A stretch of 62,340 nt of DNA, the filler included. It is 5 parts of 5 records of this genome, joined end to end, with 100 filler letters (N's around TTAATTAATTAA, not from the genome) between each part and the next. Parts side by side here need not be neighbours in the genome. Positions count along the whole stretch, not along the records: positions 32,569 to 56,750 come from SRR31156797_7458; 4 more parts are not named here. One strand, 5' to 3'. Below, piece after piece: positions 1 to 62,340 of this stretch (the first letter of the stretch is position 1; the number at the start of each line of letters is the position of its first letter). Position numbers and translations under genes: made by a program. The notes under the pieces are model-generated. The model searched no databases. It worked only from the letters and a program-made list of their open reading frames with translations, and had not been told where the DNA came from.

Positions 1-261
1 GAAGGAAGTTTTATGGCTTATCAAGGCATTTTTTCAATAATGTCAGAAGGTGAGAACATGCCTGCTTTTAATATCAATGCCGATAAAACAACCTGGATCT
101 ATTGGAAAGGGGGAGGAGCCGAAAGCGAATGGACCGATTTTACCTTTAGATGGCATGATTATGACGGGAACGGACTTTGGACTCCAGGAATTGACCGAGC
201 GAACAATTTTGATGGTCCGGAGGATATTCCCATGTGGACCTTTATGGTAGTGGAAGAGTAG
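1..261 (+). CDS. hypothetical protein, C-terminal fragment (5'-truncated by window edge)
   Basis: Frame 1 is open from base 1 (EGSFMAYQ...) to TAG at 259-261; Trp/Gly/Asp-rich protein-like composition; convergent with the next gene. Confidence 0.5.
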   Translation, partial: EGSFMAYQGIFSIMSEGENMPAFNINADKTTWIYWKGGGAESEWTDFTFRWHDYDGNGLWTPGIDRANNFDGPEDIPMWTFMVVEE

Positions 262-307
262 TTGGGAAACCCACAATTATGATTTGAACACTTATGCTAA
301 ACAATAA

Positions 308-2446
308 TTATTTTATTAGCACCATCTTTTTTATTTCAACGAAATTGTCTGCACAGAGACGATAAAAATATACACCTGAGCCGTATTCGGATGCATTCCA
401 ATCAATAGAATAGTAACCTGCTGATTTATATTCGTTTACAATCGAGGTAATTTCCTTTCCATTCATATCATATATGATCAATTTTACATCGCTATCGGCT
501 GATAACTGATATCTGATAGTTGTTGAAGGATTGAAGGGATTGGGATAATTCTGTGATAAAGCATAAGTGGCGGGGATATCATCGCTGATCGCGGTTTCCT
601 GGATTGTGAAAGATAAAACATCACTATAGGTCGTGCCGGCTTTATTGGTAGCGTAGGCCCGAATATAATAATTCGTACCGGGTGTTAAATTTCTGATATT
701 TGCTGAAAATACTCCGGCAGAATTCAGTATTCCTAATTTCTTTTCAGTATCAGAAATTGAAGGATCTCCCTCGGTATTCCAGCAAAAACCATGCATGGAA
801 GGTCTGGGGTAACCAAGTGTTGTTGCTTCTGCATTAATTACACAGGTTGTTGAGTCTATGCTTGTAATTTCTAAATTATCGATCACAGGTAATTGGTAGC
901 TTGTAAAATTTATGGTTTTTGAATAAGTCATACCCAGATCACTGATGATATAGGCTCGAATATAATAATAAGCATTGGGAATCAAGCCGCTGATCGTCGT
1001 TTGAAATATTCCGCTTGAATCAGCTGTACCCAATTCATTATGTTCATCTTTAAAGCTAAGGTCGCCTTCGGTATTCCAACAGAATCCATACTTATATGCC
1101 TTGGGGTCACCCGGATGGATCAGATCCCCTGTGATATTTGCAGATCCCTCTGCAACATTTGCGACTGAGTTGATCATGATCCGCGGAAGTGGGGATTGAA
1201 AATATAGGTGAGGGTAGCCATCATTGATCGTATCGCACATCCCCCAAATTGAGTTAAGATCCCATCCTGCATTCAAGAATATCGTACTGGATTTCATTGC
1301 ATCTGTGCTTTGACCTTGTGCTCCATCTATTGTGCTTAACTGCCCGGAAGAGTCAATATCCCAGAAATTACCATTCATTGTACTCGGACCATCTGAGTTG
1401 ATCTCACCTATAAAACCTTTGTCGGTCGGATCAGCAATATCTGTGAATCTAACACTATCAGTCGAATAACAATTTGTAATAGTAGCTTGATCCATGAAGC
1501 CAACGAATCCGGCAGCTGCTCTACCAGCATAACTTGTTTCACAGGTTACATTTCCTTTGCTAAAGCAGTTTTGTATCAATGATTCTGAATTACAGCCTGC
1601 AAAACCACCTACGGAATTTTCCCCATATACTTCACATGTCGTATAGCAGTTCTCAATTGTGCCGGAATGTCCGTTTGAGCCTACAAATCCACCTACATAG
1701 GTATCTCCCGTTACATTTCCTAAACAATAGCAAGCTGATATTGTTGCGTCAGTGTTTATGCCGACTAACCCACCAACCATCATATAAGAATCAACATCTC
1801 CTGTACTTGAGCAATTTATTACCGGACCATCCCCATTGTGCCCGATCAGGCCACCCGCTGCTGTACCCATTGAATTATCTGAAGTTACACTAACACTACT
1901 TGAACAATCTTTTACCTTAGATTCAATACTGTTTCCTATCAGTCCACCTATAAAATCATCTCCTATCAAAGTGCCTTCACTTGAACAATTTATGATATCA
2001 GTCTGATTATTACTACCTACAAGAGTCCCTGTAAACATATTTCCGGTGATTGTCGTATTTAATAATTTAAGATTTTTTATAGATGCCAGATATGTTTCTC
2101 CAAATAAGCCTACACCATCAGTACTGGGTCGATTGATAAAGAGTCCATTTATACTCTTGTGATTTCCATCATATGTACCAGTGAATTTATTAAAATTCCC
2201 CAAAGGATACCAACCTTGATTACCGTCCCAGGTATTGATTTCAACCGGGAAGGTAATATCAGCTGTCTGAATAAAGTTTTTATCCCACAATGAGGTATTG
2301 GTTCTTATCCAATATAGATTTTCCCATGTAGCAATTTGATAGGGATCACTTGCAGTACCGGTTCCAGAGGTGGGGGTAGTGGCGGTTTGGCCGGATAGAT
2401 TAACCGCAACGAACATTAAAATGATCAGTAAAAATAGTTTTTTCAT
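308..2446 (-). CDS. secreted GLUG-repeat / beta-helix protein with two FN3-like repeats and a C-terminal secretion-sorting-type (FlgD-Ig/T9SS type A-like) domain
   Basis: Signal peptide MKKLFLLIILMFVAVNLSG-Q; GTGTASDPYQI and FTGTYDGN motifs; repeated VGGLVG/IGGLIG units; duplicated GFCWNTEGD...YYIRAY modules; C-terminal YALSQNYPNPFNPSTTIRY...SGVYFYRL...KKMVLIK. Confidence 0.85.
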   Translation of the reverse strand: MKKLFLLIILMFVAVNLSGQTATTPTSGTGTASDPYQIATWENLYWIRTNTSLWDKNFIQTADITFPVEINTWDGNQGWYPLGNFNKFTGTYDGNHKSINGLFINRPSTDGVGLFGETYLASIKNLKLLNTTITGNMFTGTLVGSNNQTDIINCSSEGTLIGDDFIGGLIGNSIESKVKDCSSSVSVTSDNSMGTAAGGLIGHNGDGPVINCSSTGDVDSYMMVGGLVGINTDATISACYCLGNVTGDTYVGGFVGSNGHSGTIENCYTTCEVYGENSVGGFAGCNSESLIQNCFSKGNVTCETSYAGRAAAGFVGFMDQATITNCYSTDSVRFTDIADPTDKGFIGEINSDGPSTMNGNFWDIDSSGQLSTIDGAQGQSTDAMKSSTIFLNAGWDLNSIWGMCDTINDGYPHLYFQSPLPRIMINSVANVAEGSANITGDLIHPGDPKAYKYGFCWNTEGDLSFKDEHNELGTADSSGIFQTTISGLIPNAYYYIRAYIISDLGMTYSKTINFTSYQLPVIDNLEITSIDSTTCVINAEATTLGYPRPSMHGFCWNTEGDPSISDTEKKLGILNSAGVFSANIRNLTPGTNYYIRAYATNKAGTTYSDVLSFTIQETAISDDIPATYALSQNYPNPFNPSTTIRYQLSADSDVKLIIYDMNGKEITSIVNEYKSAGYYSIDWNASEYGSGVYFYRLCADNFVEIKKMVLIK

Positions 2447-2460
2447 ATTTTATCCAAAAT

Positions 2461-2991
2461 TTAGTTCAAGGCTATGCTTAACCCGATACCGACACCCGGT
2501 TTGTAATCTTGAGATACGGGTTGAAATTTCTTTAACTCTAATTGTATATGATGTTTTTTCTTAAGTTCATACGCAATACTACCACTTGAAGTCATGATCA
2601 GTCCAACTCCGGTAACACCCATGGTAGCACCCCCGCCGATCAAGGCTAATCCACCTCCATATTGAATAACGTAGACCGATAATATGATCGGCCAGAACAT
2701 TACCCACGAATTATCATCTTCATCACCTGAACCAAGGCTGATAAAAGGTTCGGCTGTGACCATGGCAACTCCTGCCACAACTGATAAAGCACTCACTCCT
2801 GTTAAAGCGACACCACCTGCCGTAACCATTGATGATACGAACACATCATTATTTACCCGCTTCAATTGATAGTTGAGTTGATCTTCGTTCAATTTGCTGT
2901 ACATATTTTTGTAACCCGAAATATCATTAAATTGAGCAAAAATTATAATAGGAAGGGATACGATCAAAATCATGATGATCAAACGTTTCAT
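2461..2991 (-). CDS. hypothetical exported/membrane protein with Gly-rich hydrophobic segments
   Basis: Start reassigned to ATG 2991 (MKRLIIMILIVSLPIIIFA-Q, signal-peptide-like; AGAGGA upstream); two Gly-rich hydrophobic stretches; stop is 14 nt before the next gene. Confidence 0.65.
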   Translation of the reverse strand: MKRLIIMILIVSLPIIIFAQFNDISGYKNMYSKLNEDQLNYQLKRVNNDVFVSSMVTAGGVALTGVSALSVVAGVAMVTAEPFISLGSGDEDDNSWVMFWPIILSVYVIQYGGGLALIGGGATMGVTGVGLIMTSSGSIAYELKKKHHIQLELKKFQPVSQDYKPGVGIGLSIALN

Positions 2992-3114
2992 AGCAGTTCC
3001 TCTTATTGAATGCAATAGTAATAGAATTAATACAGTGAAAGTTCCATAGATTTGAAGATAAATGCAAGGATTAATTATTTGATTCGGTAGCATAATAAGA
3101 ATTTAGGCTAAAAT

Positions 3115-3170
3115 GTAGGGGCGACACTTGAGTCGCCCGTTGACCAGGGCGGGCCAAGTCCCGCCCGTAC
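3115..3170. repeat. inverted pair of GTAG-type REP-like palindromes
   Basis: GTAG-GGGCGAC-ACTTGA-GTCGCCC on + (3115-3138) and GTAC-GGGCGGG-ACTTG-GCCCGCCC on - (3147-3170). Confidence 0.7.
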
Positions 3171-3202
3171 ATGAGCATTAAAAATATTATAAAAGGGAAA
3201 AA

Positions 3203-3227
3203 AGACAAGGCGATGCCTTGTCTCAAC
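3203..3227. repeat. REP-like palindrome / possible terminator downstream of leuB
   Basis: AGACAAGGC-GAT-GCCTTGTCT followed by CAAC (GTTG on -, a GTAG variant); T-rich run follows on the minus strand. Confidence 0.6.
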
Positions 3228-3258
3228 AATTATTTATCACGGATATGTTTTTGATTAT

Positions 3259-4347
3259 TTACATTTTCCCAAGAATCAAATCACCCATTTCCCTGGTTCC
3301 CACCAACTTGCATCCGGGATCCTTAATGTCACCCGTTCGATAGCCTTCGTTCAGGACGGATTCAACTGCATTTGCGATATCATCATAGGCTTCTGTCATG
3401 TCGAAGGAGTATTTCAGCATCATAGCTGCGCTCATGATCTGGGCAATGGGATTCGCTACACCTTGTCCGGCAATATCGGGTGCCGAACCGCCGCCGGGTT
3501 CATACATACCGAAGGAACCATCTGCAAGAGATGCTGAAGGAAGCATGCCAAGTGAACCGGTAATGGCTGCAGCTTCATCGGAAAGAATGTCGCCGAACAT
3601 ATTTCCACATAGCATGACATCAAACTGAGAGGGACGAACGGTCAACTGCTGTGCGGCATTATCCACATACATGGGTTCATAGCTGACATCCGGATATTCT
3701 TTGGCTACTTCTTCTACAACTTCACGCCAGAACACCATGGTAGTCAGTACGTTAGCCTTATCAATTGAAATTACTTTCTTATCTCTGGTTTGTGCAGCTT
3801 TAAAGGCAATATGCGCAATTCTGCGAATTTCATTTTTAGCGTAGACCATTGTATCAAAGGCATATTCTTCTTCACCTTTACCGGCGCGTCCTTTGGGATC
3901 GCCAAAGTAAATGCCGCCGGTCAGTTCACGTACGACTAGAATATCAAATCCTTTTTCAGCTGTATCGGCACGTAAGGGTGAGGCAGCTGCCAGAGCAGGG
4001 TAGAGCTTGGCCGGACGCAGGTTAGCGTAGAGTTTGAACTCTTTTCGGAGTCCAAGAAGGGAATTGACTTCAACTCGTGACCATTTTTCAAGGTGCTGCT
4101 CAGCGACCGGTCCACCAACAGAACCAAATAGTATGGCATCTGCACGATGACATGCATCCAGTGTTGCTTTGGGAAGATGGTTTTTATACTCGTCCCAGGC
4201 AGCACCGCCCACTGGGGCGTGCTCGTACTCGAATTCTACATCGTATTTTTCTTCGACCTTGGCAAGGATCTTCAGAGCCTCGTCCATGACCTCGGGACCG
4301 ATACCGTCGCCGGGGAGAACTGCTATTTTGTGTTTCATTGGATTCAT
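3259..4347 (-). CDS. leuB: 3-isopropylmalate dehydrogenase
   Basis: [38 protein letters not shown] and [12 protein letters not shown] motifs. Confidence 0.96.
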
Positions 4348-4385
4348 ATCCTTTAATTTTTATTTTACTTCATTTTATTAGTTTG

Positions 4386-4502
4386 AAGCGGAGAAGCGGG
4401 GAGAGGGAGATGAGGAGTTTGAATATCGAATAACGATGTTTCTTGTTCGTATATCTCCTAAACTCCTAAACAGCGAAGCGCTAAACCTCTAAATTTCTAA
4501 AC
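4386..4502. repeat. intergenic short (~8-nt) degenerate tandem repeats forming an imperfect long hairpin
   Basis: Purine-rich GAGAAGCG/GGAGAGG/GAGATGAG arm and pyrimidine-rich CTCCTAAA CTCCTAAA ... CCTCTAAA TTTCTAAA arm flanking a central imperfect inverted repeat. Confidence 0.5.
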
Positions 4503-4526
4503 GTTTCTCAAATAACCATTTATGAC

Positions 4527-4550
4527 CAACGCGATGCATCGCGTTGCTAC
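4527..4550 (-). repeat. GTAG-type REP-like palindrome
   Basis: On -: GTAG followed by the perfect 20-bp palindrome CAACGCGATGCATCGCGTTG. Confidence 0.75.
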
Positions 4551-4557
4551 AATTATA

Positions 4558-6147
4558 TCAATTTCCCATATTCTCCGGGTTTACTTCATGCAAAAACCAA
4601 CTTACCGAATCCGTCAAGGCATCCCATGAGGCTTCATCCGTATTGGTGGATACACCTACAGTATTAATACGTTTATTTCCGTATGCAGATTCGATCAAAA
4701 CACGAACCTTTGCCCCTGTGGCTTCATTACCGTTGATGACTCGAACTTTATAATCGACCAATCTTAAAAGCTTGATCTCGGGATAAAACGGCCGTAAAGC
4801 CTGACGCAATGCTCTATCCAAGGCATGTACAGGACCGTCACCTTCGGCAGCGGTATGTTCCTTTTTATCATTGACCAGCATGCGAACAGTCGCTTCGGAG
4901 CGTGGAGTTGAGGTTGTATCTTTTTCTACAAGGACCCTGAATCCTTCTAAATTAAAATAACTCTTCCATTCACCTGTGATCTTTTTGATCAACAGCTTTA
5001 AGGAGTCCTCGGCACCTTCGTATTGGTAACCATCGTGCTCTTTTTGCTTAAGTGTCTTAATGATCTGCGGGATCTTGGTGATATGTTTCTTTATATCTAC
5101 ACCAAGCTCATCTGCTTTATAGACCAGATTACTTATTCCTGAAAGATCCGACATTAAAACTTCGCGTTTGTTTCCAACCGTTTCGGGTTTTATATGCTCA
5201 TATGTTGCGGAATCTTTCATTACGGCTGATACATGTATGCCACCCTTATGTGCAAAAGCGGAAGTACCAACAAAAGGCATATTGCTTGCAGGGGGCAGGT
5301 TAGCCAATTCTGAGATAAAATGAGAGATGCGTGTGAGCTGAGAAATTTGATCATCAGGTATACAGTTATAATCGCGTTTTATCTGCAGATTCGGTATCAC
5401 CGAACATAGATTGGCATTTCCACAGCGCTCACCGTAACCGTTGATCGTTCCTTGAACATGCTGGCATCCTGCTTCGACAGCGGCTACTGTATTGGCAACT
5501 GCCATACCCGAATCATTATGCAGATGAACTCCTACACGTCCTTTTACTCTTTGGAGTATCTCTTTGATAATATAAAGCAATTCCAAGGTCTGTGTGCCGC
5601 CGTTCGTGTCGCAAAGGACCAATGTGTCGGCACCGGCTTTTTCGGCTGCTAGAAGCGTTTCAAGGGCGTAATCGGGGTCTTCTTTGTATCCGTCAAAGAA
5701 GTGTTCGGCATCATAGATCACTTCTTTACCGTTCTTTTTTAAATGCGCAACAGAATCCGAGATCAGCTTGATATTTTCTTCAAGTGATATTTTTAGTGCT
5801 TTTTTTACATGAAGGGTCCAGGATTTTCCGAAGATCGCAACAGCCGGTGTATCTGCATCTAGAAGAGCCTTTATGTTCGGATCCTTTTCCACTGAGTATT
5901 TCGCCCTGCGGGTGGAACCGAATGCAACCAATTTTGCATGCTCAAATTTTATATCTTTGGCTTGCTCAAAGAAAAGCTGATCTTTGGGATTGGATCCCGG
6001 CCATCCGCCTTCAATGTAATCAATACCGAATGCATCCAGCTCCTGGGCAATGCGCAATTTATCTTCCAAAGAGAAAGAAATATCCGCACTTTGGGTACCG
6101 TCACGGAGAAGGGTGTCGAATATGTGAATTTTTTGTTTGTCGTTCAT
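4558..6147 (-). CDS. cimA: citramalate synthase (DRE-TIM family with LeuA-type regulatory domain)
   Basis: DTLLRDGTQ, IEGGWPGSNPKD, YDAEHFFDGY, HLHND, GERCGN, AHKGGIH and DYKVRV motifs typical of the bacterial CimA clade. Confidence 0.9.
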   Translation of the reverse strand: MNDKQKIHIFDTLLRDGTQSADISFSLEDKLRIAQELDAFGIDYIEGGWPGSNPKDQLFFEQAKDIKFEHAKLVAFGSTRRAKYSVEKDPNIKALLDADTPAVAIFGKSWTLHVKKALKISLEENIKLISDSVAHLKKNGKEVIYDAEHFFDGYKEDPDYALETLLAAEKAGADTLVLCDTNGGTQTLELLYIIKEILQRVKGRVGVHLHNDSGMAVANTVAAVEAGCQHVQGTINGYGERCGNANLCSVIPNLQIKRDYNCIPDDQISQLTRISHFISELANLPPASNMPFVGTSAFAHKGGIHVSAVMKDSATYEHIKPETVGNKREVLMSDLSGISNLVYKADELGVDIKKHITKIPQIIKTLKQKEHDGYQYEGAEDSLKLLIKKITGEWKSYFNLEGFRVLVEKDTTSTPRSEATVRMLVNDKKEHTAAEGDGPVHALDRALRQALRPFYPEIKLLRLVDYKVRVINGNEATGAKVRVLIESAYGNKRINTVGVSTNTDEASWDALTDSVSWFLHEVNPENMGN

Positions 6148-6181
6148 AAAATGCTCAATTGTTCATTGTAATGAAATTAAT

Positions 6182-6209
6182 GTAGGGACGCGATGCATCG
6201 CGTCCTTAC
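6182..6209 (+). repeat. GTAG-type REP-like palindrome
   Basis: GTAG-GGACGCGATGCATCGCGTCC-TTAC; shares the ACGCGATGCATCGCGT core with 4527-4550. Confidence 0.75.
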
Positions 6210-6226
6210 AGCATTATTTTACAAAA

Positions 6227-7138
6227 TTATTTTTTCGTCCAAGACATCATTCCACGCAACTTAGCACCAACTTTTTCGATAAGATGTTTTTCATCATCTT
6301 CTTTGATCTTGGTGTAAGTGGGACGACCTGTTTCGTTTTCTTTGATCCATTCATCGGCAAATTGACCGCTTTGGACCTCTTCGAGAATTTTCTTCATTTC
6401 TTTGCGTGTATCATCGGTGATCACACGACGACCGCGAGTCAAGTCACCATATTCTGCCGTATCGGAGATGGAAGAGCGCATATTGGCAATACCACCTTCA
6501 AAAACGAGATCGGTAATGAGTTTGACTTCATGCAGACATTCAAAATAAGCCATTTCGGGTTTATAACCGGCTTCTACAAGCGTATCAAATCCGGCGCGTA
6601 TCAGTTCAGTCAAACCACCGCAAAGCACGGCTTGTTCACCAAATAGATCAGTTTCAGTCTCTTCGCGGAAAGTCGCTTCAATAATACCTGAACGTCCTGC
6701 ACCAACGCCACAAGCCTGAGTAAGGGCAAGTTCACGTGCATCGCCGGTTGCATTTTGATAAACAGCGATCAAAGCAGGTACGCCAAAACCTTCTTCAAAT
6801 TGACGGCGGACAAGGTGTCCGGGACCTTTAGGGGCGACCATGTAAACGTCCACATCTTCCGGCGGGACGATCTGTTTGTAATGAATATTGAATCCATGTG
6901 AAAATACAAGAGCCTTGCCCGTGGTCATGTTTTCTGCTATTTCAGCTTCGTAAACTTTTTTCTGAGCTTCATCGGGAAGCAGGATCTGAACGATATCCGC
7001 TTTAGCTGAGGCTTCTTTGGCAGACATGGGTTTAAAACCATGTTCAACGGCCAGTTTGTAGTTATCTGTGCCTTCCAATTCGGCGATGATGACATTGTAA
7101 CCGCTGTCGCGTAGGTTTTGCGCCTGGGCGTGACCTTG
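6227..7138 (-). CDS. ilvC: ketol-acid reductoisomerase (class I), 5'-truncated at contig edge
   Basis: Frame is open to the N run: [13 protein letters not shown]..., [53 protein letters not shown]. Confidence 0.96.
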
Positions 7139-7238
7139 NNNNNNNNNNNNNNNNNNNNNNNNNNNNNNNNNNNNNNNNNNNNTTAATTAATTAANNNNNN
7201 NNNNNNNNNNNNNNNNNNNNNNNNNNNNNNNNNNNNNN
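7139..7238. other. artificial contig-joining spacer
   Basis: 44 N + TTAATTAATTAA (stops in all six frames) + 44 N; GC content and gene style change across it. Confidence 0.98.
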
Positions 7239-9072
7239 CCGCACCCATTACCGGTCCGGCGGATTGTTTTCGCACAATTAAAAGAAATGGAAAAACGACC
7301 AGTGCTAAAATGATCAATAGCAGCAGCAATTGAGGCGCGAATAGAGATTCATGAATGGCTCCCGACCGGTTTTTGTTATTTTCATTAGTCGGCGCTCCCT
7401 GGACATAACTTGATAGAGCAAAACCATATAGAATCGCCGAAGGCCTGTCATCCAGATTTACGCCGGCGGTTGTCCGGGAAATGCTTTTTGCATAATCGTC
7501 TAGAACTGGTTGCGATGATTCCTGGCCGAAAAGGGAGATTTTTTTCTCCAGCACGCCGTCGAACAAGCTTTCAAAATAAACCACAGCCTGCTCCGGTGAC
7601 AGAGGCGCCCGGGTAATATGGCCGTTTTCTTCGATTTCCAGGTAAGGAACCGCATCCGGTCTTTGGGATATTCTTTCAGCAAGAATTTGGGGATCCAGGC
7701 TTAGGTTATCTTTTTTTTCAGAAGCGATAAGCAGGCCGCCGAAGATGGGGGCGGCAATTGAATGGGGAAAAACCTGATCCAGGGCGGCTTTGATCGAAGC
7801 TGTTCTACGGGCCATAAGTCTTCCGGTATATATTGAAGAAGCGCCGTAGGACGGCAGAACCAGGCAAAAAGCGCCGTCCGGCGCCAGCGCGCTTTTAACT
7901 TCCATAAAAAATTCCACAGCGGCGTACCTGTTGATCGCCATGTTGTCGGGTTCTGGCAGTATGACCAGAACAAGGTCCCAGGCGTTCTTCCTGGACTGTT
8001 TGACCATTGCCCGGCCATCCATGTTTATTATTTTTAGTTTTGGGTTGCCAGGCGTCAGCAGACCGGCCTTTATCGATATGTCTATGAGCCGGGGATTAAG
8101 TTCGGCGACCGATAAAACTTCCGGATTGTGTTCCAGTATCCGGTCGGGCAAGCGGCTTAGGGTCGCTCCAATAAGCAGAATTTTTTCCGGGGCGGGATGT
8201 TGACCGCACATAATGGCGGCAAGCGGGCGATCGACATTAATATTGTTTTCTTCATCCATGGTCCCGATCAAGCCCGCGTTCTGATAAACGGATACTGGAG
8301 CGTTTTCAGACTTAAGCACAGTCAGGCGACCGTATTTTGTTTCGCTCACTTCATGCAGGGCGAGTCCGGGGATCATTTGCCGCCAACGTGTTTTTTCTGA
8401 CAGAAAATCAAGAGGCGCCGCCAGGCCGCTTATAAGCAGGAGCGCGGAAACAGAGTAATATATAAACGCACGGCCTTTAATTACCAGGTGAACCAGATAG
8501 GTGAACATGGCGCCGCTAACCAGGGCCAATCTGACCGGCTGCCCTATCCATGATCCGATAACGACCATGGCGGCAGCGCCGCCTACCATGGCGCCCACAG
8601 CTTCTGCGCGATAAAAGCGGCTGAAAAAACCAGCCGAAAAAAACCTGAGAACAAGGCTGAACTGAAAACCGGAAAGAAAAGCCAGTGGCGCGACGCCTCC
8701 CAGTGAGATAAAAATAGCTCGATCTAAAGCTATCATCTGTCCGGGAGCAAGCCCGGCATCCCATCCCCAAAGGCGCATGCAAATCAATTGGCCGGCCAGC
8801 ATGGGGCCGTTAAAGAACAAGCTCGTTTTCAGCCATGAAACCGAATTCAGTTTTTGCAAACGGCCTGTTCCTCCTAAAGCGGCGCCCAGGGCGCACCAGG
8901 CCAGCCAGGCAAAAAAAATGGTCCCGAAAAGGAATTCACTGCCGTGGGTCATGGCCAGAATTTCCCGGAAAACAAGAACCTGCCCGATTTGGGAAAAACA
9001 ACCGATCAGGACAAGGCCGAGGGTAGCATTCCTGGAGTCAGGAAGATAATCGTTTTTTTTATTCAGCCCCAT
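7239..9072 (-). CDS. polytopic membrane protein fused to a spermidine-synthase-like SAM-binding domain (3'-truncated)
   Basis: N-terminal TM bundle (QIGQVLVFRE...GSE, YRAEAVGAMVGG); ETKYGRL; ILLIG..., ELNP, MDGR, DLVLVILPEP, EFF...LAPDG pattern; further TM segment at the contig edge; overlaps the upstream gene by 10 nt. Confidence 0.75.
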
Positions 9073-10253
9073 ACCCCGGGTATTTTTGTCCGGCAGTTGA
9101 AACAGGCGCCGCCTTGCAGTTTGTTTTCAAGCACTTTGAAGCCAAGCCGTTTGATGATTGTCTTTCCGCAGCTGGGACAATAGGTGTGATTGGCCGAGTG
9201 CGGGGCCATGTTGGATATGTATACGTATTTCAAACCGGCCTCATGGCCGATATCAACGGCCTGTTCCAAAGTCGATTGAGGGGTGGGAGGCAGCCTTCGC
9301 AATTTGAATTGCGGATCAAATCGCTCCAGGTGCCAGGGCGTGTCAGAACCGAGGTTCTTACTTATCCAGCGGGCTATTTTTTTTAGCGAGCTTATATCAT
9401 CGTTCAAAGTCGGGACTATCAGGGTGGCGACTTCCAGCCACACGCCTTCTTCCCTGGCCAGGATCATTGAATCCAACACCGGCGCCAGCGAACCCTGGAC
9501 GACTTTCCGGTAAAAATCTTCGTCCGCTCCTTTAAAAGTGATGGTTACGGCTTCAAAATGGTTTAGCAGTTTTTTGAAAGGTTTTGAATTAATGTATCCG
9601 GCGGTGCAGAGAGTTCGAAAAAGCCCGCGCTCTCCGCAGAACTGAGCAAAATCGGTTGTAAATTCAGGGCAATAATCTGCTTCGGTATATGTAAAGCTGA
9701 TGCCGCCGATTTTTCTGGCCTTGATGCGGCCGGCCATTTCATCAAAATTGAAAGGTTCTATATTGCGGGTCTGGAGCGGGCTTTTTTGTGAAAACTGCCA
9801 GTTCTGGCAGTAAAGACACCTGAGATTGCACCCGGCATGGGCAATGGACAATACTTCCATTTCCGGGCGAAAATGAGAAAGCGGTCCCTTGCCGACCGGA
9901 TCGATATTAAGCACGCAAGGCCGGCCGTACGCATGGGTTACGAGCTTTCCGTTGATATTCTGCCGGCCCCGGCAAAAGCCGGATCGGCCCGGACCCAGTT
10001 TTTCATTTCTTGGGCATAAACGGCAAATGACGTCGCGACTGCCGGGAATTTTTTCATAATACCAGGCTTCGACCGGGGCGGAAAGTTTGGATGCGCCGTA
10101 GACAATGCCGTCCACTTTTACCGGGCCGAAGATATCAAGGGCTTTCAGGGCTATGGGCGCCAGGGCCGCGGTTAGGCCCAACTTGCCAAGATGTTTAATA
10201 AATAAGCGCCGTTCGGCGGCATCCGTTGTTTTATCTGCTGACATTCTGACCAT
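9063..10253 (-). CDS. amrS: AmmeMemoRadiSam-type radical SAM enzyme with N-terminal twin-arginine-like signal
   Basis: CNLRCLYC radical SAM motif followed by QNW; IDPVGKGPLSHF; TPWHLERF; YVYISN; TYCPSC and CFNC Cys pairs; ERRLFIK plus hydrophobic stretch at the N-terminus. Confidence 0.85.
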   Translation of the reverse strand: MVRMSADKTTDAAERRLFIKHLGKLGLTAALAPIALKALDIFGPVKVDGIVYGASKLSAPVEAWYYEKIPGSRDVICRLCPRNEKLGPGRSGFCRGRQNINGKLVTHAYGRPCVLNIDPVGKGPLSHFRPEMEVLSIAHAGCNLRCLYCQNWQFSQKSPLQTRNIEPFNFDEMAGRIKARKIGGISFTYTEADYCPEFTTDFAQFCGERGLFRTLCTAGYINSKPFKKLLNHFEAVTITFKGADEDFYRKVVQGSLAPVLDSMILAREEGVWLEVATLIVPTLNDDISSLKKIARWISKNLGSDTPWHLERFDPQFKLRRLPPTPQSTLEQAVDIGHEAGLKYVYISNMAPHSANHTYCPSCGKTIIKRLGFKVLENKLQGGACFNCRTKIPGVWG

Positions 10254-10282
10254 TCCATCGCCTGTTTTTTTTAAAATAATAA

Positions 10283-11206
10283 CTATCTCAGTCTTTCTTG
10301 CAGAATGGGAATTATCCTTTTATCAAGAAAATACCGCCCCAACTTGCTCACCTTGGGGCGTTTCTGCATTGGTTTCCGTTTTTCCATCTGTTCGCGTAAC
10401 GAATCGAGTTTGTCTTCCGGTTTTAATTCCGAAGCCAGGTTCTCTTTTTCCATTTCAAAATCCATATCGGACATTGACCTGATCTTTTCCAGCAGCGTAA
10501 GGAGTCGCTCTTTTTCCCGCGCCATTTCTTCTTCGGTCATTTTGAATCTATGTTTGTTGATACGCTCAAGATGACGACCTATTAATTCTTCATTTCTTTG
10601 TTTCCAGGTTTCTTCGGGTATTTCTCTAATGCGTCTCATTATTCGAATCGAACCTTCATTTGAAGAAGCCTGGCCGGCCCGGACAGGATTTTTCAGATCT
10701 TTGGGCGGAATCAGGCAGGGTTTGAATGTTTCAACCACCTGGACCTGTTCCGGCGACAGGATCCGCCGGATTTGGTCTTCAAGGCCTGCATATTTTTTTG
10801 TAAGGTCCCTGCTTATCTGGTTTTGCAATTCCTTGATCTTATTATTAGCCATTACCGCCTGTTTGGGGATTTCTCCCCTGGCCGGGGCGCCTTTTTGAAT
10901 TTCGGCTTTTAACATTTTAAAACTTTTTTCAGCTTCATTTAAGGCGTTCATGACATCGGAAGAGCCCAATGTCGCCTCATTCGTGTATTGTTCGGCTTTT
11001 TTGGCGACTTCAACAAGGCTGGTCATCTGGTCCCTGGTCAGATTAAGCCCATTGATAAGGTTAATGGTTGAAATATCGGCAAATAGTTCCCGGACCCGCT
11101 GACCGGCTTCGCCAAAAGCATTATGCCTGACCGCGGCCGCGGCCTGCCCGGCAGCCATCATAATTACTATGAAGCAAACAATGATTAACAAACCTGTTTT
11201 TTTCAT
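10283..11206 (-). CDS. exported alpha-helical protein with LTxxQ-like motifs (Spy/CpxP-like)
   Basis: Start reassigned to ATG 11206 (GAGGTGG SD); signal peptide ending AAGQAAAA; LNLTRDQ and ILSPEQ motifs; highly charged helical composition. Confidence 0.65.
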   Translation of the reverse strand: MKKTGLLIIVCFIVIMMAAGQAAAAVRHNAFGEAGQRVRELFADISTINLINGLNLTRDQMTSLVEVAKKAEQYTNEATLGSSDVMNALNEAEKSFKMLKAEIQKGAPARGEIPKQAVMANNKIKELQNQISRDLTKKYAGLEDQIRRILSPEQVQVVETFKPCLIPPKDLKNPVRAGQASSNEGSIRIMRRIREIPEETWKQRNEELIGRHLERINKHRFKMTEEEMAREKERLLTLLEKIRSMSDMDFEMEKENLASELKPEDKLDSLREQMEKRKPMQKRPKVSKLGRYFLDKRIIPILQERLR

Positions 11207-11357
11207 TTTGCCACCTCTTTGATTCAAAAGGCTATCAGTGATTTTATCATATTTCAGACAATCCTTTTTGCCGGTATTCCGCCTTTGTCATTACAAGCCT
11301 CAGTCAGGCGAAGACGCCGGGCAATTTTGCTAAAAGACAGATGACGGCAACCTTACC

Positions 11358-11420
11358 GCAGGAGCGATTCGCGAACCGCCCGTATCAGGCAAGCAGAAGG
11401 ACGTCATGGCCGCTTGCCTG
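11358..11420. repeat. degenerate REP-like palindrome plus adjacent inverted repeat
   Basis: GCAG-GAGCGATTCGCGAACCGCCC-GTA (11358-11384); CAGGCAAGC...GCTTGCCTG (11386-11420). Confidence 0.4.
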
Positions 11421-11657
11421 CCATACCTATGAACGCCTGTCTGTATGTTTGAGAATATCCATACACTCGCCTAATATAATCTTTAAAACGCACCCGCCCG
11501 GAATACGTTGACATGCAAGGATATAAAATACGCCTCAGTTACCTGTAAAAAGCATGGAGCTACTGCACAACATACATATATTATTAAAAATATCACCACT
11601 CGCCCATGATAATTGCAGTTGTAATTTTTTCTGCTTGACAGTTACCCTGACGCGTTG

Positions 11658-11674
11658 TAATGGTCTAACCATTA
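11658..11674. promoter_or_regulatory. FadR/GntR-family operator (probable autoregulation)
   Basis: Perfect palindrome TAATGGT-CTA-ACCATTA matching the TGGT-N3-ACCA FadR-subfamily pattern; lies between TTGACA (11635-11640) and TATAAT (11673-11678), 43 nt upstream of the GntR gene. Confidence 0.75.
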
Positions 11675-11717
11675 TAATTATATTCAATGTATTGATAATT
11701 TATGGGCCAAAACTCAC

Positions 11718-12440
11718 ATGTTCACTAAAACCAGGCATAACCGCGTCTTTGAAGACGTTATAGAACAGGTCGAAGATGCTATCATCCGGGGCGATCTCAG
11801 ACCTGGCGATCGTTTGCCGGCGGAGCGCGATCTTCAAAAAATGCTTGATGTAGGACGGGGTACGCTGAGGGAATCTCTACGGGTGCTGGAGCAGAAAGGC
11901 CTGATAGAGATAAAAACCGGGGCCAAGGGCGGAATTTTTGTAAAAAAGATGTCGTCCAGGCAGGTGAGTGAAAGCCTGGCTTTTCTTCTCAGGTCCCAGC
12001 AGATATCCCTGGGGCATATGTCGCAGTTTCGAGAGGATTTGGAGGGCCTGATAGCAGCCCGGGCCGCGGTCAAAGTGACCGGGGAAGACCTGGAGGAACT
12101 GAGAGGCCTGTTGGAACATGCCGACGAGTGCCTCAAGGACGGAGTTGCACGGTGGGATGAATTCATGGAAGCCGACATGAATATTCATCTTGCCCTGGCC
12201 AGAATCGCGGACAATCCAATCCACAGCTTTTTTTTGGAAACAATTCATATAAATGCTCACAAGTATAATATTAATGTTTACCTGCCCCGGAAAGAGCATT
12301 TACTGATTTCGTGCTTTCAGGATTTGACCGATTTAATTGACGCCGTAGCTGAAGGCAGAGCCGATGACGCCCGGGATTTGACCAAGAGACATATCTCGAG
12401 ATTTACGAATTACATGAAAACGGAACTTCCCGCCGACTGA
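11718..12440 (+). CDS. GntR family (FadR subfamily) transcriptional regulator
   Basis: wHTH LRPGDRLPAERDL...VGRGTLRESLRVLEQKGLI...GAKGG; FCD domain with D-x-x-x-H...N-P. Confidence 0.93.
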   Translation: MFTKTRHNRVFEDVIEQVEDAIIRGDLRPGDRLPAERDLQKMLDVGRGTLRESLRVLEQKGLIEIKTGAKGGIFVKKMSSRQVSESLAFLLRSQQISLGHMSQFREDLEGLIAARAAVKVTGEDLEELRGLLEHADECLKDGVARWDEFMEADMNIHLALARIADNPIHSFFLETIHINAHKYNINVYLPRKEHLLISCFQDLTDLIDAVAEGRADDARDLTKRHISRFTNYMKTELPAD

Positions 12441-12455
12441 TATATGGTGTAGATA

Positions 12456-13424
12456 ATGTTGTGCATAAGCGAAAAAGACATTTTGAAGGCTGTCAGCCTT
12501 GATGAGATGCTGGACCTGGTGGAAGGCACGATGCGTTTTTATGAGACCAAGGATTTTTTGATGCCCATGCGGTATCACCTCGATTATGAAGGAAACACCC
12601 TGCTGCTCATGCCGTGCTTTACGCCAAAGGCTTATGGAACCAAGCTCGTTTCGCTTTTTCCGGAAAATGCATCCAAAAACAAGCCCATGATAAATGCGAT
12701 CGTGTTGCTGAATGACGGCGAGACAGGCGAGACAAAAGCCTTGATTAACGGACGGGTGGTTACGGCCATGCGAACGGCGGCGGTCGGCGGCGCCGGGGTC
12801 AGGCGGCTTTCACCCGAAAGACCCCATGCTTTGGGCATCGTGGGGGCTGGAGTCCAGGGACTGTGGCAGGCCAGGTTCGCGGCGACGGCCCGGCGCCTGA
12901 CCGGCATAACGGTATTTGACGCTCAACCTCATAAGTCTGAGGAATTTGTTGAAGAATTATCCAAGTTTATTCCCGGCCCGGCAATCAGTGCGGCAGCAAG
13001 CGTGGAAGAGCTGCTTGAAAAATCGGAAACCATAATTACGGCCACGACCTCGGAAAAACCGGTATTGCCGGACGATGCGGAACTGTTGAGAGGCAGACAT
13101 TTTGTAGGCATCGGATCGTACAAGCCGTCCATGCGGGAATTTCCGGAAACGCTTTTCAGGCTGACTGACAGGGTTTTTATAGACACGGAGCATGCGATTG
13201 ATGAAACCGGGGACCTGATCGATCCGTTGCGTGAAGGCTGGGTAAGCCGCGACCAGGTGCAAACCATGGGTTCGCTTTTGGAATCCGTGGAAGACCCGGC
13301 CCTGCTGCACAATGAAACCACGCTTTTCAAATCCGTGGGCATGGCCCTGTTTGACGTGGACGCAGCGGGATTGATATATCGTAAAGCCCTGGAAAAGGGC
13401 CTTGGACAGGAAGTTGATCTGTAA
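12456..13424 (+). CDS. ornithine cyclodeaminase / mu-crystallin family protein
   Basis: LLMP, TKLVSLFPEN, TAMRTAA, GIVGAGVQG, TATTS, IGSYKP, LFKSVGMALFD. Confidence 0.9.
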   Translation: MLCISEKDILKAVSLDEMLDLVEGTMRFYETKDFLMPMRYHLDYEGNTLLLMPCFTPKAYGTKLVSLFPENASKNKPMINAIVLLNDGETGETKALINGRVVTAMRTAAVGGAGVRRLSPERPHALGIVGAGVQGLWQARFAATARRLTGITVFDAQPHKSEEFVEELSKFIPGPAISAAASVEELLEKSETIITATTSEKPVLPDDAELLRGRHFVGIGSYKPSMREFPETLFRLTDRVFIDTEHAIDETGDLIDPLREGWVSRDQVQTMGSLLESVEDPALLHNETTLFKSVGMALFDVDAAGLIYRKALEKGLGQEVDL

Positions 13425-13684
13425 TTGAAGATGACAAGACAATATTTGTCAAGGGTATTAACAGGTTAGAAGCGCATACGGTTGGCGAGCCGGTGGAGGC
13501 GACTTGAGATAGCTTGATTCACGGAATTGCTTTTTAGCGGACGGCCGGAGAGACGGGTCGCCCGTGGATTTTCGTATAAAAAAGAATTGATGAAGGGATA
13601 TAAAAACCGGAGGCGGGCGGTCCGCGTCCGGAATATTTCCGTCTTGTCCATTCAAGACGCTTAGAAAAAGTCAAGGAGGAGAGT

Positions 13685-14654
13685 ATGAAGAAACTGTTTG
13701 TTTTGGCAATGGTTGCGGTAATGACCTGCATGTTGGCCGCGTCCGCGATGGCTGCTGATTTGAAGATCGGCATCATGGTTCCCACGACCGGTTCCGAAGC
13801 CACGTATGGCAAGGACATGGAAAACGCCATCAAGATGGCGGTGGAAGAGATTAACGCCAAGGGCGGCGTATTGGGCATGAAGATAGTTACAACAACGGGC
13901 GACGCGGCATGCGATCCTCAGCAAGCCACGGCCGCGGCCAACAAGCTGGTTTCGGAAGACGTGGTCGGCGTGGTCGGCGGGTATTGTTCCGGGGCGACCC
14001 TGCCCACCCTGAAGATTTACGGCGACGCCGGGGTGCCCATTGTTATTGCGGCGGCCAATTCGACCAAGCTTATCGGCGCCAATCCGGGCAACGGCTTCAT
14101 GATCAACAGCACTGGTTTTGACCAGGCCGACACGGCGGTCAGCCTTTTCAAGAAAAAAGGTTACAAAAAACTGGCCATTATCCACCAGGGCGACGGCTAT
14201 TCCGAGGACCTGGCCAAGCTGACCCAGAAAAAATGGACCGACATGGGCAATGAAGTTGTGGCCTTTGAAGTCGTCAACAAGGGCGAGCAGGATCATTCTT
14301 CCCTGGTGACCAGGATTAAATCCAAGGCTCCGGACGCGGTTTTCTGGACAGCCTATTACGCCGACGGCGCTTTGGTCATCAAGCAGCTTCGCCAGGGCGG
14401 ATTCATGAAGCAGATCGCGGTTGGCGACGGCTCCAATTCGCCTAAGCTCATGGAAATCGCCGGCCAGGCGGCTGAAGGCGTCTTCTGTTTTTCCAACCCG
14501 ACCGTGGAATATCTGCCCGCGGCCAAGGCTTTTGGCGACAATTATAAAAAGCAGTTTAAAATGGATCCCGGCCCCTATTCAGCTCTGGCCTATGACGGTA
14601 TGTACCTGATGGTGGACGCGATCAAAAGGGCGGGTAAGGCCGACAAGAAAGGCA
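13685..14654 (+). CDS. branched-chain amino acid-type ABC transporter substrate-binding protein (3'-truncated)
   Basis: AGGAGG SD; signal peptide; KIGIMVPTTG, EINAKGGVLG, DAACDP, GGYCSG, AYDG (LivJ/LivK fold). Confidence 0.9.
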
Positions 14655-14754
14655 NNNNNNNNNNNNNNNNNNNNNNNNNNNNNNNNNNNNNNNNNNNNTT
14701 AATTAATTAANNNNNNNNNNNNNNNNNNNNNNNNNNNNNNNNNNNNNNNNNNNN
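14655..14754. other. artificial contig-joining spacer
   Basis: 44 N + TTAATTAATTAA + 44 N. Confidence 0.98.
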
Positions 14755-14784
14755 TCGTAGGTTCGAATCCTGCCACCCCAGCCA
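14755..14784 (+). tRNA. 3' part of a tRNA, probably tRNA-Gln (truncated by contig start)
   Basis: T-arm GTAGG-TTCGAAT-CCTGC, acceptor 3' strand CACCCCA, discriminator G, encoded CCA. Implied 5' TGGGGTG is typical of tRNA-Gln; anticodon not visible. Confidence 0.7.
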
Positions 14785-14814
14785 GAGACTTCGCATTTGT
14801 GGAGTCTTTTTTTA
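14785..14814 (+). terminator. intrinsic terminator after tRNA
   Basis: AGACTTCGC-ATTT-GTGGAGTCT hairpin followed by a T run. Confidence 0.75.
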
Positions 14815-14948
14815 TTTCGAGAATCAAATATTAGTATATTCAGGGAGATAATTTGTGTATTTCAAATACATACGATGACAAAGATACAGTTTATAGTATA
14901 TAATTAGTATATAATTGATTACATATTAAGAACTAAGGGGGATATATT

Positions 14949-15875
14949 GTGCGTATAGTAAGAAATATTTTTTATGTAGTAAAGCAGTATGAAAGAGGCA
15001 TTCGGGAGACCTTTGGTAAATACTCAAAGTTTATTTATCCAGGACTTCGTGTGCAGTTTCCAGTAGTGCAGGTAACACGATTACGTGATGTGCGTGAACA
15101 TACAATGGACATTGCACCGCAGGAGGTTATTACAAAGGACAATGTTGAGATAAAAGTAGATGGTATTATGTGGGTTCGTCCTGACACATCAGAAATGTAT
15201 ATCAAAAGGACGTTCTATAATATCGACGATTGGAAGACAGCTGTTATGCAATTGGCACAAACAAATTTGAGGCAGGAATTTGGGCACTTAACATTGGACG
15301 AGAGTTTGATTGCAAGAGAAAAGATTGCAGATAATCTGCAGCTATCATTGGATCAAATGACAGACAGCTGGGGATTAAAGGTTACAAAGGTGGAGATTAA
15401 GTTGATTGATCCTCCTCATGATATCAAGGTTGCTATGCATAAGCAGAAAACTGCCGAGCAGGAACGCCGAGCAATGAGACTGCTTGCTAAAGGTAGACAT
15501 GAATCTGCTGAACAGGATAAGCTTGCTGCGATTCAATTAGCAGAGGGTAAACGTGAAGCAGAAATTATGGTTGCAGAGGGTAAGGCGAAGGCTATAGAGC
15601 TAGTAAATACTGCTGCGCAGACATATTTCCAGGGTAATGCCAAAGAGTTGAAGAAATGGGAAACTGTTGAGAACTCACTAAAGGATAATTCAAAGGTTAT
15701 AGTTACAAGTGATGGTATTAGTCCAAATCTATTTGTAGGCGATTTACCTGTGTCACCAAGGACACCTGATAAGAGACCAGACTTGGCACATCAAAGGCAT
15801 GCTCCAAATCAAAGAGTTACTGATAAAAACACTGAATTCAAAAAGGATTTTAAAAGGGGCAGCAATAATATTTAA
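14949..15875 (+). CDS. SPFH/stomatin (band 7, paraslipin-like) protein
   Basis: GTG start with AAGGGGGA SD; VKQYERG, PQEVITKDNV, WGLKVTKVEIK, AMHKQKTAEQERRA coiled coil. Confidence 0.88.
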   Translation: MRIVRNIFYVVKQYERGIRETFGKYSKFIYPGLRVQFPVVQVTRLRDVREHTMDIAPQEVITKDNVEIKVDGIMWVRPDTSEMYIKRTFYNIDDWKTAVMQLAQTNLRQEFGHLTLDESLIAREKIADNLQLSLDQMTDSWGLKVTKVEIKLIDPPHDIKVAMHKQKTAEQERRAMRLLAKGRHESAEQDKLAAIQLAEGKREAEIMVAEGKAKAIELVNTAAQTYFQGNAKELKKWETVENSLKDNSKVIVTSDGISPNLFVGDLPVSPRTPDKRPDLAHQRHAPNQRVTDKNTEFKKDFKRGSNNI

Positions 15876-15885
15876 TAAACGATTT

Positions 15886-15912
15886 AAGGCTGTATGATTA
15901 CAGTCTTTTTTT
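15886..15912 (+). terminator. intrinsic terminator
   Basis: AAGGCTGTA-TGAT-TACAGTCTT + T run. Confidence 0.75.
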
Positions 15913-16113
15913 GTGTGATAAAAATCGAATACAAGTCATATAAATGGTGTACTTAGACTAATCAACATTTATATGAAAAAAAATTAACACAAACAAAATA
16001 CATATGGTAATAAATAACTAGTATAACGGATAACATACTCTAGGGAGACTGGTATTAATTTCAGTGATATTTAGGGAAGCACAAATAGGTATTCTGTAAA
16101 GTTCATTCAAAAG

Positions 16114-16398
16114 ATGCAGGATAAGGGCATAATAAAGAACTATGATAGTGTTTACTGGATAGATAGAGAAGTATATAAAAAAGAAAAGAAGAGAGAAAAT
16201 ATTTTTTCTGTGATTATTGGAATTGTTGCAGTAGGTGCTGGTTTAGTGATATTATTCTATTTTCTAAAATTAGCATTTATAAGAGTTAGGGATGATACTA
16301 TTTGTATCTTTTTTATCTATATTGTAAGTTTGATTTTTAGTATTTATGTGAGCATTATTTTATACTATCTTGTTTGTATTTGCGTTGTTTTGCGATGA
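16114..16398 (+). CDS. small hypothetical membrane protein
   Basis: 94-aa ORF with two hydrophobic segments; no recognisable family, weak SD. Confidence 0.35.
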   Translation: MQDKGIIKNYDSVYWIDREVYKKEKKRENIFSVIIGIVAVGAGLVILFYFLKLAFIRVRDDTICIFFIYIVSLIFSIYVSIILYYLVCICVVLR

Positions 16399-16633
16399 TT
16401 ATTTGCTAAATATGTAGAGTAATGTTCATTTTGATTTATTACATTAGTATGGACTGTAAAAAACTTTTAATATATCACATATTTATATTCTATATTATTT
16501 TTAATATAAATTCTTTGTTATATATATGTAAATAATTGTAGTTATGTATAGCTATAGGTGAAATAATGTTGATATGTCAATAAATAATTGATAGAATGGT
16601 TAGGAACTTATTATTTTGAAAGTGGGAAGTTTT

Positions 16634-17908
16634 ATGAAAAACCGATTAACAAAAAAAGAACGCAGCTGGGTGCTATATGACTGCGGTAATTCTGCCTATT
16701 CAATGGCAATTACTACAGCATTATTACCTGTGTATTTTGCTATGTTCAAAGGTGGGGAAGGAATGGATTTGGGCTACTTCAACTCATTTGCAAGCATAAT
16801 AGTTGCTGTAATAAGCCCAATTTTAGGTACAATTGCAGATTACAAAGATGTAAAGAAAAGATTCTTTATCTTCTTTGCAATTTTGGGGATTATATTTACA
16901 GGTATGCTTGCAGTAGTACCAGATGGCCAATGGAAGCTGCTGATTCTATTCTATGTATTGACATGTGTAGGCTTTGCAGGCAGTAATATTTTCTATGATT
17001 CATTTCTAGTAGATGTTACAGAAGATGATAGAATGGACTCTGTTTCGACAAAAGGCTTTGCATTTGGTTATATTAGCAGTATTATACCTTTTGGTATCTG
17101 CTTAGCGATAGTTTTCTTACTTGGTATGGATAAGCATATTGGCTATCAGCTAGGCTTTGTTGTAACAGCACTATGGTGGGGATTATTCACTATTCCAATG
17201 ATTAGAAATGTTAATCAGGTTCACTATGTAGACAGAGAACCAAGACCTGTAGTAATGAGCTTTAAAAGACTAGGCAAGACATTTAAAAATATCAGAAAAT
17301 ACAAAATAGTTTTTGGCTTCCTTATTGCATATTTTCTATATATCGATGGTGTAGATACTATTATTAAGATGTGCGTACCATATGCACAGGGCACATTGGG
17401 ATTATCAAGCAGTGATACATTTATGCTTCTTGGTATATTGCTTGTAATACAAATAGTTGCATTTCCATGTGCAATTCTTTATGGTGTTTTGGCGAAAAAG
17501 CACGGTACAAGAAATATGATATTTGTAGGCATAATAACTTATATTATTGCATGTACTTATGCATTCTTTATGTCTGAATTGTGGCATGTATTTATTCTTG
17601 GGGTTTTGATTGGTTCTGCCCAGGGAGGTATTCAAGCACTGTCTAGATCATATTATGCGAAAATTATTCCTAAGAAGAATTCCAATGAATTTTTTGGCTT
17701 CTACAATGTATTTGGTAAATTTGCTGCAATCCTAGGACCTTTACTGATGGCTGCAACAGTTACAATAGGGCAAGCAGTAGGTATGGAATATATGAATGCA
17801 ACTAAAATAAGTATCTTTGCTGTAGTTCCTCTATTCTTGGCTGGACTGATAGCATTCTTGAGAATGCCAAGAGAGAGTGAAATTGAGGTTGCTGAAGAAG
17901 TTAATTAA
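16634..17908 (+). CDS. MFS transporter (Atg22/UMF1-like family)
   Basis: SWVLYDCGNSAY, SPILGTIAD, NIFYDSFL, YIDGVDT, QGGIQALSRS, EFFGFY..GKFAAILGP; ~12 TM; start moved to ATG 16634. Confidence 0.88.
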   Translation: MKNRLTKKERSWVLYDCGNSAYSMAITTALLPVYFAMFKGGEGMDLGYFNSFASIIVAVISPILGTIADYKDVKKRFFIFFAILGIIFTGMLAVVPDGQWKLLILFYVLTCVGFAGSNIFYDSFLVDVTEDDRMDSVSTKGFAFGYISSIIPFGICLAIVFLLGMDKHIGYQLGFVVTALWWGLFTIPMIRNVNQVHYVDREPRPVVMSFKRLGKTFKNIRKYKIVFGFLIAYFLYIDGVDTIIKMCVPYAQGTLGLSSSDTFMLLGILLVIQIVAFPCAILYGVLAKKHGTRNMIFVGIITYIIACTYAFFMSELWHVFILGVLIGSAQGGIQALSRSYYAKIIPKKNSNEFFGFYNVFGKFAAILGPLLMAATVTIGQAVGMEYMNATKISIFAVVPLFLAGLIAFLRMPRESEIEVAEEVN

Positions 17909-17933
17909 ACATACATTAACAAATAATGACTCT

Positions 17934-17959
17934 TTAAGACTGCTGCAGAGCAGTCTTAA
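17934..17959 (+). terminator. hairpin terminator after MFS gene
   Basis: TTAAGACTGCT-GCAG-AGCAGTCTTAA. Confidence 0.6.
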
Positions 17960-18003
17960 TTTATATATTAATATTGTAAAATTACTTAAAAACCGAATTA
18001 AAA

Positions 18004-18067
18004 ATACTTTACAAAACTAGTCGGATATGTTATCTTTATAACAATCCCAATAATTTTGGTAGGGTAT
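18004..18067 (+). promoter_or_regulatory. sigmaA promoter with overlapping IscR/Rrf2-type operator(s)
   Basis: TTTACA (18008-18013)-17 nt-TATCTT (18031-18036) with TG extension. 18004-18028 ATACTTTACAAAACTAGTCGGATAT matches 21/25 positions of the IscR type-1 consensus ATASYYGACTRWWWYAGTCRRSTAT by hand alignment; weaker copy (18/25) at 18043-18067. Confidence 0.65.
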
Positions 18068-18076
18068 GGTGATTAT

Positions 18077-18499
18077 TTGAGAATTTCTACAAAAGGCAGA
18101 TATGGCGTTAACGCTATGTTTATACTGGCACAATCTGCAGTGGATGAGCCTGTATCATTAAAAACTATTTCTAGTGACTTGAAAATGCCGATGCCGTATT
18201 TAGAGCAAATTATAATTAAACTTAGAAAAAGCGGCTTTATTAAGAGCATAAGAGGCTCAAAAGGCGGCTATATTCTTGCTATGCCGGCAGATGAAATCCT
18301 TATATATGATTTGTTAATAGTGCTTGAAGGTGAAATGGCTCCTGTAGAGTGCAAAAATCCAGAAACATGTGCTTCAACAGTAAAAGGCACATGTGCAGGA
18401 AGCTTGATTTGGAACAAGATATACAAAGCTATAAAGGATGCATTGTCTGGATATACATTGGGTGATATGGTGAATGAATATAATAAAAGATATAACTGA
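18077..18499 (+). CDS. iscR: Rrf2-family regulator, IscR-like
   Basis: Likely TTG start (MRISTKGRYG); YLEQI, SIRGSKGGY; three Cys (ECKNPETCASTVKGTC); heads the cysteine desulfurase/scaffold operon. Confidence 0.85.
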   Translation: MRISTKGRYGVNAMFILAQSAVDEPVSLKTISSDLKMPMPYLEQIIIKLRKSGFIKSIRGSKGGYILAMPADEILIYDLLIVLEGEMAPVECKNPETCASTVKGTCAGSLIWNKIYKAIKDALSGYTLGDMVNEYNKRYN

Positions 18500-18508
18500 G
18501 GATTATAT

Positions 18509-19693
18509 ATGAATGATATGAGAAGCGTATATATGGACAATGCAGCAACAACTCCTGTTCGTCAGGAAGCAGTTGATGCTATGATGCCATATTTTACAGA
18601 GAATTTTGGTAATACAAGCAGCGTACATAAATGGGGCAGACAAGCCAGAGAAGCCGTTGAAAGAGCAAGAAAGCAGGTAGCTGTTGCAATTGGAGCACAG
18701 CCTGATGAAATATTCTTTACAGCTGGTGCAACAGAGGCTGATAACTGGGGAATTCGTGGCTTTGCTGAACAAAACAAAAAAAAGGGCAATCACATTATTA
18801 CTTCTGTAATTGAGCATCATGCAGTTCTGCATTCATGCGAGCGGCTGGAGAAAGAGGGCTTTGAAGTTACGTATTTGCCAGTCGACGAATTTGGAAGAAT
18901 CAGTATTTCCGATTTAAAGGAAGCTATTAAGGATGCAACAATTTTAGTTACCATTATGATGGCAAACAATGAAATCGGAACTATAATGCCCGTACATGAA
19001 ATCGGAAAAGTCTGCAGTGATAAAGGCATTGCATTCCATACTGACGGAGTGCAGGCAGTTGGTAAAATGCCAATTGATGTAAAAGAAATGAATATTTCTA
19101 TGATGGCAATATCTGCTCATAAATTCTATGGACCCAAAGGGGTAGGGGCACTTTATATTAAGAAGGGTACTCGCCTAAAAAGATTTATTGAAGGCGGTGC
19201 TCATGAAAAGGGGAAACGTCCCGGCACTCTTAATCATGTAGGTATTGTAGGTATGGGGTGTGCTATAGAATTAGCTGCAAAAGAAGTTGAAGCAGAATCA
19301 GCCAGATTGACAAAAATAAGAGATGCTTTGATAAAGGGTATAAAGGATAATATTGACCATGTTGTATTAAATGGACATTCAACTGAAAGACTATGCAACA
19401 ATGTGAATATGTCAATCAGATATATAGAAGGTGAGGCATTACTCCTAAGCCTTGATATGGCTGGTATTGGTGCTTCTTCAGGTTCTGCGTGTACTTCTGG
19501 TTCACTAGACCCATCTCACGTACTACTGGGAATTGGTTTGACACATGAAGTTGCACACGGCAGTATAAGGCTGTCATTAGGACATATGAACAACACGGAT
19601 GATGTAGACTATGTGGTGGAAAAATTACAGGGAATCGTAGAACGATTAAGAGCGATGTCACCATTATGGGATGAGTCAAAGAAAAATAAATAA
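18509..19693 (+). CDS. iscS: cysteine desulfurase (IscS/NifS)
   Basis: YMDNAATT, IEHHAV, ANNEIG, HTDGVQ, SAHKFYGPKG (PLP Lys), SSGSACTS (catalytic Cys). Confidence 0.95.
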   Translation: MNDMRSVYMDNAATTPVRQEAVDAMMPYFTENFGNTSSVHKWGRQAREAVERARKQVAVAIGAQPDEIFFTAGATEADNWGIRGFAEQNKKKGNHIITSVIEHHAVLHSCERLEKEGFEVTYLPVDEFGRISISDLKEAIKDATILVTIMMANNEIGTIMPVHEIGKVCSDKGIAFHTDGVQAVGKMPIDVKEMNISMMAISAHKFYGPKGVGALYIKKGTRLKRFIEGGAHEKGKRPGTLNHVGIVGMGCAIELAAKEVEAESARLTKIRDALIKGIKDNIDHVVLNGHSTERLCNNVNMSIRYIEGEALLLSLDMAGIGASSGSACTSGSLDPSHVLLGIGLTHEVAHGSIRLSLGHMNNTDDVDYVVEKLQGIVERLRAMSPLWDESKKNK

Positions 19694-19740
19694 GATTACA
19701 TGGCATAGAATAAAAATTGCCGGAACATATGGAGGATATT

Positions 19741-20118
19741 ATGGCCGATATGTATAATAAGAACGTAATGGATCACTTTGCGAATCCTAGAAACGCTGGT
19801 GAGATGGAGAATGCCGATGGAGTAGGAACTGTTGGCAATGTAAAATGTGGAGATATTATGCAGTTTTACATAAAAGTTGATGATGGTATTATAACTGATG
19901 TTACTTTCAAGACATTTGGCTGCGGTGCAGCAATTGCTACATCATCAGCAGCAACTGAAATGATAAAAGGCATGACTTTGGAAGAGGCTGAAGAATTTAC
20001 AAATAAAGCAGTTTTGGAGGAATTAGGCGGATTGCCTGATGTGAAAATTCATTGTTCAGTATTGGCAGAGGAAGCATTGCATGCAGCAATAAAAGATTTT
20101 AGAGAAAAGCATGGATAA
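19741..20118 (+). CDS. iscU: Fe-S cluster scaffold protein (IscU/NifU N-terminal type)
   Basis: GGAGGA SD before ATG 19741; DHFANPRN, GNVKCGD, FKTFGCGAAIA, KIHCSVLA. Confidence 0.93.
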   Translation: MADMYNKNVMDHFANPRNAGEMENADGVGTVGNVKCGDIMQFYIKVDDGIITDVTFKTFGCGAAIATSSAATEMIKGMTLEEAEEFTNKAVLEELGGLPDVKIHCSVLAEEALHAAIKDFREKHG

Positions 20119-20497
20119 TCATGATAATACTGCAATTGTCATGGATTTCTGGTCAGATATGAATAACCAGTCTTGGAATGATTTATCTAGACATTTTCAT
20201 GATTCAGCAGTTATTAATTGGCACAATACAGGTGAACAATTTTCAGTCGAAGAATTTATATTAGTGAATAGTAAATATCCCGGTGATTGGATAATAAATA
20301 TAGAAAAAATTTTTGAAATCGAAAATATTGTGATGTCTATTGTAAAGGTAGTACATAATGACGCAGATATTTCATTTCATGCCAATTCATTATTTGAATT
20401 TAATAAAAGCAAAATCACTAGACTTGATGAATATTGGAGTGAAGACAGCGAACCTCCAAAATGGCGTATTGAAATGAATATTGGTAAAAGTATTTAA
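20111..20497 (+). CDS. NTF2/SnoaL-like protein
   Basis: FW..MN.Q.W..L, INW..TGE, YPGDW, F.F...KI..LDEYW; overlaps iscU stop. Confidence 0.75.
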   Translation: MDNHDNTAIVMDFWSDMNNQSWNDLSRHFHDSAVINWHNTGEQFSVEEFILVNSKYPGDWIINIEKIFEIENIVMSIVKVVHNDADISFHANSLFEFNKSKITRLDEYWSEDSEPPKWRIEMNIGKSI

Positions 20498-20601
20498 ATA
20501 AGAAAAAATCAATTTACTAAAAATTCCTTTTTTTAAAAGGGATTTTTTTTTGATTTACGTCAAAAATAATAATGGTAACAAAATTATAAGGAGGAAATGT
20601 A

Positions 20602-20763
20602 ATGGGCAAATTGGTTAAAGGAATGATTTGGGGCTCAGCAATTGGAATGACAGCCGCTGCTGCAGCCATTACTATGATGGAGCCACGTGTCGGCAGAGTG
20701 TTGCAAAGAAGATCTAAACAAGCTGCAAGACAAATGAAGAGAAAATTTGACAACATGATGTAG
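20602..20763 (+). CDS. small (53 aa) membrane-anchored protein, YtxH-like N-terminus; not in supplied ORF track
   Basis: Strong AAGGAGGA SD; MGKLVKGMIWGSAIGMTAAAAAITMMEPRVGRVLQRRSKQAARQMKRKFDNMM-stop. Confidence 0.7.
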   Translation: MGKLVKGMIWGSAIGMTAAAAAITMMEPRVGRVLQRRSKQAARQMKRKFDNMM

Positions 20764-20851
20764 TGCTCTGCATTAAATCATTAGAGCAGGCTGATAAAGT
20801 GTAGATTAAGAATTATTTTGTAATAATTACAATATTACAAATCAGCCGGCT

Positions 20852-21118
20852 CTAAACAATTGCCTGCAGTATCAGAAGCATTGCAACACCAGGTACACCT
20901 AAGATACCGCTAACAAAGCATGTGAACAGATTGACTGAAATACTTATTCCTACAAATGAACCAATCAGATTTGTGAGAGTTAATGTTACAATACCTAAGA
21001 TTGACCAGAATATTGTTTTCAAAAGCCACTTTAACGGTGAAAGCAGCATCCAGCCTAATAAGTACAAGATTATAATTGCTGATAAATATGCAGCTATCAT
21101 TGGCAGATTAAGTGACAT
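20852..21118 (-). CDS. bofA: pro-sigmaK processing inhibitor BofA family protein
   Basis: Start reassigned to ATG 21118 (GAGGT SD); PLKWLLK...SILG...NLIG...VNLFT..VSGILGVPGV is the BofA signature. Confidence 0.85.
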   Translation of the reverse strand: MSLNLPMIAAYLSAIIILYLLGWMLLSPLKWLLKTIFWSILGIVTLTLTNLIGSFVGISISVNLFTCFVSGILGVPGVAMLLILQAIV

Positions 21119-21140
21119 AGTATACCTCAGATTATTAATA

Positions 21141-21169
21141 TTGACTAAAATAAATATTTTATATATTAT
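21141..21169 (+). promoter_or_regulatory. sigmaA-type promoter directly in front of sigH start codon
   Basis: TTGACT (21141-21146)-17 nt-TATTAT (21164-21169); ATG at 21177. Confidence 0.55.
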
Positions 21170-21176
21170 AATAAAT

Positions 21177-21785
21177 ATGAGTATTGAATATGAAAATATG
21201 ACTGATGAAGAGCTTGTGAAATTATCATATGATGACAAAGCAGCACTTAATTACCTAATGAATAAATACAAGAATTTTGTTCTTTCCAAAACCCGACCTT
21301 ATTTTCTAATAGGCGGCGATAATGACGACCTTATTCAGGAGGGAATGATTGGACTTTACAAGGCTGTCTTAGATTATGATAATGATAGAAATGTAAAGTT
21401 CAGAACTTTTGCAGACCTATGTATAACAAGACAGATTATTACTGCTGTAAAGGCATCTACCAGACAAAAGCATATGCCTCTTAATACATATTTATCACTT
21501 GACAAATTCCTATATGACAATGAAACAGATATGACCATTGGCGAGCTTTTGATGAATAATTCTTATTCAGAACCTGAACAAAGTGTCATACGAGATGAAA
21601 ATATTAACCAATTAAAACAAGCCATGGATTCTGTACTGTCCAAGATGGAGCGAAAAGTGCTTACTAAGTACTTAAATGGCGAGTCCTATAAAGAAATCTC
21701 ACAAAGCCTTGATAAAGATATAAAATCTATTGACAACGCACTGCAAAGAGTAAGAAAAAAACTTGATGTATTTTTTAATAAATAA
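21177..21785 (+). CDS. sigH: RNA polymerase sigma factor SigH
   Basis: YFLIGGD.DDLIQEGMIGLYKA, FADLCITRQIITAVK, RQKHMPLNTYLSLDK, KSIDNALQRVRKKL; true start 21177 (supplied 20922 start overlaps bofA). Confidence 0.93.
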   Translation: MSIEYENMTDEELVKLSYDDKAALNYLMNKYKNFVLSKTRPYFLIGGDNDDLIQEGMIGLYKAVLDYDNDRNVKFRTFADLCITRQIITAVKASTRQKHMPLNTYLSLDKFLYDNETDMTIGELLMNNSYSEPEQSVIRDENINQLKQAMDSVLSKMERKVLTKYLNGESYKEISQSLDKDIKSIDNALQRVRKKLDVFFNK

Positions 21786-21854
21786 TAGACATTAACTATA
21801 AATATATTATAATAATTTCTGTGGTTAATAATTCTAGTGAAAGAGTAAATTTAG

Positions 21855-22718
21855 ATGAAAAAATCGATAATGAATTCAAAGGCTAAGCACATTGTGATGA
21901 TTGTAATTGGCACCTTCTTGGTTGCTGTAGCATTCTCTTTGTTTTTTATTCCAAATGAAATTGCTCCAGGTGGTGTGTCTGGCTTTGCAACATTGCTAAA
22001 TGCATTGTTTGGTCTGCCTGTTGGATGGATAATGCTTTTGTGTAATGTTCCACTTTTTTTATTTGGCTGGAAGAACAATGGCATGGCTTTTATGCTATAT
22101 TCTTTATTATCTACAGTATTGTTATCTGTATTTATTGAAGTTCTAAATGTATCAGATGGCTGGATGAAAGTAGTTACACAGGATTTGCTTTTGAGCACTG
22201 TGATAGGAGGCGCATTAGGGGGCTTAGGTGTAGGAATTGTATTGAAGCAGGGAGTCACTACAGGAGGCACTGATTTATTAGCAATGCTGATTAATAATTT
22301 GTTCCCCAATATAAGTATTGCATGGGTATTGTTTTCCATTGATTTTCTGGTTGTAGCTGCTGCAGTAGTATTCTTGTCACCATTAGTTGGACTTTATGCT
22401 TTGGTTGCTCTTTTTATAATGTCAAGAGTTATTGACTTTGTACAGACCGGTATAGATTCAGCGAAAGCGTTTATGATAATTTCAGATAAATCTGATGATA
22501 TACAGCAAGATATAATAGAGACTATGGATAGAGGTGCGACCATCATTGACGGTCATGGTGCATTTACCAAAGAAAAAAAGAATATAATATTATGTGTTGT
22601 ACATAGGAATCAGATAACTAAACTAAGGACTATTGTGAAGGCACACGATGAGAATGCATTTATAATGATTTACAATGTTAAGGAAGTAGAGGGAGAAGGC
22701 TTTAGCAGAGAAAATTAG
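21855..22718 (+). CDS. YitT family membrane protein
   Basis: FFIPNEIAPGGVSG, NVPLF, TTGGTD, RGAT..G.GAFT, DENAFI..V.EV.GEGF. Confidence 0.9.
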   Translation: MKKSIMNSKAKHIVMIVIGTFLVAVAFSLFFIPNEIAPGGVSGFATLLNALFGLPVGWIMLLCNVPLFLFGWKNNGMAFMLYSLLSTVLLSVFIEVLNVSDGWMKVVTQDLLLSTVIGGALGGLGVGIVLKQGVTTGGTDLLAMLINNLFPNISIAWVLFSIDFLVVAAAVVFLSPLVGLYALVALFIMSRVIDFVQTGIDSAKAFMIISDKSDDIQQDIIETMDRGATIIDGHGAFTKEKKNIILCVVHRNQITKLRTIVKAHDENAFIMIYNVKEVEGEGFSREN

Positions 22719-22723
22719 AAATT

Positions 22724-22754
22724 AAAAAAAGTCTTTATAAAAAAAGACTTTTTT
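22724..22754. terminator. bidirectional intrinsic terminator
   Basis: A7-GTCTTT-loop-AAAGAC-T6 between convergent genes. Confidence 0.7.
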
Positions 22755-22762
22755 GTTATTAA

Positions 22763-25700
22763 TTAAGCTTTTTTATAAATATATTTTACCCGCAGCTCAT
22801 CTTCAATTGATGTTTGGGGTATAGCATTTAAATAATAATGCCCCTGAGCTCTGTAAATAGGTATCTCCTTTAATAGCTGTATTTGTTCCTGCGTTTCTAC
22901 ACCATTAACAACAATACCCAGATTCAAGTTATGTGCGAGACTTGTCATTAAATTAAGTTTTTCTCTTGATTCTTTTGTAACTCCCTTTTTCAATAATTTT
23001 TTTGATACTTTTAAAACATTGATTGGACTTTGAGCAATCATTGGCATAATAGATTTGTCTGCTGTGAATTTATCTATTGCTATATTGACTCCTAGATTTG
23101 CAAGTTCTTTAATTACTGCAGAAATATTTGTATACTTTGTAGTAAAGGCTGTTTCAGCTATTTCCAGCTCAAGTGCTCGATACGGTATGCCAATCTCCTT
23201 GTTGAGCTTTTTTATTACTGCAACAATATCTGTTTCAGCTAGGGTGAATTCAGATACATTGCATGATATGATGAAATTGAAGTCTATTATTTCCATAGCT
23301 TTCCACTCCATATATGCTATGCATGATTTAGCTAATATGCTTATATCAAGTATAGATATATCTGGGCTATTATCAATTATTGGAAGGAATTCTTTAGGAT
23401 AAATCATTCCATGCTTTTCGTCGTTCCAGCGTGCAAGTGCTTCTAAACCAATTATTCTGCCGTCTCTAATATCAACTTTAGGCTGGAAATATGGCTCAAT
23501 ATTATTTTGAATATTCTTGGATGTAAGCCTTTCACGAAGGTACTGATCTTTGTTATGTTTGGCAACAACTTCATCTGTTGCAATGATGTATTTATTCCTG
23601 CCGGTTTCCTTTGCAATGTATAAAGCAGTGTCAACTTTTTTATAAAGTTCTTCAATATCTTTTTCATTGCTTTTAAAAGCAATGCCAATGGAAGCGGTAG
23701 TTTTATGTTCGGTATTATTGATTACAACACCCTTAGATATTTCATATAATATTTTTGTAGCAATTGATATTATTTTATCCTCTGAATCCTCTTCTTGATT
23801 AACAATCAATATTGAGTCAATTGACACCGTGTATAGCTTATAAACCTGAGTATCAATTAGTTCTTTAATTCTCTGAGCGATTTCAAAAGCAAACCTATCA
23901 CCTGCTTCATGGCTGAACAACTCATTAATTCTCTTGAAATTATCAATATCAACAAGCATTAGTGATGCAGGAGCCAGTTTATTGTCATTGTAGAAAGCAG
24001 TTCTGTTCAGAAGTCCTGTAGTTTTATCTACGAAAGCAATCTCTCTAACTTTTTCATTGGTTTTACGAATACGTATGATAAAGAATACAAACAATGTAAC
24101 AATTAACGCAAAAGCTAGGAATATAATGATAAGTAAATCTCTTGTTTTTGTTCTAAGAACTTCGTTAACGTTAGTATTATAGGATAAATAGTTCTTTTTT
24201 ATTTCCTCCGGATGTGAATAAGGATAGACTTTATTAAAAATTGAACATAATATTTGCCCTTTTTCATTGTCTGCAAAAGCTACAGTAGAGTAAGCTGGTG
24301 ATATAACATATTTTACTGCTAAATCAAATAATTGTGAATTATAATAATATTCATCAAATTCAAATTCTGTTAGAATAATATAGTCAATTTCTTTATTTAT
24401 CACTGCATTTACCAGTTGGTCATTATCCTTGAAATCGCTATTGAATACTTCATTAGGCAGATAGCTTCTGAGAACATCAGTTGAAGATGATCCTTCAACC
24501 ACTCCAACTTTTGAACCTGATAATTGATATACATCATAAATATCTGAGTTACTGTGAAGACCTACAATCACGTACTCATCAGTAAGAATTGGATTAGACA
24601 GCTGTATATTATGCTGAGTTAGGGTAGTTGAGTTCGCAGGAATAATGGCATCGACATTTGCTTCACTTTCTTCATAATCAAGTGAACTAAGCATTTCATT
24701 CCATGTATTATCCACTTTAACCAGATTGTAGTTAATGCCAGCAATTTCAGCTACACTATCCCAAACTTCGTAAGATACACCGCTGAATTCACCAGTTTCT
24801 GAGTTGTAATATATGTATGGAGGGTTATCGCCTTGAGTAATTAGCTGTAATTGGTTTTGCTGAGTTGCTTGGATGAGTTCTTTTTCATCATCGTTAAAGA
24901 TACAGCCACCACTTACCAGCATTGTAGCGTACTCCTCCATATAGTTGTGTTTCAGGTCATTCATATATTCGTTATAATCATATAATTTTTCTAAAACAGA
25001 AGCTATACTTTCAATATCTTCATTTAGAGTAGAAAAGGCTATGTTACATAATTTGTCAGGAAACAATTGAGATACGTTGGTAAAACTACAGCCTTTTTGA
25101 ATCATATTTGTTGAGAAAGTCTGGATAACAATATCTACTTCATTATTTTTCAATGCCTTTAGAGCTTGATATTCTGATATATAATTATTAATAACGGTAT
25201 AATTAATATCGTTGTCTGAAAGCATTTGTTTCATATCGTCACTAAAAATATTCAAATCATTTAAGACGCCGATTTTAAATCCGTTTAAGTCAGTTGCTTG
25301 TTCAATAGTTATAGATTCAAGAGAATACGCATACAATAGATCAGTTGTAGTATTATCATTTAGGTAAACAGAGTTTTTAATTTGACTTGTACGTGTATAT
25401 GTATTCATAAGCATATCAAGTTGTCCAGTTTCTATGCCAGTAATACCAGAACTAAGGGGAAGTATTTCAATACCTATATTAATATCGAGAATTTTCTCAA
25501 TTGCTTCAACCTCAAAGATGCTTACGCCTAATTCATAATAAAGATCCTCATAAGTTAATACCTCAGATTTAGCTGCCCAATCGTAACAACCTGCTCTCAA
25601 TGTATTACCATATTGCCTATACTTCTCAAGCACTTCCTCTTCTTGGCTTGTTAAGTTTAAATCTGTGTATGATAAATCAATATTGCGGAGAATAGTATTA

Positions 25701-25828
25701 TGCAGATTATGAGGCATGGTTTTGGAATAAGTGTATTCATATTCTTTGTTTCCAGAACTGCTGCATGAAGTAAGGGCTATTGATAGCAGTAGTACTAAAA
25801 TAATTATTATGGATTTGTATCTTTTCAT
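22763..25828 (-). CDS. lipoprotein-signal sensor with extracellular substrate-binding domains, one TM helix and degenerate GGDEF-EAL domains
   Basis: Lipobox LTSC; SBP-3-like repeats (NPPY, KVGVVEGS); TM LLIIIFLAFALIVTLFVFFII; DKTTGLLNR, DIDNFKRIN, AGD; FQPKVD, GLEALARW. Confidence 0.88.
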   Translation of the reverse strand: MKRYKSIIIILVLLLSIALTSCSSSGNKEYEYTYSKTMPHNLHNTILRNIDLSYTDLNLTSQEEEVLEKYRQYGNTLRAGCYDWAAKSEVLTYEDLYYELGVSIFEVEAIEKILDINIGIEILPLSSGITGIETGQLDMLMNTYTRTSQIKNSVYLNDNTTTDLLYAYSLESITIEQATDLNGFKIGVLNDLNIFSDDMKQMLSDNDINYTVINNYISEYQALKALKNNEVDIVIQTFSTNMIQKGCSFTNVSQLFPDKLCNIAFSTLNEDIESIASVLEKLYDYNEYMNDLKHNYMEEYATMLVSGGCIFNDDEKELIQATQQNQLQLITQGDNPPYIYYNSETGEFSGVSYEVWDSVAEIAGINYNLVKVDNTWNEMLSSLDYEESEANVDAIIPANSTTLTQHNIQLSNPILTDEYVIVGLHSNSDIYDVYQLSGSKVGVVEGSSSTDVLRSYLPNEVFNSDFKDNDQLVNAVINKEIDYIILTEFEFDEYYYNSQLFDLAVKYVISPAYSTVAFADNEKGQILCSIFNKVYPYSHPEEIKKNYLSYNTNVNEVLRTKTRDLLIIIFLAFALIVTLFVFFIIRIRKTNEKVREIAFVDKTTGLLNRTAFYNDNKLAPASLMLVDIDNFKRINELFSHEAGDRFAFEIAQRIKELIDTQVYKLYTVSIDSILIVNQEEDSEDKIISIATKILYEISKGVVINNTEHKTTASIGIAFKSNEKDIEELYKKVDTALYIAKETGRNKYIIATDEVVAKHNKDQYLRERLTSKNIQNNIEPYFQPKVDIRDGRIIGLEALARWNDEKHGMIYPKEFLPIIDNSPDISILDISILAKSCIAYMEWKAMEIIDFNFIISCNVSEFTLAETDIVAVIKKLNKEIGIPYRALELEIAETAFTTKYTNISAVIKELANLGVNIAIDKFTADKSIMPMIAQSPINVLKVSKKLLKKGVTKESREKLNLMTSLAHNLNLGIVVNGVETQEQIQLLKEIPIYRAQGHYYLNAIPQTSIEDELRVKYIYKKA

Positions 25829-26055
25829 AATGCACCTTCGTTTGCTTTGAACTTTCTATCTCTATATATATAACTTAGTTAATCTATTTTTAATCATAAA
25901 ATCTGTAAATATATTAATAAAATATTTTTATATGCCTAATTTGATATTAGATTAAATGGAATAAAGTAAATATATCGTTATTAATGTAACTAAATTTAAA
26001 TTGTTATCATAGTATACCATAAGCCCGATTAATTGGTTTATATAGATTTACTATT

Positions 26056-26080
26056 GAGTGCATTCTGCACTCTCTTTTTT
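26056..26080 (+). terminator. orphan intrinsic terminator in divergent intergenic region
   Basis: GAGTGCA-TTC-TGCACTC-TCTTTTTT with no + strand CDS upstream. Confidence 0.55.
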
Positions 26081-26101
26081 GTATAAATATGCATTTTGAG
26101 T

Positions 26102-26130
26102 TTGACTTTATCTTGCTTTTAAAGTATATT
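26102..26130 (+). promoter_or_regulatory. sigmaA promoter of the yitJ operon
   Basis: TTGACT-17 nt-TATATT; AAGGAG SD before TTG 26172. Confidence 0.6.
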
Positions 26131-26171
26131 TATCTAAAGTAATTTACGGTAAATAACTAAAGGAGACTAAA

Positions 26172-27962
26172 TTGAGCATCAGAAAAACTATTGGTGAATA
26201 TTTAAAGGATAATCTAATCTTTTTTGATGGGGCATTTGGTACGTATTATTCGGAAAAATACAATGATATTAACTGCGAAATTGCTAACATACAGCACCCT
26301 GACAGAGTTCTGGGCATACATAATGAATACGCTGATGCAGGAGCTAATTTTCTGCGTTGTAATACATTTAGTGCAAACTCATCTAATCCTATCTTAGATG
26401 AACAAACATGTGAAAAAATAATCCGAGAAGGATACAAAATAGCTCAAAAGGCTGCAAGCAACCATGAAAATTGTTATCCATGTGCTGACATTGGACCAAT
26501 TCATATTGATTCAAGCAATGATGATTCACAGATAGTTGATGAATATAAGAAAATTATAGATATATTTATTGATGAAGGTGCTAAGATTTTTGTATTTGAA
26601 ACTATATCAAATCCATATTTGCTACTTGAATCAATAAAGTATCTCAGAAGAAAGTGTACAGAAGCATTCATTATATGTCAGTTTGCAGTACGTCCAGATG
26701 GTTATACAAAGAACCTGATAAGTGTACGCAGAATAGTTGAAGTGCTAAAGGACTGTGACCTAGATTGTATTGGGTTAAATTGTGCCAGCGGACCTATACA
26801 TATGCTTGGTAATTTGAAGAAACTTGTTAAGTACTCTAATCTGCCTATATCTGTTCTTCCTAATGCAGGCTCTCCAAGAATGTATGAAGGCAGACAGATT
26901 TATACTGCACCCCATGAATACTTTGCTGATATAGCATTGGAAATGGTCAGAACAGGTGCTGGAATGGTAGGCGGCTGCTGTGGTACAAGACCAGAATATA
27001 TTAAGGAAATAGTAGGGAAATGCAGTGCTATAGGCGTTGAAAGCATAAAGACAACACATATTTGTGCATCATATAATGATATAAAGGATTCTTATGTGCC
27101 AAACAATGTTGATATCCTAGTGGAGATGGCACCTCCCAAAAGTCATAAATTAAATAAATACTTTGAAAAATGCTCGAAGTTATCTGATATCGGAGTAAAA
27201 AGCATTACTATTCCTGATTCGCCTCTGGCAATTACCAGAATGAATTCAACAACTTTGGCTACCCATGTAAAGGATAAGCATGGATTAAATCCAATACCTC
27301 ACATCTGCTGTAGAGACAGAAATATCATAGGTATTAAATCTGATATTTTGTCAGGATATGCTCTAGGTGTTCGAGACATTGTTTGTATAACAGGTGACCC
27401 TGTTGCAGCTGGCAGCAGAGATGATATAAAATCTGTCTATAATCTAAATAGTATTACACTTATAAAGATGATAAATCAGATGAATATGGAATTAGCAAAA
27501 GATGATCCTATTAATATATATGCAGCGTGCAACTTCGGGGCAGTAAATTTCGACAATATGCTTCTGCGTTCTAAGAAAAAGGTAGATGCCGGAGCAATTG
27601 GATTTCTGTCTCAGCCGGTATTTTGCATGGATGATATTGAAAAAATTAAAAGGTTTAAAAAAGAAATTGATGCTAAACTATATATAGGGATAATGCCGCC
27701 AGTAAGTTATAAGAATGCCCTGTTTCTAAACAACGAAGTTCCTGGAATAAGTATTCCTAAAGAAGTAGTTGAAGCGTTTAAGAATATAGAAGATAGGGGA
27801 GAAGCTGAGGAAATAGGATGCAAAGTGGTATCTGATATTGCAAAGAATGCATTGGATTTCGCAGATGGACTATATATTATTCCGCCTTTTGGCAGGATTT
27901 CATGTATAAGCAGAATTATGAACAATTTAAGCGATACTAGGGGGAAAAATGAAAAGAGCTGA
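26172..27962 (+). CDS. yitJ: bifunctional homocysteine S-methyltransferase / 5,10-methylene-THF reductase (YitJ-like)
   Basis: DGAFGT, NTFSAN, GLNC, PNAG, GGCCGT (Zn ligands); then VEMAPP, PHICCRDRN, ITGDP, SQPVF, FLNNEVPGI (MTHFR domain). Confidence 0.9.
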   Translation: MSIRKTIGEYLKDNLIFFDGAFGTYYSEKYNDINCEIANIQHPDRVLGIHNEYADAGANFLRCNTFSANSSNPILDEQTCEKIIREGYKIAQKAASNHENCYPCADIGPIHIDSSNDDSQIVDEYKKIIDIFIDEGAKIFVFETISNPYLLLESIKYLRRKCTEAFIICQFAVRPDGYTKNLISVRRIVEVLKDCDLDCIGLNCASGPIHMLGNLKKLVKYSNLPISVLPNAGSPRMYEGRQIYTAPHEYFADIALEMVRTGAGMVGGCCGTRPEYIKEIVGKCSAIGVESIKTTHICASYNDIKDSYVPNNVDILVEMAPPKSHKLNKYFEKCSKLSDIGVKSITIPDSPLAITRMNSTTLATHVKDKHGLNPIPHICCRDRNIIGIKSDILSGYALGVRDIVCITGDPVAAGSRDDIKSVYNLNSITLIKMINQMNMELAKDDPINIYAACNFGAVNFDNMLLRSKKKVDAGAIGFLSQPVFCMDDIEKIKRFKKEIDAKLYIGIMPPVSYKNALFLNNEVPGISIPKEVVEAFKNIEDRGEAEEIGCKVVSDIAKNALDFADGLYIIPPFGRISCISRIMNNLSDTRGKNEKS

Positions 27963-29664
27963 ATTTAAAGAATGGGCAAAGAGTATACGATTATTCGATG
28001 GCTCTACAGGAACTGCACTGGTTAGATTAATGGGGATGGATGGTAACGATTTACCTGAGGTATTTGCCAAGGAAAGCCCTGATAAATTTATTAAATTACA
28101 GGAGGATTATGTTGCAAGTGGGACTGAAGTATTGCTTTCTCCAACGCTTGGAACCAATCCGATATTGATGAATACTCATGGGCTTGAGAACTGCACTGAG
28201 CGTAATGCTTTCCTCACAGGTTTGTCAAAAAAAGCTGCAGGTGATTGTGTTTATGTAGCACATGAAATCGGACCTACTGGTGAGTTTATGGTTCCAATGG
28301 GCATGAAGACATTTGATGAAATAGTAGACTGTTATAAGGAACAGGTAAATGCTGCACTCAAAGCAGATACTGATATGTTTATTCTTGAGACTTTTATTGA
28401 CTTATCAGAAGCAAGAGCAGCAGTTATTGCAATTCGGGAAACATGTGATTTGCCAATAATTGTATCTCTTACATTTCAGGACGGAATGACGTTATCAGGC
28501 AATTCACCTGAGGCTGTAGCAATTACAATGGAAGCAGCTGGTGCCGATGCTGTTGGTGCTAACTGCTCAACTGGTCCTGCTGGGGTCGCAGAAGTTATTG
28601 CAAAGATGGCAAAGGTTACGAATCTGCCTTTGTTTGCAAAGCCTAATGCAGGTATGCCACAGGTAGTTGACGGAGTGACCACTTTTCCTATGGGACCAAA
28701 GGAATTTGCCGAGGAGAGTATGAAACTGATAGAAGCTGGTGCTACACTAGTCGGTGGATGCTGTGGTTCATTCCCTGAACATATTAAGGAATTAAAAGAA
28801 ACAGTATGCAGCATGGAACCAATTAATCGTGAAAAGGTAACAGGTACTTTTGTTTCATCAGGCAGAGCATTTGTAGATATGAGCCGTGATAAATTCGTTG
28901 CAATAGGAGAGAAAATTAATCCATCTGGGAAGCCTACCTTTGCTAAAAGTTTGGCTGAAGGTGACATAATGACTGTTGTTTCACTAGCAAGTGAGCAGAC
29001 AGAAGCTGGAGCAGATGTACTTGATATAAATATTTCTGCTGTTGATGTAGATGAAGCTGCTGTTATGAAAAATGTTGCTCAGGATTTGCCGGTTTATTGT
29101 CCCACACCTCTTTGCTTTGATTCATCAAATGTTGAAGCTATGGGCGAAGCACTGCGTACTTACTGTGGCAGAGCAATTATAAATTCTGCAAGTGCTGATT
29201 CAGAGCGTATGGAAGATATGATAAAGCTGGCTGCTAAATATGGTGCTGTGATTATCCTGCTGCCATTTACAGGGAATTCTCTCCTTGACTGTGAAGAGAG
29301 AATTGAAGGCCTTGCAAAGCTTATTGACTGCTGTGAAAAAAATGGTGTTAAAAAGCAGAGTGTATTGGTCGATGCTGTTGTTATGGCTGTATCTACGAAT
29401 GGACAGTCACCAAAAGATTCTATTGAGTTTATGAGGTGGTGCAAAGAAAACAATTATCTGACTACTGGTGGTGTATCAAATATCTCATTTGGCTTGCCAG
29501 AGCGTGAAAAGATAAATAATATCTTTCTTGCACAGATGATAGGAGCAGGTTTAACCAGCGGAATAGTCAATCCTAATAAGGAAACAATGGACGTAATAAA
29601 CGCATCATATCTGTTAAGCGGAAATGATGAATGGTGCATGAACTGGATTGAGGTGAATGGATAA
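27949..29664 (+). CDS. split methionine synthase: Hcy-binding + pterin-binding domains, no cobalamin-binding domain
   Basis: FDGSTGT, IGPTG, LETF, GANCSTGP, KPNAGMP, GGCCG; IGEKINPSG, LDIN, FDSS, INSA, GVSNISFGLP; ends without a DxHxxG motif. Confidence 0.85.
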   Translation: MKRAEFKEWAKSIRLFDGSTGTALVRLMGMDGNDLPEVFAKESPDKFIKLQEDYVASGTEVLLSPTLGTNPILMNTHGLENCTERNAFLTGLSKKAAGDCVYVAHEIGPTGEFMVPMGMKTFDEIVDCYKEQVNAALKADTDMFILETFIDLSEARAAVIAIRETCDLPIIVSLTFQDGMTLSGNSPEAVAITMEAAGADAVGANCSTGPAGVAEVIAKMAKVTNLPLFAKPNAGMPQVVDGVTTFPMGPKEFAEESMKLIEAGATLVGGCCGSFPEHIKELKETVCSMEPINREKVTGTFVSSGRAFVDMSRDKFVAIGEKINPSGKPTFAKSLAEGDIMTVVSLASEQTEAGADVLDINISAVDVDEAAVMKNVAQDLPVYCPTPLCFDSSNVEAMGEALRTYCGRAIINSASADSERMEDMIKLAAKYGAVIILLPFTGNSLLDCEERIEGLAKLIDCCEKNGVKKQSVLVDAVVMAVSTNGQSPKDSIEFMRWCKENNYLTTGGVSNISFGLPEREKINNIFLAQMIGAGLTSGIVNPNKETMDVINASYLLSGNDEWCMNWIEVNG

Positions 29665-31928
29665 TGAGTATAAAACTAATTGATAAACTTACATATTGCA
29701 TTGAAGGCAAACCCAGCTATGGTGAAAGTGTTGATGCAAAATATAGAACGCTGATGAACCCTTCCGCCAGAGATAATACTTTGGCTTGGAAGGTAATGAG
29801 CGCACATAATAAATCCAGCAGAGATGATTATCTGGAGCTTAGCTTTGACGCTATGGCTTCTCATGATATAACTTATGTAGGAATAATACAGACTGCAAAG
29901 GCAAGTGGATTAACACAATTCCCTCTACCATATGTACTAACATGCTGTCATAATTCATTGTGTGCTGTAGGAGGTACAATCAATGAAGACGACCATGTAT
30001 TCGGGCTGTCAGCTGCAAAGAAATACGGCGGTGCATTTGTACCACCTCACTTAGCTGTTATACATCAGTATGTGAGAGAAATGATGGCTGCACCAGGCAA
30101 AATGATACTAGGCAGCGACTCTCACACCAGATACGGTGCATTAGGCTGTATGGGCGTAGGTGAAGGCGGACCAGAGCTGGTCAAGCAGCTTCTGAAAAAG
30201 ACTTGGGATTCACCTAGATGTAATGTAATAGGTGTTCACTTAACAGGTACACCTAAATTTGGTGTAGGACCTCAGGATGTAGCGCTGGCATTGGTTGGTG
30301 CGACATTCAAGAATGGTTTTGTAAAGAATGCAGTACTGGAGTTTTTCGGCGAAGGCGTTCATAATATTTCAATGGATTATAGATTAGGCATTGATGTAAT
30401 GACTACAGAGAGTACATGCCTTAGCTCCATCTGGGTGACAGATGAGAAGACAAAGGAATACTTATCTGTTCATGGTCGTTTAGATGAGTATAAAGAGATG
30501 AATCTGAATGATGTGATAGCATATGATAAGATGATAGAGATTGATTTATCCAGTGTTGAACCAATGATAGCAATGCCATATCACCCTAGCAATGCATACA
30601 CAATTAAGGAAGTCATAGAGAACCAGAAGGATATTCTTGGTGAACTTAATAAAGTTACCGAAGATAAGTTTGGCTCCTCAAATGTAGACTATGATGCTAT
30701 GAACTTTATTACAGATAAAGGTATTATGGTTCAGCAGGGTATCATTGCAGGATGCAGCGGCGGTATGTATGAGAATATTGAGTTTGCAAGCAAGGTATTG
30801 GAGAATAAGTCTATTGGTTCAAATGAGTTTACTCTAAGCGTATATCCAGCCAGTCAGCCTATATATTCTGCATTAGTTAAGTCTGGTGCTATTGATACAT
30901 TGTTCAGCACAGGTACTATTGTGAAGACAGCATTCTGCGGTCCATGCTTTGGTGCAGGTGATGTTCCAAGAAACGGCGGATTAAGTATTCGTCATACAAC
31001 CAGGAATTTCCCTAACAGAGAGGGCAGTAAGCCAGGTGACGGTCAGCTCTCTAGTGTAGCTTTGATGGATGCTCGTTCTATTGCTGCTACTGCGTTGAAT
31101 GAGGGGATATTGACTCCAGCAACTGAGCTAACACCATTTGTTAGCGATGTAGCATATGAATTTAATAAGAAAATATATGACAACAGAGTGTATAGCAAGC
31201 CACTCGAGCCAAAGGAAGATGAAGAACTGCTGTATGGTCCAAACATCAAGGATTGGCCAAAGATGATAAAGATGCAGGATAATATGCTTATTATAGCAGC
31301 AAGTGTAATTTATGATGATGTTACAACAACGGATGAGTTGATACCATCTGGAGAGACATCCAGCTATAGATCCAATCCAATAAGACTTGCTGAATTCACA
31401 CTTAGCCGTAAAGATCCTGAGTATGTTCCTTTTGCAAAAGCAGTGTATGATTCAGAGCTAAACAGGCAGCAGAATAAACCGCTTGACATGGATATTCTGG
31501 ATAATGCTGTTAAGGCTTTTAGTATATCTCAAGATGATTTGGCTAGTACACAGCTTGGTTCATTTGTATATGCAAATAAACCAGGTGACGGTTCAGCTCG
31601 TGAACAGGCAGCGTCATGTCAGAAGGTATTAGGTGGCTGTGCAAATATAGCAATTGAGTACGCTACAAAGCGATACAGGAGCAATTGCATTAACTGGGGC
31701 ATGATACCGTTTGTATTGCCGAATAAGAAGCCTCTGGAGCTTTCGCGAGGTGATGCAGTATATATCGAAGGTATTAAAGAAGCAATTAAAAGCGGTGCAG
31801 AGAAATTGAGTGCAAAACTTCTTAGAAATAATAAGATAGTGGATATTGAATTAGGTCTTGATAGTCTGGATAACGCTCAAAGAGATATTCTGCTGGAAGG
31901 CTGTTTAATTAATTATTATAATAAATAG
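29664..31928 (+). CDS. aconitase-family hydratase (YbhJ-like)
   Basis: SHDITYVGIIQTA, HNSLCAVGGTINEDDH, GSDSHTRYGA, IAGCSGG, AFCGPCFG (4Fe-4S Cys), RNFPNREG, TTDEL, GDGSAREQA; TAATG coupling with the upstream gene. Confidence 0.9.
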   Translation: MSIKLIDKLTYCIEGKPSYGESVDAKYRTLMNPSARDNTLAWKVMSAHNKSSRDDYLELSFDAMASHDITYVGIIQTAKASGLTQFPLPYVLTCCHNSLCAVGGTINEDDHVFGLSAAKKYGGAFVPPHLAVIHQYVREMMAAPGKMILGSDSHTRYGALGCMGVGEGGPELVKQLLKKTWDSPRCNVIGVHLTGTPKFGVGPQDVALALVGATFKNGFVKNAVLEFFGEGVHNISMDYRLGIDVMTTESTCLSSIWVTDEKTKEYLSVHGRLDEYKEMNLNDVIAYDKMIEIDLSSVEPMIAMPYHPSNAYTIKEVIENQKDILGELNKVTEDKFGSSNVDYDAMNFITDKGIMVQQGIIAGCSGGMYENIEFASKVLENKSIGSNEFTLSVYPASQPIYSALVKSGAIDTLFSTGTIVKTAFCGPCFGAGDVPRNGGLSIRHTTRNFPNREGSKPGDGQLSSVALMDARSIAATALNEGILTPATELTPFVSDVAYEFNKKIYDNRVYSKPLEPKEDEELLYGPNIKDWPKMIKMQDNMLIIAASVIYDDVTTTDELIPSGETSSYRSNPIRLAEFTLSRKDPEYVPFAKAVYDSELNRQQNKPLDMDILDNAVKAFSISQDDLASTQLGSFVYANKPGDGSAREQAASCQKVLGGCANIAIEYATKRYRSNCINWGMIPFVLPNKKPLELSRGDAVYIEGIKEAIKSGAEKLSAKLLRNNKIVDIELGLDSLDNAQRDILLEGCLINYYNK

Positions 31929-32029
31929 CACGGAATTGTCATTTTAACAATATATAACCCTTTTCGATTATTGGGGTATACTAAAATTCTGTGGATTCTC
32001 CAAGTTGGAACTATTGAAAATGATAAATA

Positions 32030-32065
32030 AAGAGGGTTATGGTAAAGTTTATCTGTAACCCTCTT
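32030..32065 (+). terminator. hairpin, probable terminator of the yitJ operon
   Basis: AAGAGGGTTA...TAACCCTCTT inverted repeat. Confidence 0.55.
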
Positions 32066-32360
32066 AATTATATTAGAGCATATACTATAATTCTGTATTA
32101 AGAAATGATTATAAATATTTCTGTATTTAGGTAATCTATCATTAAAGAATATGAGTTCTTGTGACTAGATTTGCTCTTAGTACCTATGCTCACCATTCAA
32201 CTCTATCCTATTATCACAGGCAGCAATAATTTGTTGTAATGCAATTGTTATGTGTATATAAAAAATCTGTATCATTTCGTATTGATTAGCATATTGTTAT
32301 TAGTAATATAGTAAAAAAGAACATTGATAAAAACTATTGGATAAATAATTATAAATTAGG

Positions 32361-32389
32361 TTGACATTACAATCTATATGTTATATAAT
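32361..32389 (+). promoter_or_regulatory. consensus sigmaA promoter for tRNA gene
   Basis: TTGACA-17 nt-TATAAT with AT-rich upstream region. Confidence 0.9.
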
Positions 32390-32422
32390 CATATTCGGCT
32401 TAAAAAGCCAGACATTTTTCGT

Positions 32423-32468
32423 CGCGGAGTAGAGCAGTTGGTAGCTCGTCGGGCTCATAACCCGGAGG
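32423..32468 (+). tRNA. initiator tRNA-fMet(CAT), 3'-truncated by contig end
   Basis: CGCGGAG-TA-GAGC-AGTTGGTA-GCTC-G-TCGGG-CTCATAA-CCCGG; 5' C and three consecutive G:C pairs in the anticodon stem; CAT at 32456-32458. Confidence 0.92.
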
Positions 32469-32568
32469 NNNNNNNNNNNNNNNNNNNNNNNNNNNNNNNN
32501 NNNNNNNNNNNNTTAATTAATTAANNNNNNNNNNNNNNNNNNNNNNNNNNNNNNNNNNNNNNNNNNNN
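32469..32568. other. artificial contig-joining spacer
   Basis: 44 N + TTAATTAATTAA + 44 N. Confidence 0.98.
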
Positions 32569-32571
32569 TTC

Positions 32572-33510
32572 ATGAAAAGAATAATTTTCTTCATAATGTT
32601 TTTTTGTTCTGCCCTGGTAATGAGGGCACAACAAGACCCACAGTTCAGTCAAAATATGTTTAATATCCTCTCAGTTAACCCAGCCTATGCTGGTGTCGAG
32701 AAGGATATTGTTGTATCTGCTATTAACAGACAACAATGGGTTGGCTTTGATAATGCACCTGTTACGACAGTTGTAAATCTCACTACTCCTGTGCGTTTTG
32801 CAGGTTTAACACATGGTATTGGCTTAAGCATTATTCGAGACGAATTAGGTTTTGAGAAAAATACCGGGATACGATTTAGCTATGCGTATCAAAAAAAATT
32901 AAATAATGGTTCTTTACATTTTGGAATTAGTGTTGGAATTCAGAACAATGCATTAAAAGGAGAATGGTATGTTCCAGATGGAGAAGGAGATGATTACACC
33001 TCCGTTATTGAAGATATGGGAGCAGCAACTATCGATGAAGGCAAAATGATTTTTGATCCTGGATTAGGAATTTTTTACCAAAGCGATAACTTTTATGCCG
33101 GTGCTTCCGTATCGCATGTCACAGAGCCTACAGTTTCATATAATGAATCGGTAGAAACATATTTGGCAAGACATTATTATGTCACTGCCGGATACACTCT
33201 AAAGCTAGATGAAAGCTGGGAAGTAATACCATCTGCCTTTTATAAAACAGATGCTGTTGTTTCACAAATTGATATAAACAGTTTAATTAGATACAATAAA
33301 AAGATTTGGGGAGGCGTTTCTTATAGAGTTGATGATGCAGTAGTTGGGTTGATGGGCGTATTATTCAATAATGGAATTCAAATTGGGTATGCGTATGATG
33401 TTTCAACTTCAAAAATTGCTAAAGGATCACATGAATTTCTTTTGATGTATCGATTCAACACTAAATTAGAACGCCGAAATCAAAAATATAAGAGTATTCG
33501 ATTTTTATAA
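32572..33510 (+). CDS. porP: T9SS PorP/SprF family outer membrane protein
   Basis: AQQDPQFSQ..N.LSVNPAYAG, RQQWVG...AP.T, GYAYD...S, GSHE; precedes gldK. Confidence 0.9.
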   Translation: MKRIIFFIMFFCSALVMRAQQDPQFSQNMFNILSVNPAYAGVEKDIVVSAINRQQWVGFDNAPVTTVVNLTTPVRFAGLTHGIGLSIIRDELGFEKNTGIRFSYAYQKKLNNGSLHFGISVGIQNNALKGEWYVPDGEGDDYTSVIEDMGAATIDEGKMIFDPGLGIFYQSDNFYAGASVSHVTEPTVSYNESVETYLARHYYVTAGYTLKLDESWEVIPSAFYKTDAVVSQIDINSLIRYNKKIWGGVSYRVDDAVVGLMGVLFNNGIQIGYAYDVSTSKIAKGSHEFLLMYRFNTKLERRNQKYKSIRFL

Positions 33511-33554
33511 AAAACACTAAAAATCTGTGCTTTAGCACAATTTACAAAACCACT

Positions 33555-34889
33555 ATGAATAAACTACTTACAACACTTTGTGTAATTGTTTTGTTGTTCT
33601 TATCCAGTTGCGGAAGCCGTACCGGGAATGGAGAACTTGTTGGTGCAGGTCAGAGAGGTAAATGGTTTGAGCCTAAACCTTATGGAATGGTACAAATTCC
33701 ACGAGGAAGTTTTACCATGGGACCTAACGACCAAGACGTAGCATGGGCATTAAATGCAACAGCTAAAACTGTTTCTGTTGAATCTTTTTGGATGGATGAA
33801 ACAGAAATTACCAACAACGAATATCGTCAGTTTGTATATTGGGTGCGCGATTCAATCGCCAGACAACTTTTAGGACAGCAGTTCGAAGAGTTTCTAATTG
33901 CAGAAGATGATAACGGAAATCCTATCGACCCTCCGTTTATTAATTGGGAAGAGAGATTGGAATGGAACGATGAAGAATACGTTGAGATTCTGGAAGAAAT
34001 GTATTTACCAGAACACGAGCGCTTTTTCCGTAACAAAGAAATTGATACACGTAAGTTGAAGTATCAGTACGAATGGGTTGATTTGCAACAAGCTGCAAAA
34101 AAATCGAATCGTTACAACTACGAAACCGGCGAATACGAAGGTATGGTGGACGACTACAAAGGTGGTAGAAAACAAATTGAAGACAGGTCTTCTTTTATCA
34201 TGAAAGAAGCATTAAATATTTACCCTGATACCTTGTGTTGGATTCAGGATTTTACTTACTCATATAATGATCCATGGACCAAACAATATTTTTGGCATCC
34301 TGGTTACGATGAGTATCCTGTTGTTGGAGTTTCATGGAAACAAGCAACAGCTTTCTCGATTTGGAGAACTCGCTTCCACAATTCAGCATTAAAACAAGAA
34401 GGTGATTATCCTGTACAGGATTATCGCTTACCAACCGAATCGGAGTGGGAATATGCTGCGCGTGGTGGTATTGCACAAAATATGTATCCTTGGGGAGGTC
34501 CTTATACAAGAAATGATCAAGGATGTTTCTTAGCCAACTTTAAACCATTACGTGGCAACTATGTTGACGATGGTGGTTTGGTAACGCTTCCTGTAGGTAG
34601 CTACGAACCAAATGAATTTGGTTTGTATGATATGGCAGGTAACGTTGCAGAATGGACTTCTGGCGCATATGATGAATCAGCTTATTCTTTCACACACGAT
34701 ATGAATCCGAATTACGAATACAATGCCCTTCCGGACGATCCTCCAGCATTGAAGAGAAAAGTGATCAGAGGTGGATCATGGAAAGACATTGGTTACTATT
34801 TGCAATGCGCAACCAGAACATACGAATATCAGGATACTGCTAAATCGTATATCGGTTTCCGCTGTGTAAGAACTCATTTAGGTAGATAA
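33555..34889 (+). CDS. gldK: T9SS lipoprotein GldK/PorK
   Basis: Lipobox LSSC; GELVG; FWMDETEITNNEYRQFV.WVRDS; YPDTLCW; RLPTESEWEYAARGG; FGE-sulfatase fold. Confidence 0.93.
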   Translation: MNKLLTTLCVIVLLFLSSCGSRTGNGELVGAGQRGKWFEPKPYGMVQIPRGSFTMGPNDQDVAWALNATAKTVSVESFWMDETEITNNEYRQFVYWVRDSIARQLLGQQFEEFLIAEDDNGNPIDPPFINWEERLEWNDEEYVEILEEMYLPEHERFFRNKEIDTRKLKYQYEWVDLQQAAKKSNRYNYETGEYEGMVDDYKGGRKQIEDRSSFIMKEALNIYPDTLCWIQDFTYSYNDPWTKQYFWHPGYDEYPVVGVSWKQATAFSIWRTRFHNSALKQEGDYPVQDYRLPTESEWEYAARGGIAQNMYPWGGPYTRNDQGCFLANFKPLRGNYVDDGGLVTLPVGSYEPNEFGLYDMAGNVAEWTSGAYDESAYSFTHDMNPNYEYNALPDDPPALKRKVIRGGSWKDIGYYLQCATRTYEYQDTAKSYIGFRCVRTHLGR

Positions 34890-34936
34890 TCTACTAATAA
34901 ACTATTTATTTTAAGACCTTTTTCAATAAATCCGAC

Positions 34937-35890
34937 ATGAATATTACAGAACTTGTACAATCACCAAAGTGGAAAAAAATGATGGGGTATGTGTATGGAT
35001 GGGGAGCTTCCGTTGTACTGATTGGTGCTCTTTTTAAAATACAACATTATCCTTATGCTGGTGAACTTTTAACTCTAGGTATGTCAGTAGAAGCTATCAT
35101 CTTCTTCTTTTCTGCTTTCGAACCACCACACGAGCAACCAGACTGGAGTTTGGTTTATCCTGAGTTAATTGGTCTGGAACCTAAAGAACAAATGGTAAAA
35201 GGTGGAGAAGTTCAAGTTGAGGGACTTGAGCAATTACAGCAATTACTTGAGAAAATTAGTGTTGAGCCTGATAAACTTTCTCACTTAAGTCAAGGCTTGG
35301 CAAAATTAACCAATGCTACCGAAAGTTTATCTAACCTATCGGCAGCTTCTGATGCGACTGATGGTTACATTCAAAGCATGCAAAAGGCATCTGAATCGGT
35401 AGGAGAATTTTCTGGTAAATATGTTGATTCAACTCAACAACTTTCTGATTCAGCTCAAAAGTTAAGCGCATCCTACGAAAATACAGCTTCAACAATTGAG
35501 AATTCAGGAAAAGATTTTGCAGGTAAAGTAAACGAGTCGGGAGATAATTTATTGAACTCATATCAAAAAATTGATCAATCGCTTCAAACTGATTTCGGTA
35601 AGATAACTGAAAACAGTAGCAACTACAATTCTTCAATGGAGTCGATGAATAAAAATCTTTCTTCGTTGAATGCGATTTACGAGTTACAATTGAAAGAGAG
35701 CAATCAGCAAATGGATAATGCCAAAAATCTACATCAAGATTTAGATAAAGTTCTCCAGACGCTAACAGCAACTCTAGATAATGCTCAAACTTATCGCAAA
35801 GAAACAGAGCAATTGAATACAAATCTATCTGCACTAAATACCATTTATGGTAACATGTTAAGTGCTATGGATCATAAGAAAAAGAACTAG
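34937..35890 (+). CDS. gldL: T9SS motor subunit GldL/PorL
   Basis: YGWGASVVLIGALFKIQH, VEAIIFFFSAFEP, DWSLVYPEL; C-terminal NLSALNTIYGNMLSAM. Confidence 0.93.
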   Translation: MNITELVQSPKWKKMMGYVYGWGASVVLIGALFKIQHYPYAGELLTLGMSVEAIIFFFSAFEPPHEQPDWSLVYPELIGLEPKEQMVKGGEVQVEGLEQLQQLLEKISVEPDKLSHLSQGLAKLTNATESLSNLSAASDATDGYIQSMQKASESVGEFSGKYVDSTQQLSDSAQKLSASYENTASTIENSGKDFAGKVNESGDNLLNSYQKIDQSLQTDFGKITENSSNYNSSMESMNKNLSSLNAIYELQLKESNQQMDNAKNLHQDLDKVLQTLTATLDNAQTYRKETEQLNTNLSALNTIYGNMLSAMDHKKKN

Positions 35891-35913
35891 TCTAACAATC
35901 AAGCTGAGCTGAA

Positions 35914-37464
35914 ATGGGAGCAACGAATTGTAAAGAAACGCCACGGCAAAAGATGATTGGAATGATGTATTTATTTCTAACAGCAATGTTAGCGATAAAT
36001 GTATCGAATGAAGTACTGGATGCTTTTACAATTATTGATAATGGTTTGTCGAAGACCATTGAAACTTTTGAAGAAAAAACAAAAACATCATACGATAAGT
36101 TCAAAAGGGCTTATGATGTAAACCCAGATAAAGTGGGTGATTACTGGGAAAAAGCATCTAATATTAGAGAAGAATCGGACAACTTGTATAATTTAATGCA
36201 AGAATTAAAAGAAAGAATAGTTGAGAAAGCAGATGGACCAGAATACGATCTAAATGATATTAAGAGTAAAGATAATCTTGATATTCCACCAGAGGTAATG
36301 ATTGTTGGAAAAAAAGGGAAATTATTAAAAGAGACCATTAATACTTTTAGAGAACTAGTTCTATCGCATGTTGCAACAAAAGATTCTTCATTAAGACATG
36401 CTATTCTTGAAACATTAGATACCAAAGATCCGAAGAAGGCAAAACCTGGTGATCCTAATTATTCTTGGGAATCAAAACAGTTTTCTCACACACCTTTAAT
36501 TGGAGCGATCACTCTGTTATCTAAAATGCAGGTAGATGTTCGAAATACTGAATCTGATGTTGTAAATTATCTGTTTAATCAAATTGAAGCAGAATCGTTC
36601 AGTTTTAACAAATTGAAAGCTGAAGTTTATGCACCTTCAAGTTATATTTTAAAGGGTGATACCTATAAAGCTAAAGTTTTTTTAGCTGCTGTTGATACCA
36701 CTCAAAATCCTAAAATCGTTGTTGACAGAAGAGGTGAGTTAACTGAATTTGACGATGACGGAAGAGCTTCATTTACTGCTAAAGCTGATAAAGTAGGTCC
36801 CGTAAAATGGGGTGGAATTTTAACTTACAAATCTCCTTCCGGAATTGAAAAAGAATTAGAATTTTCAGCAAATTACATTGTTGCAGAACCTAACGTTGTT
36901 GTTTCGCCAACAAAAATGAATGTATTCTATGTAGGTGTCGACAATCCAGTAAGTATTTCTGCTCCAGGATTTAGTTCCGACAGAATTAGAGCTAGAATGA
37001 CAAATGGTAATTTGATTCAAAAAGGAAATGATTATATCGCACAACCTAAAGTAGCATTTAGAGATACTAAAGTTAGTGTTGAAGCCAATTTTGATGGAGA
37101 GTGGAGACCTTTACGAACCGTTGATTTTCGTGTAAAGCCAATTCCTGATCCTGTTGCTAAAATTGCAGATAAGAGTGGTGGAAAAATCAAAAGAAATTTA
37201 CTATTGGCTCAAACGGGTGTTGATGCTGTAATGGACAATTTCGACTTTGATTTAGAGTTCAAGATTACAGGATTTACGGTATCTGCAATTCAAAAAGGTT
37301 TTACTGTTGATCAAGCATCACGTTCCGACATGTTCACACAAGATCAGATTGGAATGTTCCGAAATTTAAAAAGAAATCAAAAAGTATATATTGAAGATAT
37401 CAGGGCGGTAGGTCCCGATGGTGTTACCAGAAACTTGCCTGCAATTGTCTTTAGAATAGAGTAA
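35914..37464 (+). CDS. gldM: T9SS motor subunit GldM/PorM
   Basis: PRQKMIGMMYLFLTAMLAINVS.EVL; KMNVFYVGVDNP; FRVKPIPDP. Confidence 0.93.
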   Translation: MGATNCKETPRQKMIGMMYLFLTAMLAINVSNEVLDAFTIIDNGLSKTIETFEEKTKTSYDKFKRAYDVNPDKVGDYWEKASNIREESDNLYNLMQELKERIVEKADGPEYDLNDIKSKDNLDIPPEVMIVGKKGKLLKETINTFRELVLSHVATKDSSLRHAILETLDTKDPKKAKPGDPNYSWESKQFSHTPLIGAITLLSKMQVDVRNTESDVVNYLFNQIEAESFSFNKLKAEVYAPSSYILKGDTYKAKVFLAAVDTTQNPKIVVDRRGELTEFDDDGRASFTAKADKVGPVKWGGILTYKSPSGIEKELEFSANYIVAEPNVVVSPTKMNVFYVGVDNPVSISAPGFSSDRIRARMTNGNLIQKGNDYIAQPKVAFRDTKVSVEANFDGEWRPLRTVDFRVKPIPDPVAKIADKSGGKIKRNLLLAQTGVDAVMDNFDFDLEFKITGFTVSAIQKGFTVDQASRSDMFTQDQIGMFRNLKRNQKVYIEDIRAVGPDGVTRNLPAIVFRIE

Positions 37465-37479
37465 TAAAATTTACATACG

Positions 37480-38325
37480 ATGAAAAGAAGCTTATTACTA
37501 ATTATTGGTCTTGCCTTGTTTTGTACCGCAAATGTGTCGGCTCAAACAAATGCAACTAGTGTTTACACTAAGAATCATGTCAAAAATCGTAAGCCGATTC
37601 CATTTTCAAACATTCGCGAATCGGATGTTATGTGGTCGAAATTGGTATGGAGGATAGTTGATTTAAGAGAAAAAATGAACCTTCCGATGTATTATCCAAC
37701 CACTCCTCAGGATGATCGATACAGCTTGATTGATCTGTTGATGTATGGTATCGAAAACGAAGGTTTAACAGCTTACGACACCAATGATGATGAGTTTAAA
37801 ATGCCGATGACCTTAGAGCAAATTCAAACAAAATTTGATGCTCAGGCGGATACCATTATGCAACGTAACAGATTAACTGGAGAATTGGAAGAAAAAATTC
37901 TTGCTGGTGAAATGCACACCGATGATGTTAAACGTTACATGGTAAAAGAGCAATGGTTTTTCGATAAGCAAACATCAACTATGCAAGTTCGAATTATTGG
38001 AATTTGCCCTATTCGTGAATACATTAAAGATGGCGATACTGCCATGGATGGAATTCAGCAAAAACAATTGTTCTGGATTTATTTTCCTGAAGCAAGACAA
38101 TTGCTTGCAACTCACGAAGTATTTAATCCATACAATGATGCTGCGCGCTATTCATTTGATGATCTTTTCATGAAAAGAAAATTTGCAAGCTTTATTACTC
38201 AAATATCAAATGTTCACAACAACAGAGGTATCAGTGAATATACAGTAGGTATTAATTCTATGCTTGAAGCTGAGAGAATTAAGAACGATATTTTCACTTA
38301 CGAACACGATCTTTGGGAGTACTAA
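37480..38325 (+). CDS. gldN: T9SS subunit GldN/PorN
   Basis: RESDVMWSK.VWR.VDLREKMN.P.YYP; KEQWFFDK; RIIGICP; LFWIYFPE; EHDLWEY. Confidence 0.92.
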   Translation: MKRSLLLIIGLALFCTANVSAQTNATSVYTKNHVKNRKPIPFSNIRESDVMWSKLVWRIVDLREKMNLPMYYPTTPQDDRYSLIDLLMYGIENEGLTAYDTNDDEFKMPMTLEQIQTKFDAQADTIMQRNRLTGELEEKILAGEMHTDDVKRYMVKEQWFFDKQTSTMQVRIIGICPIREYIKDGDTAMDGIQQKQLFWIYFPEARQLLATHEVFNPYNDAARYSFDDLFMKRKFASFITQISNVHNNRGISEYTVGINSMLEAERIKNDIFTYEHDLWEY

Positions 38326-38337
38326 TAAAAACTCTAT

Positions 38338-38370
38338 AAAAAAAGGACCTCAATGAGGTCCTTTTCTTTT
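38338..38370. terminator. bidirectional terminator
   Basis: A run-GGACCTCA-A-TGAGGTCC-TTTTCTTTT between convergent gldN and manC. Confidence 0.8.
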
Positions 38371-38385
38371 ATAAATAAGTTCGTA

Positions 38386-39474
38386 CTAAATAAACTCTTC
38401 TCCTTTGGTAATTTTTACATCGTTCACAATTTTTCTTATTTCCTGTTCGTCTCTCTTTCTACAAATCAGTAAAGTTTTATCCGTATCAACTACGATGTAA
38501 TCTTTCAAACCTTGAACAACAACAAGTTTTTTGTCTTTTGCATTAATCAAACAATCCTTCGATTCGTATATCATTACATTTTCACCCTGAATTGCATTTT
38601 GATTATTATCCTTAGACGAATGCTCATACATAGAACCCCAGGTTCCCAAATCTGACCAACCAAACTCTGTACAGTAAACAAACACATTATCCGATTTTTC
38701 AAGAATACCATAATCAATTGAGATGTTCTGACATTCCGGATAAATCTTATCAATGGCTTCTTGTTCTTTGTCAGTGTCCAGGTCACTCAAAATCGAATCA
38801 AAAAGAGAATTCACATCTGGTAAAAATTTACCAAATGATTCTTGAATAGCATCTAAAGACCAAATAAAAATACCTGAATTCCAGAAAAACTCACCAGATT
38901 CATAAAAAATCTTAGCCAGGTCTAAATGAGGTTTCTCCGTAAAAGTTTTAACCGGTAATATGTCTACTTCACCTCCATTGGGCTTCTTGCCAACCTGAAT
39001 ATATCCATATCCAGTTTCAGGACGAGAAGGCTTCATTCCTAAAGTCAATAATTTATTATCATCCTTAACAAATTGAATTCCTTCCTTAATTACATCAATA
39101 AATTTCACCTCATTTAAAATGAGATGATCTGCTGGTGTAACAATTATTGAAGCATTAGCATTTCTTTTAAGAATTTTAAAGTTGGCATAGGCGATACATG
39201 GTGCAGTATTTCTTCTTAAAGGTTCTAATAAAACCTGATCTTCCTTCATTTCCGGAATTTGCTCAAGTACCAAATCTTTATAAATGGCATTGGTTACTAC
39301 CAAAAAGTTCTCAACCGGACAAACAGAAGCAAACCTTTCAAAAGTATGCCGTATCAAAGTTTTTCCAGTACCTAAAATATCAAGAAATTGTTTTGGACGA
39401 AGATTTTTACTTAAAGGCCAGAAGCGAGATCCAACTCCGCCTGCCATGATTACACAATAATTGTTAGTATCCAT
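38386..39474 (-). CDS. manC: mannose-1-phosphate guanylyltransferase
   Basis: VIMAGGVGSRFWPLS...PKQF, EPLRRNTAP, PADH, PETGYGYI, WNSGIF, SIDYGILEK, WSDLGTW; start moved to ATG 39474. Confidence 0.92.
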   Translation of the reverse strand: MDTNNYCVIMAGGVGSRFWPLSKNLRPKQFLDILGTGKTLIRHTFERFASVCPVENFLVVTNAIYKDLVLEQIPEMKEDQVLLEPLRRNTAPCIAYANFKILKRNANASIIVTPADHLILNEVKFIDVIKEGIQFVKDDNKLLTLGMKPSRPETGYGYIQVGKKPNGGEVDILPVKTFTEKPHLDLAKIFYESGEFFWNSGIFIWSLDAIQESFGKFLPDVNSLFDSILSDLDTDKEQEAIDKIYPECQNISIDYGILEKSDNVFVYCTEFGWSDLGTWGSMYEHSSKDNNQNAIQGENVMIYESKDCLINAKDKKLVVVQGLKDYIVVDTDKTLLICRKRDEQEIRKIVNDVKITKGEEFI

Positions 39475-39627
39475 ATTGATATTTAATGATATGCAGATAA
39501 AAATAAGATATTCTAAAATACTGAAATCTAAAAACAAATCAAAAAGAGAAATGCTTTTACTTAGCAGAATATTAGATTCAAAAAGGTAAATAAATAATTT
39601 GTATTTTTATCGTAAACAATAATACAT

Positions 39628-40368
39628 ATGAACTTGTTTGAACACGTAGGAAAATTCTCCAGATTCTTAATTTTAGTAGTTTCAAAACCGGAAAAAGGTA
39701 GATTATTTTTCACCCAAATAATTCGAGAAATACACAAGTTAGGTATCAATTCTATTGGTATTGTTGTGATCATTTCTCTTTTTATGGGAGCTGTAATTGC
39801 CTTGCAAACCGCATACAATTTAATGAATCCTTTTTTACCTGATTATTTGGTTGGATATACAACGAGAGAGTCAATGATTCTGGAATTTTCATCCACAATT
39901 GTTGGCTTAATTTTAGCTGGAAAAGTTGGATCTAATATTGCCTCTGAAATTGGATCAATGAGAGTTACGGAGCAGATCGATGCTTTGGAAATAATGGGAA
40001 TTAATTCAGCAAGTTATTTAATTTTACCAAAAATTGTAGCTGCAGTTTTTATTAATCCATTTTTATATGTTTTAAGTGTATTTGTGGGAATTTTAGGAGG
40101 TTTAACTGCAAGTTATCTAACAGGTACAGTTCCCTTATCCGAATTTATTTATGGTACCCAATTCGGTTTTATTCCTTACTATATTTCCTATTCGTTGATT
40201 AAAACAATTGTTTTCGCATTTATAATTACTGCTGTTCCTTCCTATTATGGTTATTACGTAAAAGGAGGAGCTTTAGAGGTTGGTAAAGCAAGTACAAAAG
40301 CTGTTGTAAATAGTAGTATTCTAATTCTTCTTGCTAACGTTATTCTTACCCAAATTCTCTTAAAATGA
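39628..40368 (+). CDS. mlaE: MlaE-family ABC permease
   Basis: FMGAVIALQ, LAGKVGSNIASEIGSMRVTEQIDALEIMG, GGALEVGKASTKAVV. Confidence 0.9.
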   Translation: MNLFEHVGKFSRFLILVVSKPEKGRLFFTQIIREIHKLGINSIGIVVIISLFMGAVIALQTAYNLMNPFLPDYLVGYTTRESMILEFSSTIVGLILAGKVGSNIASEIGSMRVTEQIDALEIMGINSASYLILPKIVAAVFINPFLYVLSVFVGILGGLTASYLTGTVPLSEFIYGTQFGFIPYYISYSLIKTIVFAFIITAVPSYYGYYVKGGALEVGKASTKAVVNSSILILLANVILTQILLK

Positions 40369-41117
40369 TTAAACTAGATAAGGTAAATAAATCATTTGAT
40401 GACAAAAAAGTCCTTAATGATATCTCCATAATTTTTGAAGAAGGTAAAACCAACTTAATAATTGGTCAGAGTGGATCGGGAAAAACCGTTTTATTAAAAT
40501 CTATTATAGGACTGCATGAAGTCGATTCTGGTGGAATATTTTACAACGATCGTGATTTCACAAAACTAAACCTAAAAAGCAGAAAAAATATCAGAAAAGA
40601 AATGGGTATGGTTTTTCAGGGCGGTGCTCTTTTCGATTCATTAAATGTAGAACAGAATGTCTTATTCCCACTTGATATGTTTTCGGATATGTCGAAAAAT
40701 GAAAAACAAGACAGAGTGAATTTCTGTTTAAACCGGGTTGATATTAAAAATGCCAATCACTTGTATCCATCAGAAATTAGTGGTGGTATGCAAAAACGAG
40801 TTGCCATAGCCAGAGCTATTGCACTAAATCCTAAATATTTATTTTGCGATGAACCAAATTCAGGTTTAGATCCGGTTACTGCAATAGTTATTGACAATTT
40901 AATACAGGAAATTACCAAAGAATTTAATATCACCACAATTATCAATACTCACGATATGAACTCGGTTATGGAAATTGGTGAAAATATCTTATTTATAAGT
41001 AAAGGATTCAAAGCCTGGCAAGGTCATAAAAGTGAAATTTTTGATACCGATAATAAGGATTTAAACAATTTCGTATTTGCCTCTGAATTGTATAAAAAGA
41101 TTAAAAAATCGATCTAA
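40365..41117 (+). CDS. mlaF: MlaF-family ABC ATP-binding protein
   Basis: Walker A GQSGSGKT, VFQGGALFDS, ISGGMQKR, FCDEPNSGLDP, THD. Confidence 0.9.
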   Translation: MIKLDKVNKSFDDKKVLNDISIIFEEGKTNLIIGQSGSGKTVLLKSIIGLHEVDSGGIFYNDRDFTKLNLKSRKNIRKEMGMVFQGGALFDSLNVEQNVLFPLDMFSDMSKNEKQDRVNFCLNRVDIKNANHLYPSEISGGMQKRVAIARAIALNPKYLFCDEPNSGLDPVTAIVIDNLIQEITKEFNITTIINTHDMNSVMEIGENILFISKGFKAWQGHKSEIFDTDNKDLNNFVFASELYKKIKKSI

Positions 41118-41186
41118 GCATATCCAAAATTAATCTTTACCATTCCATTTCTTATCTTTGTACTATATTAACAAAGCAAATTTTCG

Positions 41187-42020
41187 ATGAATAAATTCTT
41201 TCTGATTGTAAGTATTGTATTTACGGTATTTTTCATTTCGTGCACCGAAACGAAAAAAGAGAAACCAAAACTAAATAAAGAGGAATTCACAAAGCTATTG
41301 ATTGACATTCATATGGCTGACGGAATTTTATCTGCTCAAAACATTTATCGATCAGGAAGTAATCACCGACCTAGCTATTACTACAATTCTATTTATAAAA
41401 AATACAACTTAAACAAAGCAGAATTCGATTCTTGCATTGCTTATTATGCCGATAACGCAAATAACTTCACCAAAATTTATGATGTTGTAATTGATTCTCT
41501 AAATCGATTGGAGACTCAATATCGTATTGACATTAAAAATGCAAAGTTAGAACAAGACACCGTTAATTTGTGGAGAAAAAAGACACATTACATAGTTCCA
41601 AAAAATGGCAAACCACAATTCGATTTTTCTATTCTTGTAAATCAAAAAGGAATTTATACAGTTTCTGCAGATATTCGAATCTTCTCAAAAGATCAGTCTG
41701 AGAATCCTCAGATGACTGCTTCATTCTGGAAAAATGACACATTAAACGGACCTCAGGAAGTTCATTTTGAACCATTGAAAATTACTCGAGACTCTATTTT
41801 TAGAAATTATTCCATACAACTTGAATATCCCGACACTACCTACACTACATTAAAAGGGAATATATTTTCCTGGGATAATGATTTGCAACAATTTACACAA
41901 GACTATGAAATAAAAAACATTAAAATATACAATCCCGAAATAAAACCAGATAGTCTTGAATTGGAGCGTGAAATTGATCGTCATTTAAACTTTCAAAGTC
42001 TTAAAGAAATAAAAAGATGA
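41187..42020 (+). CDS. DUF4296-like lipoprotein
   Basis: Lipobox FISC; LLIDIHMADG, IYKKY....EFDS...YY pattern; TATCTTTG Bacteroidota -7 element at 41153-41160. Confidence 0.7.
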   Translation: MNKFFLIVSIVFTVFFISCTETKKEKPKLNKEEFTKLLIDIHMADGILSAQNIYRSGSNHRPSYYYNSIYKKYNLNKAEFDSCIAYYADNANNFTKIYDVVIDSLNRLETQYRIDIKNAKLEQDTVNLWRKKTHYIVPKNGKPQFDFSILVNQKGIYTVSADIRIFSKDQSENPQMTASFWKNDTLNGPQEVHFEPLKITRDSIFRNYSIQLEYPDTTYTTLKGNIFSWDNDLQQFTQDYEIKNIKIYNPEIKPDSLELEREIDRHLNFQSLKEIKR

Positions 42021-42823
42021 GAAAGGTAACTGCAAATTACGTCTTTCCTTTAAGTTCAAAACCACTTAAAAATGGCATTATAGTTCTTGATAATGATAAT
42101 CGTATTGTTGACTTAATTGATACCAAGGGACAGTTAAAAGAAATTCAGAATTTAGAATTTTACGGTGGAATTATAGTTCCCGGATTTGTAGATGCTTTTT
42201 GTATGTTATCCTGGAGTATATTCACAATACATGACTTTTTAGATTGCATAGAAGATAATTTTACTGAAAGTTTAAAACTTAAAACATCTAGTTTACTTCC
42301 AGATACGAATTCTGTACAAAGAGGTATCAATCATTTAGAAGCATTTGGAACCAAAGGAGCAGCTGATTTTTATCCTACTGCTACTAATGAAAATTTAAAA
42401 GCAAAATCGAAAATTCAATTTAGGAATGTAGGTGTTGAAAACTTTAAATTTGATTTGAAAGCATCTTTGAATACAGTCGATGAAAAAGATCACTCGCCAG
42501 TTCTTATCAATCAACACACAGTTAAATTCATCAAAAATATTACTAAAAATAATAGCCGATTCTGTATCGGTACCGGATCATTGCAAACACACAATTTACT
42601 CTCTGTATTTGATGAGATGAAATACCTTCAAGAAAAATATCCTCAAATTGAATTTGAAGAACTATTAAAATGGGGAAGTTTAAACCCAGCAAAACATCTT
42701 AATCTTGATTCTGACTTAGGAAGTATTGAAATAGGGAAAAAGCCAGGTTTAAATTTATTAAGTGGTATTGATTTTAAGCTTCAACGCTTCACTCCAGATA
42801 GTTCATTAAAAATACTAATTTAA
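42017..42823 (+). CDS. shortened, degenerate amidohydrolase-family protein
   Basis: PGFVDAFCML (HxH position), IGTGSL, LSVFDEM, NPAK.L, GSIEIGKKPG; only 268 aa. Confidence 0.7.
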   Translation: MRKVTANYVFPLSSKPLKNGIIVLDNDNRIVDLIDTKGQLKEIQNLEFYGGIIVPGFVDAFCMLSWSIFTIHDFLDCIEDNFTESLKLKTSSLLPDTNSVQRGINHLEAFGTKGAADFYPTATNENLKAKSKIQFRNVGVENFKFDLKASLNTVDEKDHSPVLINQHTVKFIKNITKNNSRFCIGTGSLQTHNLLSVFDEMKYLQEKYPQIEFEELLKWGSLNPAKHLNLDSDLGSIEIGKKPGLNLLSGIDFKLQRFTPDSSLKILI

Positions 42824-42834
42824 ACCAATTTGGT

Positions 42835-44124
42835 TTATCCTCTATATTTTACAGCCAAATCTAATAATTCTGTTAGTTTTTCTTCTAAAGTACTGAAAGA
42901 GAAATACTTTTTACCAAGTTCATAATTAAACTCTCCAATCTCACGATTTAGTTTTTCGTTATGAAGAATCTCTTTCATTTCAGCCAAAGCCTGATCTGTA
43001 ATATCATTGTTTTCAAGCATAACTGTTCTAAACCCTTTACTACCAATATCTGGCCAATAAACAGGTTTATAATTATTTACAAAAATTGGGCACTTACCTA
43101 ATACTGATTCGATAAAAGCATTCCCAAATCCCTCATAAGTACTAAAATAAGTACTCGCTTTAGCATGCGCATAAGCATCTGACAAAGAATACGCTTTACT
43201 TCCTTCTATTTGTCTTCTATTGTTCTTTATAATGTGTGATGAAAACATTACCTGACCTTCCAATTTCAGTTCGTGAATCAGGTCAATTAATTCATTGTAG
43301 TACATATTACCCTCATCATCGGAGTGATTTCCAGTAATGACCAATTTTGCCCTGGAATCATCCAACATATGTATCAGTCGGATTGCCGTTTCAATCCCTT
43401 TTCTGCGAACAATTCGTGTAACCTGTGCAAGAATATAATCTTCCTTTTGAAGTCCAATGTTCCGTTTCAAATTGACATTGGTTTCATTAATTTCTCCAAA
43501 AGGTAAATCAAAATTCATTACGTTTGGAACGACAATTGAATTTCTATTAAATCGTTCTGTCAATGTATCTTTACCATAAGTATTAATAACGGCATGAAAT
43601 ACATTCGGCAAGCGCAAAGGAAAATTATCTGCTACAATTTTATTCACCTCTGGATAAGGTGATAAATATCTATCCCCTCGCTCCCAGTAAAAATCATGGT
43701 CATGAGTTATAGTTGGAATTCCAAGAGTAGAAATTGCCTTTTTAATTCCTAAACCCATTTCCAGGTGAGCAGGTAAAGCCGAAGCATTCTCAGAAACCAA
43801 AACCTCAATTTTATGCTCTCTTGCCCAATTGATAATTTTATCACCAATTAAATCAGCATAAAAATGGATATGCTCTAATAGTTCTGATAGATTATTGTCT
43901 GGAAAATGAAAGGCTTTCTTTTGTCCCCAAAAGCCTTCAGGAGAGAAAAATGACATTTCAGGAACCAAAGTTTCAAAATCAGGATCTAGTTTTCTCTCTT
44001 CAAATTGTCCCGATAAAGTAAACACTTCGTGTCCCATTTTTCGAAATACCTTAATCCATTTTTCCGTTTCCAATGCAACACCATCTACTCCACCAATGCG
44101 ACCAATCAAGATTCCAATTCTCAT
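42835..44124 (-). CDS. glycosyltransferase family 4 (mannosylglucosylglycerate-synthase-like)
   Basis: GGVDGVALETEKW, HDHDFYWER, VPNVMNF, TRIVRRKGIE, YEGFGNAFIE. Confidence 0.8.
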   Translation of the reverse strand: MRIGILIGRIGGVDGVALETEKWIKVFRKMGHEVFTLSGQFEERKLDPDFETLVPEMSFFSPEGFWGQKKAFHFPDNNLSELLEHIHFYADLIGDKIINWAREHKIEVLVSENASALPAHLEMGLGIKKAISTLGIPTITHDHDFYWERGDRYLSPYPEVNKIVADNFPLRLPNVFHAVINTYGKDTLTERFNRNSIVVPNVMNFDLPFGEINETNVNLKRNIGLQKEDYILAQVTRIVRRKGIETAIRLIHMLDDSRAKLVITGNHSDDEGNMYYNELIDLIHELKLEGQVMFSSHIIKNNRRQIEGSKAYSLSDAYAHAKASTYFSTYEGFGNAFIESVLGKCPIFVNNYKPVYWPDIGSKGFRTVMLENNDITDQALAEMKEILHNEKLNREIGEFNYELGKKYFSFSTLEEKLTELLDLAVKYRG

Positions 44125-44297
44125 GACATTTTCCTTTTAATTAACTAACCGTTTACGGTCATAAAGACCATTTGTTTCCAGATTTTAAGTGTTTTTTACA
44201 GATGTAGTAATATATTGTTTTTTTGTTTGCTTATTATGGGTAAAAGTATAACTTTAAGTTTCTTACAAAATTGTTTAAAAGAATAAACTAATTAATT

Positions 44298-45194
44298 ATG
44301 TTTAAATTTTCAATCAAAATAACCTGTTTTATATTGATTTTTCTTAATTCGTTTTTAAGTTTTGCTTGTCAAAATAACAAGTCGGCTAATGAAAACGAAA
44401 CTGCTATAAATACAGCTCAACCTCAAAAGTTTGGAACGGTTAAGAATCTTTTTTACAATGTTCCTAATCCTATAGAAGTTACCGAGATAATGAAAAAAAT
44501 GAAGCTACCTTACCAGCCAGATTTAATGAATTCGGTAAATAATGCTGACAACTATTTATCACAGGCTGATATTGCAATTAATATAGGAATATACGGTGCC
44601 GATTTAAGTTATATCCGAATTTACGAACAATTTCAGGACGCAGCCCGATATCTTGCCGTAATAAAGAAATTTACTCGAGAATTGGGAATACCAGAAGAAC
44701 AGGAAAAATACACTGCCCGTAGGGTAGAAGAAAATATTGAAAATCAGGATTCATTGTTAAATATTATTTCAGAAACATTTACAAAATCTGATAGTTACCT
44801 AAAAGAAAATCAAAGGGGAGGAACAGCTGCTTTAATTGTATTTGGAGGATGGATTGAAACCTTATATCTGGCAACAAATATTATCGATTTAAAAGATCCG
44901 CAAAAAGAAATGATAGGCTTAATAGCCCAACAAAAACATTCGGTTAAAAATTTAATTGGACTATTAAGTCAATATCGTAACAATAAAAAAGTGAACGAAA
45001 TTTTACCAGATTTGAAACTGTTGGATGCTAAATTCAGAGAAATTGAACAAGTTAAAAAAACACCATCAAGTTTAAAATCGAAAAATGGTAAAACTATTAT
45101 ACAAAATAAAGTAACACTAAGTGCTTCAAATAAAACCATACAGGAAATTACTGAAATCAATAACAGAATTAGAACCAAACTAACCGAACTGTAA
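44298..45194 (+). CDS. hypothetical lipoprotein
   Basis: Lipobox-like SFAC; PNPIE, AINIGIYGADLSY, GGWIETLY helical protein. Confidence 0.75.
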   Translation: MFKFSIKITCFILIFLNSFLSFACQNNKSANENETAINTAQPQKFGTVKNLFYNVPNPIEVTEIMKKMKLPYQPDLMNSVNNADNYLSQADIAINIGIYGADLSYIRIYEQFQDAARYLAVIKKFTRELGIPEEQEKYTARRVEENIENQDSLLNIISETFTKSDSYLKENQRGGTAALIVFGGWIETLYLATNIIDLKDPQKEMIGLIAQQKHSVKNLIGLLSQYRNNKKVNEILPDLKLLDAKFREIEQVKKTPSSLKSKNGKTIIQNKVTLSASNKTIQEITEINNRIRTKLTEL

Positions 45195-45219
45195 TTATTG
45201 GATTCAAAACTCACTACTT

Positions 45220-45675
45220 ATGAAGATAACTAAACTTACAATATTACTACTCTGTATATTTGCTTTACCTATTGGTTTGGTAGCACAATGTAACGAGTAC
45301 ACCAAAAAAGAATGCATTCCGCAATTATCGCCTTATACATTTAACGGACAATTAAATAGTGCTGTTTTATCGCAAGGAGAAACTGCCGAATTACAGCTTA
45401 CTTTTTACAAAGATCAAGAATATCGAATTCTGGTAAAGGGAGAGGATAATCTTGGAGATTTGCAATTTCAACTGTTCGATACCGAGTACAATTTACTCTA
45501 CGATAATTCGGATGAAGATTATACAAACTTATGGGATTTTATGGTAGAAAGTACAGATGATTTTATCATTAGAGTATTAATTCCGGAAGATGAAACCAAG
45601 GTAGAACTTGAGAGTGGATGTGTTTCCATACTCATTGGTTTTAGAGCATTTGGTTCGAGAACAATTTTCAAATAA
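45220..45675 (+). CDS. hypothetical secreted protein
   Basis: Signal peptide ending LVA-QC; co-oriented with the upstream lipoprotein; followed by a terminator. Confidence 0.75.
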   Translation: MKITKLTILLLCIFALPIGLVAQCNEYTKKECIPQLSPYTFNGQLNSAVLSQGETAELQLTFYKDQEYRILVKGEDNLGDLQFQLFDTEYNLLYDNSDEDYTNLWDFMVESTDDFIIRVLIPEDETKVELESGCVSILIGFRAFGSRTIFK

Positions 45676-45689
45676 AAAGAATTTAAACG

Positions 45690-45720
45690 AAAAAAGGCTG
45701 TCATTCATGACAGCCTTTTT
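45690..45720. terminator. bidirectional terminator
   Basis: AAAAAAGGCTGTCAT-TC-ATGACAGCCTTTTT. Confidence 0.85.
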
Positions 45721-45739
45721 CCGATATATCTTGTACAAT

Positions 45740-46615
45740 TTATTTCAGTAAGAATTTTGAACTACCAATGTGATTACCTTCTGCAAATACATCAACCTTG
45801 TATTCACCGGAAATTAAACTTCCATCATTATCCCAAAAAATAGCAACTTCCAAAGCATCCCCTTCAAAATCGATATCACGCTTTGCAGAGTACACCAATT
45901 TAGTATTTTCAAAATCGAACAATAGGTTTTGTGGATTACCTAAAACAACCTCATCAGGACGAGTTAAACGAACAAAAATTTCTTTAACACCTGTTGGTGC
46001 AGTAATGTTCTTTTGAATGGTAAAACTAGATTTTAGCTTTACTGTTTTAGATATTTTCTTTACAGTTCTGCCTTTTTTATTAATTGGTTCACAAGTAAGA
46101 TTTACTAAATCGAGAGCTGATGCTTTACTGATTACCTCTTTCATATTTTCAGAGGTTTCCTGCAATTTTTCATTTCGTTCTTTAACCCAATTTATTTGCT
46201 TCTTTACTTTTAAATTTTCAGCAGTAAGCAACTGGTTTCTAGTATTTAAAGAATCAATCTGTACAATATAATCTCTCAAAACACCTTTTAGAGTTCCCAA
46301 TTCACGCTTGTATTTATTAATTTCAGCATAAGAATTATTGCGAAACACTCTCATTCTATCCAAAAGCTCAGTAATTTTTTCCTGCTCCATTTTCAGCTGT
46401 ACATTCAAAGTATCGTTACTAGTTTGTAAAGAATCATAGTCCTGAGAAAGTAATTTCAACTCATTCTCTAAACCTAGTTTTTCAGTGGTTATTTCGGCAA
46501 CATACTTCTTGTTTTCTCTATGTTCCATAAAATACATTCCTGCAACAACTAGCAATACTGCTCCTAATCCAACAAGTACTCCTTTATAAACTTTATCCTT
46601 CTTCTCGTTCTCCAT
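45740..46615 (-). CDS. single-TM coiled-coil protein with C-terminal Ig-like region
   Basis: Start moved to ATG 46615; TM GVLVGLGAVLLVVAGMYF; heptad region (IDSLN..NQ.L..EN); GEYKVDVF; TAAATTTG -7 element at 46656-46663 on -. Confidence 0.75.
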   Translation of the reverse strand: MENEKKDKVYKGVLVGLGAVLLVVAGMYFMEHRENKKYVAEITTEKLGLENELKLLSQDYDSLQTSNDTLNVQLKMEQEKITELLDRMRVFRNNSYAEINKYKRELGTLKGVLRDYIVQIDSLNTRNQLLTAENLKVKKQINWVKERNEKLQETSENMKEVISKASALDLVNLTCEPINKKGRTVKKISKTVKLKSSFTIQKNITAPTGVKEIFVRLTRPDEVVLGNPQNLLFDFENTKLVYSAKRDIDFEGDALEVAIFWDNDGSLISGEYKVDVFAEGNHIGSSKFLLK

Positions 46616-46814
46616 GATAACTTTGGTAATTCGGTCCAACTTTTAATGATTCGTGCAAATTTACTTATCTTTTTTAAAATAAGATTCCTTGAAGCTAATT
46701 TGTTTAGCATACAGTAACTAAGCATTACAATTCCTTTAATTTTTGTCTACTTAATGATACTTTAACCAATATGCTTAAAGGTTTCAATTCGTATGCCAAA
46801 TCGAATACAAGTAT

Positions 46815-46853
46815 AAAAAAACGAGATTACCTCAATAAAGAAGCAATCTCGTT
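46815..46853 (-). terminator. intrinsic terminator of the TonB-dependent receptor gene
   Basis: On -: AACGAGATTGCTTC...GAGGTAATCTCGTT followed by a T run. Confidence 0.75.
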
Positions 46854-46899
46854 AAAACTAACCCAAAGTTTTTATTCAATATTTTGTGGAAAATTTCTA

Positions 46900-49362
46900 C
46901 TAAAAGTTGCCAATTTTCACACCTAAGTAGATCGTACGAGGATTTAGCGGTCCGTAAATGTATCCTGCATCTCTGCTTGGACCTCTATCGAAATCATCCT
47001 GAAAAGCATTGAAGATATTCTTTACACCAAAATCAAATTGTAATTTAACTTCTCTTCCCAAATCGAAATGATAAGCAAAATTTACTCCTAAATCCATGAA
47101 ATCATCCGTTTTAACAAGACTTTCCATTTTAATTTTCTTACCATATTTATCATCTCCTCCTGCCAAGTGCAATACCGTCATAGGACCAGTATAAGTTCCC
47201 GATAGAGTAGTCGTAAATTCGTGTAATGGTTTCCAATTTAAAGCAAAATACCCATAGCGTTCAGGAGTTCTCAGAATTTTATCTGTAAAACTATTCTCAA
47301 TAATATCATCTTCACCAACGTCATCACCTTCATCATATTTACTAGATTGAAGAGTCATTCCCATTTGGAAATCCCATTTATACGATGGAGCAAATTTAAA
47401 TTCCATATTGATCCCTTTTACTTTTGCATCAGGACCATTTTCACGAACCGCAACCAACTCTGTAGGATTGTTTTCGTTGGTTTGATAATCATTTTTAAAT
47501 GGATCTATTAGTTGAGTATAAAATCCCTCTGCAAGAAAATAAGTTTGAACCTTACCAAATGATTTTGTGTAATCCCACGATAAAGTGTAACTGTTCGAGG
47601 TTTCTTCTTTCAAATTATCAGCCAATTCATGTGTAATTCTTCTTGCCTGAGAAGCTTCGATATGCAAGTCTTCATCGAAAATTTGAGGAGCACGGAAACC
47701 TCTTGCGTAGCTCATTCTTAATTGAGCAGCTTTTGACATATTAAACAATACATTTGCACGAGGACTAAAAACAGAATTTGAATAATCCGATCCATCAGCA
47801 GAATTCTTTATTTTATATGAATCCATACGAACTCCCAATAAAAATTTAACCGATCCTAAATCCCATTTACTTTGAGCAAAAGCACCAATTGTATTCGAAG
47901 TTTGATCTGCAATAACAGTGGTGGCAATGTTTTCGTTTTTATATGGATCAAAATATCCCAATTTGTCATCCTTCAGACTGTTGTATACATTTTCAACTCC
48001 TAAAGTAATATCTGCCGGAGCAAAAATTAAATTTTCTGATTTTGTAAATAGCTGTGCTCCTGTCGATATTGCAATATCATCGGTTTGTCCATAAGCACTA
48101 TAATCAGGTCTTGCAGGATTATAAATTACTGTATTTCCTTCTTCATCTTTTCCTTCGGTAATCTTAGCACCATAGTAACTCTTACGATCGATAACCTGAC
48201 CTGAAGCATAAACAGACAATCTACTCGTTCTTTCCGTATTTAAATACTGATCAAAGGTTAATCCTCCAGAGTTAATTTTATGACTTACTTCTTCGGCTAC
48301 ATTTGCTTCGTGAGCTTTTAAATCCAAATTGTCACCACCTCGTCGATACTCGTCTACTACATGATATTCCAAGGTTAATTTACTTAAATCCGAGAATCGA
48401 TGATATGCTCTTAAACCAGCACTTAAATTCTCAATCTTCACTAAATCAGAATATCCATCATCATTAGCATCCCAATCACCACGGTTTCGGCTCATACCAA
48501 AAATAAAGATTCCACTTTTATGATCTTCAGAAACAACAGATGCGTTAAAATCAGCTGTTACATCGTTCGCAACACTTCCTGCATCATCAGCACCAACACC
48601 AATGGCACCATACTTAACTCCTGCCTTAAATGAATTGCTAATTGGATCTTTAGTGATAATATTAATAGTCCCAGCAATTGCATTTCCACCAAAAAGAGCC
48701 GATCCACCACCACGAACAACTTCTACACGTTGTATCATATTAGCAGGAATATGTTCCAATCCATATACTCCAGCTAAACCGCTAAAAATTGCACGGCTAT
48801 TTACCAATATTTGAGTATAAGGTCCTTCCAAACCATTCATTCTAACCTGGGAGAAACCACAATTGTTACAGTCGTTCTCAACACGCAAACCTGGCGAAAA
48901 AACCAAACCGTCAGCCAATGTTGCAGCTGATGTTTGCTCCAATAATTTAGTAGAAATAGAATTTACTACTACTGGAGCATCCTTTCTTTGAATGTTATTT
49001 CTATCAGCCGTAACCACAACCTGATCCAATCCAATAAAATCTTCAGCTATTTTAAATTCAAGAGAAGCGTGTTTCCCGCCTTTTAAGTCACATTCTTTCG
49101 TTACTAATTTGTAGCCCACACATGTAGCAATTACATGATAATGCCCCATTGGAACATTTTCAATAACGAATTCTCCTTCGAAATTGGTTACGGCTCCCAT
49201 TGCTGAACCTTCTAAAGCAACACTTGCATAAGGAACTGGTTCATTACTGTTAACGTCTATTACTTTACCTTTAATACTTGCGGTAAGATTTTCTGCCAAT
49301 GCAGAATTAGTGATACTAATCAACATAAACATGCTGATTATCAGATGAGTTAAAATTCTCAT
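46900..49362 (-). CDS. TonB-dependent outer membrane transporter with CxxC in the plug domain
   Basis: Signal peptide; N-terminal CarboxypepD_reg-like domain; LDQVVVTA TonB-box region; GLRVENDCNNCGF; IQRVEVVRGGGSALFG..AIAGTINIITK; GFRAPQIFDEDLH; KNIFN; C-terminal Phe. Confidence 0.93.
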   Translation of the reverse strand: MRILTHLIISMFMLISITNSALAENLTASIKGKVIDVNSNEPVPYASVALEGSAMGAVTNFEGEFVIENVPMGHYHVIATCVGYKLVTKECDLKGGKHASLEFKIAEDFIGLDQVVVTADRNNIQRKDAPVVVNSISTKLLEQTSAATLADGLVFSPGLRVENDCNNCGFSQVRMNGLEGPYTQILVNSRAIFSGLAGVYGLEHIPANMIQRVEVVRGGGSALFGGNAIAGTINIITKDPISNSFKAGVKYGAIGVGADDAGSVANDVTADFNASVVSEDHKSGIFIFGMSRNRGDWDANDDGYSDLVKIENLSAGLRAYHRFSDLSKLTLEYHVVDEYRRGGDNLDLKAHEANVAEEVSHKINSGGLTFDQYLNTERTSRLSVYASGQVIDRKSYYGAKITEGKDEEGNTVIYNPARPDYSAYGQTDDIAISTGAQLFTKSENLIFAPADITLGVENVYNSLKDDKLGYFDPYKNENIATTVIADQTSNTIGAFAQSKWDLGSVKFLLGVRMDSYKIKNSADGSDYSNSVFSPRANVLFNMSKAAQLRMSYARGFRAPQIFDEDLHIEASQARRITHELADNLKEETSNSYTLSWDYTKSFGKVQTYFLAEGFYTQLIDPFKNDYQTNENNPTELVAVRENGPDAKVKGINMEFKFAPSYKWDFQMGMTLQSSKYDEGDDVGEDDIIENSFTDKILRTPERYGYFALNWKPLHEFTTTLSGTYTGPMTVLHLAGGDDKYGKKIKMESLVKTDDFMDLGVNFAYHFDLGREVKLQFDFGVKNIFNAFQDDFDRGPSRDAGYIYGPLNPRTIYLGVKIGNF

Positions 49363-49398
49363 TACTTAAGATTTAGTATTTGATATTAGTGTTTGATT

Positions 49399-49453
49399 AA
49401 AAAGAAAAATACATCATCAACAACTAGACATAATATTCCAGTTAGATGCATTT
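49399..49453 (-). terminator. putative attenuator hairpin + U-tract between leader ORF and TBDT
   Basis: mRNA AAAUGCAUC-UAACUGGA-loop-UCUAGUUG-(bulge)-GAUGUAUUU followed by UUCUUUUU; paired by eye, AU/GU-rich. Confidence 0.45.
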
Positions 49454-49503
49454 GTGTTATTGCCAGACATTAGCTCATAGCAATACCAATAAATAATTCT
49501 AAA

Positions 49504-49869
49504 CTAAGCCAATACCGGAGGTGCCCGGTTAGGTAAAAGGTAATCGAGGTAACTAACCTTAATCTGATAAGTGTATTGTTGTAAAAGTTGTTTAGCTTCT
49601 TTAATTATAGCATTTATGAAGAAAACAACACTTAATACAAATAAAAAACTAGTCAGCTGATTAATCGAAAAACATTCCTGAGAAGAGTGAGAGTGACTGT
49701 TTGCTCCCTGAGAACTTCCTGCTTTATGGAAAGGGTGAGCATGAACAATCATTTTGCCATCCACTGATTTATGAACGTGCCAATTGAACACAGCATTTCC
49801 GGCCAGTAATAACATGGCTGGAAGCAATATGCTTACAATAGCTATTTTATATTTCAAAAATTTGTTCAT
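49504..49869 (-). CDS. His-rich two-hydrophobic-segment leader protein with C-terminal RAPP motif (candidate ribosome arrest peptide)
   Basis: 121 aa from ATG 49869; hydrophobic 9-28 and 72-89; HVH, HAHPFH, HSH and Cys66 between them; ends ...LLPNRAPPVLA-stop (RAPP at 49516-49527). Confidence 0.75.
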   Translation of the reverse strand: MNKFLKYKIAIVSILLPAMLLLAGNAVFNWHVHKSVDGKMIVHAHPFHKAGSSQGANSHSHSSQECFSINQLTSFLFVLSVVFFINAIIKEAKQLLQQYTYQIKVSYLDYLLPNRAPPVLA

Positions 49870-49901
49870 AGTGTCAAGCACTCTTGGAATTAATTTCGAA
49901 A

Positions 49902-49932
49902 CAAAAATAGATACAGATAAGAGGGTAAACAA
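49902..49932 (-). promoter_or_regulatory. Bacteroidota sigmaA-type promoter for leader ORF + TBDT
   Basis: -7 element TATTTTTG (TAnnTTTG) at 49902-49909; TTG 20 nt upstream (49930-49932). Confidence 0.55.
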
Positions 49933-49979
49933 TACCTAATTGTTGGTATAATTATATTTGAATATGTTATATAGCATGA

Positions 49980-51296
49980 TTATAGTGTCAATTTGGCAAA
50001 ATAGTCATCCACCATTTGAAAATCAGCAATTAAATCAAAATCAGAACATTTACCATTAGGACAAATTCGAGTCAGGTAATCCTTCGAGTCACAAATCATT
50101 TCATTGTGCATTAAATACCACAACTGAACAAATTGCCATAATTCAGTTCCGGGACCAAGCTCTCCACGCAGATCATAAGCCTTCTCTGTTAAATCATCAG
50201 TAGCTGAACCATAACGATAAAATAAATTTTTAAATGCGATAGGATTTATTCCTGTCTGTTTTGCTTCATCGAAACGGAAATCAGCAAATTCTATTAATTC
50301 CTGAATCTCTATTCTACTTTCAAAATTAGTATCAACAACTGGTAAATGTTTCACACGGTCTATAAAGTTTGCTGAGCTTACATTCATGTATTTCTTGGCA
50401 AATTTCTCAACTACCAACAACTCTTCCTTTAAGGTATTTGTTTGAGCTAATTCAACTATTTCCTTAGACAATATATCATCCAAGGAATATTTATTGTCCC
50501 AATCTAAAATGGAATTTAATTCATCAAGAATCAATTGCAATTTCACATCATTATCCACAATATTTTCACAAACCAATAAAAAGTGATCTTGGTATCGCAC
50601 CAAGCGAACCAATTCATTATCTACACTAAACTTTAAACTTCTTTTAAGAAACAAACCTTTCTTATCAAGTTTTAAATGAAGCTCTTTATTATTATTAACT
50701 TGTTGATTTGTCTCAAAATTTAACAAATGCTTAAAATCGATAGAGTACTGCATATTATTGACGCAAGTTTTATCTCTAACTGTAAGGCTATTATTGGAAG
50801 TAGTATCTGTATGAATGTGATTTAAAATAGTAGCACCAGCTTTTACAGCACTTTTAATAAGCGTAATTAATAGTCTATTACTACTAATTTTAAACTCTTT
50901 CTCTAAAAAAACATTACAAGATTCATCAATTTTTAAAATGTTCTCATACTTCGCAATATCTTTTCTTTTTATTGCTCCTTTTAATAATCCGCTAATCCGA
51001 GATTTATTGGCTTCAATACATAAATATTCATCAGGTAAGATTAGATGTGGAATTCTATTTCTTAAGGTTTGAATTGATTTCCCATCCACATCTTTCACAT
51101 TTACAATTGGATGCAGTTTAGATGTAAAATCTTGAGGCGCAAAAATTGCACAGGAAAATCCCATACGAACCGCAAGCAAAGCAAAGAGAGCTTCTTTTAC
51201 ATCCAAGTCTAAAAACACAAAATCGAACTCGGATTGAGTGCTTAATTCTAAAAATTTCTTTCTGTTGGTAAGGGAAAATGCTGCGGAATCAACCAT
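49980..51296 (-). CDS. highly degenerate glycerol-3-phosphate dehydrogenase (GlpD)-like protein
   Basis: FSLTNR...EFD.......A..A..MG...A....QDF N-terminus, RLLITLIKSAVKAGATILNH, LFYRYGS and NEM....DY..R motifs follow the GlpD layout; GxGxxG absent. Confidence 0.6.
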   Translation of the reverse strand: MVDSAAFSLTNRKKFLELSTQSEFDFVFLDLDVKEALFALLAVRMGFSCAIFAPQDFTSKLHPIVNVKDVDGKSIQTLRNRIPHLILPDEYLCIEANKSRISGLLKGAIKRKDIAKYENILKIDESCNVFLEKEFKISSNRLLITLIKSAVKAGATILNHIHTDTTSNNSLTVRDKTCVNNMQYSIDFKHLLNFETNQQVNNNKELHLKLDKKGLFLKRSLKFSVDNELVRLVRYQDHFLLVCENIVDNDVKLQLILDELNSILDWDNKYSLDDILSKEIVELAQTNTLKEELLVVEKFAKKYMNVSSANFIDRVKHLPVVDTNFESRIEIQELIEFADFRFDEAKQTGINPIAFKNLFYRYGSATDDLTEKAYDLRGELGPGTELWQFVQLWYLMHNEMICDSKDYLTRICPNGKCSDFDLIADFQMVDDYFAKLTL

Positions 51297-51373
51297 TTTA
51301 CTTTTATTAACTTATTTTTGTATTGAATCTTTGTAATTTTGTTGCCTAATATCAATTATCAAAACCAATCAAT

Positions 51374-53239
51374 TTGAAAAAGATAGCTATTAATATCCTA
51401 TTAGGATTTGCAATTTCAGCTTTTATATATTCTTGTGCAAACCAGGGTTACCCAACCGGAGGTCCTATTGACAATACGCCTCCAAAGGTAACGGAAACAC
51501 AACCGGAAAATTACGCTTTAAATTTTAACGGCGGAAAAATAGAGATTTTCTTCGATGAATTCGTGAAGCTGGAAAAAATCAGTGAAAACTTTGTTATTTC
51601 TCCTCCTTTAAAGAAAACGCCCATCGTAAAGCTTAAAGGAAGATCAATATACGTGAAATTAGAGGAAGAGTTAAAAGAAAACACAACTTACACTCTTGAT
51701 TTCGGAACTGGAATTGTAGATAACAATGAAGGAAATCCTTTAGGAAGTTATCAATTTGTATTCTCTACCGGAGAAAATATTGACTCCTTAAGTATCAAAG
51801 GAAAAATAGACAATGCCTTTGATGAATTACCTGTAGAAGGATCGATGGTCATGGCATATTTAAATACCCATGATTCGGTTCCAATGACCACTATCCCTGA
51901 TTACATTGCTCTAACCGATTCAGCAGGATATTTCCAAATAAACAGCTTACGTGAAGGCACATATAAACTATTTACAATTGTAGATGGTAATAAAGATTAC
52001 ATATACAACGGACCAGGTGAGAAAATTGGATATTTCGACGAATTCATCGTTCCCACATCTCATCGATTTGAACAAATTGATACCATAGCTGAAGATTCAA
52101 TAGTAATAAGAGAACTAACAGCTCTAGAGCCCAATAACATTCATATTAGAATGTTTGATGAAGAAAACACTTTGCAATATTTAACAGGCTATAAAAGAAG
52201 CAGAAGAGAAAAACTTGAGTTTGAATTTAATGCAAAACGAAGCGATAGTTTACTAATTGATTTTGTAGGTATTGACGAAAATCCTAATTGGTTCCTTGCA
52301 GAATCTAACGCAAGCAAAGATACTCTATCGTATTGGATTACCGATTCAACTATCTATAAACGTGATACCTTATTGGCTGCCTTACAATATTTAAAAACCG
52401 ATTCAACAGGAATGTTGACCAACTTTAAGGATACGGTAAAGTTAAACTTTAAAGATCCTAAAAAAGCAAAACAAGCAAAAGGAAAAAAGAAGAAGAAAAA
52501 GTTAAAAATTAAAGTTCCAACTTATAAATTCAAAGTAAGTACAAGTTCAATTCAAGATCTACATAAAGATGTTCCAATTCGTTTTGATGAGCCTTTAGCA
52601 AATATTAATCTCGACAGTATCCATTTTTTCCAATTGAAGGATACTATAGAAATTCCTGTTGATTTTAAAATTGAAAAAGATCCGAAGCACATTCTGGATT
52701 ATAAATTAATTGTGGACTGGAAACCTGAAACTCAATACAAATTAAAAGTAGATTCAACCGCTTTTCAGAATATTTATGGTTTGCACAGTGATTCTTACCA
52801 AGGTAAAATCACCACGAGAGAAAAAGAATACTACGGAAAACTATTCTTAAATGTAAGTGGTGTTCAGTTTCCAACTTTAATACAGTTGCACGAGAGTGCG
52901 AAAAAAGATAAGCTGTTTCAAACTCAAAAAATCAAATCTGACCAAACAGTTTTATTCGATTATCTAGAACCTAAAACCTATATCATTAAAGTAATAATTG
53001 ATAAAAACGACAATGGAATTTGGGATACTGGTAACTACGAAAAAGGAATTCAGCCAGAGCAAGTTTTCTACTTTAGAAAAGAAATCAAAGTCAGATCAAA
53101 CTGGGATGTGGAGGAAAAAATAATGATTCCAGCTGAAACAAGTGTGAATTTTCATGAGCATCATGATTGTGATCAAGACCACGATCATGATCATGAAGGA
53201 GAAAACAATAAAGAAAAGAAATCAAAACGTAACAAATAA
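51374..53239 (+). CDS. Ig-like (Big_5-type) domain lipoprotein with His/Asp-rich tail
   Basis: Lipobox YSCA; PTGGP.D.TPP, FDEF, NTTYTLDFG..IVDNNEGN, FSTG..IDSL, D.N.NG.WDTG....QPE; TAATTTTG -7 element at 51334-51341. Confidence 0.8.
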   Translation: MKKIAINILLGFAISAFIYSCANQGYPTGGPIDNTPPKVTETQPENYALNFNGGKIEIFFDEFVKLEKISENFVISPPLKKTPIVKLKGRSIYVKLEEELKENTTYTLDFGTGIVDNNEGNPLGSYQFVFSTGENIDSLSIKGKIDNAFDELPVEGSMVMAYLNTHDSVPMTTIPDYIALTDSAGYFQINSLREGTYKLFTIVDGNKDYIYNGPGEKIGYFDEFIVPTSHRFEQIDTIAEDSIVIRELTALEPNNIHIRMFDEENTLQYLTGYKRSRREKLEFEFNAKRSDSLLIDFVGIDENPNWFLAESNASKDTLSYWITDSTIYKRDTLLAALQYLKTDSTGMLTNFKDTVKLNFKDPKKAKQAKGKKKKKKLKIKVPTYKFKVSTSSIQDLHKDVPIRFDEPLANINLDSIHFFQLKDTIEIPVDFKIEKDPKHILDYKLIVDWKPETQYKLKVDSTAFQNIYGLHSDSYQGKITTREKEYYGKLFLNVSGVQFPTLIQLHESAKKDKLFQTQKIKSDQTVLFDYLEPKTYIIKVIIDKNDNGIWDTGNYEKGIQPEQVFYFRKEIKVRSNWDVEEKIMIPAETSVNFHEHHDCDQDHDHDHEGENNKEKKSKRNK

Positions 53240-53242
53240 AAT

Positions 53243-53554
53243 ATGTCTGTACTTCTCGAATTCGCAATATTCCCAACTGATAAAGGTGATAGCGTAAGCA
53301 AACAAGTGAGTAAAGTAATTGATTTAATCCGCGAAAGCGGCGTAAATTATCAGCTTACTGCAATGGGAACCTTAATTGAAACTGATACTTTACCCGAAGC
53401 ACTAAACATCGTAAATCGATCTTACGATGTGCTAGCCGAAGATTCAGAACGTATTTATACTACTATGAATATCGACATTCAGAAAGGAAAAAACAATCGC
53501 CTGAAAACAAAGGTAGAAGCTATCGAAAATAAAATTGGGCAAGTAAATAAATAG
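53243..53554 (+). CDS. MTH1187/YkoF-like thiamine-binding family protein
   Basis: EFAIFP...G.SVS..V......IRESG..YQLTAMGTLIE; R.....IDI..GK.NRL..KV. Confidence 0.85.
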   Translation: MSVLLEFAIFPTDKGDSVSKQVSKVIDLIRESGVNYQLTAMGTLIETDTLPEALNIVNRSYDVLAEDSERIYTTMNIDIQKGKNNRLKTKVEAIENKIGQVNK

Positions 53555-53576
53555 GCGCAAATTAATACATTCTATT

Positions 53577-54422
53577 TTGTTGAAAAAAATACTATTCCTC
53601 TCGCTATGTCTAACTTTGTTATTGCCTCAAATGGCAAAATCGCAATGCGTAGAGGATATTTTTGCGTTTCAGGATGGTGAAAAACTAAACTTTCGTGGTT
53701 ATTACAATTGGGGATTTATTTGGGTTGCTGCAGGAGAAGTTAATTTAACTGTTAAGCAAACTAAATACAAAAATAAAGATGCTTATCAGTTTTATGGAAC
53801 AGGAAAAAATCTAAAAGCTTTCGATTGGTTTTTTAAACTGCGCGATACTTTAAATTGTTATGCAAATGTAAAAACCCTTTCACCTTTCTATTTTGATAGA
53901 AGAACTCACGAATCTAAATACGATGCACACCATGAATATTGGTTTAATGATAAGGATAGCACTATTTATTCTAAAATTCAGAAGCGAGAGAAACCAGTAA
54001 AGCTAGATACCCTAAAAAATAAAGCATGTACTTTCGATATTTTATCGGTTGCGTATTACGTACGGAATCTCGATTTCTCGAAACACAAAAAGGGAGATAA
54101 AATTCCACTCTCGATGCTAATAGATAACGAAATACACTCCCTTTACATTCGTTATCGCGGATTGGAAACCATTAAAACAAAATCGGGTGAACGATTCGAA
54201 TGCCTGAAATTTTCACCTTTACTGGTTCAAGGAACCATGTTTAAAGGTGGTGAAGACATGACTGTTTGGCTGAGTAACGACGATAATCGTATTCCGATAA
54301 TGGTAGAAGCCAAAGTTTTGGTTGGTAGTGTAAAAGGCGTTCTTGACGGTTACGAAGGCTTACGGAACACTAAAAATTCTTTCTTTAAAAAAGATAAGGG
54401 TAGATTGGATATTGAGGAGTAA
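53577..54422 (+). CDS. DUF3108-like secreted protein
   Basis: AFQDGEKL....YNWGFIW..AG, FFKLRD, DILS..YY.R, VWLSND.NRIP....A...VGSV. Confidence 0.75.
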   Translation: MLKKILFLSLCLTLLLPQMAKSQCVEDIFAFQDGEKLNFRGYYNWGFIWVAAGEVNLTVKQTKYKNKDAYQFYGTGKNLKAFDWFFKLRDTLNCYANVKTLSPFYFDRRTHESKYDAHHEYWFNDKDSTIYSKIQKREKPVKLDTLKNKACTFDILSVAYYVRNLDFSKHKKGDKIPLSMLIDNEIHSLYIRYRGLETIKTKSGERFECLKFSPLLVQGTMFKGGEDMTVWLSNDDNRIPIMVEAKVLVGSVKGVLDGYEGLRNTKNSFFKKDKGRLDIEE

Positions 54423-54465
54423 AATCACTTAATACAATCATTAACCAAAATACTTCGTGTCTAAA

Positions 54466-54600
54466 TAAAATTTCCTTGTACGTAAAAAGCCTTTTCCCTC
54501 GTACATATTAAAGTATTTCCCTCACGTGAGGACAAAGCTTTCCCTAGTACAAGGGAAAGAGTATATTACACACAAGGAAAAGGTTTAACTACGTACGACG
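54466..54600. repeat. degenerate ~23-bp tandem repeat array (about 6 units) between convergent genes
   Basis: TTTCC(C)T core recurs at 54471, 54493, 54516 and 54539, preceded by AAA and often followed by GTAC; two further decayed units; includes hairpin CTTTCCCT-AGTACA-AGGGAAAG. Confidence 0.6.
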
Positions 54601-54624
54601 AATATTTTTGGGAGTAGTAGTGAA

Positions 54625-55752
54625 TTATTTTTTACTAAGCTTAATCTCAAATAATTTAGGCCAGCGCTTTCCTGTAACAAACATTCTTTGGTTAAGAGAG
54701 TCCCAGGCAATCCCATTTAGAACATCATCATTTTTATCCAATTTGTTTTTCTCTGATTGCTTCAGGATAGATCCAAGATTAATATTACCCTCAACTCTAC
54801 CGGTTTTAGGATTGATGATTACAATTCTATCGCTTAACCATACGTTGGCATAAATCTTACCATCGATATATTCCAATTCGTTTAAATTGGTCACTTTGCC
54901 TGCATGGTCGTATACCTCAATTGTTCTTATTCTTCCAAAATTGGTGTCATCCAGAACAGTTAAAACATTGGTTCCATCAGAAATTATCAACTCATTATTT
55001 GTATTAGTAATTCCCCAACCTTGATTATTAGTAGTATTTGGCTCAAATGAATCTATTTTCTCGAATGTTTCCGGATCAACAACAAATACCTTTCTAGAGT
55101 TCCAGGTCAGTTGGATGATCCTATTTTTACTTAAGGTAATTCCTTCTCCAAAATATTCCTGTTCCAAATTTTTGATCGATAAAGCCTCTCCATTTTCCAA
55201 CTTCACCTTACGCAAACTCGACTCTCCATGCTGTCCAGTTCCTTCATATAGAAATCCTTGGTGATAAAACAATCCCTGTGTATAAGCTCTTTTATCATGC
55301 GGAAATGAATTTACGATCTCAAATCCATATTCATCTGGAGCTTGATTTGATTTTACATTCACATAGGTATTCACCAAACCAACTTTACCATTATCGTGAT
55401 AAGCCAGAAGCTTTAACTTGTGCTTACCCATATTTCCCTTTTCAGGAGTCCATTTCAAAACCCAAGGCTTTTGAGTCAAAGTACTTACCAATTTGCCATC
55501 ACCAATCACTTGTAAAGAATCAATATCACCTGCTTTTTTTCTAGGATGTATATCTATCAAAACCTCTTCCCCATAAGTAAACAAATCACCTCTGTGTGGA
55601 GATTTCAATCGCATACTACTAATATATTCAACAGTTTTTTCGACTGCTTTTTCTTCTTTATTCTTAGCAGGTAAAGTTCGATTTGCTCCATTCCCGTTAC
55701 ATCCGATAATAATAACAGCAAATAGGCTTATTAGTAGAGTATGAAATTTCAT
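54625..55752 (-). CDS. glutaminyl-peptide cyclotransferase (beta-propeller type), lipoprotein with extra N-terminal Ig-like domain
   Basis: Lipobox IIGC; FPHD..AYTQGL, EGTG..G.S, FGEGIT, QLTW, GWGIT, SDGT, LNELE, VLNGIAWD, VTGKRWP.LFEI. Confidence 0.9.
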   Translation of the reverse strand: MKFHTLLISLFAVIIIGCNGNGANRTLPAKNKEEKAVEKTVEYISSMRLKSPHRGDLFTYGEEVLIDIHPRKKAGDIDSLQVIGDGKLVSTLTQKPWVLKWTPEKGNMGKHKLKLLAYHDNGKVGLVNTYVNVKSNQAPDEYGFEIVNSFPHDKRAYTQGLFYHQGFLYEGTGQHGESSLRKVKLENGEALSIKNLEQEYFGEGITLSKNRIIQLTWNSRKVFVVDPETFEKIDSFEPNTTNNQGWGITNTNNELIISDGTNVLTVLDDTNFGRIRTIEVYDHAGKVTNLNELEYIDGKIYANVWLSDRIVIINPKTGRVEGNINLGSILKQSEKNKLDKNDDVLNGIAWDSLNQRMFVTGKRWPKLFEIKLSKK

Positions 55753-55805
55753 TATTGTACTTTGTTTAATCGTTTAGATGATCTAAGCTAAATTAGCTAA
55801 AAAAT

Positions 55806-55837
55806 AAAAAAACTGCCCTGATTACTCAGGACAGTTT
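55806..55837 (-). terminator. intrinsic terminator after cysS
   Basis: On -: AAACTGTCCTGA-GTAA-TCAGGGCAGTTT followed by a T run. Confidence 0.75.
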
Positions 55838-55840
55838 CAA

Positions 55841-56749
55841 TTATTTTATGATTTCCCATTCAAAACCATCTTTGGTGTCTTTCACCGCTATGCCTAAATT
55901 GGTCAACTCATCTCTTATTCGATCGGCGGTAGCCCAATCTTTATTCTTTTTGGCTTCGTTTCTGGTAGTAAGCAATAATGAAATTACTTTATCCAATATT
56001 TCGTTGTTACCTTCTTCCTCGCCTTCTTCGTTTAATCCTAAAACATCAAAAACCAAGCTTCGATATAAAACTTTTAAAGCTTCCAAATCTTCAGCATTAA
56101 TTTTCTCGTTTCCAACGGCTAATGAATTGATCATTTTAACTCCATCAAACAAATGAGCAATTAAAATAGGTGTATTTAAATCATCATTTAAAGCCTCATA
56201 AGATTTTGCTTTTAAGCTGGCAACATCAACAGTAGATGAATCTGAAACCTGAATTTTATCCAAAGTTCTGATAGCTGTCATCATACGCTTGAAACCTTTC
56301 TCTGCTGCTTTTAGTGCGTCATTCGAGAAATCAAGTGGGCTTCGGTAATGTGCCTGCAACATGAAAAAACGAACGGTCATTGGGCTATAAGCCTGCTCTA
56401 ACACATCATTCTCTCCTGAGAACATATTAGAAAGAGTGATAAAGTTACCCAATGATTTCCCCATCTTTTGACCATTAATGGTAATCATGTTATTGTGCAT
56501 CCAGTACTTCACAGCTTCTTTACCATAAGCACCTGTCGATTGTGCAATCTCACACTCGTGGTGCGGAAACTGTAAATCCAATCCACCTCCGTGAATATCA
56601 AATTCAGCTCCTAAATATTTTTGGCTCATTGCAGAACACTCCAAGTGCCATCCAGGAAAACCATCACTCCATTTCGATGGCCAACGCATGATATGCTCTG
56701 GTGCTGCCTTTTTCCAAAGAGCAAAATCAAAAGAATTTTTCTTTTCACT
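55841..56749 (-). CDS. cysS: cysteine--tRNA ligase, C-terminal part (5'-truncated)
   Basis: [62 protein letters not shown]. Confidence 0.96.
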
Positions 56750-56750
56750 T

Positions 56751-56850
56751 NNNNNNNNNNNNNNNNNNNNNNNNNNNNNNNNNNNNNNNNNNNNTTAATT
56801 AATTAANNNNNNNNNNNNNNNNNNNNNNNNNNNNNNNNNNNNNNNNNNNN
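56751..56850. other. artificial contig-joining spacer
   Basis: 44 N + TTAATTAATTAA + 44 N. Confidence 0.98.
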
Positions 56851-57258
56851 GGCCAGGTTTGTCGTTATATGGCCCAAACGTTGGGAATTGTATTCAAAGT
56901 TGGAATGGCCGACCGGAGCAGCCGGCTGGGTCGTAGCAGCAGGTTGAGCGGCGACAGCCGCGTCATTCTTGACCCAGGACACGCAGCCGGCCTTAGTTCT
57001 TTTCTTTCCAACCTCGCTGCTAAGCCAGCAAAGCGCTTTTTTAGCCATCAAACCCGGCCTGAAATAGGTACATGATTGGCATTTCGGGTCTTTCATGCAG
57101 GCATCACGGCAAAGGTTCGGATCGCCCCTTTCCAGGGCCATGTTTTTATAAACCCTGCCTTCCCGTTTAACATTCCTCTCCAGCTCACCGGCGAATGAAG
57201 TATTGGTTATGAAGATTAATAATAGACACCCACCGATAATCTTAAACCACTTGGGCAT
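56851..57258 (-). CDS. secreted PAN/apple-domain protein (3'-truncated)
   Basis: AAGGAGG SD; signal peptide; CRDAC..DPKC...TY.....CWL.......CVS pattern; Ala/Pro linker then start of a second repeat (FEYNSQRLG). Confidence 0.75.
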
Positions 57259-57646
57259 GATGTAGCCTCCTTAAGCATCACGAAAACGTAAATTCGGCGA
57301 TATAAAGCCGATCAGATTTTTATCCGAATGCGTGCAAAACCGTTTAATCGGATTACAGCATTTACAACTATTTGTGACGATTTCCCCTAAGGCTATCTTC
57401 CATGGTACAATATTCTATTGTCTTTTCCAGGCTTCCTCGAATATTTAGCTAATAAAACGAAACCGGATTCCTATGAACCCCAAACCCGGTCGCTTCCTCA
57501 CATTAACAACGCATGACTTATAAAATTGTTTTAGACAAAGCCCAGCCCATATAATCAAGTACTTAAGCAAAATGAATTCAAAGGCTGTCCTGAGTGAGAT
57601 AAATATATGCGGCAAATGTATATATAGCTTAATAAATTGATGCAAG

Positions 57647-58576
57647 TTAAGGATTGTTCAATTTACCCGATATAAACCCGCAAATTTCATCCATGGCTTG
57701 CCTTGCTTCCGGGAAGAGAGGAGAACAAGCGGGATAACAATGGCACATTTTTTCACCAATCCGTAACGTGACCTCCACGCCGGCGTCTTTCGCTTTTTGC
57801 GCGAACCGGATCGAGTCATCTCGAAGTGCTTCGTTTTCCCCTGCATAAAGGCACAAGGGCGGCAACCCATGAAGATCGCCATAAAGAGGTGATATCCAGG
57901 GCAGCGCGGGATCATTGTCTCCAACATAGTGTTTACTGCAGGCAGTCCACGAATTCTTTGGCGAAAGGCATATTTCGGCATTGGTCAGGTAGGACTCGCC
58001 CGTGCATTTAAGGTCTGTCCAGGGCGAAAACGCAACCGCGGCCGCGGGCAGTGGAAGGCCTTGATCGCGCAGGGCGAGAAGTGTGGCCAGGCACAATCCT
58101 CCCCCGGCGGAATCCCCGACAAACACTACCTTGGAAGCAGAATAACCCTGATTCAACAGCCATTGATAAGCCTCTATCGAATCATCCAGAGCGGCCGGAA
58201 AGGGATGTTCCGGCGCCAGTCGATATTCAAACAAAAGTGCGCTTACCCGGCTGCCTTTGACAAACTTGGAAACTATACCTCGGTGGTTCCGGATCGAGCC
58301 AAGGACATAACCGCCCCCATGAAAGTAGAGTATCGCTTGTTCATCAAATGCGGGTTCCAATCGAATCCATTCGGCGGCAATATCCCCGATTTTTTCAGAG
58401 GAAACCCGGATGCCTTTCGGGACCTTTCCCAACAACTTGGAAGCCTTGGCTGCGGAACGGCGAACCTCGGGAAGTGATGTTTCCCATTCAAGACCCGATT
58501 CCGGTTTCAGTTTGAAGTGAAAAAAATGGCGGTTTCTAAGTATAAAAAGAAAGGCTCGGCTTCTATAACTCAACAT
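57647..58576 (-). CDS. alpha/beta hydrolase, hormone-sensitive-lipase family esterase
   Basis: HGGGY, YRLAPEHPFPAALDD, GDSAGG, FSPWTDL, E.LRDD, MCH. Confidence 0.93.
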   Translation of the reverse strand: MLSYRSRAFLFILRNRHFFHFKLKPESGLEWETSLPEVRRSAAKASKLLGKVPKGIRVSSEKIGDIAAEWIRLEPAFDEQAILYFHGGGYVLGSIRNHRGIVSKFVKGSRVSALLFEYRLAPEHPFPAALDDSIEAYQWLLNQGYSASKVVFVGDSAGGGLCLATLLALRDQGLPLPAAAVAFSPWTDLKCTGESYLTNAEICLSPKNSWTACSKHYVGDNDPALPWISPLYGDLHGLPPLCLYAGENEALRDDSIRFAQKAKDAGVEVTLRIGEKMCHCYPACSPLFPEARQAMDEICGFISGKLNNP

Positions 58577-58689
58577 TATCTTATTCTCCCGCTAAAAAAT
58601 ATCGTACAACGGCAAATGAATTATTCATCCCGGGTATATGGGAGAATCTAATGTTTCGTATAGTAAAAACGCGACAAAAGATGAATATT

Positions 58690-59481
58690 TTACTGGCGGT
58701 AACGGTGCACGATTCCGGTATTCGGCTTTTCAGCCAGCCTCCCCGTGTGGCCCAAACTTATTTCTCCGGGGAGATGGCCGGTCATATCCCTGAAATCCTT
58801 GATCATATGTGATTGGTCAGTATAGCCGCACACAAAGGCCGTCTGGGCCATATTTTCAAAGGCGCCCGTCCGGAGCATCGAAAGCAGTCGTCTGAGTCGT
58901 ACAAAACGGGACAGCCGCTTGGGAGACATCCCAAAGTGTTCTGCAAACAGACGTTCGAGGCTGCGGATGTTGAGACCGAGCATTGAGGCGAGCTCACCGA
59001 TCTTGAGCTGTCCGCCATGGGCTTCGAGGAGTAAAGCCGCCTGCCGGCAACGTTTATCCCGGATGAGAGGACGGGCTCGTCGCAACTGGTCTTCCATCAC
59101 AAGACGCCTGGATGCCAAATCCGGCAGAGCGTGGATTTGATCAGCCAGGGAATCAATCCGTATTCCCATAAAATGAGTCAGCTCGATGCGTCCATCAATA
59201 AGATCGTAAGGATGAACGTCGGCCAGAACAGGAACCTGCCCTGCACGGAAACGCAGGCCCATATAATCAGACTCATGGTCAATTTCAATACACGCTTTTT
59301 CAGTGGCCGGCCCCAGCAAAACCATGCGACAACAAGAGGAGGAAAACCTGAAAACAAGGTCCACGTTACTGTCCGGATAAACCTCGTAAAAGGCTCTGCC
59401 GCTTGGGCCTTCCTTGGTTAAGGACCACCATGTCTCTATTTTTCGACCCAAATCCGGTGAAGGGATGTCAAGGTCAATCAT
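58690..59481 (-). CDS. AraC-family transcriptional regulator
   Basis: N-terminal PD..VDLVF/G.RF sensor region; R.LERLF..HFGMSPK...R..R; GYTDQSHMIKDFR..TG..P. Confidence 0.9.
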   Translation of the reverse strand: MIDLDIPSPDLGRKIETWWSLTKEGPSGRAFYEVYPDSNVDLVFRFSSSCCRMVLLGPATEKACIEIDHESDYMGLRFRAGQVPVLADVHPYDLIDGRIELTHFMGIRIDSLADQIHALPDLASRRLVMEDQLRRARPLIRDKRCRQAALLLEAHGGQLKIGELASMLGLNIRSLERLFAEHFGMSPKRLSRFVRLRRLLSMLRTGAFENMAQTAFVCGYTDQSHMIKDFRDMTGHLPGEISLGHTGRLAEKPNTGIVHRYRQ

Positions 59482-59848
59482 TTTAACCTCTAAGCAATAT
59501 TAAATCTAAAAGCCTTCTTCACTACAAGCCGTCCAAAAACCAGAAATATGGCTCAAGGTCAAGGAGGAAATAAAGAGTCATCCTGCAATGTCATATAGTA
59601 TTATGATCATACGCATGAAATTATCATGAATTATTGGTGAAAACTCCCGGTAAATCGTGGTATTAATATTTTTCGCTTCCAAGAACCTTATAAAAGGGAT
59701 GTTAATAAGCCAGCGCCCGCAGGTTGTTAAAAAAGGGCTCGCCCAAGGTGTAAGGGTGATGACCCTTTATGAACATCTACAGGATAATTTTAGACTTTTT
59801 ACCGATTGGACAAACTTATTATCTAATTTATAAAAGGAACTTGAGAAC

Positions 59849-60646
59849 ATGAACAATGACGATGTTTTGGTAAAAAAAGAGGGGCGGGTTTGCACGATTA
59901 TATTAAACCGGCCGGAAAAAAGAAATTCGCTGACTCCGGATATGCTCATTAAGATGCGAGCGCACCTGGAAAAACTGGCTGAAGAAGACCAGGTCCGGGC
60001 CGTAGTGATAAGGGGCGTGGGCGACAAGGCATTTTGCGCCGGGTATGACATTACGGCTCTGCCGACCGCAAACATTCGGAAAGAAAATCCGCAAGCCAGG
60101 GAAGAAAATCATTTTGAAGCGGCAATGGAAAGCATTCAGAACTTTCCCTACCCTGTTATTGCCATGCTTAACGGTTATGCCTTCGGAGGCGGATGCGACC
60201 TGGCCGTAACTTGCGACATGCGCATCGGCGCATCCGATATCAAGATGGGCATGGTTCCGGCCAGGCTGGGCGTGGTTTACTTCCCGAGCGGCCTTAAAAG
60301 GTTTATCAACGTCATCGGCCTTTCCGCGACCAGGGAAATGTTTTTTACCGGCCAGACTTATAATTCGGACAGTCTGAAGGAAATCGGCATGGTAAATTAT
60401 ATCGTCCCCAAAGACGATCTTGAATCATTCACTTACAATATCGCTTCGACCATAGCGGCCAACGCTCCGCTTTCTTTAAAGGGGACAAAAAGAATAATCA
60501 ATTTGCTACTAAAATCCGAATCAATGGCCGCGGACGACACGGCGGAGTGCGAGCGCCTCATTATGGAAGCATTTGCCAGCGATGACCTTAAAGAAGGGCA
60601 ACTGGCCTTTTTGGAAAAAAGAAGCCCGAATTTTAAAGGCTGTTAA
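59849..60646 (+). CDS. enoyl-CoA hydratase/isomerase family protein
   Basis: LNRPEKRNSL, KAFCAGYDI, PVIAMLNGYAFGGG, CDMRI, EGQLAFLEKR.P.FKG. Confidence 0.92.
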   Translation: MNNDDVLVKKEGRVCTIILNRPEKRNSLTPDMLIKMRAHLEKLAEEDQVRAVVIRGVGDKAFCAGYDITALPTANIRKENPQAREENHFEAAMESIQNFPYPVIAMLNGYAFGGGCDLAVTCDMRIGASDIKMGMVPARLGVVYFPSGLKRFINVIGLSATREMFFTGQTYNSDSLKEIGMVNYIVPKDDLESFTYNIASTIAANAPLSLKGTKRIINLLLKSESMAADDTAECERLIMEAFASDDLKEGQLAFLEKRSPNFKGC

Positions 60647-60717
60647 TTATTTCCGTATTAGGAGAACTTCAAGCAATGTAACTACATGAGCAATCCTAAA
60701 ATTGGGGAGGTGGAAAA

Positions 60718-62271
60718 ATGATCGAACGTCCTGCAATAAACATCAGCGCCGTCATATCGACCCATGCCCGATTTAGAGGCGGCAATACGGCTTTTGTTTG
60801 CGGCGAACGGCGGGTGACCTGGGCGGAATTCGACAAAAGAGTAAATATTACCGCCAACGCCCTGATTAACGCTGGTTTGAAAAAGGGGGATAAAGTAGGC
60901 CTTTTAGGGCTTAATGCAATTGAAACCCTCGAGATCATGTATGGAACCCTCAGGGCCGGCGGTGTGATCGTTCCCCTTTCCGCCCTCCTCACCCCGGACA
61001 TAATAGCTTCTTTGATTGATGACTCCGGATCGGTTTTCTTCTTTGTCGCTTCACCTTTAGAAGCATTGGCTGTTCCGATTGAAGACAAACTTGATAACAT
61101 TCCTGCCGGCAGGCGAATTGCCCTTGGATTTGAGCGGGAAGGGTGGATCGGTTATGAAGCCTTTCTTGAAAACGCTTCTGATGAAGAGGTGTACGTTCCA
61201 ACAGAAGATGATGACGAATGCAACATTATTTATTCGTCCGGCACCACCGGCGTTCCCAAGGGAATAGTGCATACTCATTTTGCCAGGCAATTGTTCGCCT
61301 TTGCCGGCGCCCTTGAATTCAGAATAACTTCATCATCCAAAACCCTGATCATAACGCCGCTTTTCACCAATGCTTCATGGATAATGCTATTAGGCACGGT
61401 TACCGCTGGCGGGATAAGCATTTTCATGCCGCTTTTCGATCCTGTAGGCTTTATGAAAATAGTCCAGGAAGAAAAAGCGACCAATACATTTCTCGTACCC
61501 ACCATGTATCAAACCCTGCTTGACAATCCGGAATTCGGCAAATACGACCTGAGCAGCTTGAAGGTCATGGTTTCCATGGGTTCGGCCCTGCCATTACCTC
61601 TAAAAAGGCGCATACTTGATAAGTTGGGGAAAGGTCTTTTAGAGCTTTATGGAACAACCGAAGGCGTAGGAACAACGCTCAAGCCGGAAGATATTGAAAC
61701 CAAAACCGGATCAGTTGGCACTCCGATTTCCGGTACGGACATGAAAATAATTGATGATAACGACAATGAACTGCCCATGGGAGAAATCGGAGAGATTATT
61801 GGCACAAGCCCGGGTATGATGAAGTTCTATCTCAATCGGCCCAAGGAAACCGAGGAATTGATCTGGAAGGATGAAAAAGGAAGGACTTATATAAAAACCG
61901 GCGACGTGGGGCGTTTTGACGAGGACGGCTTCCTTTATATCCTCGACCGTAAAAAAGACATGATCGTTTCCGGGGGCATAAACGTTTTTGCCATTGATAT
62001 CGAAGAAAAGCTGATCGAGCATCCCGGAGTCCAGGAAGTTGCAGTCATTGCCGTGCCCCATGAAAAATGGATTGAATCTCCATTGGCCGTGATCATGCCC
62101 AGGCCGGAAAACACAAGCACTACAGATGAAATAAAGGAATGGGTGAATTCAAAAGTAGCCAAGCACCAGCGGGTCAGCGAAGTGGTTTTGCGAGACGAAC
62201 CCCTTCCTCGCAATGCATTGGGCAAAGTCATGAAAAAGATTCTTCGGGAGCCTTATTGGGAAGGCAAGTGA
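60718..62271 (+). CDS. acyl-CoA synthetase (AMP-binding) family protein
   Basis: IIYSSGTTGVPKG, YGTTEG, TGDVG, DRKKDMIVSGG.N, PRNALGK. Confidence 0.93.
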   Translation: MIERPAINISAVISTHARFRGGNTAFVCGERRVTWAEFDKRVNITANALINAGLKKGDKVGLLGLNAIETLEIMYGTLRAGGVIVPLSALLTPDIIASLIDDSGSVFFFVASPLEALAVPIEDKLDNIPAGRRIALGFEREGWIGYEAFLENASDEEVYVPTEDDDECNIIYSSGTTGVPKGIVHTHFARQLFAFAGALEFRITSSSKTLIITPLFTNASWIMLLGTVTAGGISIFMPLFDPVGFMKIVQEEKATNTFLVPTMYQTLLDNPEFGKYDLSSLKVMVSMGSALPLPLKRRILDKLGKGLLELYGTTEGVGTTLKPEDIETKTGSVGTPISGTDMKIIDDNDNELPMGEIGEIIGTSPGMMKFYLNRPKETEELIWKDEKGRTYIKTGDVGRFDEDGFLYILDRKKDMIVSGGINVFAIDIEEKLIEHPGVQEVAVIAVPHEKWIESPLAVIMPRPENTSTTDEIKEWVNSKVAKHQRVSEVVLRDEPLPRNALGKVMKKILREPYWEGK

Positions 62272-62313
62272 TTATATAACTTTCATACCAGGGAGCATAA
62301 ACAGGTACAATCT

Positions 62314-62338
62314 CGTTCCCGTGCTCCGCGCGGGAACG
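62314..62338. repeat. REP-like GC-rich hairpin
   Basis: CGTTCCCGTGC-TCC-GCGCGGGAACG downstream of the ligase gene. Confidence 0.5.
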
Positions 62339-62340
62339 CA

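Follow-up and report, generated by a model that had tools for sequence, protein, structure and literature searches.

The window analysed here, a stretch of 62,340 nucleotides, consists of five contigs joined with N/TTAATTAATTAA/N spacers, and the cassette under study lies on a 7.4-kb contig that occupies positions 7239-14654 (Table 1). Its three genes, which encode a helical protein (HEL), a radical SAM enzyme (RSAM) and a membrane protein (SPE), are all on the minus strand, with a gap of 29 nt between HEL and RSAM (10254-10282) and an overlap of 10 nt between RSAM and SPE (9063-9072); the tight linkage described in the original prediction was thus reproduced from the ORF coordinates. For HEL, an alternative TTG start is possible at 11227. 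The SPE frame has no stop codon and is 3'-truncated at 611 aa where the contig ends, compared with a median of 783 aa for full-length homologues, and the far side of the locus is unseen in the window, whose contig stops inside SPE. In total, promoter-like sites are no more numerous here than in shuffled sequence, and the site TTATCA-16-TATAAT remains a candidate only.

Table 1. Features of the three-gene cassette, with positions counted from the first letter of the window.
Feature	Position	Strand	Basis
HEL, predicted exported all-helical protein, 307 aa	10283-11206	-	ORF and translation, ATG start
HEL Sec-type signal peptide, residues 1-25 (MKKTGLL...AAGQAAAAV)	11132-11206	-	Read off translation
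HEL conserved non-helical loop, residues 161-180, FKPCLIPPKDLKNPVRAGQA	10667-10726	-	Alignment of 50 sequences and AlphaFold model
RSAM, AmrS-family (TIGR04337) radical SAM enzyme, 396 aa	9063-10253	-	Family scan
RSAM twin-arginine leader, residues 14-38, ERRLFIKHLGKLGLTAALAPIALKA	10140-10214	-	Translation and homologue alignment
RSAM cluster motif C142-x3-C146-x2-C149	9807-9830	-	Translation; invariant in homologue alignment
SPE, MFS-fold membrane protein with inserted SpeE-like domain	7240-9072	-	Pfam scan and homologue model
SPE spermidine-synthase-like (class I SAM-fold) domain, residues 285-450, predicted outward-facing	7723-8220	-	PF01564
Candidate promoter-like site TTATCA-16-TATAAT, upstream of HEL, divergent intergenic region	11671-11698	-	10/12 matches

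RSAM matches TIGR04337 with 291.2 bits (cut-off 220) over residues 73-395, which bears out the AmrS-like label first given to it, and its CxxxCxxC motif (C142, C146, C149) is intact and invariant in the homologue alignment. The closest solved relative of the core is pyruvate formate-lyase activating enzyme (3c8f_A, E 6e-6), and the score against TIGR02493 is 56 bits. Ahead of the core, positions 10194-10214 encode E14-R-R-L-F-I-K20, after which come 12 uncharged residues (LGLTAALAPIAL, 24-35) and then K36; both the ERRLFIK motif and the intact cluster motif had been pointed out earlier and were found again in the translation. Conservation of the RR motif in homologues had been named beforehand as a refuting test, and RR was found within the first 45 residues in 102 of 114 full-length RSAM homologues, with R15 and R16 invariant in 40/40 aligned sequences, which were picked among homologues with a complete N-terminus. 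A strict Tat-like rule, combining RR-x-hydrophobic-hydrophobic with an uncharged hydrophobic 12-mer, was passed by 85/114 homologues versus 13/244 neighbouring ORFs, and five of the latter 13 represent a single cassette gene that recurs in Armatimonadota. Judged by these counts, the RR leader is in excess of chance. The 29 of 114 homologues that failed the rule include some called from an internal Met and others whose hydrophobic stretch contains an acidic residue. Beyond the arginines, F occurs at +3 in 78/85 homologues, G at +11 in 79/85 and P at +18 in 62/85, and the high conservation of the latter two positions suggests that the leader could bind a partner instead of, or besides, targeting the protein. 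TatC was found in 5/5 cassette-holding genomes.

The leader also follows the phylogeny of the family. In the AmrS tree, a branch with SH-aLRT 99 has the cassette RSAMs on one side (38/38 rows) and separates them from 11 other paralogues drawn from five genomes; leader-bearing paralogues are the rows closest to the cassette enzymes, and the six leaderless ones are set off by a branch with support of 96. On the evidence of this tree, the cassette enzyme is a member of a distinct AmrS clade spread over several phyla.

The N-terminus of HEL reads as a Sec-type signal in the translation (MKKTGLLIIVCFIVIMMAAGQAAAAV), homologues likewise start with a hydrophobic N-terminus, and LTRDQ and LSPEQ motifs are also present, in agreement with the earlier description of an exported LTxxQ-like protein. 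HEL has no Pfam or NCBIfam match at E <= 0.1, its profile found no relative among solved structures at E < 0.05, and Foldseek returned nothing at E <= 0.001; the family profile itself gathered 1347 representatives at E <= 0.001. The AlphaFold model consists of helices throughout (pLDDT 91), and its best structural rows are Spy chains (3o39_A, Z 6.8, 96/96 residues; 3oeo_A, Z 6.6, rmsd 2.9), which are tied with generic helical bundles. One loop is modelled as non-helical (pLDDT 58-82), and it contains residues invariant in 50 sequences (C164, P167, P168, P174, G178 and Q179) and is retained in nearly all HEL copies, whether or not the partner genes adjoin.

SPE passes the PF01564 cut-off (35.2 versus 22.9 bits, residues 285-450), and together with the membrane fold modelled in a homologue this fits the membrane spermidine-synthase-like protein initially described. 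The model of a full-length, 42%-identical homologue (pLDDT 84.9) comprises seven TM helices, a domain and seven further TM helices. Its membrane part matches VMAT2 (9kqa_A, Z 24.2, rmsd 3.5, 339 residues), the model also matches SotB (6kki_A, Z 22.8, 354/366), and the domain matches SpeE (1uir_A, Z 21.6, rmsd 2.8). The membrane halves are 6+6 repeats (N versus C half, hhalign E 4.8e-6, 167 columns), between which the SpeE-like domain sits, flanked by two extra TM helices; the window's copy covers only the first MFS half with TM7, the domain and TM8. By the homologue model, SPE has the fold of an MFS transporter, into which a SpeE-fold domain is inserted. In the SPE family, K+R counts are 3.1, 3.0, 1.6, 2.2, 2.9, 2.8, 2.1 and 1.1 for the predicted inside loops and 1.3, 1.7, 0.0, 0.6 and 0.2 for the predicted outside loops. 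As to the side of the membrane on which the SAM-fold domain lies, a point marked earlier for checking, this positive-inside pattern and the homologue model led to the prediction that it faces outward.

The family profile of SPE matched solved SpeE at 8.9e-27. In true aminopropyltransferases, functional residues include a glycine-rich loop for the cofactor and a pair of Asp in the D-x-x-D-P box. When the family profile is aligned to 7xif and 1uir, G-g-l-l-s of the SPE family stands opposite GGGEG, the GGG(D/E)G loop being replaced by G-A-T-L-S-R in the window's SPE, and in the D-x-x-D-P box the first Asp is changed to a hydrophobic residue and the second to Glu. With this loop and the first of the catalytic Asp residues lost, the SpeE-like domain may not bind SAM at all. 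SPE also stays below the SpeE equivalog cut-offs (NF002956, 50.9 versus 472 bits; NF002010, 33.5 versus 260; NF003380, 28.5 versus 304), and the truncated window protein is below that of the NF037959 fused MFS/spermidine synthase (32.3 versus 40 bits).

The prediction also withstood a second of the three refuting tests named beforehand, that of co-conservation of the three genes, which was borne out in part. Among genome loci seeded from RSAM, HEL was present in 30/37 evaluable loci, SPE in 30/35 and both in 25/33, and the loci come from MAGs of Thermodesulfobacteriota, Planctomycetota, Aminicenantes, Riflebacteria, Kiritimatiellota, Armatimonadota and Lentisphaerota, with the same order and strand in at least seven phylum-level groups. 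The association was looser when seeded from HEL: RSAM was nearby in 27/36 groups and SPE as well in 14/24 evaluable ones, which leaves 9/36 HEL genes without a nearby RSAM and 10/24 HEL-RSAM groups without an adjacent SPE. Within five genomes, SPE adjoins 5/5 cassette AmrS copies, 3/4 other leader-bearing copies and 0/6 leaderless ones. In a phylum sample of 61 genomes, the leader was found on 11/12 SPE-adjacent AmrS genes versus 22/90 non-adjacent ones, and full-length SPE in 24/26 genomes with a leader-bearing AmrS versus 4/35 without, in statistics that ignore the relatedness of the genomes. From these comparisons, SPE is a companion of leader-bearing AmrS in general. The linkage might instead reflect gene order without function, SPE being a general envelope transporter or a polyamine-related protein and HEL a Spy/CpxP-like general chaperone of the periplasm, neither of which serves RSAM. 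Such an arrangement would accord with the HEL genes that lack a nearby RSAM, with the 17/32 full-length SPE genes of the phylum sample that are not beside an AmrS gene, and with Spy as the best structural match of HEL, but we regard it as improbable: order and strand persist across phyla, the genes adjoin or even overlap one another, genomes with a leader-bearing AmrS tend to have SPE too, and HEL carries an invariant loop of a kind not known from Spy-type chaperones.

In the original prediction, amrA and amrB were thought to lie possibly beyond the contig break. Memo or AMMECR1 genes were found beside the cassette in 0/121 loci (0/41 genome, 0/80 metagenome) and had no match in the window either; they are therefore probably not past the break, and in five cassette-holding genomes they adjoin other AmrS paralogues. 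In the neighbourhood survey, no electron-transfer gene recurs beside the cassette and no glycyl-radical enzyme gene was nearby. Two sister loci, L056 and L053, carry Memo-AMMECR1 fusions with a Sec signal beside an AmrS with a Tat-type leader and SPE, a make-up that likewise points to export.

We lean towards the explanation that the three genes form one operon, encoding a radical SAM system whose site of action is the outer face of the cytoplasmic membrane or the space beyond it. By sequence and model, the partners HEL and SPE look extracytoplasmic. RSAM would fold and receive its iron-sulfur cluster(s) in the cytoplasm, and then either be exported by the Tat pathway or be anchored by its leader, and HEL would be exported unfolded via Sec. 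Speaking against this scheme is the requirement of radical SAM chemistry for SAM and a low-potential electron donor. SPE, as an MFS-type transporter with its inserted SAM-fold domain outward, would most likely move a small cationic adenosyl compound, either SAM or a SAM product, across the membrane to the exported RSAM. HEL would occupy the place that the secreted Memo-AMMECR1 fusion has in the sister systems and would be the protein substrate or a helper of RSAM, with its invariant Cys/Gly loop as the most likely site of RSAM action. The scheme in its fullest form is that an MFS transporter whose SAM-fold domain faces outward passes SAM to a Tat-exported AmrS, which radical-modifies the Cys164/Gly178 loop of a Spy-like periplasmic HEL, that the Memo-AMMECR1 fusion replaces HEL in the sister systems, and that the leader-bearing AmrS branch is an envelope pathway with MFS-SpeE as its cofactor supply; in this detail we offer it with low confidence, as a speculative proposal.

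SAM and reductant are cytoplasmic, and this location would suit an RSAM that stays in the cytoplasm and modifies the HEL precursor before Sec export, with an RR leader that is vestigial or has been re-used, for chaperone binding or for docking on the cytoplasmic face of SPE. The family-specific conserved positions of the leader, which go past a generic signal, and the acidic residue in the hydrophobic stretch of some homologues are consistent with such a role. There is also precedent, as known radical SAM maturases of exported proteins work in the cytoplasm: in the HXS anti-phage system, the radical SAM proteins HxsB and HxsC mature the exported effector HxsA, and its authors concluded that HxsB/C/D act in the cytoplasm before HxsA export (PMC13128918). 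We nevertheless consider a cytoplasmic RSAM unlikely, for RR, F at +3 and an uncharged stretch with a basic residue at its end have been retained from phylum to phylum, as would be expected if the Tat signal were functional, and leaders are confined to one side of the AmrS tree, the side that pairs with export-signal partners and with a domain predicted to face outward. In addition, leaderless paralogues without SPE coexist in the same genomes.

Within the preferred explanation of an exported system, the leader may persist as an anchor, because no AxA cleavage site is evident past the hydrophobic stretch in the window's RSAM. Uncleaved, Tat-inserted N-terminal anchors are found in Rieske proteins, and RSAM would similarly be tethered to the membrane's outer face beside SPE and not be free in the periplasm. 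The segment past the hydrophobic stretch (L-K/R-A-L-...) is also conserved among homologues, and the RSAM gene is tightly coupled to that of a membrane protein by their overlap, both of which favour tethering. On the other side, Ala-x-Ala-like sites such as AHA, AQA and ARA occur in many homologues 20-35 residues past RR, and an uncharged stretch of about 12 residues is short for a stable membrane anchor. As a variant of the exported operon, the tethered form accounts for a minor share of the likelihood that we give to that explanation, and is itself doubtful.

Because of their need for SAM, for a low-potential electron and for protection from oxygen, radical SAM enzymes are regarded as strictly confined to the cytoplasm. 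A branch of one such family that is conserved in several phyla and has a Tat-type leader, extracytoplasmic-looking partners and a dedicated transporter-like companion suggests that this normally intracellular chemistry may also proceed beyond the cell membrane of many anaerobic bacteria. We found no paper describing this cassette or related exported AmrS systems. It will be interesting to reveal by what route SAM and electrons would reach the periplasm of anaerobes, what roles the long-enigmatic AmrS, Memo and AMMECR1 proteins play, and whether there is an unrecognised class of radical-modified envelope proteins. Comprising just three genes and offering a candidate target loop, the cassette is compact enough for a direct test of the question by heterologous expression.

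Among known systems, HXS is similar in that its radical SAM genes adjoin the gene of an exported protein that they modify; only the substrate is exported there, whereas the cassette enzyme itself has an export leader, and the two systems are likened by description only (PMC13128918). SPE resembles SpeE and the NF037959 fused MFS/spermidine synthase in having a SpeE fold joined to an MFS-fold membrane part, and differs from them in its replaced GGG(D/E)G and D-x-x-D-P motifs, its sub-cut-off NCBIfam scores, and the placement of the domain between the MFS halves with two extra TM helices. With the Spy/CpxP LTxxQ proteins, HEL shares its predicted export, an all-helical fold and LTxxQ-like motifs at helix starts, and Spy chains, covered in full, top its structural rows at Z scores tied with unrelated helical bundles; unlike them, it has no Pfam match, is three times longer and bears the invariant Cys/Gly loop. 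Glycyl-radical activases, whose target is a loop in a protein substrate and which are cytoplasmic and leaderless, include the nearest solved relatives of the RSAM core (pyruvate formate-lyase activating enzyme), but RSAM scores far under the cut-offs of those families.

The closest comparisons are within the AmrS family. The AmmeMemoRadiSam (TIGR04337) system, named for the AMMECR1-like and Memo-like partners of its radical SAM enzyme, is matched by RSAM above the cut-off, with the CxxxCxxC motif kept and N- and C-terminal Cys pairs invariant in close homologues. In contrast to that system, RSAM has about 70 extra N-terminal residues including the twin-arginine leader, the cassette has a helical protein with predicted Sec export in place of Memo/AMMECR1 plus the MFS-SpeE membrane protein, and the cassette enzymes are in a clade of their own. 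At the L056 and L053 loci the partner is the Memo-AMMECR1 fusion instead of the unrelated HEL of the window, and L056 has a NapH-like polyferredoxin membrane protein that is absent from the window's cassette; nevertheless, these loci share with the cassette a Tat-type leader on AmrS, the same MFS-SpeE partner and a partner protein with a Sec signal.

The five contigs of the 62,340-base window, which are joined by spacers of N runs around TTAATTAATTAA, differ in G+C content (0.42, 0.50, 0.35, 0.34 and 0.475 in order; overall range 0.34-0.50), and they may therefore not all come from one organism; genome-level statements rest on the genomes of relatives. The contig at 7239-14654 (7,416 bases, G+C 0.50) carries the cassette, which encodes a putatively exported helical protein with LTxxQ-like motifs (HEL), a radical SAM enzyme of the AmrS family (RSAM) and a membrane protein with a spermidine-synthase-like domain (SPE). 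The spacing of the original prediction was borne out, with a 29-nt gap between HEL and RSAM and a 10-nt overlap between RSAM and SPE. The SPE gene is cut off by the contig end before reaching a stop codon, and the median length of its full-length homologues (783 aa) indicates that about 170 residues are missing. As promoter-like sites are no more frequent in this region than in shuffles, the TTATCA-16-TATAAT site upstream of HEL is a candidate only.

Features of the joined stretch, with one additional gene from a relative's locus (L022)
Feature	Position	Strand	Remark
Spacers	7139-7238, 14655-14754, 32469-32568, 56751-56850
HEL	10283-11206	minus	first of three head-to-tail genes
RSAM	9063-10253	minus	second of three head-to-tail genes
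SPE	7240-9072	minus	third of three head-to-tail genes
GntR/FCD regulator gene			upstream of HEL, divergent
Ornithine cyclodeaminase-family gene			upstream of HEL, divergent
Periplasmic binding protein gene			upstream of HEL, divergent
Promoter-like site TTATCA-16-TATAAT	11698-11671	minus	candidate, upstream of HEL
Extra gene (~300 aa, no Pfam family)	L022:4199-5194	+	counterparts in seven other Armatimonadota-type loci

The RSAM protein of the window (P0001) matches the NCBIfam model TIGR04337 (AmmeMemoRadiSam-system radical SAM enzyme) over residues 73-395 with 291.2 bits (cut-off 220), and among solved structures the pyruvate formate-lyase activating enzyme comes closest to it (E 6e-6). Some 70 N-terminal residues lie outside the model and contain E-R-R-L-F-I-K (14-20), 12 uncharged residues (24-35) and K36; no clear AxA site was found in this leader region. 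The twin arginines, first noticed for their resemblance to a Tat signal, proved to be conserved: among P0001 and its 120 best homologues, 114 had a full N-terminus, and 102 of these carry RR within the first 45 residues. A strict leader rule, requiring RR-x-hydrophobic-hydrophobic and then a hydrophobic 12-mer free of charges, was satisfied by 85 of the 114 versus 13 of 244 neighbouring ORFs, and the 85 largely share F at +3 (78), G at +11 (79), P at +18 (62) and K/R at +22 (41). Of the 29 homologues failing the rule, some have their start assigned to an internal Met immediately behind the RR position; others have an acidic residue within the hydrophobic stretch, which counts against a simple Tat-leader reading. 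In addition, R15 and R16 do not vary among 40 aligned homologues chosen for complete N-termini, and TatC was found in all five cassette-holding genomes searched. Judged by its sequence features, a conserved Tat-type leader marks one branch of the AmrS family.

At a relative's locus (L047:2513-3628, minus strand), a further radical SAM gene, which is of a different type and matches PF04055 only, adjoins a Tat-leader AmrS gene, with an SPE gene nearby. Its product starts with the RR-type leader MLTRREFIKG..., suggesting that other radical SAM families may carry export leaders too.

Each of the five cassette-holding genomes contains 3 to 5 TIGR04337 genes above the cut-off. A quick maximum-likelihood tree was built from the 49 core sequences left after four duplicates had been removed; its rows were labelled by locus, not by verified neighbours, and cassette loci had been retrieved by peptide patterns typical of the cassette clade. 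In this tree, a branch with SH-aLRT 99 set the 38 rows from cassette-type loci apart from the rest. The nearest rows were five other paralogues, four with RR leaders and one (locus L042) unclear, and six leaderless paralogues were separated by a branch with a support of 96. According to the coordinates in these five genomes, an SPE gene adjoins 5 of 5 cassette copies, 3 of 4 other leader-bearing AmrS genes and 0 of 6 leaderless ones.

A broader sample of 61 genomes was drawn evenly from the phylum of one cassette-holding genome, from which 100 of the AmrS genes above the cut-off were fetched, giving 102 genes (two loci with two genes each), and leaders (RR, KR or RK) were classified by a windowed rule. 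Two contig-end-truncated genes, row G018:C103 and sub-threshold rows were left out; four genes of genome G001 were already known. A leader was present in 11 of 12 AmrS genes lying within 3 kb of a full-length SPE gene versus 22 of the 90 others (Fisher p 1e-5), and a full-length SPE gene occurred in 24 of 26 genomes with a leader-bearing AmrS versus 4 of 35 genomes without one, 31 having neither (Fisher p 1.2e-10), where both p values ignore genome relatedness and the SPE profile was built from cassette-linked proteins. One of the remaining two leader-bearing genomes has a partial SPE adjacent, and three of the four genomes with SPE and no leader-bearing AmrS hold non-evaluable AmrS genes. SPE thus accompanies leader-bearing AmrS in general. 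As 17 of the 32 full-length SPE genes in the sample do not adjoin an AmrS gene, the link is often in trans.

Conservation of the three genes as a unit, on which the original prediction depended, was surveyed from both ends of the RSAM-HEL pair. With the enzyme as seed, 41 genome loci were obtained, the MAGs representing seven or more groups of phylum rank; tblastn located an upstream HEL at 34 of these 41 loci and a downstream SPE at 31 of 41. Profile searches of all open frames, counting a locus only where 1.2 kb or more of sequence was available and dropping two loci with only fragments of the enzyme gene, gave HEL at 30 of 37 loci, SPE at 30 of 35 and the two together at 25 of 33. The reverse survey, seeded with HEL and not subject to the bias of the enzyme-seeded one, gave 80 metagenome loci in 54 non-redundant groups, 18 of them not evaluable; the enzyme was adjacent in 27 of the 36 evaluable groups and absent in 9. 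Among 24 enzyme-bearing groups with downstream room, SPE was present in 14 and missing in 10, and the SPE-less form often has two tandem HEL genes. The trio is therefore a real and widespread arrangement, in which HEL and RSAM make up the firmer core and SPE is a frequent, non-obligatory neighbour.

Variations on this arrangement were also observed. In eight Armatimonadota loci, HEL is longer and an extra gene lies between HEL and RSAM; the product of this gene has an RR-type N-terminus that passed a Tat-like rule in 5 of the 8 loci. No fourth recurrent gene, such as an electron carrier or a SAM-related enzyme, was found near the cassette, its SPE-less variants or HEL-only loci, where only single cases occurred. 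Two of these are SAM-related genes beside SPE-less HEL-RSAM pairs (L121:3034-3951 and L122:7820-8734, both plus strand), one being a SAM hydroxide adenosyltransferase-family gene (PF01887) directly upstream of HEL and the other a PNP_UDP_1 phosphorylase gene downstream of RSAM. At one Planctomycetota locus (L017:8233-10592, plus strand), RSAM and SPE are separated by inserted genes for a DNA methylase (PF01555) and a NucS-like nuclease, which look like a restriction-modification module that landed within the cassette.

HEL has a Sec-type signal at its N-terminus, and no Pfam or NCBIfam family was found for it. A HMMER profile search collected 1347 representatives at E <= 0.001 (631 at E <= 1e-30), a word-based search only 133 members; proteins of 500-670 aa contain two to four matched stretches each. 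All named members are "hypothetical", and the matches in the ESM Atlas are "hypothetical protein" clusters only. The model is all-helical (pLDDT 91). Among 50 diverse members, the invariant positions are N49, L50, N52, Q60, Q154, C164, P167, P168, P174, G178 and Q179, and six of these eleven fall within one non-helical loop, residues 161-180 (F-K-P-C-L-I-P-P-K-D-L-K-N-P-V-R-A-G-Q-A), which is the least confident region of the model (pLDDT 58-82). Nearly all HEL copies retain this loop, both those next to partner genes and those without them. Tandem HEL paralogues, both with the Cys loop, were seen at several loci (L081:4004-5957, L084:4974-6951, L036:4933-6987 and others). The glycyl-radical motif reads R-V-x-G, and V-R-A-G-Q in the loop was dropped as a candidate for it since the register differs. 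No match to HEL was found in the PDB by Foldseek at E <= 0.001 or by profile search below E 0.05. The top structural match of its N-terminal half (47-167) is Spy, whose whole chain is covered at Z 6.8; as this score is tied with many unrelated helical proteins, the modelled likeness to Spy/CpxP is only a lead.

The structure of SPE was approached through a full-length homologue of 42% identity, modelled from a 20-sequence alignment (pLDDT 84.9, pTM 0.88), in which an alpha/beta domain bearing a helical sub-domain separates two sets of seven TM helices. For the membrane part, MFS transporters score far above background (VMAT2, 9kqa_A, Z 24.2 over 339 residues; SotB, 6kki_A, Z 22.8 over 354/366), and the inserted domain matches SpeE (1uir_A, Z 21.6, rmsd 2.8; Foldseek E 1.6e-9). 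The N- and C-terminal membrane halves are repeats of each other (hhalign probability 86%, E 4.8e-6, 167 columns), and these matches point to a modelled layout of six TM helices, TM7 with the domain and TM8, and six TM helices. Across 20 family members, the K+R content of the loops is 3.1, 3.0, 1.6, 2.2, 2.9, 2.8, 2.1 and 1.1 on one side and 1.3, 1.7, 0.0, 0.6 and 0.2 on the other. Since MFS proteins usually have inward termini, this alternation predicts, by the positive-inside rule, that the SpeE-like domain faces outward.

In the window's SPE, this domain scores 35.2 bits on PF01564 (cut-off 22.9), and the protein stays far below all SpeE equivalog cut-offs. Several acidic landmarks of the fold are kept, whereas the GGG(D/E)G loop of SpeE is lost in the family (G-A-T-L-S-R in the window) and the D-x-x-D-P box is without its first Asp and has Glu for the second. 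By these residues, the domain is no ordinary aminopropyltransferase. The best MFS matches are cation/amine antiporters, a likeness of modelled folds that is not diagnostic of substrate. Three distant relatives of SPE (P0314, P0324 and P0332; about 1250-1290 aa) also contain Fer4_5 (PF12801) and FMN_bind (PF04205), fusions that would link a transmembrane electron module to an MFS-SpeE protein.

The operon is conserved, the partner proteins carry export signals and the transporter-fold partner is tied to the leader-bearing AmrS branch. Most likely, RSAM would be exported folded, with its cluster in place, or be anchored by its leader, and would act outside, on or with HEL; SPE would most likely serve it by moving a small cationic adenosyl compound, either SAM or a product. 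The main rival, that RSAM acts in the cytoplasm on pre-HEL, could draw by analogy on the HXS maturases, which are reported to work on HxsA in the cytoplasm (PMC13128918), but it accounts neither for the conserved RR leader nor for the tie of this leader to an outward-facing partner. Action of the enzyme outside the cytoplasm is the preferred reading, which would make it an AmrS-family enzyme in a putatively new compartment with new partners. Full-text literature searches returned, within the text that they covered, no paper in which AmrS or another radical SAM enzyme is described as exported or as bearing a Tat signal; Burroughs et al. 2019, who reportedly described Memo-AMMECR1 systems, may already treat secreted forms.

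No match to Memo or AMMECR1 was found in the 41 genome loci, the 80 metagenome loci or the window, and in the five cassette-holding genomes both are present beside other AmrS paralogues; the earlier suggestion that amrA and amrB lie beyond the contig break is therefore unlikely. The sister locus L056 combines genes for a NapH-like membrane polyferredoxin, a Memo-AMMECR1 fusion that starts with a Sec-type signal, an AmrS with a Tat leader and an SPE-like protein. The polyferredoxin gene (L056:5036-6499, minus strand; Fer4_5 and several 4Fe-4S motifs), directly upstream of the remaining operon, is a possible candidate for a transmembrane electron route. A second sister locus, L053, likewise has genes for a Memo-AMMECR1 fusion with a Sec signal, an SPE-like protein and an AmrS with a Tat leader. 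In the cassette of the window, HEL therefore occupies the place that a secreted Memo-AMMECR1 fusion has in these sister systems.

Follow-up and report, generated by a model that had tools for sequence, protein, structure and literature searches.

To our knowledge, experimental work on metal-sensing arrest leaders is confined to proteobacteria, where both examples, CruR and CutF, carry cysteine motifs and sense copper. CruR (Bp2923 of Bordetella pertussis), a member of DUF2946, has a RAPP motif three residues from its C-terminus at a conserved spacing from CxxC, and expression of its TonB-dependent transporter (TBDT) is reported to need the arrest (PMC9426467), which was demonstrated by toeprint (PMC12992588). 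CutF of Rhodobacter capsulatus is described as sensing periplasmic Cu via a stalling motif (PMC9973294). It differs from the leader described here in its Cys motif, in a PPP-type stalling motif that needs EF-P, and in its direction of control, as Cu prolongs stalling and thereby turns a detoxification gene on (PMC9973294; bioRxiv 10.1101/2025.02.05.636593). The arrest peptides ApdA, ApdP and SecM are also comparable in having a C-terminal R-A-P-P or R-A-G-P and a chain that undergoes export or insertion during the arrest (PMC10951233, PMC7897499).

Such leaders have been surveyed on a broad scale. CutF-like leaders were listed by Öztürk et al. in 2023, with 19% of them from Bacteroidota, His-only clusters included, and with TonB-like and RND efflux genes among the neighbours (PMC9973294). 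A survey in EMBO J in 2025 reports RAPP/RGPP uORFs ahead of TonB-dependent receptors in Gram-negative phyla generally, and describes RAPP-like motifs as depleted in Bacteroidota proteomes, with RAPP/RGPP avoided in ordinary proteins (PMC12992588). The general class of leader is already published in these two works, and the His-loop family described below is a variant within that class; the phrase "candidate new system", used for this locus in an earlier note, is therefore too strong.

The leader and its transporter gene

The window, meaning the whole stretch of 62,340 nt that was analysed, contains a leader ORF of 121 aa plus stop on its minus strand (49504..49869), with ATG at 49869 and the stop codon at 49504-49506; all features below lie on the same strand. 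The Met corresponding to this ATG is the start of all homologues compared with the 121-aa leader. A longer, TTG-started alternative frame reaches 49932 and would span the promoter motif.

The positively charged N-terminus of the leader (K3, K6, K8) precedes hydrophobic segment 1 (aa 9-28; 49786..49845), which may serve as an N-terminal anchor or signal. It is followed by a His loop (aa 29-70; 49660..49785) with H31xH33, G38, H43xH45-P46, H48, H59xH61, E65 and C66. The only His residues of the protein, at 31, 33, 43, 45, 48, 59 and 61, all lie between the two hydrophobic segments, and C66 is its sole Cys. Hydrophobic segment 2 was assigned by hydropathy (aa 72-89; 49603..49656), and the mean Kyte-Doolittle value of 19-mers exceeds 1.6 within aa 4-30 and aa 66-93. 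A linker (aa 90-114; 49528..49602), variable in sequence and constant in length among relatives, leads to the putative arrest motif R115-A-P-P118 (49516..49527), after which come V-L-A and the stop. Its Pro codons occupy 49521-49519 (predicted P-site) and 49518-49516 (predicted A-site). The AF2 model of the leader (pLDDT 82) consists of a continuous helix at aa 2-28, a beta-hairpin at aa 30-34/40-44 and a long helix; in a Foldseek comparison with the PDB, this model had no match at E <= 0.001.

A spacer of 141 nt (49363..49503) separates the leader stop from the start of an 820-aa TBDT (46900..49362), in which Pfam recognizes CarbopepD_reg_2, Plug (PF07715, 4.7e-19) and TonB_dep_Rec_b-barrel (PF00593, 1.6e-30) domains. 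Heme/siderophore receptor families are the best NCBIfam matches of this transporter, all far below cut-off. The best-ranked one, TIGR01785 (heme/hemoglobin receptor), scores 97.6 bits against a cut-off of 316.85, and the SusC/RagA glycan TBDT family TIGR04056 scores 53.3 bits against 368.25. The plug domain carries a Cys pair, C165-x-x-C168 (48859..48870), within E-N-x-C-x-N-C-G-F; among 73 leader-linked TBDTs, C165 is conserved in 100% and C168 in 99%. An intrinsic-terminator-like 14-bp stem followed by a T-run (46820..46853) lies 47 nt past the TBDT stop, and a separate TAnnTTTG (46663-46656) precedes the next gene, which starts at 46639.

Upstream, the Bacteroidota -7 promoter motif TATTTTTG (TAnnTTTG; 49902..49909) is placed 33-40 nt before the leader ATG. 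A lone TAnnTTTG is not significant in the window (77 matches vs 77.5 expected), so the weight of this motif comes from positional enrichment across loci. It occurs at -70..-15 of the leader ATG in 68/100 family loci, the other 32 having no exact match in that interval. A promoter for the TBDT inside the spacer was also looked for; the motif falls within the first 120 nt past the leader stop in 1/103 loci, and the spacer of the window has no same-strand TAnnTTTG. Judged from these promoter motifs, the leader and the TBDT are probably carried on one transcript. Every element named in the earlier note was found, to the base, where that note had placed it. This holds for the leader with its seven loop His, C66, two segments and RAPP three codons before the stop, as well as for the minus-strand order of promoter, 141-nt spacer, TBDT and terminator.

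A family of histidine-loop leaders

A full-library search (E <= 0.001) returned 660 representative proteins related to the leader, and the family is very common in Bacteroidales, the order of Marinifilum, where 158 of 401 sampled genomes have it; the genome searches were centred on a locus 98% identical to that of the window. Two alignments were used, one of 26 close homologues and one of 97 diverged members with 22-61% identity. LLPNRAPP and six His are invariant in the former, and 150/150 representatives keep xxPP, which rules out a chance ORF. In the diverged alignment, H31, G38, H43, H45, P117 and P118 are invariant, and N25, H33, P46, H59, H61 and R115 are conserved in at least 90% of members. 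The combination of leader, RAPP and TBDT lies far beyond chance.

In the best 150 of the 660 representatives, the xxPP motif always stands no more than 16 residues from the C-terminus. It is RAPP in 87, RGPP in 33 and another xxPP in 30, so that 120 carry RAPP/RGPP, and the conservation of the motif asked about in the earlier note is borne out. The PP is followed by 1-11 residues, and by 2-5 in 126/150 of these proteins. The codons at the motif in 101 leaders include all six Arg synonyms as well as all Ala/Gly and all Pro synonyms, indicating that selection acts on the leader peptide.

The spacing of the elements is also retained. Segment 1, scored as a 17-mer with KD >= 1.6 ahead of the first HxH, is present in 143/146 representatives, and segment 2 (KD >= 1.6) in 139/146 representatives and 79/97 genome-locus leaders. 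The second HxH lies 53-59 residues ahead of the motif in the 143 representatives that could be scored, and the end of segment 2 precedes the first Pro of the motif by a median of 26 residues (IQR 24-28.5). The consensus of the 97 members shows no majority residue anywhere in the aa 90-114 linker. The roughly 26 residues between the end of segment 2 and the stall site would place this segment at the tunnel exit of a stalled ribosome, in agreement with the placement proposed in the earlier note.

Searches of annotated families leave this group without a name. No Pfam or NCBIfam model matches the leader family. The NCBIfam model HypB_prefix_2 matches the His loop of 53/97 members weakly and always below cut-off, and no true member of HypB_prefix_2 turned up in searches of 61 genomes from the order and 301 from the phylum. 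In the ESM Atlas, the leader lies nearest to Bacteroidota clusters that all lack a name; among named clusters, DUF6769 and DUF2946 come closest, with a score of 0.93, in a range often due to chance. Literature searches found no publication specific to a His-loop RAPP leader family.

Comparison with CruR indicates a shared architecture. Both are small exported or anchored leaders (145 aa in CruR, 121 aa here), both are followed by a long spacer (162 nt and 141 nt) and then a TBDT, and RAPP, at aa 115-118 of 121 in the leader of the window, stands at a set distance from the ligand motif. The differences concern the ligands, the hydrophobic segments and the host. CruR has CxxC, whereas the leader of the window has one Cys, and C..C is found in 1/150 of its best relatives; its putative ligands are six His on the hairpin plus HxH. 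The family has a second hydrophobic segment before the linker and belongs to Bacteroidales. PF11162 (DUF2946) gives no match to the leader at E <= 1, none to the 97 members at E <= 0.01, and none at E <= 0.01 in a genome near-identical to that of the window. When the leader profile was compared by hhalign with six Bacteroidota DUF2946-like proteins, only 19 C-terminal columns aligned, with a probability of 75%. The distinction from the CxxC type of DUF2946, suggested in the earlier note, is supported by these results.

The leader also resembles the surveyed groups. Like CutF-like leaders, it is shorter than 150 aa, has PP (117-118) within its 15 C-terminal residues and precedes a same-strand gene within 1000 nt, namely the TBDT at 141 nt (PMC9973294). 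It shares these three of the four operational traits of that group; the fourth, an N-terminal Sec signal peptide, may be represented by segment 1 with its charged N-terminus. The two published His-only CutF-like clusters, by contrast, are described as lying beside HupE/UreJ rather than TBDTs, and are set apart from the present family by that description (PMC9973294). The class of the EMBO J 2025 survey agrees in its small ORF, C-terminal RAPP/RGPP, localization signal and downstream TBDT; that survey, as it describes its procedure, sorts by motif and neighbour annotation only, and its passages on these leaders give no His-loop family, second hydrophobic segment or spacing rule (PMC12992588). 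The best reading of these comparisons is that the leader would work like CruR and CutF, yet outside DUF2946.

The operons headed by relatives provide a further indication. A homologous TBDT lies downstream of the leader in 30/31 first-round loci, and synteny beyond Marinifilaceae is limited to the leader-TBDT pair. A TBDT is the next gene for 92 of the 103 leaders with context. The other 11 stand ahead of CusA/CzcA-type RND efflux (TIGR00914, 936 bits with a cut-off of 701), ZnuA-type ABC (ZnuA plus ABC-3), flavodoxin, hemerythrin/LuxR or imelysin operons; HmuY-like, flavodoxin, hemerythrin/RIC-like and imelysin operons make up the heme/iron type. These contexts point to iron/heme or zinc over copper as the candidate metal. 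The Ni/Co/Zn/Cu list of the earlier note is not favoured, as relatives head operons of the heme/iron type together with the ZnuA and CusA/CzcA types. Since importers and exporters share the same His motif upstream, opposite wiring or different ligands would be required.

Proposed mechanism and competing explanations

By analogy with the described systems, the leader is taken, with reasonable though not high confidence, to be a cis-acting regulator whose nascent chain would act as a metal sensor through a candidate ribosome arrest. The transcript would begin at the promoter just 5' of the leader and run through the spacer into the TBDT gene. As in ApdA, ApdP, SecM, CruR and CutF, the ribosome would arrest while Pro117 occupies the P site and Pro118-tRNA the A site, at which point segment 1 would lie in the inner membrane, the His hairpin in the periplasm and segment 2 at the tunnel exit. 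A divalent metal bound to the His loop would alter how strongly the nascent chain is pulled, either by itself or by way of segment 2 insertion, and thereby how long the arrest lasts. Expression of the downstream gene would in turn depend on whether the ribosome is arrested or released. The direction judged most likely is a CruR-like control of an importer, in which the arrest would persist without metal and the TBDT would be on. Coupling could occur by Rho-dependent polarity, as in CruR, or by local RNA structure, as in CutF.

The same features could be read in other ways. The leader could be a stable two-pass inner-membrane protein that binds metal as a partner of the TBDT, for instance a periplasmic-face acceptor or relay, with RAPP merely slowing translation for insertion or coupling and no metal-dependent regulation. 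A confident AF2 model (pLDDT 82) with two long helices and a hairpin, the conservation of both hydrophobic segments and the constant proximity to transport genes agree with such a protein. Nevertheless, the linker that leads from segment 2 to RAPP is fixed in length but has no conserved residues, most members place the motif 2-5 residues ahead of the stop, the same leader stands ahead of unrelated operon types, that of a cytoplasmic flavodoxin included, and RAPP/RGPP is reportedly avoided in ordinary proteins (PMC12992588), which makes this reading improbable. A still smaller chance, very low overall, is given to an arrest that monitors the capacity for membrane insertion or secretion (Sec/YidC), or envelope stress, in the manner of MifM, SecM and CliM, with the His being structural. 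Segment 2 is indeed placed where insertion would pull on the arrested chain, and the RAPP peptides ApdA and ApdP are described as monitors of localization pathways (PMC7897499, PMC10951233). However, ApdA, ApdP and SecM precede the Sec/YidC-type machinery that they monitor (PMC10951233, PMC7897499), whereas a sec or yidC gene context was found for 0/103 leaders, all of which head TBDTs or metal/iron-linked operons, and the six His are invariant or nearly so.

The spacer raises the alternative of a local RNA switch, in which the position of the ribosome selects between states, either because the stop-codon region masks the TBDT initiation region or because a hairpin attenuates transcription; this is considered unlikely, although it deserves more weight than the two preceding readings. 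In the window, the leader stop-codon region (49499..49509) is predicted to pair with the TBDT initiation region (49365-49377), and when the footprint of a stalled ribosome is forced to be unpaired, the initiation region is predicted to be unpaired with a probability of 0.45-0.50 instead of 0.28. The spacer also holds a terminator-like element (49399..49448), in which a hairpin (49448-49415, -8.8 kcal/mol) leads into a U-rich tract (49414-49399). Neither the pairing nor the hairpin is conserved in relatives, however, and the fold of 49340-49540 (MFE -42.6 kcal/mol) has a z-score of only -2.26. The control for spacer structure consisted of mononucleotide shuffles only. A conserved switch by which the stall opens the initiation region was rejected: the same footprint had no effect in nine relatives, and the mean over 10 loci was unchanged (0.58 vs 0.575). 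A conserved intrinsic terminator was likewise rejected, being found in 3/103 family spacers vs 1/103 after shuffling. The spacer of the window has no C>G bubble of the Rho type, and the family average shows only a mild one. With the terminator and the opening of the initiation region examined, the family spacers show no conserved downstream coupling element. The RNA switch is one possible form of the coupling step within the nascent-chain mechanism, not a separate system.

Implications for a possible metal sensing in Bacteroidales

The nascent-chain mechanism can be extended to the family as a whole. A tentative proposal, doubtful in its full breadth, is that His-loop RAPP leaders arose independently of DUF2946 and may be the principal post-transcriptional sensor of periplasmic metal in Bacteroidales. 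One module would then be wired to importers (TBDTs, ZnuA-type ABC), exporters (CusA/CzcA-type RND) and iron-sparing genes (flavodoxin), and metal-dependent insertion of segment 2, held approximately 26 residues from the peptidyl-transferase centre, would determine how long the arrest lasts.

His-loop leaders stand out from the described examples by using histidines only and by having an extra membrane segment at a fixed distance from the putative stall site. If the proposed mechanism is true, Bacteroidales would be able to sense periplasmic metal without a protein regulator, and the family would offer a natural test case for how a ligand that binds outside the membrane generates force on a nascent chain. 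For every few hundred genomes, about a hundred genes now called "hypothetical protein" would gain an annotation, and the linked TBDT subfamily with its plug Cys pair would be flagged as a metal or heme-iron importer.

The leader and its locus

The leader open reading frame lies on the minus strand of the window, from an ATG at 49869 to a stop codon at 49506-49504, and its translation comprises 121 residues. Histidines are confined to positions 31, 33, 43, 45, 48, 59 and 61, C66 is the sole cysteine, and R115-A116-P117-P118, the putative ribosome-arrest motif, is followed by V-L-A and the stop, with its two proline codons at 49521-49516. Two regions, aa 4-30 and aa 66-93, contain hydrophobic windows (Kyte-Doolittle 19-mer mean > 1.6). 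Also on the minus strand, the promoter motif TATTTTTG (49909-49902) is located 33-40 nt 5' of the leader ATG, a spacer of 141 nt (49363-49503) separates the leader stop from an 820-aa TonB-dependent transporter (TBDT; 46900-49362) with CarbopepD_reg_2, Plug and TonB barrel domains in Pfam, and a 14-bp stem with a T-run (46853-46820) lies downstream of the TBDT. Re-reading of these positions reproduced all coordinates of the earlier note.

Directly upstream of the leader, a minus-strand ORF of 438 aa (49980-51296), syntenic in Marinifilaceae, has as its sole match a weak one, below cut-off, to a glycerol-3-phosphate oxidase C-terminal domain (DAO_C). Two genes upstream, on the opposite strand, a lipoprotein-like ORF of 621 aa (51374-53239, plus strand) carries a Big_5 Ig-like domain and the His/Asp-rich tail H-E-H-H-D-C-D-Q-D-H-D-H-D-H-E, with synteny in five Marinifilaceae loci.

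A conserved leader family

The window protein has no match in Pfam or NCBIfam at E <= 1. A word-indexed search returned 25 relatives, and those with names were all Marinifilum 'hypothetical proteins'; aligned with the window protein, giving 26 sequences, they show little or no variation in L-L-P-N-R-A-P-P or at H31, H33, H43, H45, H59 and H61. When 1.84 billion cluster representatives were scanned in full with phmmer, the family grew to 660 proteins at E <= 0.001, nearly all of 100-150 aa. Motifs and spacings were counted over the best 150 of these 660. All 150 end in xxPP within the last 16 residues, which bears out conservation of the stall motif among homologues, one of the points on which the earlier note had staked its proposal. 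The variants are RAPP (87), RGPP (33), RSPP (10), RPPP (6), KAPP (6), HAPP (3) and five others, followed by 1-11 residues overall and by 2-5 in 126 of the 150. Within the same set, H-[ASC]-H-P occurs in 147 and a second HxH in 149, the latter lying 53-59 residues ahead of the stall motif. A second hydrophobic 17-mer (KD >= 1.6) was found in 139 of 146 scorable representatives, and its end precedes the first proline by a median of 26 residues (IQR 24-28.5).

Across 97 diverged sequences, which align with the window protein at 22-61% identity, H31, G38, H43, H45, P117 and P118 do not vary and N25, H33, P46, H59, H61 and R115 reach 90% conservation or more. The linker that joins the second hydrophobic segment to RAPP has no majority residue. 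No Pfam family was matched consistently by any of these 97 members, and the source names seen were all 'hypothetical protein' bar one evident mis-annotation. An AlphaFold2 model built from the family alignment (pLDDT 82) contains a helix (2-28), a beta-hairpin (30-34/40-44) and a second helix (63-110); the predicted hairpin would set H31/H33 and H43/H45 on adjacent strands. Across 101 leaders, the arginine position of the motif is encoded by six different Arg codons, with AAA (Lys) in four, and the full set of Ala/Gly codons and each of the four Pro codons appear at the next positions. Judged by this codon usage, selection on the putative stall motif acts at the peptide level. The leader is a real, strongly conserved feature.

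In an even sample of 401 genomes from the phylum, at least 15 match the family, as do at least 158 of 401 genomes of the order holding a 98%-identical Marinifilum locus, both counts being lower bounds because samples were searched and 11 candidates were scored per genome. Copy numbers of 2-5 are found in several genomes, with some copies arranged as leader-TBDT tandem repeats. At one locus (L104, G506:C1:4374500-4392500), four family leaders within 13 kb head, in turn, a TBDT; an HmuY-like gene and a TBDT; a DUF6686-flavodoxin-DUF2023-hemerythrin-LuxR operon; and another TBDT. Two more copies lie elsewhere in that genome.

Downstream genes, probable co-transcription and the spacer

A TBDT homologous to that of the window follows directly, on the same strand, in 30 of the first 31 family-hit loci (window included); the exception, L047, encodes a CusB-like adaptor and a CusA/CzcA-family RND pump (TIGR00914, 936 bits, cut-off 701). 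Outside Marinifilaceae, synteny is limited to the leader-TBDT pair. Loci were sampled non-randomly (18 Marinifilaceae, 12 from the phylum search, and, from the order search, the 29 top-scoring loci plus 60 of middle and lower rank), and a leader was pooled only if its HMM match extended to position 115 and an ATG lay close to the start of the profile, filters that removed L145, L161 and L133 among others. Of the 103 non-identical leaders in the resulting pool, 92 have a TBDT as the next gene downstream. The other 11 contexts are an RND efflux component (5), hemerythrin/LuxR (2), an unknown 425-aa protein with ZnuA and ABC-3 permeases (2), DUF6686-flavodoxin-DUF2023 (1), and an unknown 429-aa protein with imelysin and a di-haem oxidoreductase (1). 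One leader heads an HmuY-like gene (26.3 bits, just below the cut-off of 27) and a TBDT.

Hemerythrin/RIC-like and/or LuxR-type (GerE) genes recur beside leader-TBDT pairs (L120, L127, L144, L105, L152, L153), either 3' of the TBDT or inserted within the pair. At L037 and L046, which come from unrelated genomes, a thioredoxin-like gene of 154 and 157 aa, respectively, abuts or overlaps the TBDT end; the invariant cysteine pair of the TBDT plug may bear on this.

When 150 nt upstream were examined, TAnnTTTG was found starting at -70 to -15 from the leader ATG in 68 of 100 leaders, mostly at -50 to -11; the chance rate for such intervals is about 3-7%, given the motif density of the window (77 in 62 kb, both strands). 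Within 120 nt 3' of the leader stop, the motif occurs in only 1 of 103 cases, and a pattern search of the leader strand found none in the window's spacer. This placement supports co-transcription of the leader and the downstream gene, and argues against a separate TBDT promoter in the spacer, which the earlier note had named as fatal to its model.

The 120 nt after the stop fold more tightly than mononucleotide shuffles, a weak control (mean -20.3 vs -15.3 kcal/mol, n = 103, Wilcoxon p ~1e-16). Hairpins followed by a U-rich tract are rare, occurring in 3 of 103 spacers vs 1 of 103 dinucleotide-shuffled ones; the spacer of the window belongs to these three (minus strand, hairpin 49448-49415, tract 49414-49399). 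In the predicted fold of the window (z = -2.26), the stop-codon region (49509-49499) is base-paired to the TBDT initiation region (49377-49365), and an imposed stalled-ribosome footprint is predicted to raise the unpaired probability of the initiation region from 0.28 to 0.45, an effect absent from the mean over 10 Marinifilaceae loci (0.58 vs 0.575). No C>G bubble was found in the window's spacer, and averaged over the family the C excess is only mild, running through the leader and 60 nt into the spacer. By analogy, coupling may proceed through Rho, as in the Bordetella leader CruR, or through RNA structure, as in the Rhodobacter leader CutF; the spacer results do not choose between these routes.

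Candidate ligands and relation to known leaders

The window TBDT ranks best against heme/hemoglobin and siderophore receptors, and the other two leader-linked TBDT types likewise against heme/siderophore families, all far below cut-offs. Plug residues C165 and C168, and also H351, H361 and H567, are conserved in 73 leader-linked TBDTs. The flavodoxin, imelysin, HmuY-like and RIC-like hemerythrin neighbours (the last by TIGR03652, below cut-off) point to iron or heme as ligand; zinc or other divalent cations are suggested by neighbours of the ZnuA and CusA/CzcA types. The His motif shows no visible difference between importer-linked and exporter-linked leaders. In the window protein (49660-49785) as in 53 of 97 family members, the His loop matches NCBIfam NF053668, HypB_prefix_2, below threshold (best 1.3e-06, < 35 bits). 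No match exceeded the cut-off in the 61 and 301 Bacteroidota genomes searched; in the 61-genome search the sub-threshold matches fall mostly in frames of ~120-170 aa, and 11 of 12 returned loci include a leader. This similarity is an unexplained, sub-threshold lead towards nickel. Copper is argued against because the leader lacks Cys and Met ligands.

CruR, a DUF2946 member with CxxC, has 145 aa and a spacer of 162 nt, compared with 121 aa and 141 nt in the window; its RAPP lies three residues from the C-terminus, at a CxxC-RAPP spacing constant within one or two residues (PMC9426467). TBDT expression needs CruR arrest, which copper relieves, triggering Rho termination (PMC9426467); the arrest was demonstrated by toeprint (PMC12992588). 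CutF, also a DUF2946 member, responds to copper with prolonged stalling, which turns on a detoxification gene (PMC9973294; see also bioRxiv 10.1101/2025.02.05.636593). The window protein shows neither sequence hallmark of DUF2946 (PF11162 match, CxxC), and C..C occurs in only 1 of the best 150 of 660 homologues, so that the distinction from the CxxC type proposed earlier stands. Additionally, Bacteroidota carry separate ORFs of 118-140 aa that combine a C-terminal RAPP/RGPP with His/Cys clusters of the form CxxC or HHDC (L051, L052, L053, L054, L056, L062), which score just under or at the DUF2946 cut-off.

RAPP/RGPP uORFs are enriched ahead of TonB-dependent receptors in Gram-negative phyla, and a figure legend of the same source concerns RAPP-like depletion in Bacteroidota proteomes (PMC12992588). 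A survey of CutF-like proteins counted 5,334, of which 19% belong to Bacteroidota, and its two His-only clusters adjoin HupE/UreJ genes; by its operational definition, the window protein resembles them in length, in its C-terminal PP and in its same-strand downstream gene, and its N-terminal hydrophobic segment is a candidate signal peptide (PMC9973294). Literature searches found no paper on the leader family, which may already stand in the lists of these surveys (PMC9973294, PMC12992588). By analogy, the leader most probably works like CruR and CutF, though outside DUF2946. It is a variant within an already published class of RAPP leaders, new in its form.
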